Shown here piece by piece: positions 1 through 32,485 of a stretch of 32,485 bases of DNA. Location of the stretch: positions 1 to 32,485 of the forward strand of contig JAWAQK010000023.1 in the NCBI GenBank assembly GCA_038893995.1, given 5' to 3'. The notes under the pieces were generated by a model that made no database searches, had not been told where the DNA came from, and was given only the letters and a program-made list of their open reading frames with translations. The position numbers were made by a program, and so were the translations under genes. Numbering within the stretch: the first letter of the stretch is position 1; the number at the start of each line of letters is the position of its first letter. Source of the stretch: Candidatus Thorarchaeota archaeon (GTDB lineage: Archaea; Asgardarchaeota; Thorarchaeia; Thorarchaeales; Thorarchaeaceae).

Positions 1-34
1 CTCACTGCAAGGGATTGTGACTTCCATCACTGCC

Positions 35-1072
35 TTAGTGTCCCTCTCGGGAGGGAAAGTTAGACCTCTCGAATCCGAGCCTGGATAGGGCGGCGTTGAG
101 GACCTCACGGATGCCCACACCATCGGAGGCAACTGTCTTGAGGGCATCCGGCATGAGGGCCACTGCTCTATTCAATTGCTCCTCTGGAGTTATGTCGACC
201 TTGTTGAACACTACCACGATTGGAGTCAACGGAAAAGTTCTTCGTATCTCCGAGTACAGCTGAAGCTGCTCGCTGAGCTCCCAACCACAAGTTCCAGACG
301 GGTCCATCATGAATACTATCACATGAGCTAGGTACTTCAACGCTGCGATTGCCTTTCTCTCAATCTCGTTTCGATTTGCCATTGGTCTATCAAGAAGGCC
401 GGGTGTGTCGACAAACTGGACTATCTTGTTGTCCACTTCGAGATGCCCAACTATCACATCCCGTGTGGTAAAAGGATAGTAGGCGACCTCTGGCTCTGCA
501 GAACTCACGCTCTTCACCAATGTCGACTTGCCGACATTTGGGTATCCGGAGACTACAACAGTTGGCATCTCGGGACTAATGCTTGGGAGACGCGACAGTA
601 CCGCACGGGACTTGATGAGGACATCCAGATTGGAATCAGTTCCCCTGACGATCGATGATATTCGACCTTTGGCCGAGCTGCGCGTGCGTTTTAGCTGACG
701 ATAGTCAGCTGCAAGCTTCATGGCCTCAATATGTTTTCGAGATATTTCCTCAATCGGAGGAATACAGTTGTACACAGCACCCAGCGCACGTTTGAGATCA
801 TCAATGCCAACTAGCAGGTCAGCCATCTCATAGTAGAACGGATGAATGTGGTCAAGAGATGGAAAGCCCTCGACGGGTTCTTTGAGCTTTGTGCACACTT
901 GTCTTGTGAATTCCTGAAGCCTACCGATCTCACGAATCCTTGCCCTCTCTGTCCTGGGTAGTCTTAGGGAGCTCTTAGTACTGATCCTGGTTGACCTTCT
1001 GTGTGCGAATTCTATGATCTCTTCTGCTCTCATTATGTTGGGGACTGCGCGGAAAGGGTTCAGCCACTGCAC
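35..1072 (-). CDS. NOG1-family (Obg-like) GTP-binding protein, ribosome biogenesis
   Basis: N-terminal helical NOG1 region (FPSLDHIHPFYYEM), G1 GYPNVGKS, G2 YPFTT, G3 DTPGLLDRP, G4 NKVD. Confidence 0.93.
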   Translation of the reverse strand: MQWLNPFRAVPNIMRAEEIIEFAHRRSTRISTKSSLRLPRTERARIREIGRLQEFTRQVCTKLKEPVEGFPSLDHIHPFYYEMADLLVGIDDLKRALGAVYNCIPPIEEISRKHIEAMKLAADYRQLKRTRSSAKGRISSIVRGTDSNLDVLIKSRAVLSRLPSISPEMPTVVVSGYPNVGKSTLVKSVSSAEPEVAYYPFTTRDVIVGHLEVDNKIVQFVDTPGLLDRPMANRNEIERKAIAALKYLAHVIVFMMDPSGTCGWELSEQLQLYSEIRRTFPLTPIVVVFNKVDITPEEQLNRAVALMPDALKTVASDGVGIREVLNAALSRLGFERSNFPSREGH

Positions 1073-1127
1073 ATGAGATACTTCCTGACCATCGTTTCTC
1101 GGATGAGATCTGGTGTTAAGGTAAACG

Positions 1128-1136
1128 TTTTAAAAA
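1128..1136. promoter_or_regulatory. TATA-box-like element (TTTTAAAAA) in the divergent nog1/psmB intergenic region
   Basis: AT-rich near-palindrome about 55 bp from both start codons; could serve either strand. SD-like AGGAGGT at 1175-1181 before psmB. Confidence 0.55.
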
Positions 1137-1190
1137 GAACTTGAATGACCAAGTATGAATATCTGGTCCCCGCTAGGAGGTCAGGAATAG

Positions 1191-1784
1191 ATGGCGTTAC
1201 CGACCGGAGCAACAGTCGTAGGAATCCGTTGCACTGATGGAACTGTTGTTGCAACAGACTCATTGATCAGCTGGGGAACGTTGGTCCTTAGCGAGAAGGG
1301 AATAAAGGCATTCAAACTCACTGACAGGATCGTATTGGCCTCTGCGGGACTGACATCCGATTACCAGATGCTAGTAAACAGACTACGAGCGATGATAAAG
1401 ATCTATGAACTCACGCGGAAAAGGACCATCAGTGTCAAGGTAGTCGCCAATATGGTTTCAAATATGCTGTACTCGCTCAGATACACGCCGCTGTTCGTAC
1501 AGACAATAATCGTGGGTGTAGACTCGGAAGGGGCATCACTTTACACCCTTGACATGGGAGGATCTCTCATCCCAGACGACTTTGCCGCGGCTGGATCCGG
1601 TACACAGACCGCATATGGTGTCCTCGAACGTATGTACAGAGCGGACATTACAGTTCGAGAGGCAGAGGAGATAGCCATCGCTGCGGTGCGAGCTGGTGCT
1701 GCAAGGGACATCCAATCTGGAGGACCAATAAGGGTCATGAGTGTCACTGCCCAAGGAGTTGCTGAGAGAGTCATCGACAACTAG
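1191..1784 (+). CDS. psmB: Proteasome subunit beta, probably non-catalytic (Ala at the Thr1 position)
   Basis: Ntn-hydrolase pattern TGATVVGI...VVATDS...K...AGLTSD...GSG...RDIQSGG; SD upstream. Confidence 0.93.
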   Translation: MALPTGATVVGIRCTDGTVVATDSLISWGTLVLSEKGIKAFKLTDRIVLASAGLTSDYQMLVNRLRAMIKIYELTRKRTISVKVVANMVSNMLYSLRYTPLFVQTIIVGVDSEGASLYTLDMGGSLIPDDFAAAGSGTQTAYGVLERMYRADITVREAEEIAIAAVRAGAARDIQSGGPIRVMSVTAQGVAERVIDN

Positions 1785-1785
1785 T

Positions 1786-3081
1786 GTGAGTGGACCATTG
1801 ACTGACTGTAGGCTCTTGTTCCGGTTCCATCGACACTCAAGGTACAGTATTGCCGCTCTTGTTGGGGCAGTCGAGACAGACCCTCGATTGAGTGCCCTTC
1901 AGATAGAGCTACTATCAGAGAGTGGCAGTCATATTCTACGGCATGGCGATCCTGACGAAAGGGTCATTGCCGCGTTCTCCGTAATGAGTACACAGGTCGA
2001 CAGAGTGATAGCTGAGGCAAGAGCAATACGCAATGAGATGCAGGACCGAGTCATATTGGTGGCGGGAGGACCTCATGCAACAGCGAGACCAAGAGATCTT
2101 CTGGACTCATGCTTCGACTATGTGGTGATCGGTGAGGGAGAATACGCATTTCCTGAGCTCTTGTTACGGCTCATCGACGACAGGAATCCCCTGTCGATAC
2201 CCGGTGTGGTAGGCAAGGAAACTGAGACAATTCCCACACCAGCTAGTCTCCCCCGGATCAACCTGGATGAGTATCCACCTTTCGCCCTGGAGAAAAACGT
2301 TCTCGGGCCGGTAGAGGTAACAAGAGGTTGTGCGTTCAGGTGCAAGTTCTGTGCCACACCATTTCTGACAGGAGGAGTTGTCAGACACAGGTCTGTCGAA
2401 TGCGTGGCAAAATGGCTTCGTCAGGCGGTTGAGAGGCGTGGTTTCAGACGGACATGGTTTCTCTCACCCAATGCGCTATGTTACGGTGGAAGGGGCCATG
2501 GACCAGCACTGGGCAAGCTAGAACGACTTCTCGACCAAGTTTCAAGGGTTGGTATCGAGCAGGTATTCTTTGGCACCTTTCCGTCCGAGGTCAGACCGGA
2601 CTTTGTGACGAGGGACTCACTGGAAATCATGCGTCAGTATGTGGCAAATGAATCGCTACAGATAGGGATCCAGTCAGGTAGTGACAGGGTCCTGGATCTA
2701 GTGAACCGTCACCACACCGTAGATCAGGGTTTGGATGCAGTCCGTCTGGCACTCGACTTTGGATTCAGACCACACGTGGACATGATATTTGGGTTGCCAG
2801 GGGAGGGACCCCAAGACCTGAAACGGACCCTTGACATCTGTCACGAGCTTGTCGAGATGGGGGCGAAATTACATGGACATGTGTTCATGCCACTCCCGGG
2901 CAGTGAGTTCGAGAACTCTTTGCCGATGGCGCTGGACTCTGAGACCAGACAGGAACTCGGAGAATTGACCAGGAAGGGGCATATGACTGGAGCATGGGCG
3001 AACCAAGAAATACTTGGTAAGTCGATGGCACGTGCCAGGAACGATGCTGAAGGGTCAATGCCAAAGACTGATATGTGGTGA
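1786..3081 (+). CDS. B12-binding domain / radical SAM protein (TIGR04013-like)
   Basis: AGGPHAT and VIGEGE cobalamin-domain motifs, EVTRGCAFRCKFC (CxxxCxxC), GIQSGSDRVL, IFGLPGE. Start moved to GTG 1786 (just after the psmB stop); TTG 1798 is also possible. Confidence 0.85.
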   Translation: MSGPLTDCRLLFRFHRHSRYSIAALVGAVETDPRLSALQIELLSESGSHILRHGDPDERVIAAFSVMSTQVDRVIAEARAIRNEMQDRVILVAGGPHATARPRDLLDSCFDYVVIGEGEYAFPELLLRLIDDRNPLSIPGVVGKETETIPTPASLPRINLDEYPPFALEKNVLGPVEVTRGCAFRCKFCATPFLTGGVVRHRSVECVAKWLRQAVERRGFRRTWFLSPNALCYGGRGHGPALGKLERLLDQVSRVGIEQVFFGTFPSEVRPDFVTRDSLEIMRQYVANESLQIGIQSGSDRVLDLVNRHHTVDQGLDAVRLALDFGFRPHVDMIFGLPGEGPQDLKRTLDICHELVEMGAKLHGHVFMPLPGSEFENSLPMALDSETRQELGELTRKGHMTGAWANQEILGKSMARARNDAEGSMPKTDMW

Positions 3082-3096
3082 CCTGATTGGGGAAAT

Positions 3097-4047
3097 GTGA
3101 TGCACCATCGGCTGAGACAGGCACTTGAGGATCAGGGGTATCACATCTTGGAAGGGAGAGGTGCCTTCAAGGCCTGCCAATGGCAACATAAGAGCCTCCT
3201 CAAAGAGGGATATTGCTACAAACAGAGGTTCTACGGGATTCAGTCACATCGCTGCGTTCAGATGACTCCAATAGTGGACTCCTGTACCCATGAGTGCAGC
3301 TTCTGTTGGCGCACCTTACTGAGCGACGTAGGCGTGAGACCAGATCATCAAGATCAAGAGACCTCACCGAGCCCCAGAAGTCTTCTGGATGCCGTGATGA
3401 TGGCAAATCTCAGGTCACTTGGCGGCTACAATCCCGAAGTTGACAATAGGGTTGATCCAATCATGTACCAAGAGGCCCGCAACCCAAGACACGTGGCAAT
3501 CTCACTTGCCGGAGAACCTACACTTTATCCTCAACTGAGTGAGTTGATAGCAGAGATCGCTCGCAGGGGGATGACCTCATTCCTTGTGACCAATGGTACG
3601 CGACCCAACATACTTCAGGAAATAGTACCTCCAACTCAGCTCTATATCACCATACCTGCGCCAAACAGGGATGTTTACTTGAAACTGTGTCGACCACTAA
3701 TAGAAGATGGGTGGGAGCGACTGATGCAATCTCAGCAGTTGCTCCAAACAATGAAGTGTAGGACAGCGAACAGACTTACAATGGTCATGAATGGGAACAT
3801 GATCGATCCTCGTGCCTATGCCGAAACTATCTTGATGGGCGAGCCAGACTTCATAGAGGTCAAGGGATACATGTTCCTTGGTGCATCCACGAAAAGACTC
3901 ACATCTTCCAATGTTCCATCTCATCGTGAGATAAGGGCCTTTGCAGACAAGATATCAAGTTTCACTGGATACTACGTTCAGGACGAACAGGTTGAGAGCA
4001 GAGTAGTATTGTTGTCGCGAGACAAGACACCAGACAAGTTAGGATGA
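3097..4047 (+). CDS. taw1: 4-demethylwyosine synthase Taw1/TYW1 (radical SAM, tRNA-Phe wyosine pathway)
   Basis: CQW...CYKQRFYGIQSHRCVQMTP, CTHECSFCWR, HVAISLAGEPTLYP, FLVTNGT, PDFIEVKGY. Confidence 0.93.
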   Translation: MMHHRLRQALEDQGYHILEGRGAFKACQWQHKSLLKEGYCYKQRFYGIQSHRCVQMTPIVDSCTHECSFCWRTLLSDVGVRPDHQDQETSPSPRSLLDAVMMANLRSLGGYNPEVDNRVDPIMYQEARNPRHVAISLAGEPTLYPQLSELIAEIARRGMTSFLVTNGTRPNILQEIVPPTQLYITIPAPNRDVYLKLCRPLIEDGWERLMQSQQLLQTMKCRTANRLTMVMNGNMIDPRAYAETILMGEPDFIEVKGYMFLGASTKRLTSSNVPSHREIRAFADKISSFTGYYVQDEQVESRVVLLSRDKTPDKLG

Positions 4048-4054
4048 TGATGTA

Positions 4055-4684
4055 ATGACAGATCGATCAGGAATCTCGGAGATGCTGAGGACCCTTAGGG
4101 CTGAGATCGAGAGGGACGACAGGATACGGGAGGAAGTGCTACCGCTCACCCGTGAAGTGGTCAGACTATGCGCACTCTCGGTGAAAGAAACGCACCGGGG
4201 ACATTATGACCAGTCTGAGGAACTGCTAAGAAATGCAAAGCAGACGATGGAGGAGGCAAGTACTTGCGTCTCTCGGAGCGAGTATGTGTCGAGAGCTAGG
4301 CTCCTAGACGCAGCATACCAGGAGCTGTCCGAGGCCTGCAATCTGATATCGCTGATGAAGGGAGAGGGTCTAGTCCGCCCCGAGGAATATCGGATACCCA
4401 CGAGGCCCTATCTTAATGGTATCGCAGATTGCATCGGAGAACTTAGGAGAGCTGCACTTGACTGTCTACGTAACGGAAAGATCAGCAGAGGGGAGGAGAT
4501 CTTATCCATCATGGAGGACCTCTTCGACGAATTGAATACCTTTGACTTCCCAAGTGCGCTGGTACCTGAACTAAGGAGAAAGTGTGATGTTGCAAGAGGT
4601 CTTATAGAGAGGACCCGAGGTGAAGTCACACTTGCAGTACTTCAAGAAAAACTGGCGGAGGATATTCGAGGATGCAAGAGATGA
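4055..4684 (+). CDS. Translin/TRAX-family protein
   Basis: All-helical; AYQELSEA and YLNGIADCIGELRR motifs, C-terminal LRRKCDVAR. Confidence 0.85.
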   Translation: MTDRSGISEMLRTLRAEIERDDRIREEVLPLTREVVRLCALSVKETHRGHYDQSEELLRNAKQTMEEASTCVSRSEYVSRARLLDAAYQELSEACNLISLMKGEGLVRPEEYRIPTRPYLNGIADCIGELRRAALDCLRNGKISRGEEILSIMEDLFDELNTFDFPSALVPELRRKCDVARGLIERTRGEVTLAVLQEKLAEDIRGCKR

Positions 4685-5400
4685 GTGATTCAACAGGGGA
4701 CACGTCGAGCACACATAGAGTTGTCAGGCCAGAACTGTGGTTTGTACTATATGAGCTCGCCGCACGGGGTGCAATCCATAGGAAGTGCTCCATCACGACT
4801 AGCGAACTGGGCAGTCTCCTGGGAGTCAGTCAGCAGACGGCGTCAAAGAGACTACTCCATTGCGAAACGGAAGGACTTATCACCAGGGCCCATTCGGCCG
4901 CCGGTATGTCAATACAGCTGACCGAGAAGGGACAGAGAGAACTACAGAGAGTGTTGAGAGGACTTGAGATAGCATTCACCCCGGCTAGACAGGATGTAGT
5001 GATCGAGGGAGTGGTGGTTTCTGGCATCGGGGAAGGGGCATACTACGTTGAAGTGTACTCCAGCAGATTCGAGAAGGCACTGGGATTTCGGCCATTTCCC
5101 GGAACTCTCAATGTCAGGGCAACGGACAAGGAGGCCCGTGCGCAGATACAGATGATGAAGGCCATGCCACCATTGGTCGTGGCTGGCTTCACACATGAGG
5201 GACGGACATTCGGCGATGTGGTCTGTTATAGGGTCAAGATCAACGATACTGTGGATGGTGCTGTCGTCGTAGCTCAGAGGACCCATCACGGAGAAGACAT
5301 ACTGGAGATCATTGCGCCAGTGAAACTGCGTGATCACCTGGACCTGAAGGACCGATCTCCCCTGAAGCTGACCGTGATTCCTCTACACTGTGCCGCGTGA
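4681..5400 (+). CDS. ribK: CTP-dependent riboflavin kinase with N-terminal winged-HTH (RbkR-type)
   Basis: HTH TSELGSLLGVSQQTASKRL; kinase motifs GVVVSGIGEGAYY, PFPGTLN, RTHH, LEIIAPVKLR. ATGA overlap with the translin stop supports start 4681. Confidence 0.9.
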   Translation: MSDSTGDTSSTHRVVRPELWFVLYELAARGAIHRKCSITTSELGSLLGVSQQTASKRLLHCETEGLITRAHSAAGMSIQLTEKGQRELQRVLRGLEIAFTPARQDVVIEGVVVSGIGEGAYYVEVYSSRFEKALGFRPFPGTLNVRATDKEARAQIQMMKAMPPLVVAGFTHEGRTFGDVVCYRVKINDTVDGAVVVAQRTHHGEDILEIIAPVKLRDHLDLKDRSPLKLTVIPLHCAA

Positions 5401-6102
5401 TAGATGGCCATACCGTCCGGTAAGCGGAACAAAGGCAACCCCACCATAGTTCCGTTTCCTTATCCGACCCGTTTCATCCTTCTCAATCACAAACAACTCT
5501 TGGAAGAAGCTTCGACTGCCCAAAGGAATGGACATTAGGCCCCCATTCTTGAGCTGGTCTAGCAGTGGGGGAGGAATTGAGGGAGCAGCAGCCGTGACGA
5601 GGATCCTGTCAAATGGTGCCTTGTCAGGCAGTCCCTCTCCTCCATCGCCGTGTATCACCGAGACCCGGTCACTGTAACCAGTACGCCTGATATTGTCGAG
5701 TGCAAAGTCGACAAGCGGCCTGTGAATCTCGACCGTATACACATGGCCCGGGTTGAGTGAACCCTCAGGAGCAACTATCTCGGCACACAGAGCGGAGTGA
5801 TATCCTGAGCCCGCACCAATTTCCAAGACAGTCAGGCCCTCAGTCAATCGGAGGGACTCACACATTATGACACACATGTGAGGAGCCGATATTGTCTGGC
5901 CCTCCAGAATTGGTAGTGGAGTGTCTCTGTAGGCGCTGTTCCGCAGCTCCTCAAGTACAAACTCCTCCCTCGGGACCTTTCTTAGTGCACGCTCAACATT
6001 TTCACTCTGCAGATAGCCGCCTGCCTTGAGCCGCTGTATCAGCCATTCCTTCTCCTGCTCAAGACGGGCACTACGCATCTTGGTTTGTCCTAGTTCAGTC
6101 AC
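5383..6102 (-). CDS. pcm: Protein-L-isoaspartate(D-aspartate) O-methyltransferase
   Basis: VPREEF, AYRDTPLPI, GQTISAPHM, VLEIGAGSGY, APFDRILVTAA, VAFVPL. Confidence 0.95.
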   Translation of the reverse strand: MTELGQTKMRSARLEQEKEWLIQRLKAGGYLQSENVERALRKVPREEFVLEELRNSAYRDTPLPILEGQTISAPHMCVIMCESLRLTEGLTVLEIGAGSGYHSALCAEIVAPEGSLNPGHVYTVEIHRPLVDFALDNIRRTGYSDRVSVIHGDGGEGLPDKAPFDRILVTAAAPSIPPPLLDQLKNGGLMSIPLGSRSFFQELFVIEKDETGRIRKRNYGGVAFVPLTGRYGHLSRGTV

Positions 6103-6134
6103 GCTGATAAAATCATCGAGCGAGAAAGACTTCC

Positions 6135-6560
6135 ATGCGTTCGGTCAGCTTTCAGGCCTTTGGACATCCGAATATACTCTCAAATCACAAGAGGACCATG
6201 GAGATAACCAAGGAGGACGACCTCACAAGGCGAGGTAACTGCATCGTTGCAGTCAAATCGACACTTTCACTCGCGGACCTCGATAATGAGATACGAGAGA
6301 TTGCAAGGAACTCGCAGACAGTGATCAAGCTGACCATGCGGGTCGGAGGACTTATCGAGGAGGTCGTAGGTAGAGGTGATCCAGCACTGACCTACAGCAA
6401 TCCGGTGAGCATGGTCGTGAGGAAGAGCTCATTCACGTGTGGGCGTACACTCATGATCAACGCTGACAAGTCCGCCTCCGAACTGGATCGTGAGTTTGTT
6501 GAGCAGCTTCGGTCGAGGGACACTGTGGTCAGATGCACACTCACATTTGTCAACCCATGA
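6135..6560 (+). CDS. DUF371-family protein
   Basis: GHPNI..HKRTMEITKE..LT.RGNCI, RKSSF...RTL.INADKSA pattern of this archaeal family. Confidence 0.85.
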   Translation: MRSVSFQAFGHPNILSNHKRTMEITKEDDLTRRGNCIVAVKSTLSLADLDNEIREIARNSQTVIKLTMRVGGLIEEVVGRGDPALTYSNPVSMVVRKSSFTCGRTLMINADKSASELDREFVEQLRSRDTVVRCTLTFVNP

Positions 6561-7605
6561 CTATGTCTGCAACCATCTGGTATTCAAAGGGTGCGCTGTC
6601 GCGAACACGTCTTATCAGTCTAATGTCATGGATAGGTCGCCCAAACTTCTCAGTCAGAAACTCTACCCGCTCTCGAAACGAATCCTCAGGATTGGGACCA
6701 CTAGAAAAATCATAGTAGTGAATCACACCACCGGGGGCCACTGCATCACAGGCAAGTGAGATGAATTGTGAAGCACCTTTCGGGTGATTCATTATTACCC
6801 GGTCCGCATTCATATGGAAGTTTGAAGGGACATACTCACCGGCATCAGCAACGACAGGAACTATCTGACCGACAAGTCGATTCAGACCAATGCTCTTCTT
6901 GAGGAGGTCTATCGCACTCTCATTGATGTCGATGGCATATACCCGCGCATCCTTCTGAGTGGCAATGTGAAGCGCAAAGGGGCCAACGCCCGTGAACATG
7001 TCGATCACAGTCTCTCCAGGGGAAACTAGAGACGCAACACGATGGTGTTCCTCCAGAAGCCTGGGACTGAAGTAGGCTCTTGCAAGGTCTACTACAATTC
7101 TGCATCCATACTCTGTATGGATAGTCTCGGTCTTATCGACCCCGGCCAGCAGACGATACTCTCGAGTCCGGGTCAATCCAGAGACTGGACCATCCTTGGC
7201 CAGTACAGTTGTGAAATTCGGGTGTACAGACAGGAACGCCTCTCCAATCGCTCGTTCATGTACAATGAGTTCGTGTGGGATTTCGAGAACCGCGATGTCG
7301 CCTACCAGATCATAGGATCTGGGCAAGAGCTGCATCTGATCGTCGGTGAGTACGTTCTTCAGCGCCATCTGGAGAGTCGCAGGCCTAGATCGTGCCGGTT
7401 GGAACTCAGCCTCGCAGAATTGGAACGGCACATTTGAAACCAACTTCATGACCTCATCATTTTGAGTGTCTTGTTTGAGTGGAAGAAGGAGGACATCACC
7501 CTCTGTCCTTATCTTGAAACTGGTATCCAGCAGGTCGTGGGCCTGCAGTCTTCTCTTGATGTCATTTCCCATCTTGAGAGAGACTCTCAAACAGGGGCGC
7601 CTCAA
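6550..7605 (-). CDS. trm5: Trm5-family tRNA (guanine37-N1)-methyltransferase (Met-10+ like)
   Basis: N-terminal D1 domain, SYDLVGDIAV, AYFSPRL, DMFTGVGPF, AIDIN, RVIMNHP; SD GGAGGTGA at 7613-7620. Confidence 0.88.
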   Translation of the reverse strand: MRRPCLRVSLKMGNDIKRRLQAHDLLDTSFKIRTEGDVLLLPLKQDTQNDEVMKLVSNVPFQFCEAEFQPARSRPATLQMALKNVLTDDQMQLLPRSYDLVGDIAVLEIPHELIVHERAIGEAFLSVHPNFTTVLAKDGPVSGLTRTREYRLLAGVDKTETIHTEYGCRIVVDLARAYFSPRLLEEHHRVASLVSPGETVIDMFTGVGPFALHIATQKDARVYAIDINESAIDLLKKSIGLNRLVGQIVPVVADAGEYVPSNFHMNADRVIMNHPKGASQFISLACDAVAPGGVIHYYDFSSGPNPEDSFRERVEFLTEKFGRPIHDIRLIRRVRDSAPFEYQMVADIVMG

Positions 7606-7621
7606 TTGTATGTCACCTCCT

Positions 7622-8713
7622 TCAGATGGCTACACGGAGTATCCTGATGCCTTCTTTGCCCACACCACTCTTAGTACCAACCATTATCTGATGAAACTTC
7701 ACAAGGTGATCGTTTGGATCGATGACGGACTGTAGGGACCCTGTCACTTCAACGATGTCACCAGAGCGCAGCAGTCCCTTGAAGGCGCCCTCATATATCA
7801 TCAGACGCTCAACTCGGTGTGGACCACGTGCCCCATCTCCTGCCCCAATGCAGCTGTATATGGATGGAGTGAAGAGCCCATAAGTGTCGTCTACTATCTC
7901 GAGCCTTAGGGTAACAGGGCTATCAGATATGGTTCTGTAGTACTCCGACCCATGTACTATTGGGGCCTCGTCTGGGTATAGTACAGGAGTGATACCAACG
8001 GACGTACCTCTGTGGAACACCAGTCTCCGCCGCTCGCTGAGCATTGCAATGTCTGCATCGGTCATTGATGACACACCAGAGGTCAGTGCCTTAATCTTTC
8101 TCATCCATGACTCGTGCCCGACTCTGTGAACATCTTGGGGATCCATGAGCGAATCGATATTCTCATGAAGAAGGTGTGATGCTTGGAGACCGTAGACATT
8201 CATGTTGAGATCGGACCGGCAGGGATCATGGGCTCTCCAGAGAACACTACCCGCCACCCCAAGCTGCTCAGGACCTATCCCAATTCTCTCGGTGACAAGT
8301 ACCGACAGGGACTGGGCCATCGATTCCAATCGGTCCCGTGGACCGTATTCCAGTATCTCCCTCAAGCGTGCTTCGGGGGAGAAGTAATTCAGAACGTGTT
8401 CTCTGGGAACTTCCAGTAGCTCGGTTCCAAAATGGGAGTCATGTACGACAAGGTCAGGAGGTAATTCGCTTAGAGACTCCTTTATCCATCCGACATCGCC
8501 CCAGAACACTCTTCTGTACCTGACTCCATTCGAAACCCACGCACCCGACTCATCAGGGACATACTTGAGGAAACAAAGGATCTTATCGCGTGGCTGAATG
8601 CTACCCAGTACAACGTACACGCGACCATTGAAGTCCTGGATCACGTCACGATCCCGGACCCCATCTGGCAATGGCAACCCTGCAACTGTTCGGGACCGTG
8701 CACCCTGTGACAA
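7622..8713 (-). CDS. Predicted nucleotidyltransferase-fold protein (COG1665-like)
   Basis: VRDRD, FLKYVP, GVAGS...SDLNMNVYG (GS/DxD-like), C-terminal OB-like region GDIVEVTG. Confidence 0.7.
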   Translation of the reverse strand: MSQGARSRTVAGLPLPDGVRDRDVIQDFNGRVYVVLGSIQPRDKILCFLKYVPDESGAWVSNGVRYRRVFWGDVGWIKESLSELPPDLVVHDSHFGTELLEVPREHVLNYFSPEARLREILEYGPRDRLESMAQSLSVLVTERIGIGPEQLGVAGSVLWRAHDPCRSDLNMNVYGLQASHLLHENIDSLMDPQDVHRVGHESWMRKIKALTSGVSSMTDADIAMLSERRRLVFHRGTSVGITPVLYPDEAPIVHGSEYYRTISDSPVTLRLEIVDDTYGLFTPSIYSCIGAGDGARGPHRVERLMIYEGAFKGLLRSGDIVEVTGSLQSVIDPNDHLVKFHQIMVGTKSGVGKEGIRILRVAI

Positions 8714-8773
8714 CTATCACACCTCAGAAAGCTAGATATCGAGCGCAGGTCAATGTAAGGAGTCGGCCCGAGA

Positions 8774-10015
8774 ATGAGAGTACTGCACATATGTGACAGC
8801 CTTAATCCTGCCGGTCTCGGGGGTTACGAATCGTATCTCTACTATCTTTCGTCAGCCATGAAGAAGAGGGGTCATGAGTCGTTCATCGTGACTCAGGCCT
8901 CAAATGAGAGCGGGCATACATCAGGAATGCATGGTGAAGCCAGACTCTTGCTTCTCAGAGGAAATGGCCTTGAAGTGCGCAAGTGGAAGTACCTTGCAGC
9001 TCCTCCGCATGAGAGAGAGGTGCTTGCGAAACAGATCTTTTCTGATGACGATCTCGAACAGAATGTAAGAATCCTTGTTCGTGAACTGTCAGACGTGATC
9101 TCACACTTGAGACCGTCTGTGATACACGCCCATAGTACCTACGTGGTCTTCAACCGCGTCCTCGAGAGAATGAGAGAGAGCGGCAACATTGGCCGAACAC
9201 CCATGCTCCTCACCGTGCACGGACTGCCAAAACCATTGGTCCTGCCAGGAGGTGTGGAAACAACCGACTACGAGCAACTCGCCATGCACATGCCCTTTGA
9301 TTCAGTACTTGCAGTCAGCAACTGTGTCTGTGACGCACTGAAACATCAGCTGGAGCGTGAGACTCCTGTTCCTGAAACGATGTATCTTGGTGTAGATCTG
9401 GACACATTCAAGCCTACGCTGGGGACCAAGAATTGGTCAGTAGCATTCATGGGGCGTCTGGAATTCATGAAATCAGTGGACCTCCTACCAGACATTTTCG
9501 AGGAACTCACTCAGTCAATGGAGAGCGTCCGCTTCGCGATAAGTGGGGATGGCTCGCTCAGGACGGAACTACTCAGAGAACTTGAGAATAGAAAACTATC
9601 ATCAAAGGTTGATTACTTAGGAGTCGTCCCCTGGGATGAGGTTCCCCGAGTTCTGAATCAGACCAGAGTCTTTCTCTATCCATCTCGGAGGGAGCCATTC
9701 GGCCTCTCAATAGTCGAGGCGATGGCCTGCGGAGTCACAGTCGTCACAAGCAATGCATTTGGGCCAGCAGAAATAGTCACATCCATGTCAGATGGGATTT
9801 CCGTAGAGCCAGAAGTCGAGGGTATTGTTTCGGCAGTAGAGAGGTTGCTGGAGAATGACGACCTATATGCACGGATATCTTGCAATGCCAGGAGGACGGT
9901 AGAAGATAGGTTCTCATTGAACACTCATGTAGACAGTCTACTAGAGATATACACAGAAACGGTCGAAACACGAAAGTCGGAGGGCAATGAAGAGAATACT
10001 GATAGGCGCCTATGA
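8774..10015 (+). CDS. Glycosyltransferase family 4 (GT-B)
   Basis: MRVLHI, GG.E, VIHAH, FMGRL...K, PSRREPFGLSIVEAMACG. Confidence 0.92.
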   Translation: MRVLHICDSLNPAGLGGYESYLYYLSSAMKKRGHESFIVTQASNESGHTSGMHGEARLLLLRGNGLEVRKWKYLAAPPHEREVLAKQIFSDDDLEQNVRILVRELSDVISHLRPSVIHAHSTYVVFNRVLERMRESGNIGRTPMLLTVHGLPKPLVLPGGVETTDYEQLAMHMPFDSVLAVSNCVCDALKHQLERETPVPETMYLGVDLDTFKPTLGTKNWSVAFMGRLEFMKSVDLLPDIFEELTQSMESVRFAISGDGSLRTELLRELENRKLSSKVDYLGVVPWDEVPRVLNQTRVFLYPSRREPFGLSIVEAMACGVTVVTSNAFGPAEIVTSMSDGISVEPEVEGIVSAVERLLENDDLYARISCNARRTVEDRFSLNTHVDSLLEIYTETVETRKSEGNEENTDRRL

Positions 10016-10048
10016 AATAGGGGAATCTCGTCCCCCTGCTAACTTGTG

Positions 10049-10696
10049 CTACAGCCTCTTCTTGCATAGGAACCAATCAATGCATTCATATCCCTGCGAC
10101 ATCCGCTTCTCAGCATCTGACGTCGTCTTGGGGGGAGGGACAATGACAGCATCGCCAGGCTTCCAGTTCGCTGGGGTAGCTACTCCGTGCTTGTCGGCGA
10201 CTTGGAACGCATCAATCATTCTCAGGATCTCGGACATGTTACGGCCTGTACTCAGCGGATAGTATAGTAGGCCTCTGAGCTTGAAGTTAGGATCAATGAA
10301 GAACACTGCCCTGACAGCTGCCGTACTGCTCTGCGCTGGATGGATCATGCCATACTTTCGAGCCACATTCATAGAGAGATCCTCTATAATTGGGAATGGG
10401 ATGTCCTTGTTCAACTTCTCCTTGATTGTCCGAATCCATGCAATATGAGAGTATATGCTGTCTATGCTTAGACCTATCAGTTTCACACCCCGTTTCTGAA
10501 GGTCATCGTAGATGTCTGCAAATCCAACGAATTCTGTGGTGCAGACCGGAGTGAAATCTGCGGGATGTGAGAACAATATGACCCAGCTGCCCTTTGCCCA
10601 TTCAGAGAACTTAATGGGACCATGTGTTGTGTTGGCCTCGAAATCAGGTACAGTTTCACCAATCAAAAGCATTCGGAATTCGTCCTGCTGTTCCAT
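10049..10696 (-). CDS. Peroxiredoxin, archaeal Prx6 type
   Basis: FSHPADFTPVCTTEF, AVRAVF, GRNMSEILR, TPANW, C-terminal CIDWFLC; ATG 10696 preceded by GGAGA. Confidence 0.95.
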   Translation of the reverse strand: MEQQDEFRMLLIGETVPDFEANTTHGPIKFSEWAKGSWVILFSHPADFTPVCTTEFVGFADIYDDLQKRGVKLIGLSIDSIYSHIAWIRTIKEKLNKDIPFPIIEDLSMNVARKYGMIHPAQSSTAAVRAVFFIDPNFKLRGLLYYPLSTGRNMSEILRMIDAFQVADKHGVATPANWKPGDAVIVPPPKTTSDAEKRMSQGYECIDWFLCKKRL

Positions 10697-11001
10697 TATA
10701 TTGCATCTCCTAATCAACCAGACTAGTACACGAACTGACCATCATGGGGACACGTCAGTTCAGTTGTTTGGCAGTGAATTCTGAACCAGATCAGTATTGT
10801 CATGGTTGCAAAGCTTTTGCCCCTGAGAACCGACGACTGCAGGGGTCTTGAACACTGGACCAAAGAGGCCCAGCATCTGGTGGTGTTGGGGGCACAAGCT
10901 ATCCTTCAGTATCTGTCCTAATCAGGGCCTCACTTGCATGTCCCTGCAACTGTGATGAGACATGAACAGTGTTCTAGACCGCAATCACACTCTCTAGTAG
11001 G

Positions 11002-11538
11002 TCATACTACGACAAAGGATTCTCTGCACATCGAGCAGGTAACTGTCTCGCCCTTGACGGCTATCCTCTTGAGTTCAGTCCTGCAATACGGACAGACAGA
11101 AATTGTCTTAGGTGCAGGTCCGGAACCAGTTCCCAGAATAAAATCGCCAGAGTCATGATCAATCCTTCCGGAGATCTCCCTGCCGTCAAGCAGATCGGCC
11201 AGAATCCTGCTGGCGACGTGAGTGGGAACTCCTGCGTCCTGTGCTATTCTCTCAAGGGGCATGCGTCTCATCCTTTCAATTGCCTTCCTGACGGCAGTCA
11301 CAGGATCAACAGCCACTTTCCTCTCTGGCAGACTAGACTTGGCCGCTCGAAATTCTGGCACCACTATCCCTTGGGTGGGCCGTATCTCTGCGGCAGAGAT
11401 GCCCATCTTCTCAAGACGTGCCTGGATCTCAGCAAGCCGTCTGTTATACTCGTTGGCGTCTACTAGTCCTCGCATGTAGTCGAGTTGCAGATCTCTTATC
11501 TCTGCGTTGATGTCACGGGTCTTGCTCTCATTGCTCAT
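11002..11538 (-). CDS. Hypothetical protein: SHOCT-like helices + PCI-like winged helix + C-terminal zinc ribbon
   Basis: YMRGLVDANEYNRR; MPLERIAQDAGVP...ILADLLDGREISGRIDHDSG; CPYC...CSMC. Start taken at ATG 11538. Confidence 0.65.
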   Translation of the reverse strand: MSNESKTRDINAEIRDLQLDYMRGLVDANEYNRRLAEIQARLEKMGISAAEIRPTQGIVVPEFRAAKSSLPERKVAVDPVTAVRKAIERMRRMPLERIAQDAGVPTHVASRILADLLDGREISGRIDHDSGDFILGTGSGPAPKTISVCPYCRTELKRIAVKGETVTCSMCRESFVVV

Positions 11539-11689
11539 TTGGAACAACCCCAGAGGCTCATGATTGTTTCTGAAAGGTGACATATAAGCAGTCTGTCGAA
11601 CGAACCAATCGTATCGTCCCAAAGACAGTCAGGACACACAACAGAAGTATCATATTGAGAGTTAGCCAAACATTTAGCCGGTCAGACTG

Positions 11690-12079
11690 ATGCACGAATA
11701 CTCCGCAGCCTGTTCGGTCGTTGAATCTGCAGTAGAAACAGCTAGAAAGCATGGCGCGCGACGGGTGACTGGTGTAAGTGTCGATGTTGGAGAATTCACA
11801 TTTCTGGTGCCAGAGCAACTCAGATTCAACTTCGAGATAGCAGCGAAGGACACAATCGTAGAGGGAGCTACTCTCAACATACGAGTGACCAAGGGGCGTC
11901 TACTGTGTAGAGAGTGTGGTTATGAGGGTGAAACTAGTACTGACTCAGCATTCCCTCCTACGATTGCTCCATTCATGCCCATGAAATGTGCGAGATGCAG
12001 CAGCAGTGCTACCACCATAGTGGGGGGAAGAGAATTCATCATAACGAGTATTGAGGCGGAAGTCCCGACCCAGCAGTAA
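11690..12079 (+). CDS. hypA: Hydrogenase maturation nickel metallochaperone HypA
   Basis: MHEYS N-terminus, VGEFTFLVPEQLRFNF, CREC...CARC, GGREF. Confidence 0.95.
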   Translation: MHEYSAACSVVESAVETARKHGARRVTGVSVDVGEFTFLVPEQLRFNFEIAAKDTIVEGATLNIRVTKGRLLCRECGYEGETSTDSAFPPTIAPFMPMKCARCSSSATTIVGGREFIITSIEAEVPTQQ

Positions 12080-12243
12080 CGGGGAGCGATCCCGAGTGAT
12101 AAGAGACATCTGTCCAACTATCCAATAGGCCATCGAAGAACCCCACTAGTATCGAGTTGGTAGTCAGGTTGGACAGAGTCTAGATGACGGCTCGATGTGT
12201 GAGTTAGAGATCACTGGATGAGCCCCATCATATGCTTCGTGAC

Positions 12244-12621
12244 CTATATCAGTACGGCGTTGAGGACGCCATCTTGTCCGGGACGGCTAGTGACCATTGC
12301 CCTACCCTTGGAGGTCTTGATGATGGTACCCTTAGTGATCACCTTTCTTCGCTGGTAGTCTACGTTTGCAGGATTCTTCTCAACGTCAAGGATCTCGACA
12401 CGAAAAGTCTGATTCTTCTTGGGGTCTGTCAGGTTGACAAACTTCACCTGTGTTGCTTGACATTTCTTGTGAACGCCCTTGCTATCTATACGTCTGGACT
12501 TGGGCTCACCAATAACCGTCTCAGTAGGCGTCCGACCCATCTCGTATTTCCTGTGGCTCCTAAACCGTCTTCTCTTTGCACCAGACGCTATTCGTCCCGA
12601 CAGACTATGCCAGACTGCCAT
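12244..12621 (-). CDS. rps8e: 30S ribosomal protein S8e
   Basis: RKYEMGR, NPAN.DYQRRKVITKGTII, VTSRPGQDGVLNAVLI. Confidence 0.97.
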   Translation of the reverse strand: MAVWHSLSGRIASGAKRRRFRSHRKYEMGRTPTETVIGEPKSRRIDSKGVHKKCQATQVKFVNLTDPKKNQTFRVEILDVEKNPANVDYQRRKVITKGTIIKTSKGRAMVTSRPGQDGVLNAVLI

Positions 12622-12666
12622 TATGAACCACCAGTTATTGACTCAGATGGCCACCGGTCATAGAGG

Positions 12667-12673
12667 TTTTAAA
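12667..12673. promoter_or_regulatory. TATA-box-like element (TTTTAAA) between divergent rps8e and hypE
   Basis: Only AT-rich box in the intergenic region, about 46 bp upstream of the rps8e start. Confidence 0.5.
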
Positions 12674-12753
12674 CATTGTCCACCGGGCACCGTATGCCTC
12701 GAGCATACCGTTAATCAGTGTCCTATCGTAGGGACTACTCCGGAGGACTTTCA

Positions 12754-13770
12754 GTGACTCGTATTGAAGCAGCTCATGGTGCAGGCGGGAAGCTGATGCA
12801 GAAACTCATCGAGAGCGTCATCATTCCCTGTTTCACTCTGAGAAAGGTTGGGCAGGTGGGTCTAGACGAGATGGACGATGGAGCCACGCTCTTTCTGAGT
12901 GGAACAAATCTGATCGTCACCAGCGATGCACACACAGTCCATCCATTGGTATTCCCCGGAGGAAACATAGGAACGTTAGCAGCCTGCGGCACGATCAATG
13001 ATCTAGCAGTAATGGGTGCGCGTCCCGTAGCATTGACCAATACAGTCATCCTCGAGGAGGGGTTTGAAATAGAACTTCTCCGTGAGTTTCTTCTCTCTAT
13101 GGACAGAGTTCTCGAGCCCTTGGGTGTAGCCATGATAGCTGGTGATACAAAGGTCATGCCCAAGGGGAAAATAGATGGCATGGTCATGTCAACAACTGGG
13201 ATTGGCCTAGTGTATTCGGGGGATCCAGTCACTGATAGTGGGGCACGTAGGGGGGACAATGTCATTGTGACGGGGCCGATAGGAGACCACGGGACTGCAT
13301 TGTTGGCTCACAGGGAGGGGCTCAAGTTCGAAACGGATATCGTGAGTGATGTGGCTCCGCTCTGGGGACCAATAAGGGACTGCCTGGATGTGGGGGGAAT
13401 ACACGCCATGAAGGATCCCACGCGGGGAGGTCTTGCAGTTGCCCTGAACGAGATCTCATCAAAATCCCGAGTTGGGATCGAGGTGGAAGAAGACCTGATT
13501 CCAGTGAGAGACTCGGTACGATCACTCTGTGAGGTCCTCGGTCTCGATCCACTTCACCTGAGCTGCGAGGGAACTGCAGTCATGGCAGTCGATCCGAGTC
13601 GCACTGACAGCGTCCTTAGTGCCCTTTCACGTCATGCACATACACGTGAGTCTAGAGTCATAGGAAGGATTGTCGAAGACACCTCGGGTCGGGTTGTGAT
13701 GAGAACAAGAATAGGGGGACGTAAGATTGTGCAGGTCCCCACTGGTGAACCAATTCCCAGGGTCTGCTAA
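12754..13770 (+). CDS. hypE: Hydrogenase maturation carbamoyl dehydratase HypE
   Basis: AHGAGG, DDGA, FPGGNIG.LA.CGTINDLAVMGA, GDTKV, MKDPTRGG, C-terminal PRVC; GTG 12754 preceded by GGAGG. Confidence 0.96.
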   Translation: MTRIEAAHGAGGKLMQKLIESVIIPCFTLRKVGQVGLDEMDDGATLFLSGTNLIVTSDAHTVHPLVFPGGNIGTLAACGTINDLAVMGARPVALTNTVILEEGFEIELLREFLLSMDRVLEPLGVAMIAGDTKVMPKGKIDGMVMSTTGIGLVYSGDPVTDSGARRGDNVIVTGPIGDHGTALLAHREGLKFETDIVSDVAPLWGPIRDCLDVGGIHAMKDPTRGGLAVALNEISSKSRVGIEVEEDLIPVRDSVRSLCEVLGLDPLHLSCEGTAVMAVDPSRTDSVLSALSRHAHTRESRVIGRIVEDTSGRVVMRTRIGGRKIVQVPTGEPIPRVC

Positions 13771-14315
13771 GGGAACGAGGCGTCAGGTTCATCCTCTTTC
13801 GTTTCTTCGAGCATCTGTCTCAGCTTGTGCTTGAGCTGGGCCTTGAGTCGTATCATGTCTGGGTCAAGACCGAAGTAGTCAGCGAAGAGCTGGGTCGTAG
13901 TCAGGACCTTACTTCTCTTCTCAGGTCGACTCTCAATGAACTTCTTCTCCTCTAGTTCTCTCACGTGCTCGTAAACATGTGTTCCACGAAGATCAACCAG
14001 GTCTGATTGAAGTATTGGCTGTTTGAGAGCAATGAACACGAGCGTCTGCAGTGTTGCGTAGGACAGTAGCCCGCCAGGAATGAGCTTGCTTACCCTCGGA
14101 GTAAGCTCAGCTCTTAGTTGCATGACGAATCGGTCCCTGGGAAGTTCGACGACCTCGAGGGCGCCCCCTCTCTGTTCGTAATCAAAGCTCAGTTCTCTCA
14201 ACAGCTTTAGCGTTGTAGACTCGGCTTTGTCAATGATGGCAGCGAGCTCTTGCAGTGATAGAGGTCTGCCCGCCGCGTATAGTGCGGCCTCCAGAGTCAC
14301 TAGATCATCATTCAT
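13767..14315 (-). CDS. scpB: SMC-Scp complex subunit ScpB (kite)
   Basis: LEAALYAAGRPLS, LS...LQTL..IA.KQPI, TTQLFADYFGL; ATGA overlap with scpA. Confidence 0.95.
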   Translation of the reverse strand: MNDDLVTLEAALYAAGRPLSLQELAAIIDKAESTTLKLLRELSFDYEQRGGALEVVELPRDRFVMQLRAELTPRVSKLIPGGLLSYATLQTLVFIALKQPILQSDLVDLRGTHVYEHVRELEEKKFIESRPEKRSKVLTTTQLFADYFGLDPDMIRLKAQLKHKLRQMLEETKEDEPDASFP

Positions 14316-15034
14316 GAGGTCTGATGTCCCACCATCTGTGAGGCCATTAGGCCAGGATCCTTCTCTGGTAGACGTGGAAGCAGCTTCAACCAGATCTTCC
14401 CCTCGTCGTCGGCCCAGAAATCTATTAGCCCTCTTGCATACAGGTGCAGGAGTGCAAAGAAGACACGAACGACTTCTTTCCTGCTATTGTTCACCAGGAT
14501 GTCAACAAACAGCACATCCTTGTCGACCTCAAGTATCCTCAGTAGGTCGGAGTAGACCTCCGAGATTGTTTCTTCAACATTGGCACGTTCGGGCTCAACC
14601 TTGAACTCAATGCTCTTCACAGTTGTTACAATCTTGCGACGAGACGGTATCTCTCTGTGACGAATTCCCTTCGATAGTACTTGGTCCATTGCCGCTAGAA
14701 GTTCATCGATGGTCACTCGGCGGTTTACTAGCCTGAATGGAGGACGAATCAGGGGTCGGAGCAGTTCCTCTGTGTCGTCAACCGGAGGTTCAGGTTTTAC
14801 GATACCCAGTTCTACAAGTTCCTTTGTCTTTCTCATGAATATCACTGAGGCAGAGTAGAGTGCACTCCCGGAAACCCTGAAATCGATACTCCCAAGACGT
14901 CGCATCTCAGCCAAGAAACTGGACACCAGCTTTCCCACGTCGACCTTCCATGGTTCGACCTTCTCCAGCTGAAGAACATCAGTGAGGAGAGTGTAGGGAG
15001 GATTGATCCAAAATGGATGACCCTCTGTGATCAT
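14312..15034 (-). CDS. scpA: Kleisin ScpA (segregation and condensation protein A)
   Basis: EPWKVDV, DFRVSG.AL..AS, RRVTIDELL, C-terminal winged helix VRVFFALLHL; ATGA overlap with smc. Confidence 0.92.
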   Translation of the reverse strand: MITEGHPFWINPPYTLLTDVLQLEKVEPWKVDVGKLVSSFLAEMRRLGSIDFRVSGSALYSASVIFMRKTKELVELGIVKPEPPVDDTEELLRPLIRPPFRLVNRRVTIDELLAAMDQVLSKGIRHREIPSRRKIVTTVKSIEFKVEPERANVEETISEVYSDLLRILEVDKDVLFVDILVNNSRKEVVRVFFALLHLYARGLIDFWADDEGKIWLKLLPRLPEKDPGLMASQMVGHQTS

Positions 15035-18000
15035 GTGGTGCCTGCCACCTCCTCAAGGTCGACAGGAACTATTCTTGAGATCCCGTCTTGATTTGAAACA
15101 CCCACCAAGAGGTCAGCCTTCCTTGCGGTGACGTCTCTCAGAGAGATGACTATGAACTGGGAGGACTTTGACATCTCGGATATCAGTTGTGCGACGTTGT
15201 GCGCATTGACATCATCCAGTGCGGCATCGATCTCATCAAAGACGTAGAAACTTGCAGGGCTATACATCTGGATCGCGAAGATCAGGGCGAGCCCGAGGAG
15301 TGCCTTTTCGCCCCCGCTCATTGACTCTAGCGTCACAAGTTCCTTGCCTCGTGGCTTCGAGTGGACAGTCACACCTCCCATGAGTGGGTGCTCAGGATTC
15401 TCGAGCATGAGCGTTGCTTCTCCACCGGGAGATAGCTTTGCAAAGACCTTCTTGAAGTTATCAGCGATCTCATTGTACACTTCCAAGAACTTGCGGGTCT
15501 TTTCACGCTCCAATTCGTCCATGAATGAGAGAATCTCTTTGCGCTCCTCCTCCAATTTCGCCTTCTTATCAACCAGCTCATCATACAGATTCCTCTCGGC
15601 ATCATAGTCTGTCAGTGCCTTCAGATTGACCGCGCCCATCGCGTCAAGTTCTCTCTCGAGCTCCTTGATCTTTGCCTCGAGGGTTTCTAGGTCCTTGTAG
15701 CTGGGCTCTTCCGCAGACCTACGTTGTGCTATTTCGGCTGCAGCATCCGACAGTGATGCGAGCTCAGCATTCCAACCAACAATATCTGACTCAAGCCGGG
15801 CTCGCTCAGTCTGGAGCCTGTAGACTGACCGCTCATTTCCCGTCTGAGCTTCTCGAAGTTCCTCATGATCAAATCGCAATGACTTCAAGGTTTCACGAAG
15901 CTGCATCTGTTTCAGGCGTCTGTCCTTGATTATCTCCTCGACCCGCTCTTTCTCCGCACGTAGACCTTCGAGTATTGATGATCTTTCATCCAGCTTTGCC
16001 TTCAGGACCTTGAGATCGTTCTCAAGACTGGCCAGGACTGTATCTGACGATTCTATCCTGAGCTTCAACTCGTTGGCCCTTGGTCCAATGCGTTCTTGAA
16101 GAGACGCTCTTAGGGAGGTCATCGTGTTGGCAAGCTGATCTCTTCTCCGCTTCTGATGAGATGCCACCTCTCGTAGGTCTTTGAGTTCTTGGTTGATCTT
16201 GATTGCAACCGATCCTGTAAGTGCCTCGTTGACTCGATCCCGTTCCAGGCTCGTCATCTCCCGCTGTGCGACTAGTTCCTGTTCTCTGAGCAAGAGCTTT
16301 TCAATGTGTGATTCGAGAGTCTGGATCTTGGTCTTGAGTTGTTGTATCTTCTCAGAAAAACTGTCCCTGCGACCAATGCGATCCCTAAGCCGCTCCTCCT
16401 CACCCTCCAACGATAGACGCGCCTTGTAGTTCCTCTTCGAGATCTCATCAAGTTCTTGCTGGACGACGCGCATACTGTCACGAAGGGACTTCTGTTTCTC
16501 TTTCAGATCGGAGAGAATGTGCTCGAGCCCACTCAGACGTTCGATTACCTCTGGGCTCTTGTCCTCGACCTGCAACGAGAGACCTGTTTTTCCCCTGTGA
16601 TAGTGACCACCAGTTATTAGTCCGGACTTCTCAACCAGGTCGCCCTCTAGAGAGACCGCTCGCCATCCCTTCATACCAACTCGCTTAGCGGTTTCGAAGT
16701 CTTCTGTAACGAGTGTGTCTGCGAATACGAACTCAAAGGCGGGTCGCATCTTCTCATCAAAACTGACCAGGTCCAGCGCGTAGCCTATGACCCGGTCATC
16801 GTCGGGTATGTTTCCGGATATCTTGGACCGGATCCTGTTCAGAGGAATGAATGACGCGCGCCCGACGCGTTCACGCTTCAGTATCTTTATGCACTGTTCG
16901 GCAGTATCTTCGTTGTCAACAACTATGTAGCTGAGTCGAGTTCCCCCGGCTATTTCCATCGCGACGGCGTACTCAGGATCAATCGTGCCAAGTTCAGAAA
17001 CAGTTCCATAGATCCCAGGCAGCTCGCCGCCATTCCTCATCTCCAGTACTCTTGCGACTGCCTTTTCTCTTCGCAGAAACGCCTCTTCGGCCTCTCTGAG
17101 AGCATCGTTTCTTGCTTGAATCCGGATGAGTTCCTCTCTTGTGCTGTCCACGAGACGTGACGACTCGGTCACTTGCGAGTCCACAAGCTCTAGTTTCTTG
17201 ACTAGCTGTTCCAGTTCCTCACGCTTAGAGGATTCTAGCGCTTCGTCCTCAGCTAGTTGAGATCTCCTTTCCGGTAGGAGCCGCATCAGATCCTGGATCT
17301 CGGCCTCAGCAGATCGGACTACATTCTCAGCATCCTGAAGTTCCTCGGATGCATACTTGAGTTCTCTCTGCTCAGACTTGATTGTCGATCTCACGTCAGA
17401 AATGGACTCATCAAGTGAGCGTAGTTCGTTGTTCAGATCGAGCATTCTTCGTTGTAGCTCATAGTAACTGTCCTGCTCTCTTTGAAGGGCTGCTTCTAGT
17501 CGTGATATCTCGCCATCACACTTTGATATCTCAACATCCAGATTGCCAAGCTCTATCTTCTTTTGCTCAATCTCCTCTGCAGTTCTCTGAGACTCATGCT
17601 CTACAGCATGCAGCTCATCGGTCAGAGCTTTCCTCTGACCCAGGGTACTCTCATACTGAGCCTCGAGCCTCCGTTTCTCCTCATCGAGATGACGCACCTC
17701 GGCAGAAAGAAGCCCGAACTGTTCAGAAACTCGTGTCACTTCGCCCCCAGTCATTCCATCCATCTCGGCATCAATTGCCTCGATCTCACGTTCAGTTTCG
17801 GCTATCTTTCGATCCAATGCCTCGATGTCATGTACAATCCTCTCGGCTTCCTGTGACCTCTCAGAGAGAGATTCATCGATCGCGCTGAGCCTGGCTTCGC
17901 CCTTTATGATGAACCAAGATAGGATGTCGACCTTGATAGATTGTATCTGGTTCCGAGTATCCTGGTAACGTTGTGCATCAGCACGGTCATGTTCCAGCTT

Positions 18001-18621
18001 CTCGAGTATGCGTCTTCTCTCTTGAATGTGAGCATCGACCCTCGACAGGTTCGCATCGCTCTCTGATAGCTTCTTGAGGGCCCTCTCTTTCTGCTCATCA
18101 TATGCAGAGATTCCGGCGATCTCTTCTATCAGCTTCCTTCTCTCTACTGGACTCATCTTGACCATCTGGGCAGTTTCGCCCTGTAGGACCAAATTGTAGC
18201 CATTTGGATCGACACCAATGTTGCCCAGAATATCCAATACCTGAATCCGGGTCACAGTTCTTCCGTTGATCCTACACACGGACTTACCCGTGTCATCCAG
18301 CTCTCTCTCGATGACTACTCGATCAGTATCGATTGGAAGCCTTCGATCGCGATTATCAAAGTGAATCTCGACGGTCGCAGACTTGGCCTTGGGGGGCATA
18401 TTTGGTTTGGGGGGAGAGTACAGCAGGTCAGAGAAGACATTTGCACGCAGGGTCTTTGCACTGAGTTGTCCAAGCACAAATAGTATCGCATCTACGACAT
18501 TTGATTTTCCTGAGCCATTTGGCCCAACTATGCATGTGAAACCGGGTTTCAGTCTGATGGTCACAGGATCGCGGCCGAACGACTTGAATCCCCTGCAGAC
18601 GATCTTCTCAATGTAGACCAA
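15031..18621 (-). CDS. smc: Chromosome segregation protein SMC
   Basis: GFKSF, Walker A GPNGSGKSN, Q-loop LQG, coiled coils, hinge (GIYGTVSEL, GRASFIPL, G...SG.ITGG), signature MSGGEK, Walker B VFDEIDAALD. Start taken at TTG 18621. Confidence 0.97.
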   Translation of the reverse strand: MVYIEKIVCRGFKSFGRDPVTIRLKPGFTCIVGPNGSGKSNVVDAILFVLGQLSAKTLRANVFSDLLYSPPKPNMPPKAKSATVEIHFDNRDRRLPIDTDRVVIERELDDTGKSVCRINGRTVTRIQVLDILGNIGVDPNGYNLVLQGETAQMVKMSPVERRKLIEEIAGISAYDEQKERALKKLSESDANLSRVDAHIQERRRILEKLEHDRADAQRYQDTRNQIQSIKVDILSWFIIKGEARLSAIDESLSERSQEAERIVHDIEALDRKIAETEREIEAIDAEMDGMTGGEVTRVSEQFGLLSAEVRHLDEEKRRLEAQYESTLGQRKALTDELHAVEHESQRTAEEIEQKKIELGNLDVEISKCDGEISRLEAALQREQDSYYELQRRMLDLNNELRSLDESISDVRSTIKSEQRELKYASEELQDAENVVRSAEAEIQDLMRLLPERRSQLAEDEALESSKREELEQLVKKLELVDSQVTESSRLVDSTREELIRIQARNDALREAEEAFLRREKAVARVLEMRNGGELPGIYGTVSELGTIDPEYAVAMEIAGGTRLSYIVVDNEDTAEQCIKILKRERVGRASFIPLNRIRSKISGNIPDDDRVIGYALDLVSFDEKMRPAFEFVFADTLVTEDFETAKRVGMKGWRAVSLEGDLVEKSGLITGGHYHRGKTGLSLQVEDKSPEVIERLSGLEHILSDLKEKQKSLRDSMRVVQQELDEISKRNYKARLSLEGEEERLRDRIGRRDSFSEKIQQLKTKIQTLESHIEKLLLREQELVAQREMTSLERDRVNEALTGSVAIKINQELKDLREVASHQKRRRDQLANTMTSLRASLQERIGPRANELKLRIESSDTVLASLENDLKVLKAKLDERSSILEGLRAEKERVEEIIKDRRLKQMQLRETLKSLRFDHEELREAQTGNERSVYRLQTERARLESDIVGWNAELASLSDAAAEIAQRRSAEEPSYKDLETLEAKIKELERELDAMGAVNLKALTDYDAERNLYDELVDKKAKLEEERKEILSFMDELEREKTRKFLEVYNEIADNFKKVFAKLSPGGEATLMLENPEHPLMGGVTVHSKPRGKELVTLESMSGGEKALLGLALIFAIQMYSPASFYVFDEIDAALDDVNAHNVAQLISEMSKSSQFIVISLRDVTARKADLLVGVSNQDGISRIVPVDLEEVAGTT

Positions 18622-18825
18622 TTTACTCTTCCATCCGATTGGGTCCTTCTGTGACCATTTGGCGTGTCTGAGCTGTGTGATGCAACATGGATACCTAATA
18701 CTGTTGGTAATACGCCAAGAGTCGGGCGGACCAACATCAGCGACTAGCGTGCTGTATCGGTGTGCGCTTCGGGCAATCACAGAAAAACTTACTGCAGGAC
18801 GCCTATCTGTAACAGTTCGGTCATG

Positions 18826-19194
18826 TTACTGCGAAACCATACTCACGAGCGCCCTCTTGAGAGCAATTCTCAGCAGTCCCAATGATTCTCGGGCGGTCTC
18901 ACCGGCGATCGCAATCAGAATAATATTGACATCGCCCAGTATGATCACGAGCCCCTTGTCAGCTGCTATGCTTATCTCTTTCAGTCCTCCCTTGTCAACT
19001 CCTGCTACAAGCTGTGCGGCCGATGTTGAGATCTTCACAGCATTCTCAGCCACGCTAGTATGTTTGATGTCAGCGGTTATTGTGTGTCCGAATATGACAC
19101 GACCATTACTATCACATGCTATGATTCCCTGAATGTCGGTGTTCGCGGCCATCGTATCTGCAATGATCCTCTCAATCTTAGACTTGTCCACCAT
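18826..19194 (-). CDS. Roadblock/LC7 domain protein
   Basis: 122 aa; helix-IQGIIACDSNG-helix-KGGLKEISI...LGLLRIALKR pattern; SD GGAGG at 19206-19210. Confidence 0.75.
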   Translation of the reverse strand: MVDKSKIERIIADTMAANTDIQGIIACDSNGRVIFGHTITADIKHTSVAENAVKISTSAAQLVAGVDKGGLKEISIAADKGLVIILGDVNIILIAIAGETARESLGLLRIALKRALVSMVSQ

Positions 19195-19377
19195 TCAGTA
19201 GCCAACCTCCGGGCTCAAGATCTTATCCACGTGGTCCGCTCTTCTGCTGTCTCTCTTTATATCTTCTCTGGCAAGTTCACTTTCGTGAGAATCGGCGTCT
19301 GTCTAACACATTTCATCCTATCATAGAATCGCTTTAATACTTCAGCAGCGTCTGGCAGTACCAGAAGTGATGACTCA

Positions 19378-20994
19378 TTGGCCATTCTGAGGACTAGTGC
19401 TGAAGCGTTTCCATCATCTCGACGCGTGACAGGTGAGATTCCGTACGTCCTGCGAGTCGAGTTCAGGGGACTGTCAGATGACACCAGCAAGATTGTCGGG
19501 AAACCAATTGCCTGTAGCAAGTGCAATGGCTTCCTGATCAGTATAGACCAGATACAAGAGGACAAGAAGATCGGAAAATACTTTGTCTGCGCGTTCTGCG
19601 GCACGCTCAATGTGATTCAGGGAGATGTCGTGGTCGCAAGCGAGGAAACCGAGTTTGTACTCGAACCCGCTCCGAAGACTATGCCTTCGGAGACCAAACC
19701 CCCAGTGGGTGCTGGCTCGATATTGGCTGTAATTGACGTGTCTGGCTCCATGAGCGGCGCCAATCTGGCTGCAGTGAAGAGGAGCCTGATGAACACACTT
19801 GACAGTCTAGCGGCCAATGCACCAGATACCGTCTTCGGAATGGTAGAGTTTGAGAGCACTGTTGTGATAAGGGACCTGAGTACCGGAAATGGAATCGAGA
19901 TTCCACGTGAGTCCTTTGCCAGTTACGATGCAATCGTCAAATGCACGCAATCTGCTCTCGACAGAGTGAAGATGGTAAGAGTAGGCAGTAACATCAGTGC
20001 GATAAAGCAGCATGTGAAGGCGCTGACAGACAAAGGTGGTACTGCACTGGGTCCAGCAATGGTCACTGCTCTCACACTGGCAAAGCACAGAAACATCAAC
20101 CGGGTGATTCTCCTGACTGACGGCCTTGCCAACGAGGGTATCGGTGCCCTAGAGGGATATCAGGTCGTTCCACCGGGCGAGTTCTATCTCGACATCGGGA
20201 AGAAGTTCCTCGAGGCGGGAGCTATCGTCGACGTGGTCGGGATTGCATCTGGAGCAGGAATGGAACTCAAGACACTTGGCCAAATGCCTGAAACGACCGG
20301 GGGACAGATGTACTACGTGACACCCAATGAGTTAGACAGGAGTATATCTGAGTTGGCAGGAGCCACGTTACTTGGAAGAAATGTCGAGGTGCGACTAGTA
20401 GTTCCTAAGGGAGTCAAGATCAAGGACGCATCGGGTGTATCGCAGCTGGCTGTACAGCAGCTAGTTGCAGAAGCAGCCGGAAACATCGGTGCAGTTGGTG
20501 ACAATCACGAACTCTACATCGAGGTTGAACCTGAAAGAGAGATCCAGCAGGAGGAAGTCCCAATTCAAGTGCAGATCGCCTATACAGACGAGGATGGCTC
20601 CCGAAGAGTCAGAGCTGTGACCAGAAAGTTGCGGGTTGCAAGGACCGAGAAAGAGCTCATTGAAACGCTCGACCCGACAATTGGCGCCACTTTTGTCACT
20701 CAGAAGGCGGGGGAAGTCGCATTTCGTGGAGACATCAAGGGAGGACGTAGTAGGATAGCAGAGTTCAGAGCTGCCATGAGTAGCAAGGTTCGCAGTGCTC
20801 CCAGCAAATTGCAGAGCCAGATCGCAGAAGTAGACAGGGTCCTCGCCTCAGAGGAGAAAAAGATGGAAAATCGTGAGCAGATGATAGCAGCGGCTCCAAA
20901 GGCCGCCTCTGTGGCAGCAGACCAGGTGTCCACCGAGAACATCAGACAGGCAAGAAAGAGCTCAAAGGAACTGTTCGAGAACGAACAGGTCTAA
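19378..20994 (+). CDS. Sec23/Sec24-like protein: Zn finger + vWA (trunk) + beta-sandwich + helical tail
   Basis: CSKC...CAFCGTLN zinc finger, VIDVSGSM MIDAS, TALGPA, LLTDGLAN, ETTGG, QVQIAYTDEDGSRRVRAVT. Start uncertain (GTG 19426 possible). Confidence 0.82.
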   Translation: MAILRTSAEAFPSSRRVTGEIPYVLRVEFRGLSDDTSKIVGKPIACSKCNGFLISIDQIQEDKKIGKYFVCAFCGTLNVIQGDVVVASEETEFVLEPAPKTMPSETKPPVGAGSILAVIDVSGSMSGANLAAVKRSLMNTLDSLAANAPDTVFGMVEFESTVVIRDLSTGNGIEIPRESFASYDAIVKCTQSALDRVKMVRVGSNISAIKQHVKALTDKGGTALGPAMVTALTLAKHRNINRVILLTDGLANEGIGALEGYQVVPPGEFYLDIGKKFLEAGAIVDVVGIASGAGMELKTLGQMPETTGGQMYYVTPNELDRSISELAGATLLGRNVEVRLVVPKGVKIKDASGVSQLAVQQLVAEAAGNIGAVGDNHELYIEVEPEREIQQEEVPIQVQIAYTDEDGSRRVRAVTRKLRVARTEKELIETLDPTIGATFVTQKAGEVAFRGDIKGGRSRIAEFRAAMSSKVRSAPSKLQSQIAEVDRVLASEEKKMENREQMIAAAPKAASVAADQVSTENIRQARKSSKELFENEQV

Positions 20995-21145
20995 ACATGA
21001 TACCGGACACACGTCTGGGTAATAGGGCCAATTGTAATGCGCAAATCAACACAGAAATTCGGGTTACGTTGGCGTAAGTCTAAAATACCCCAGAGGTGTG
21101 TTACGCAGTAGCAAGGCAGGACCAAGAACAGCAGGGATATGGCGG

Positions 21146-21439
21146 TTGATCAGTCAAGAGAAGCTGGAGGCATTGCTATCCGAACTGAGGTCGCAGAGAG
21201 GTGTCCGCGGCGTTGTCGTGACCAATATGGAGGGATTTCCCCTCTACAGCGATCTTGACTCTGAGAAAACCGAGATCGTTGCTGCGATCATAACCTCCCT
21301 GGTTGGAAAGGCACTGGATGCCGTTCGCGAGCTGAGGGAGGGCAACCTGTCCTTTCTGACCCTTGATACAACCAAGGGTCAGATCAACATCGCACCTGAT
21401 GTGAAGGAGGGCCTGATCCTTGTGGTCCTCAAGGAATGA
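21146..21439 (+). CDS. Roadblock/LC7 domain protein (short)
   Basis: GVRGVVVTNMEGFPLYS...AAIITSL...ELREGNL; lacks the final helix. Start taken at TTG 21146. Confidence 0.85.
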   Translation: MISQEKLEALLSELRSQRGVRGVVVTNMEGFPLYSDLDSEKTEIVAAIITSLVGKALDAVRELREGNLSFLTLDTTKGQINIAPDVKEGLILVVLKE

Positions 21440-21455
21440 ATGAGAGGGAATAGCC

Positions 21456-21923
21456 ATGAGCGATCCAAAGGCATTTGACAGGATACTCACAGATGTCATC
21501 AGACAGGACAAGGGAATTCGCAGGGTCATACTGGTAGACAAGACGGGCCTGACAATAGCAAATGTATCCAAGCTGTCATACTATCCAGTTGATACCGACA
21601 GCATCGGTGCGATAGCCAGTGCTGTTTTCTGTGCCAGTGAGGAACAGGGCAAGAACTTGCAGATTGGTGAACTCGAGATAGTCACGTCTGAGTTCTCAGG
21701 CGGAAAGATATTTGCATCAGCCTGTGGCAAGGGCGTACTCTGTGTAATATCTGACTCCGAGGTCAATATTGGTCTTATCAGACTCGTCATGAAGAAGCAG
21801 GGAGTGCAGCTTGCTGAGGAACTTGATAAGTTCTTGGCAGTCGAGCCAATGAGACCCGGCAAGGACCGTGAGATGGACGAGGAAGAACTCAAGTCCGCAC
21901 TGGCAGAGTTGGAGCGGGTGTAA
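21456..21923 (+). CDS. Roadblock/LC7 (MglB-like) protein with C-terminal acidic helix
   Basis: VILVDKTGLTIA, IGAIASAVF, IGEL, VNIGLIRLVMKK, tail EMDEEELKSALAELERV. Confidence 0.88.
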   Translation: MSDPKAFDRILTDVIRQDKGIRRVILVDKTGLTIANVSKLSYYPVDTDSIGAIASAVFCASEEQGKNLQIGELEIVTSEFSGGKIFASACGKGVLCVISDSEVNIGLIRLVMKKQGVQLAEELDKFLAVEPMRPGKDREMDEEELKSALAELERV

Positions 21924-22068
21924 TAACACCAACTCGCGACTCAGAGAGAACAATTCAGATTCAGTGGGAATGGCACATGGAATACCAGCAATCCAGACCT
22001 TCGATCGACATCGATACACTGGCCCGAGAACGATCTCGTGACTGGCCCGTGGTATGGGCCAGAAGCGC

Positions 22069-22075
22069 TTATAAA
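22069..22075 (+). promoter_or_regulatory. TATA box (TTATAAA) upstream of the GTPase gene
   Basis: Canonical archaeal TATA about 50 bp before GTG 22125. Confidence 0.55.
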
Positions 22076-22124
22076 CCCAAAACAGACAAACAACATCCTG
22101 CTCTCCACACAGACCTGATGGACG

Positions 22125-22697
22125 GTGATTCAGATTAGACGAGACGACCGTGGCAGAATACATCTGAAACTGGTCTTCTACGGTCCAAGCCTTGGTGGAA
22201 AGACCACTGCTCTTCGATGGTTGTACGGGAAAGTCGAGGGGCTTCAGAAAGGAGAGTTCACGGCTATAGAGGACGAAACAAACCGTACGCTGTTCTTCGA
22301 CTACGTTCCTATGAGTGCAGGGGGACGGGTACTGTTCGATGTCTTCACCGTAGCAGGCCAGAAGCGTCACCGGCACCAGAGGAGGGTAGTTCTACAGGGA
22401 ACGGACGGCATACTCTTCGTTGCAGATTCTTCTCCCGACCAGAGGGACGAGAATGTTGAGAGCTTTGAGGAGCTCAAGATGTTTCTAGGCGATGCACTAG
22501 GAAGAGAGATACCAATAGTAGTGATGCTCAACAAGCGTGATCTCCCGAACAGGATGTCACGCGATGAGATGCTTGATCTTCTGGGTCTTGGCAGCAATAT
22601 TCCTATATACGAAACAATCGCCGTACAAGGGGTCGGTGTTAAGAGGGCATTCCAGGCCATAGCTAGAGAAGTAATCCTCAAAAGGATGTACAAGTAG
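22125..22697 (+). CDS. MglA-family small GTPase
   Basis: KLVFYGPSLGGKTT (G1), RTLFFD (G2 with intrinsic Arg), TVAGQ (G3), NKRD (G4); MglA signatures. Confidence 0.92.
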   Translation: MIQIRRDDRGRIHLKLVFYGPSLGGKTTALRWLYGKVEGLQKGEFTAIEDETNRTLFFDYVPMSAGGRVLFDVFTVAGQKRHRHQRRVVLQGTDGILFVADSSPDQRDENVESFEELKMFLGDALGREIPIVVMLNKRDLPNRMSRDEMLDLLGLGSNIPIYETIAVQGVGVKRAFQAIAREVILKRMYK

Positions 22698-22713
22698 GAC
22701 TAGGTGATTACAA

Positions 22714-23085
22714 ATGAGCGAGTCCCGTGAAGGAACCCTTGAAAGCGTGTTGAGCGAGCTACAAGGTAGCATACCAGAAATTGAGGCCTGTGCGATTGTC
22801 AGTGTAGAGGGGCTCCCAATAGTATCATCCCTGCCTGCGGAAGTCGACGAGGCAAAACTCGCAGCCATCACTGCAGCCATGTTGACGCTGGGCGAAAAAG
22901 CAGCAGCGGAGCTTGGCAAGGGGAGCCTAGAACAGGTGAACGTCAAGGGGCAGGACGGATGGATCCTCGTCGTTCAAGCAGGGTTGAACGCCTGTCTGAC
23001 TGTTTCGACTACAAGCAACGCGAAACTGGGCTTGGTCTTCCTAGATATGAAGAGGGCAGCTGAAAAGGTTGCAAAGATGATATAG
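22714..23085 (+). CDS. Roadblock/LC7 (MglB-like) protein
   Basis: IEACAIVSVEGLPIVS.LP, LAAITAAMLTLGE, LGKGSLEQV.VKG, AKLGLVFLDMKRAA. Confidence 0.93.
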   Translation: MSESREGTLESVLSELQGSIPEIEACAIVSVEGLPIVSSLPAEVDEAKLAAITAAMLTLGEKAAAELGKGSLEQVNVKGQDGWILVVQAGLNACLTVSTTSNAKLGLVFLDMKRAAEKVAKMI

Positions 23086-23149
23086 GTATGAACCATTGGG
23101 GCTCTCGAATCTACGTAGTATATGAGGGCCTAGGAGGAGGGGTGCAAGG

Positions 23150-23917
23150 TTGAATCTCAGTGGTCCGGTGTATCGGCTGTATGAGTTCTGGCTCCACAGA
23201 CAGTTGCGCAACGATAGGGCACCCCTTCACGTCGGAATAATACTTGATGGCAACAGACGATATGCACGTGAACATGGACTCGATGTCCCTTGGATGGGGC
23301 ATCACAAGGGAGCCCACAAGGTAATGGAGGTACTCAAGATATTATGGGAGGCCGGAGTGAAGGTATGTACCTTGTACGCATTCTCAGTAGAGAACTTCAA
23401 GCGTGACCCCAGAGAAGTTGAAGCGATCATGAAGCTTGCTCGAGAAAAGTTCTCAGAAGTCGTCGGCAATCCTGACATTCACAAGCACAGAGTACGCATT
23501 CGAGCCATCGGACGTGTGGACCTTCTGCCTCCAGAGGTGCAAGAGGCGATTGCCGCAGCCGAGGCTGAAACACGTCAGTACTCAGATCATCTCTTGAATG
23601 TCGCAATAGGCTACTCAGGTAGGACAGAGCTAGTAGACATGGTCAGGATGATTGGGGAGAAGATAAAGTCAGGCCAGCTCGACCCGTCAGAGATTGATGA
23701 ACGGGTTGTTGAGCAACATCTCTACACTAACGGGATTCCGGATCCAGACCTCATAATCCGGACGTCAGGAGAAGAGCGACTCTCGGGCTTTCTGATATGG
23801 CAATCTGCATACTCGGAACTCTACTTTGCGCAGGTCTACTGGCCCGCAGTCCGACGAATCGACATATGGAGGGCTCTGCGGTCATACGAGCACCGTACCC
23901 GACGGTTCGGCACATAG
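23150..23917 (+). CDS. uppS: cis-prenyltransferase (polyprenyl/undecaprenyl diphosphate synthase)
   Basis: HVGIILDGNRR, TLYAFSVENF.R, PDLIIRTSGEERLSGFLIWQSAYSEL, C-terminal RRFG. Confidence 0.96.
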   Translation: MNLSGPVYRLYEFWLHRQLRNDRAPLHVGIILDGNRRYAREHGLDVPWMGHHKGAHKVMEVLKILWEAGVKVCTLYAFSVENFKRDPREVEAIMKLAREKFSEVVGNPDIHKHRVRIRAIGRVDLLPPEVQEAIAAAEAETRQYSDHLLNVAIGYSGRTELVDMVRMIGEKIKSGQLDPSEIDERVVEQHLYTNGIPDPDLIIRTSGEERLSGFLIWQSAYSELYFAQVYWPAVRRIDIWRALRSYEHRTRRFGT

Positions 23918-23986
23918 ACTCCAGATTACAGCTCTTTTTATTGAGTCTTCCTGTGAATCGTCCTGAGATTGGAGAAGTATCACCCA

Positions 23987-25246
23987 ATGGATCAACGGCT
24001 ATGCGGAGATGACTTCACGGTGGTAAGACCGCCCCTGGAAGTCTACACGGGCATTGTTGAGGTGCAGATTCCAGATGGAGTGGCAGCTAGACTCAAGAAG
24101 GCATTCGAGCGCTTCGCTGCACACAGATATGCAGAAGACCCGCTTTCTACACATCTGACCCGCTTTGTGGAAGTCATTAGTACTCTGGTTGCATATCTCG
24201 ATAACAGGAACCGTGTGAGTACATCGGATGTGTCAGAAGCGATTGATCTTCTGGACTACTTCACCTCGACCACCAAGTGGTGGACGATGACACGTAAGGA
24301 CCCCCGGTTCAATCTTCGGCCTCCATCTCAGGACCCCAGGCAGTTCATCAGGGGCCTTGCAGACCTGGTCTTGGGTAAGGAGACAATCGAACGTTCGCGG
24401 ATCGCCTCGGACAAGTTGCTAGCATTCCTCAGAGAGCAGGGCATAGGTAAACAAAGAGAGCAGACGGATCTCTGCAGTAGAATTGCGTCATGTTGGTTGC
24501 TGCTCAGCGGCATCATCTGCAGACATCAGGCTCGATCCTCTACGGAGGAGAACGATTTTGAACTGGCATACGATATCATGAGAGTATTGCTATTCTACAC
24601 CCCTCGGACGGAATACTGTGCCCTCAGGGCTCTTCGTGAGCTAGGAACCAATCCGATCCTACCAAGGATTGCTCAAGTGAATCTATCCCCAAACTTCGAG
24701 AAGAGACTCGAGTCATCACCCGCCGCTGTTCTTGACAAGTATAGATCCTTGGTTCCTGCACGCGGTGAATCAGCTCCAGCCATCTCTCATGGGACCCTGA
24801 CCAATGCTCTGCGATTCATGGTGCAGTTTCAAGCCTCGTTGGAGGGCAGGGAGCGTGTCGAGGAGGATACCTACGACCACATGATAATCAGTGCCCTGTC
24901 GATGTTACATTCAGTCGGAATTGCATCCGAGGTCTTTCGTGACGAGAATGCTGTATCCGCACTGTTTTCACGACTCCGTATCATTGGCGATACGCTCGAA
25001 CGGATTGACAACGTGATGAAACGACTGGAGCTGTTACTACTTGAAACGAGCGGCGACAGAAACTTCTTGCTCCGGTACCCACGCTTCGTCACCCGAATTA
25101 TGGCGACCATAGCACTCATCGGTGCGGGAACAGCCCCAGCGTCCAGTACTCGGATGGAGGATAGCGACCTGAAGAGAGGGATAATCCTTCTTTCTAGACT
25201 GCTTGCCAATCGTCCTAGCTGTCCGGAGGGGGCCCCTCAATTATGA
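23987..25246 (+). CDS. Hypothetical all-helical protein with four ~103-aa AAA-lid-like repeats
   Basis: Long ORF with an upstream T-rich TATA-like box (23935-23942) and GGAG; recurring R-x-x-h-x-x-x-D-h-x-x-A motif; no P-loop. Confidence 0.7.
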   Translation: MDQRLCGDDFTVVRPPLEVYTGIVEVQIPDGVAARLKKAFERFAAHRYAEDPLSTHLTRFVEVISTLVAYLDNRNRVSTSDVSEAIDLLDYFTSTTKWWTMTRKDPRFNLRPPSQDPRQFIRGLADLVLGKETIERSRIASDKLLAFLREQGIGKQREQTDLCSRIASCWLLLSGIICRHQARSSTEENDFELAYDIMRVLLFYTPRTEYCALRALRELGTNPILPRIAQVNLSPNFEKRLESSPAAVLDKYRSLVPARGESAPAISHGTLTNALRFMVQFQASLEGRERVEEDTYDHMIISALSMLHSVGIASEVFRDENAVSALFSRLRIIGDTLERIDNVMKRLELLLLETSGDRNFLLRYPRFVTRIMATIALIGAGTAPASSTRMEDSDLKRGIILLSRLLANRPSCPEGAPQL

Positions 25247-25949
25247 TTCTGGCATCAACCACCATGGCACCACGGTCCTTGGCGTACACAAAGACGGGGT
25301 TGCAATCAAGCTCTTGAATCTCAGGATTATCCTCGACCATCTTGGACACTGCCAACATCAGTTTGACGAGGGCATCGAGGTCCCGGGGAGCCTGACCTCT
25401 GATTCCCTCCAGGATCTTCGCTGCCCGTATTTCTCGCACCATTTCTCGTGCATCGGCCTCACTGAGGGGAACCAACCTGAATGTGACATCTTTCAGTACC
25501 TCAACGAAAATGCCACCCAGTCCAAACATCATTGCGTGCCCAAATTGGGGATCGCAAGTGACTCCAACTATTACCTCGGTTCCAGGCTCTGCATACTTCG
25601 ATACGATCACGCCGCGACTCAAGTCCACTTCAATTCCCTTTTCGACACCGTACCTGCGAGCATTGGCGATTATGTCATCGAAGGCCTGGCGGACTGCATT
25701 CTCATCTCTGAGGTCCACCTTGACGCCGCCAGCATCGGACTTGTGCAAGATGTCCTTGGACAAGATCTTGAGAACAACCGGAAACCCGATCTTCCTAGCT
25801 TTCTCCACGGCTTCATCTGCAGTCCTTGCAGTTGCATAGGGGGGAACCGGTATGCCGTATGATGCCAAGATGTCCTTTGCCTCGTTCTCAAGCACAAATG
25901 TCCTTTTCTCATTTCGAGCGGTCTCAAAGACCCGTTTGGCAAGATTCAT
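25215..25949 (-). CDS. acdB: ADP-forming acetyl/acyl-CoA synthetase beta subunit (ATP-grasp)
   Basis: E.EAKDILASYGIPV, GFPVVLKI, HKSDAGGV, DPQFG...MFGLGGIFVE, ELDCNPV, VDARI. Confidence 0.93.
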   Translation of the reverse strand: MNLAKRVFETARNEKRTFVLENEAKDILASYGIPVPPYATARTADEAVEKARKIGFPVVLKILSKDILHKSDAGGVKVDLRDENAVRQAFDDIIANARRYGVEKGIEVDLSRGVIVSKYAEPGTEVIVGVTCDPQFGHAMMFGLGGIFVEVLKDVTFRLVPLSEADAREMVREIRAAKILEGIRGQAPRDLDALVKLMLAVSKMVEDNPEIQELDCNPVFVYAKDRGAMVVDARIIIEGPPPDS

Positions 25950-26001
25950 TATGTGTCAGGCCTCTCACCAGTTCTCACATGGACTCTGTATTTATGACTT
26001 A

Positions 26002-27441
26002 TCAGAGCGACCCCCTCTTGAATTCACTCCCGAATCGGATCTCGCCGTATCTTGCGAGAGCGTATGCCGCAAGTGCTGCTTTCTCACCAGTCGCGAACGT
26101 GGGCACCCCCATCATCTCCATTATCTGACCGGCTCGTGTAGTGAAGCTGCCACCCATCGCCACGACAACAAATGGGAGACCAGACTGTCTCTGATGATTC
26201 GAGATCACATTTGTTATTTCCATCCCCAGACTAGGTGTCTGCAAGAGCATACCTACCACAAATAGGTCGTATTCCCCGCTTGCGATTGCTGATTTGAACA
26301 CAGCATCGTAACGTGCTGAGTCGGTGTCACCGACCACGTCGATGGGATTGCCAAATGAACAGTACGATGGCAGCAATGATCTGAGCTCGGACTCGAGTGC
26401 GCGGGATGGAGGGGGGGTAGAGAGACCCAGCGCCTCAAGGGCATCAGTAGTCATCACACCCAGACCACCCCCATTCGTCACGATGAGTACTCTGTTCCCG
26501 CGCGCAGGAGGTTGCATGGCCAATGCCTTTGCCATGTCAAATAGCTCTTCAAAGTTGCCTGCCCTAATTACTCCAGACTGTCTGTATGCGGCATCAGCCA
26601 CAGCGTCGGAGCCGGCTAGTGACCCAGTATGAGAACTGGCCGCCGCTGCAGCTCTCCTACCGCGTCCGGACTTGACAACAAGTACAGGCTTTCGACTGGT
26701 GACAGACTTGGCAATCTCGAAGAATGATCTGCCCTTGCCCGGATCGTAACCTTCTGTGTAGAAGCAAATCACCTGTGTCGAGCGATCGTTTGCAAGATAC
26801 TCTAGCAGGTCATTGTCATTCACGTCACACTTGTTTCCAAGGCTAATGATCTTGCTTATTCCCAGCCCGAGTTCAGCTGTCCAGTCGGATATTGCTGCGG
26901 CGAAAGCTCCTGATTGTGACACGAGGGATATGTTTGCCACTGTACTAGCCCTTGGTCGTGCACAGCGAAACTCGGGCAGGAAGAAAGTATCGACGTGAGT
27001 GAGTGTGTCAATCACTCCCACACAGTTGGGGCCTATTATCCGGATTCCGTGCTTCTTGGCAATCCTCACCATTGTGTCTTCAAGCTCAGCACCCTTGGGG
27101 CCGGTTTCTGAGAATCCGCCGGATATCACGATTGCCGCTTTTGTGCCCTTTGCAGCAATGTCTTCGAACACTGTGGGCGCAAGCCTTGCAGGAACTGCAA
27201 CAACCACAAGATCGATCGGATCCGGTACATCCTGCAAACGCGGATAGCACTTGACTCCCAGTACACTGTTGTACTTGGGATTGATAGCATACACCTTACC
27301 CGTGAAATAGGGCTTTATGAAATTCTGTAGAATGGCCTGACCAACACTATCAGGCGTGGCTGATGCACCGTATATTGCTACATTCCTTGCCTGAAAGAAC
27401 ATCTCAATGTCGCTACTTGAGGAACCAGACAGCACTACCAC
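26002..27441 (-). CDS. acdA: ADP-forming acetyl/acyl-CoA synthetase alpha subunit (CoA-binding)
   Basis: VAIYGAS, ISGGFSETG, RIIGPNC.G, SQSGA, SLGNK, phospho-His SHTGSLAG, TNGGG.G, NPIDV. Confidence 0.94.
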   Translation of the reverse strand: MVVLSGSSSSDIEMFFQARNVAIYGASATPDSVGQAILQNFIKPYFTGKVYAINPKYNSVLGVKCYPRLQDVPDPIDLVVVAVPARLAPTVFEDIAAKGTKAAIVISGGFSETGPKGAELEDTMVRIAKKHGIRIIGPNCVGVIDTLTHVDTFFLPEFRCARPRASTVANISLVSQSGAFAAAISDWTAELGLGISKIISLGNKCDVNDNDLLEYLANDRSTQVICFYTEGYDPGKGRSFFEIAKSVTSRKPVLVVKSGRGRRAAAAASSHTGSLAGSDAVADAAYRQSGVIRAGNFEELFDMAKALAMQPPARGNRVLIVTNGGGLGVMTTDALEALGLSTPPPSRALESELRSLLPSYCSFGNPIDVVGDTDSARYDAVFKSAIASGEYDLFVVGMLLQTPSLGMEITNVISNHQRQSGLPFVVVAMGGSFTTRAGQIMEMMGVPTFATGEKAALAAYALARYGEIRFGSEFKRGSL

Positions 27442-27663
27442 CTCACATCAATTATCAATCAGGAATACTAGCGGACGGACTGATGACAATAGTTCTTGAA
27501 TCTGCGTATCCGTTTCAGTGATTCTGAAAAGGAGTTGAACTGGTACATCGTTTTCTGAATCACCTGTCATTCGCCATTGCCACCATGCGTTCGTCATGAA
27601 GAGCAAGACAAGACGGACACGGTTGATACTTCTAGATTGCTATGAGGAATCGTAATCCTAAAG

Positions 27664-28704
27664 ATGCATGAACGGTACGACGCGGAAGGGATTGGCTTGA
27701 CGTTCTCACCGGTCAGAGATGGGCAACGAGTGCGTGATGCTTCACTAGAGGAGCTTGAATCATGGATGAAGAGGGCACTCGATCTCCGTCTTGCCAATTT
27801 CGGGAGTACTCTGTACTGCTATAGCCCTTCATCCTACCCCTACGCAATCCAAGACCATAGACAGAACAATCCGTATGAGTTCACGTCAGTCAGCGTCACC
27901 GGAACTAGCTGTGCTCTTGGTTGCGAGCACTGTCGAGGACGATATCTCGTAGGTATGAAAGCAACAGTCACACCCGAAGAGTTGGTGAACTACGCCCAGT
28001 ATGTACGAACTCGAGGGGGAACGGGACTGCTGATCAGTGGAGGTTCAGATATTTCGGGGGGTGTTCCACTCGCAAGATTCGGTGCTGCAATCAAGCAAAT
28101 CAAGCAAACTGGGATGAAAGTGGCGGTCCACACTGGGGTGGTAGACAGGGAGACTGCAGAGATACTTGCTGATGCAGGCATTGATGCAGCCATGCTGGAT
28201 GTGATAGGAGATGATGAAACTGCTATGTCAGTATACCATCTGTCCAACGGCACTGGCAGGATACGCAGGTCTCTTCATTACCTTGATGCTCAGGCGATTC
28301 CTCTAGTTCCACACGTCTTGGTCGGTCTCGATCGGGGACTTATTGCTGGGGAGCTAAAGGCCCTCGAGATGATCTCTGAGGTCAACCCTGCTGCTATCGT
28401 AATAATAGCGCTGAGTCCGCTGAGGAACACACCAATGGAGAATGTCAAACCCCCGCATCCAACCGACATTACAAGAATCTTGACCGCTGCAAGACTGACA
28501 TTTCCACGAAAGCCGTTGCTGCTGGGCTGCGCCAGACCAACAGGACATCACAGGAGGGACCTGGATCGCCTGGCGCTCAAGAGCGGAGTCAATGGCGTTG
28601 CGTACATAAGCCAAGAGGGGGTCGAATTCGCACGTAGCATAGGGCTGAGTCCTGTATTCAGGGACGAGTGTTGTAGCTTGATACACCTTCAACTTGGTGC
28701 GTGA
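27664..28704 (+). CDS. lipS1: Radical SAM protein, LipS1-type archaeal lipoyl synthase subunit (biotin-synthase-like)
   Basis: SVTGTSCALGCEHC (CxxxCxxC), LISGG, VPHVLVGL, LGCARP and C-terminal ECC motifs; true start may lie further downstream. Confidence 0.78.
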   Translation: MHERYDAEGIGLTFSPVRDGQRVRDASLEELESWMKRALDLRLANFGSTLYCYSPSSYPYAIQDHRQNNPYEFTSVSVTGTSCALGCEHCRGRYLVGMKATVTPEELVNYAQYVRTRGGTGLLISGGSDISGGVPLARFGAAIKQIKQTGMKVAVHTGVVDRETAEILADAGIDAAMLDVIGDDETAMSVYHLSNGTGRIRRSLHYLDAQAIPLVPHVLVGLDRGLIAGELKALEMISEVNPAAIVIIALSPLRNTPMENVKPPHPTDITRILTAARLTFPRKPLLLGCARPTGHHRRDLDRLALKSGVNGVAYISQEGVEFARSIGLSPVFRDECCSLIHLQLGA

Positions 28705-29233
28705 ACCTAGTCAATAAGTGAAACAACTCGTAGCCAGTGTCGAAACACCACAGTCCAAGTGCAGTCGGAAGAATGGGGGGGATGATGAATACTGGGAGCA
28801 ACACTCCAATCTTGGCCACGAACCTATATCTGAACACGACGGAGAGGAGCCTGTTTGGCACAGACGCTGCGTGTTCGTGAAGTCGCTCATCGGCCGCCAT
28901 CAGCACGACGAGGAGCAAGACCAACAGTCCCCACCAATAGACGGGGGTCGGCAGCGGAGGGAGACCATACAACAGCAGAGTCAGTCCCAGAGTCATAAAG
29001 CCCACCAGAAACTGGGGTCGATCGACCTTGCCAGAAATGGTGACGCCAACTAAGATGGAGGACACGAGCGCCAGGTCGTACTCGGAACTCGTGCTGACCA
29101 GACCTAGGAATAGTCCGGACGCAGAAAGAGGAACACATGACAATCGGTACCTGTGCATCTCGTCGAGTAGATCGTCTCCGGACTTGAGACAGAACCCAGC
29201 CAATGTGTAGAGGAGAAGTGTCCAAACTACCAA
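28658..29233 (-). CDS. Hypothetical multi-pass membrane protein
   Basis: About 6 hydrophobic segments; polar motifs KSGDDLLDE, GKVD, ADE, FD.GYE. Confidence 0.7.
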   Translation of the reverse strand: MVVWTLLLYTLAGFCLKSGDDLLDEMHRYRLSCVPLSASGLFLGLVSTSSEYDLALVSSILVGVTISGKVDRPQFLVGFMTLGLTLLLYGLPPLPTPVYWWGLLVLLLVVLMAADERLHEHAASVPNRLLSVVFRYRFVAKIGVLLPVFIIPPILPTALGLWCFDTGYELFHLLTRFTHQVEGVSSYNTRP

Positions 29234-29380
29234 TGAGCCTCATCCTTCTGCGTCAGCATCACAGAGGGCTCCTCAGTCTAACTATGATTCGTCAAGGGTG
29301 AACTCACCATCAGCTAGCCAAATGACATCATCGGAGCCTGAGTCTAACCTCTTCGGGTCAAGATAAGGTTTGCATGGACC

Positions 29381-29665
29381 CTAGTTGATGTAAACGGGCG
29401 TTCCAATCGACTGACCCGGGAGATTGGTCCTGAACTTCGCTCGTACGACTCCCTTAGATCCGTGTGGAAATAGGATCTTGCCAATGAACTCACGGCCGTT
29501 CTCCGATATCCATTTGACTTCCTTCCCAATCAGCGCTGCCGCTTGTTCTCTCGTTTCAATACCATTGAACATTAGCAGGACTTGATTCGGGTGCTGCATG
29601 TGCTTTCCTCGTCTGTAACTAGTCACAACACCCCTTCGGCCCTTGAGGGTGTCACTTTCGGACAT
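29381..29665 (-). CDS. rpl35ae: 50S ribosomal protein L35Ae (eL33)
   Basis: GVVTSYRRG..QHPNQVLL, GKI..PHG.KGVVRAKF..NLPGQSIG. Confidence 0.96.
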   Translation of the reverse strand: MSESDTLKGRRGVVTSYRRGKHMQHPNQVLLMFNGIETREQAAALIGKEVKWISENGREFIGKILFPHGSKGVVRAKFRTNLPGQSIGTPVYIN

Positions 29666-29767
29666 ATCGACTCCTCTCTAGAAAGACTTGGAGTGTGCCT
29701 TCGTGTTAGCATTTAAGACTTGCTGAAGGAGCGCTTCTCAAAACCTGCGAGGAAACGGATGTTCCGG

Positions 29768-30340
29768 TCAACGTGGGGCGACAATATGCGGCTTCCTTTC
29801 CATGAGTACATCCCTGACTGCCCAACCCAATCTGTCTTGCCTCAGTGAGATTCTGTAGAGAATGAGCCAGGCAACTCCGTCGGCTGTGGGTCCTGCGGCA
29901 ATAAGTGTGTCAACCATCTGTCTTGCAGTGCCGACCACATCGGTTGTTCGTTCCAGTTGTTCAAGAATACTGCTTTCTCGATCACTCAGCTTTCTCACCT
30001 TGAAGGCATTCTGGGCCACACCTATTCCTGCCAGTAGCACAATCGCAAGCAGCATAGGAAGGAGCTTCACCAATTCCTCTGTCGTGCTCAAGTACAGGGA
30101 TAGCGATACTACAGAAGAGAAGATGACTGCCACGACGGCCAACCCCTCCATGATTGTGTGCCAGGTGCTATCAAGGCTCCAACCATATAGCCTTGCGAGG
30201 GGTGAGCGTGGTCGAGCATGAAGAAGCAGAGCCTGCACATACTCCTTGGAGCCCCGCCTGTCCATTACCAGCCACGCAAACTGAACCAGGAGGGCCACCC
30301 CGATCGACAGATAGAACAACTCCTCACTGTGAAGCTGCAT
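29768..30340 (-). CDS. Hypothetical membrane protein (3 TM segments + soluble C-terminal helical domain)
   Basis: Three hydrophobic stretches; perfect SD GGAGGTGA at 30345-30352 fixes the start at ATG 30340. Confidence 0.72.
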   Translation of the reverse strand: MQLHSEELFYLSIGVALLVQFAWLVMDRRGSKEYVQALLLHARPRSPLARLYGWSLDSTWHTIMEGLAVVAVIFSSVVSLSLYLSTTEELVKLLPMLLAIVLLAGIGVAQNAFKVRKLSDRESSILEQLERTTDVVGTARQMVDTLIAAGPTADGVAWLILYRISLRQDRLGWAVRDVLMERKPHIVAPR

Positions 30341-30594
30341 AGCATCACCTCCGAGAGCACCCCCTTTAAGCATGCTGGGGAGTAGTTTCGATCATCTCTC
30401 TCCAGGACGACCTTATTCGTCACAGTGTATGAGAGAGTTCGGATAGCCTCAAGCGTTGGCGAATGTCAACACAATGCGGAGTACTTGCTACCCAGAGCGC
30501 GGGCAGAATCACAAACTCCCGGTAGTGATGCTCGCCCGCGCCAGTGTTTCTGTCAGACAACCTTTATTTCGCTCACCGACCTTCTGTGCCAGCG

Positions 30595-31596
30595 ATGGCT
30601 TTGCAGCGTGTTGATCACATCGACCCAGCTACTGTGTCTACCGTCGAATCTCTTGTCGAATCTATGAGGGCGGTCGGTGTACTCGGGGCGGGACGTGTTG
30701 GTCGAGCCTCATCGATAGTTGCAAGGATGTTCGAGGATCCAGACTGTCTGACATACATGTCACTGTCAGGTCCGATGGTCGCTGGAGGACTACGAAAGAT
30801 ACTGGCGGCGCTCATTCGAAAAGGGTTCATCGATATCTTGGTGACCAGCGGAGCCAACGTAGTACACGATCTCATCGAAGCATATGGGGGAACGCACTTC
30901 AGGGCCCCACTGGTGACTGATGATGTCGCACTGAGGGAGAGCGGGACCGGGAGGATTGGAGACATACTGGTGAGACAGGAGGAGTTCGAGATCCTGGAGA
31001 AGCGTATCTACGAGTTCCTCGATTCGCTGACAAGAGATCAGAGGACATCGTTGGCACCTAGCGAATTCCTCACGCTCTTAGGGGCCAGCCTCGATGACGA
31101 TGATTCCATACTCAGACAGGCCAGTCTGAGGGGGGTCCCAGTTATCTCACCGGGCCTAATGGATTCGATGCTGGGTTTTCACATCTACACCTACAGCACA
31201 TGCAATGCATGTTCTCTCGACTTCGTAAAGGACCTGAGAATAGTTGCAGGGAGGGTTTCGAGCGCAAAGAGAACCGGGGCGATAATGCTTGGAGGGGGGC
31301 TCAGTAAGCACTTCACGATGGGTAGTACAATTCTGAGAGGGGGTCTGGATCTTGCGGTCCAGATAACAACGGATCGGCCGGAGGCAGGAAGCCTGAGCGG
31401 CGCACCACTTGCGGAGGGAGTTTCCTGGCAGAAGGTTCAGGTGCAAGCAGACTTTGAAACTGTGATCGGCGACGCAACAATCCTGTTCCCGCTCATCATA
31501 CTGGGCATCCCCAGTGTCCAAAGAACTCTACGTGGCCATACTGGGACGGACAACCCCACACAGTCACGACAACTCGATATGGTTTCCCCAGAGTAG
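30595..31596 (+). CDS. dys: Deoxyhypusine synthase
   Basis: SGPMVAGGLR, VTSGANVVHD, RIGD, LGGG..KH, GSLSGA...E.VSW.K (active-site Lys), DATI.FP. Confidence 0.93.
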   Translation: MALQRVDHIDPATVSTVESLVESMRAVGVLGAGRVGRASSIVARMFEDPDCLTYMSLSGPMVAGGLRKILAALIRKGFIDILVTSGANVVHDLIEAYGGTHFRAPLVTDDVALRESGTGRIGDILVRQEEFEILEKRIYEFLDSLTRDQRTSLAPSEFLTLLGASLDDDDSILRQASLRGVPVISPGLMDSMLGFHIYTYSTCNACSLDFVKDLRIVAGRVSSAKRTGAIMLGGGLSKHFTMGSTILRGGLDLAVQITTDRPEAGSLSGAPLAEGVSWQKVQVQADFETVIGDATILFPLIILGIPSVQRTLRGHTGTDNPTQSRQLDMVSPE

Positions 31597-31682
31597 GGTC
31601 ACTAGAACAGAGCATACGCCGCAACCCTTTTATTATGACCACACGGGGTCACATCGAGTAAAGAGAACAGCTGGTGATCTTG

Positions 31683-32225
31683 ATGGGAAAGAGGCCTGGT
31701 CACTGTTACAGAGAGGCAGACCGACAGTACTATTGTAGGAAGCGCTACATCCATAGGCAGCCAGCAAGCAGGATTGTCAGCTTCGACATGGGACAGACTA
31801 ACGGCGATTTTGAGGTCGAGATGTCGCTCGTCGGTCTCGAGCGATGCCAGATCAGAAGCCAGGCACTCGAGGCAGCCCGAGTCACCGCGAACAGGCTCCT
31901 CAGCAAGAAAATTCAGAAGAAGGGGTACCATCTTAGGATCAGGGTGAAACCGTATCACTATCTCCGCGAGAATAAGATGATATCAGGTGCGGGGGCGGAC
32001 CGTGTTCAGGACGGCATGCGTAGAGCATTTGGAAAGGTCATTGGATGTGCGGCACGAGTCGAGCCAGGTCAGGAACTTATCACAGTCAGGGTTGGTAGAG
32101 AGGATGTGAAGGCGGCTAGAGAGTCTCTCGAGAAAGCCGCGCACAAGCTGCCAACACCCTGCAAGATAGTCTTCGATAGGATAGACCCAGACCTGAAACG
32201 CAAGATGGGTTATGGGGCGGAATAG
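31683..32225 (+). CDS. rpl10e: 50S ribosomal protein L10e/uL16
   Basis: MGKRPGHCYR, ALEAARV, LRENKM.SGAGADRVQDGMRRAFGK, KLP. Confidence 0.97.
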   Translation: MGKRPGHCYREADRQYYCRKRYIHRQPASRIVSFDMGQTNGDFEVEMSLVGLERCQIRSQALEAARVTANRLLSKKIQKKGYHLRIRVKPYHYLRENKMISGAGADRVQDGMRRAFGKVIGCAARVEPGQELITVRVGREDVKAARESLEKAAHKLPTPCKIVFDRIDPDLKRKMGYGAE

Positions 32226-32407
32226 ACCTGTCCCTGGTCTGCCAAGATCTGGTGACGTAGGCGACACAGTCCCCTAATCACTCTTTCATTCACGGACGAG
32301 AGAGACAGCCCCGAAAGCATGCGTTCTGAGGATTCGGAACGCCAAAGCACTATGTTGCCTCAGCGGGTCAGGCATTCTCCACCAGTCGATGCTTTATAGT
32401 CCGAAGC

Positions 32408-32485
32408 TGGTGGGCCCGAGGGGACTTGAACCCCTGGCCGATCCCCAGTCTGAATGCTAAGAGAGAATACTCAGACCTACAGGTT
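32408..32485 (-). tRNA. 3' part of an intron-containing tRNA gene (probably tRNA-Ile; anticodon lies outside the window)
   Basis: Minus strand reads AA-CCTGT-[38-nt insert]-CGGCC-AGGGG-TTCAAGT-CCCCT-CGGGCCC-A-CCA: perfect T arm, acceptor 3' strand and encoded CCA. Identity inferred only from the GGGCCCG acceptor, discriminator A and AA at 37-38. Confidence 0.88.

Follow-up and report, generated by a model that had tools for sequence, protein, structure and literature searches.

The GTPase MglA, in which the roles of the G3 residues are known from established structures, constitutes with MglB a polarity switch in Myxococcus xanthus and Thermus thermophilus, to which MglC contributes an accessory Roadblock protein (PDB 3t12, 6izw, 6h5b). 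In the COPII coat, Sec23 is both the effector and the GAP of the small GTPase Sar1, and its GAP arginine resides in the gelsolin domain (PMC11914678). Asgard Sec23-like proteins have been described previously; all are devoid of a gelsolin domain, and their binding to Arf in yeast did not depend on the nucleotide (PMC11914678). Related domains are found in eukaryotic CPRas1, which combines a circularly permuted Ras domain with a zinc finger and a VWA domain and has Ras-less relatives (Elias and Novotny 2008, PMC2430557), and in Sulfolobus, where ArnB shares the VWA (MIDAS), beta-sandwich and helical layout and ArnA provides the zinc finger (PMC12852372).

Here we describe a locus of a Candidatus Thorarchaeota archaeon (contig JAWAQK010000023.1, forward strand; the entire 32,485-nucleotide stretch analysed is called the window) that brings together Roadblock genes, an MglA-type GTPase gene and a Sec23/24-like gene. 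We consider it probable that an ancient five-gene Asgard GTPase switch and a stand-alone Sec23/24-superfamily gene lie here side by side.

Gene content of the locus

A sequence-only reading had reported six adjacent genes without interlopers. This arrangement is real and holds for the window (Table 1): the successive intergenic gaps measure 183, 103-151, 16, 201 and 16 bp, and no further credible gene was found between the six ORFs from 18826 to 23085. In other Thorarchaeota genomes, unrelated genes often interrupt the RblC-GTPase interval, which ranges from 0.15 to 3.9 kb and can accommodate a ClC channel gene, a TetR gene with a methyltransferase gene, a NosD-like gene or an arrestin-like gene. 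TATA-like elements are found upstream of the GTPase gene in two insert-bearing relatives, with a poor alignment. Upstream of RblB, the AATGCGCAAA and TCTAAAATA motifs are conserved in seven Thorarchaeota genomes, including two, G004 and G003, that have no Sec23-like gene at this place. These motifs may constitute a promoter, and we propose that the Sec23-like gene is a separate transcription unit. Read-through from this gene into RblB-RblC is possible, since no T-rich terminator is evident after it.

Table 1 Features of the locus, in window coordinates
Feature	Coordinates	Strand	Description
Six-gene run	18826-23085		Order: RblA(-), Sec23/24-like(+), RblB, RblC, GTPase, RblD
RblA	18826..19194	-	Roadblock paralogue, 122 aa; divergent from the rest; 45 bp upstream of SMC, same strand
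Sec23/24-like gene	19378..20994	+	Sec23/24-superfamily protein, 538 aa; TTG start
Promoter-like element upstream of RblB	21036..21087	+	AATGCGCAAA at 21036-21045; TATA-like TCTAAAATA at 21079-21087
RblB	21146..21439	+	Short LC7/DYNLRB-type Roadblock, ~97 aa; ORF opens at 21098, likely start TTG at 21146
RblC	21456..21923	+	MglB-like Roadblock, 155 aa; 16 bp after RblB; linker and acidic C-terminal helix
RblC-GTPase spacer	21924..22124	+	TATA-like CTTATAAA at 22068-22075
GTPase	22125..22697	+	MglA-type small GTPase, 190 aa
RblD	22714..23085	+	Full-length Roadblock, 123 aa; 16 bp past the GTPase gene

An MglA-type GTPase and four Roadblock paralogues

Among solved structures, the best relatives of the GTPase are MglA proteins (3e-38, 134 bits), the best Arf being matched at 1.4e-12 (PDB). 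Its P-loop, GPSLGGKTT, and its G4 motif, NKRDLPN, align with those of M. xanthus MglA. In G3, FTVAGQ aligns with YTVPGQ of MglA, with Thr replacing the usual Asp and followed by the catalytic Gln, and ETNRTLFFDY in switch I aligns with ETDRTLFFDF, which includes MglA Arg53. The protein consists of a G domain only, without the C-terminal Roadblock domain of Rag/Gtr GTPases; the N-terminal amphipathic helix of Arf/Sar1 is absent as well. It is 91-96% identical throughout the Thorarchaeota family. All the MglA sequence hallmarks tested are present in the GTPase.

The Robl_LC7 domain is supported in all four small genes. RblB, RblC and RblD score above the Pfam cut-off (1.4e-17, 4.5e-11 and 3e-16, respectively); RblA is below it in this genome (E 0.027, 14.6 bits), its orthologues clear it (48.8 bits), and its family profile matches PDB 9jq8_A, a solved Roadblock/LC7 chain, at 1.9e-23. 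RblB, for which orthologue alignments start at residues 11-17, also matches LAMTOR5 (28.7 bits, Pfam) and, in the PDB, Odin RBLC7 (7f8f, 3.7e-23) and dynein light chain roadblock (1e-13). RblD matches a paralogous Thor Roadblock in the PDB (7f8m, 4.6e-23). RblC matches MglB both in NCBIfam (9.5e-6) and in the PDB (5e-6), and its best folds are MglB, LAMTOR2 and MK-D1 Roadblock3. In RblC alone, the Roadblock core is followed by a C-terminal helix of the MglB type, which is predicted to bind the GTPase: the AF2 model shows a helix at residues 142-152 after a low-confidence linker, and the C-terminal motif is conserved across families. An alignment of 17 RblC sequences from Asgard families contains 47 invariant columns. 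The four Roadblock proteins are mutually 19-32% identical or not alignable, each has its own set of orthologues, and they are old paralogues.

RblC is present in 234 of 251 Asgard genomes and in 88 of the 89 high-quality ones. The core order RblB-RblC-GTPase-RblD is found in at least 11 families (f1, f2, f7, f8, f12, f13, f15, f16, f18, f19, f22), RblD lying downstream of the GTPase gene in every family that has the cluster, and RblA is divergent to RblB in Thorarchaeota and in f2, f12, f15, f16, f19, f21 and f3. Depending on the family, the core occurs with or without RblA, SMC-ScpAB and UppS, and often sits between the latter two. Most Asgard genomes without any Sec23-like gene possess the switch. 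These data show that four distinct Roadblock paralogues and an MglA-type GTPase form a module deeply conserved across Asgard archaea.

In the mechanism that we infer, from dimer pairings and GAP or GEF roles to cellular output, the five-gene switch would comprise the divergent RblA, RblB-RblC and GTPase-RblD. By analogy with MglA/MglB, the GTPase would hydrolyse GTP through its own switch-I arginine and the TVAGQ glutamine, and a Roadblock dimer docked over the switch regions would position these catalytic residues. The analogy makes a heterodimer of the short RblB and the MglB-like RblC the most likely docking partner, in which the conserved acidic C-terminal helix of RblC would take the part of the MglB Ct-helix and reach the GTPase. 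A further Roadblock platform, resembling MglC or LAMTOR and built from RblD and RblA, would serve to place or scaffold the switch. Our best guess for the output is positioning or polarity.

Architecture and relatives of the Sec23/24-like protein

The Sec23/24-like protein comprises, in this order, a zinc finger (C46, C49, C71, C74), a VWA trunk with an intact MIDAS (D120-x-S122-G-S124, T222, D248), a beta-sandwich and a C-terminal helical region. The MIDAS and zinc-finger Cys residues are invariant in 37 Asgard Sec23-like sequences. The protein probably acts as an adaptor, with the MIDAS site binding an acidic ligand. In Pfam, it matches VWA and Sec23_trunk (34.4 bits, cut-off 27); Sec23_BS reaches 30.6 for a cut-off of 33.5, and is above it in a Heimdall-group orthologue. 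The AF2 model (pLDDT 87) has Sec23/Sec24 as its top PDB folds (Foldseek E 3e-30, TMq 0.73), and the profile matches Sec24A at 2.8e-20. The model contains no gelsolin-like domain; the end of the chain, up to residue 538, consists of helices alone.

The eukaryotic proteins most closely related to it are zinc-finger-VWA (CPRas1-type) proteins, not COPII components (207-252 bits vs 75.7 for Sec24A), and some of them carry a fused circularly permuted Ras domain. Collinear matches extend over nearly the full length, to an Entamoeba protein of 547 aa (27% identity, 2e-47) and a sea-urchin CPRas1-like protein (24% identity, 5e-41). Among the best 150 matches, a fused GTPase domain was detected in none of the 49 proteins of at most 580 aa and in 29 of the 101 longer ones; when the window protein on its own was used to look for longer forms, none was retrieved, which is weak evidence. 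Because eukaryotic CPRas1 proteins join this zinc-finger-VWA module to a Ras-like GTPase domain, a GTPase link of some kind is plausible for this protein family.

Distribution and mobility of the Sec23/24-like gene

The Sec23/24-like gene occurs in 98 of 251 Asgard genomes, belonging to few families. Only in the Thorarchaeota family is it placed between RblA and RblB. About 50 loci of this family have that arrangement, with equally collinear housekeeping flanks, and the adjacency is kept in about 60 Thorarchaeota genomes from at least 16 genera. In all the other Asgard lineages checked in which both could be placed, it is unlinked from the core: it is 860 kb away from the cluster on the complete G078 chromosome, and on other contigs or at other places in G037, G047, G055, G061, G062 and G064. 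Its neighbours outside Thorarchaeota are lineage-specific housekeeping genes. The gene has also moved within the Thorarchaeota. The unlinked copy of G004 is a relocation, because it nests within the Thorarchaeota clade. G003 has recently lost the gene: compared with its congener G018 (96-98% nucleotide identity), it has about 1.6 kb cleanly deleted. The switch genes are intact in both genomes.

The synteny survey thus finds no conserved linkage between the Sec23-like gene and the GTPase/Roadblock genes outside Thorarchaeaceae, and the six genes are not one conserved unit. The position of the Sec23-like gene alone provides no tie to the switch and gives no sign of a primitive vesicle coat. We propose that the ancestor of the Thorarchaeota family received the gene at this site, in the intergenic region between the divergent RblA and RblB. 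Because this genome contains 16 Roadblock and 28 small-GTPase matches, adjacency by chance in one of about nine lineage contexts is, on a rough estimate, not unlikely.

A contrary point to regarding the gene as a lodger is that the adjacency has persisted as at least 16 genera diverged, a span over which the Sec23-like protein itself dropped to about 50% identity.

Alternative readings of the locus

The sequence-only reading had proposed that the six genes form one system, in which a heteromeric Roadblock scaffold controls the MglA-type GTPase, and the effector, recruited when the GTPase is in its GTP form, is the Sec23-like protein. The GTPase/Roadblock core of this proposal stands, being old and Asgard-wide; the Sec23-like gene is not a conserved part of it. 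We regard such a single system in Thorarchaeota as unlikely, and a proto-coat or polarity adaptor as its product as doubtful. The adjacency kept in some 60 genomes, the precedent of Sec23 and Sar1 (PMC11914678) and the fusion of circularly permuted Ras to zinc-finger-VWA proteins among the closest eukaryotic relatives (PMC2430557) speak for it. However, the linkage is missing from every other Asgard lineage with both genes, the relocation in G004 and the loss in G003 left the switch unharmed, the switch is present in most Asgard genomes devoid of a Sec23-like gene, and the gene appears to form a separate promoter-like unit, the RblB element being retained with or without it. Features of the proteins also speak against it: the Sec23-like protein has neither gelsolin domain nor arginine finger; the GTPase belongs to the MglA type, has an arginine of its own and lacks the Arf/Sar1 helix; the GTPase fused in eukaryotes is of the Ras family, not MglA; and three Asgard Sec23-like proteins bound Asgard Arf only weakly in yeast, whatever the nucleotide (PMC11914678). 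It is improbable that the Thorarchaeota protein partners the neighbouring MglA-type GTPase-Roadblock switch in a way that depends on nucleotide state. If true, the eukaryotic cpRAS-VWA fusion would have a prokaryotic counterpart in split form, and a Sec23/24-type adaptor would, for the first time outside eukaryotes, be steered by a small GTPase.

Two other readings were considered. The Sec23-like protein could work like Sulfolobus ArnB, unconnected to the neighbouring GTPase, as a MIDAS-VWA/beta-sandwich scaffold whose helical C-terminal region is read by phosphorylation-dependent partners, with the ArnA zinc finger fused on. The match to the ArnAB complex (8s05_A; Foldseek E 2e-15, TMt 0.68; profile 5e-9), the shared layout and the invariant MIDAS residues are consistent with this function, but no FHA protein or Ser/Thr kinase is found beside the gene within the window, and the sequence is far closer to CPRas1-type and Sec24 proteins than to ArnB; we hold it somewhat unlikely. 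Alternatively, the conserved block might be wider than five genes, tying the switch functionally to SMC-ScpA-ScpB, for organising the chromosome or placing the division site, or to the cis-prenyltransferase UppS, for the lipid carrier or envelope. SMC-ScpA-ScpB adjoins RblA in f1, f2, f12 and f19 and is adjacent but inverted in f3 and f21, and UppS follows RblD in f1, f2, f8, f12, f13, f15 and f21. Yet SMC is non-adjacent in f7, f8, f15, f16, f18 and f22, and the arrangement may be residual ancestral gene order. We consider such a tie very unlikely. A five-gene switch next to a stand-alone Sec23/24-superfamily gene is the reading that we retain.

Comparison with known systems

The Sec23-like protein resembles several described proteins. 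ArnA-ArnB of Sulfolobus (PDB 8s05; PMC12852372), likewise archaeal and related to the Sec23/24 core according to Foldseek, has the same MIDAS-VWA, beta-sandwich and C-terminal helical domain, onto which the zinc finger of the partner packs. Here, by contrast, the zinc finger is in the same chain, sequence similarity is weak, and the vicinity shows no FHA or kinase partners. In CPRas1, zinc finger, MIDAS-VWA and beta-sandwich are collinear with those of the Sec23-like protein, with zinc finger and MIDAS kept; it differs by its fused circularly permuted Ras domain, of the Ras family, whereas the GTPase beside the Sec23-like gene is MglA-type. COPII Sec23/Sec24 shares zinc finger, trunk (VWA), beta-sandwich and helical domains in the same order. 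However, the Thorarchaeota protein has no gelsolin domain and hence no Sec23 arginine finger, its MIDAS is intact where the aligned human Sec24A has DVSHN as first motif and QTQ at the TDG position, and the neighbouring GTPase is not of the Sar1/Arf type.

The switch itself recalls Ragulator-Rag (LAMTOR1-5 with RagA/C), in which several Roadblock subunits, long and short, also serve a small GTPase. RblB clears the Pfam cut-off for LAMTOR5 and RblC that for LAMTOR3 (MAPKK1_Int), both more weakly than the generic Robl_LC7 of the same clan, and LAMTOR2 is among the best folds of RblC. Unlike Rag/Gtr, though, the GTPase is MglA-type without a C-terminal Roadblock domain, and no LAMTOR1-like wrapping subunit was identified. 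MglA/MglB is matched by the GTPase hallmarks (TVAGQ, switch-I arginine, NKRD), by the adjacent Roadblock genes, by the MglB-like fold and C-terminal helix of RblC and, if MglC is included, by the presence of more than one Roadblock protein per GTPase. In place of the MglB homodimer, four anciently diverged Roadblock paralogues are found, one of them short and LC7-type, so heterodimers are likely in this switch, which is archaeal and nearly universal in Asgard.

Identity of the six genes

The locus lies in a 2.33 Mb Thorarchaeota genome assembly that is 91% complete (G000). Six ORFs were called, in the order first described, with no further credible gene among them. Pfam assigned RblB, RblC and RblD to Robl_LC7 and the 538-aa protein to Sec23_trunk/VWA, with Sec23_BS slightly below the cut-off, while the 190-aa GTPase matched Arf and Ras weakly. 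RblA by itself gave a weak Roadblock match; its orthologues exceeded the cut-off, and a profile built from ten of them matched the solved Roadblock chain 9jq8_A (1.9e-23). ORF order, Pfam placements and the RblA orthologue and profile matches thus confirm the six-gene arrangement noted in the sequence-only reading. The solved Roadblocks 9jq8 and 9jue, the latter titled Roadblock3 of MK-D1, match RblA (1.9e-23) and the other paralogues; a literature search found no paper on either entry.

The description of the GTPase as MglA-type was borne out. Its closest solved structures are Myxococcus and Thermus MglA (3e-38, versus 1e-12 for Arf), and the alignment contains the P-loop, the switch-I arginine (NRTLFFD), TVAGQ, with Thr replacing the usual Asp, and NKRDLPN. 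The four Roadblocks, pairwise 19-32% identical or not alignable, are old paralogues. Conservation of RblC is striking: its alignment (17 sequences, at least 15 families) has 47 invariant columns, including the acidic C-terminal helix, and the AF2 model (pLDDT 76) displays a Roadblock core, a disordered linker and a helix at 142-152, with MglB, LAMTOR2 and the MK-D1 'Roadblock3' structure as top folds. G000 has more Roadblock and small-GTPase clusters, including one on contig 46 in which three Roadblock matches surround one GTPase match.

Features of the locus and of related loci (window positions unless a contig or locus is named)
Feature	Position	Strand	Description
SMC-ScpA-ScpB	13767-18780	-	adjoins RblA
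Six-gene locus	18826-23085		RblA (-), Sec23-like gene, RblB, RblC, GTPase, RblD (+)
AATGCGCAAA	21036-21045		upstream of RblB
TCTAAAATA	21079-21087		TATA-like
RblB		+	short LC7/DYNLRB-like; top match Odin RBLC7 7f8f, 3.7e-23
RblC		+	MglB-like, tailed; PDB MglB, 5e-6
RblD		+	full-length Roadblock; Thor Roadblock 7f8m (a paralogue), 4.6e-23
UppS	23150-23917	+	cis-prenyltransferase, directly after RblD
Orphan	23969-25246	+	425 aa, after UppS
Arrestin/Vps26-like gene, one Thor genome	L089:10826-11872	-	between RblC and GTPase; Arrestin_N 2.5e-20
Further G000 cluster	C46, 12.6-14.9 kb		Roadblock + small GTPase
Further G000 cluster	C1, 65.8-68.6 kb		Roadblock + small GTPase

Gene order within Thorarchaeota

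About 50 loci of the Thorarchaeota (Thor) family display RblA(-), the Sec23-like gene, RblB, RblC, a spacer, the GTPase and RblD in that order. This collinearity is weak evidence of coupling, since the flanking housekeeping genes (ScpB, ScpA and SMC beyond RblA, UppS and an orphan beyond RblD) are equally collinear, and since the RblC-GTPase spacer, 0.15 to 3.9 kb long, contains unrelated genes in relatives (ClC channel, TetR plus methyltransferase, NosD-like, arrestin-like and unknowns), indicating that the cluster tolerates lodgers. In genome G004, the cluster is intact with an RblA-RblB gap of only 267 bp, and the Sec23-like copy is on a separate contig. A quick tree, in which long branches (G209 and the divergent second Sec23-like copy of G028) are unsure, places this copy within the Thor clade, which makes it a relocation. 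In G003, comparison with the congener G018 (96-98% nucleotide identity) revealed a clean ~1.6 kb deletion that takes out the Sec23-like gene and leaves the Roadblock and GTPase genes intact; no Sec23-like gene was found in this genome, save for 29 C-terminal residues left between RblA and RblB.

At one further Thor locus (L137, genome G012), the cluster stops at RblB, and the next 8 kb contain neither RblA nor SMC nor a Sec23-like gene, owing to a rearrangement or else to an assembly join. No Sec23-like gene was detected anywhere in this 98% complete assembly. The orphan follows UppS across the Thor family (36-42% identity) and had no match in Pfam or NCBIfam.

Distribution across Asgard genomes

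The survey covered 251 Asgard genomes, each at least 80% complete. Narrow family HMMs gave zero matches at distant loci, where Pfam family and whole-genome searches took their place. RblC was detected in 234 of the 251 genomes (26 of 28 families), versus 98 for the Sec23-like protein, for the most part in six families; most of the Asgard genomes without a Sec23-like gene thus still have the switch. RblA followed by RblB-RblC-GTPase-RblD, with no Sec23-like gene, was seen in G037 (same order), in G047, G061 and G062 (Hermod-like), in G064 (Borrarchaeum), in G078 and in others. SMC-ScpAB and UppS frequently flank these non-Thor clusters too, and the Sec23-like gene is located elsewhere, 860 kb off in the complete G078 chromosome. 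The linkage between the Sec23-like gene and the switch, central to the sequence-only reading, therefore proved, among the Asgard lineages checked, to be limited to the Thor family. Outside it, we found no conserved partner of the Sec23-like gene, whose neighbours are housekeeping genes kept within single lineages only. The Hermod and Heimdall groups have 360-aa genes just upstream of it that are alike in size but unrelated, and a Ras-family GTPase ~4 kb upstream of the Heimdall-group gene, on the opposite strand with unrelated genes between, was judged uninformative.

SMC adjacency was observed in families f1, f2, f12 and f19; f3 and f21 also have an adjacent SMC operon, but in inverted orientation. 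UppS adjacency was observed in f1, f2, f8, f12, f13, f15 and f21 (SMC/UppS loci L128-L133, L140, L143, L152 and L156). These neighbours could represent residual ancestral order or a functional tie. At L143 (G038, f3, a 1.4 Mb genome) and L152 (G090, f21), the cluster reads RblB-RblC-RblD, the GTPase being absent between RblC and RblD. Some contigs labelled Bathyarchaeia or Undinarchaeota also carry Sec23-like genes (L114, L121, L126), which may reflect mis-binning or gene transfer: in the tree, the Bathyarchaeia-labelled sequence groups with Heimdall-labelled ones, and the two Undinarchaeota sequences stand on a separate long branch close to Borrarchaeum and G078, a join flagged as possibly false.

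Transcription units

Upstream of RblB, AATGCGCAAA does not vary among seven Thor genomes and may be a regulator binding site; in the same seven, the TATA-like TCTAAAATA lies ~35 nt downstream. Both are kept with or without the Sec23-like gene, and the gaps within RblB-RblC and GTPase-RblD are 16 bp each, from which we infer at least three transcription units (the Sec23-like gene, RblB-RblC and GTPase-RblD), with read-through possible. The RblA/Sec23-like intergenic region is poorly conserved, and no conserved promoter was called upstream of the GTPase, where the alignment was too poor.

Relatives of the Sec23-like protein

In its AF2 model (pLDDT 87, pTM 0.88), the Sec23-like protein starts with strands at the N-terminus, followed by a zinc finger, the VWA trunk, a beta-sandwich and, at the C-terminus, a helical region; there is no gelsolin domain. 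Its best PDB folds are Sec23 and Sec24, with the archaeal ArnAB complex among the matches. The 37 Asgard sequences compared all keep the four cysteines of the zinc finger and the complete MIDAS set. A profile of these sequences scored human Sec24A at 75.7 bits and Sec23A at 28.7 bits. On these fold and profile matches, the 'Sec23/24-like' label is right at the superfamily level, but the nearest eukaryotic kin are not COPII subunits, as the same profile scored eukaryotic zinc-finger-VWA proteins at 207-252 bits. Among the best 150 profile matches, 101 exceed 580 aa; 29 of these have a Ras domain at the N-terminus, which was matched in two pieces, and are called 'circularly permutated Ras protein 1-like' in their source records, the name of the circularly permuted Ras (CPRas1) family (Elias and Novotny 2008, PMC2430557). 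One Entamoeba protein, 547 aa long and without Ras, aligns collinearly with the window protein along nearly its full length. A word-indexed database search found no longer or fused forms of the window protein; unlike it, an exhaustive profile search recovered the eukaryotic Ras fusions. No paper connecting CPRas to Asgard was found in a literature search.

Is the Sec23-like protein part of the switch?

The sequence-only reading joined all six genes into one system, with the Sec23-like protein as effector of the GTPase and a candidate proto-coat. We consider such functional coupling unlikely. Its adjacency to the switch lasts within one family, and Sec23-Sar1 provides a precedent for a coat protein working with a GTPase; however, the gene is unlinked to the switch wherever both were placed outside Thor, relocated in one Thor genome, deleted in another, and probably has a promoter-like unit of its own. 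Eukaryotes do fuse Ras to the same zinc-finger-VWA module, but the GTPase of these fusions is Ras-family, whereas the locus encodes an MglA-type GTPase that has an arginine of its own and no Arf-type N-terminal helix, and the Sec23-like protein has neither a gelsolin domain nor an arginine finger. In published yeast tests, Asgard Sec23-like proteins and an Asgard Arf displayed weak, nucleotide-independent binding (PMC11914678). Moreover, G000 holds 16 Roadblock and 28 small-GTPase matches, which, roughly estimated, makes a single chance adjacency in ~9 independent lineage contexts unsurprising. Taken together, these results argue against the one-system claim, and the comparison across genomes shows that the GTPase-plus-coat look of the locus is the product of a lineage-specific insertion.

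Comparison with known systems

Asgard Sec23-like proteins have already been published (PMC11914678), Thorarchaeota MglA/MglB-like pairs were noted and modelled before (PMC13408092), and published Asgard core gene lists include Roadblock families and small GTPases. MK-D1 GTPases lie generally outside operons with Roadblock genes (Tran et al. 2024). In the searchable literature, we found no account of the five-gene cluster that recurs across Asgard. Asgard small GTPases, Roadblocks and Sec23/24-like proteins are cited in support of a membrane-trafficking toolkit that predates eukaryotes; the present locus cautions against a proto-COPII reading of a GTPase and coat module that looks ready-made. 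COPII Sec23 and Sec24 are much farther from the Asgard Sec23-like proteins than is the eukaryotic CPRas1-type zinc-finger-VWA family, which changes the eukaryotic comparison set for these proteins. Another lead is a near-universal Asgard switch of one MglA-type GTPase and four dedicated Roadblock paralogues, which resembles Ragulator in composition and, by analogy, would resemble MglA/MglB in chemistry.
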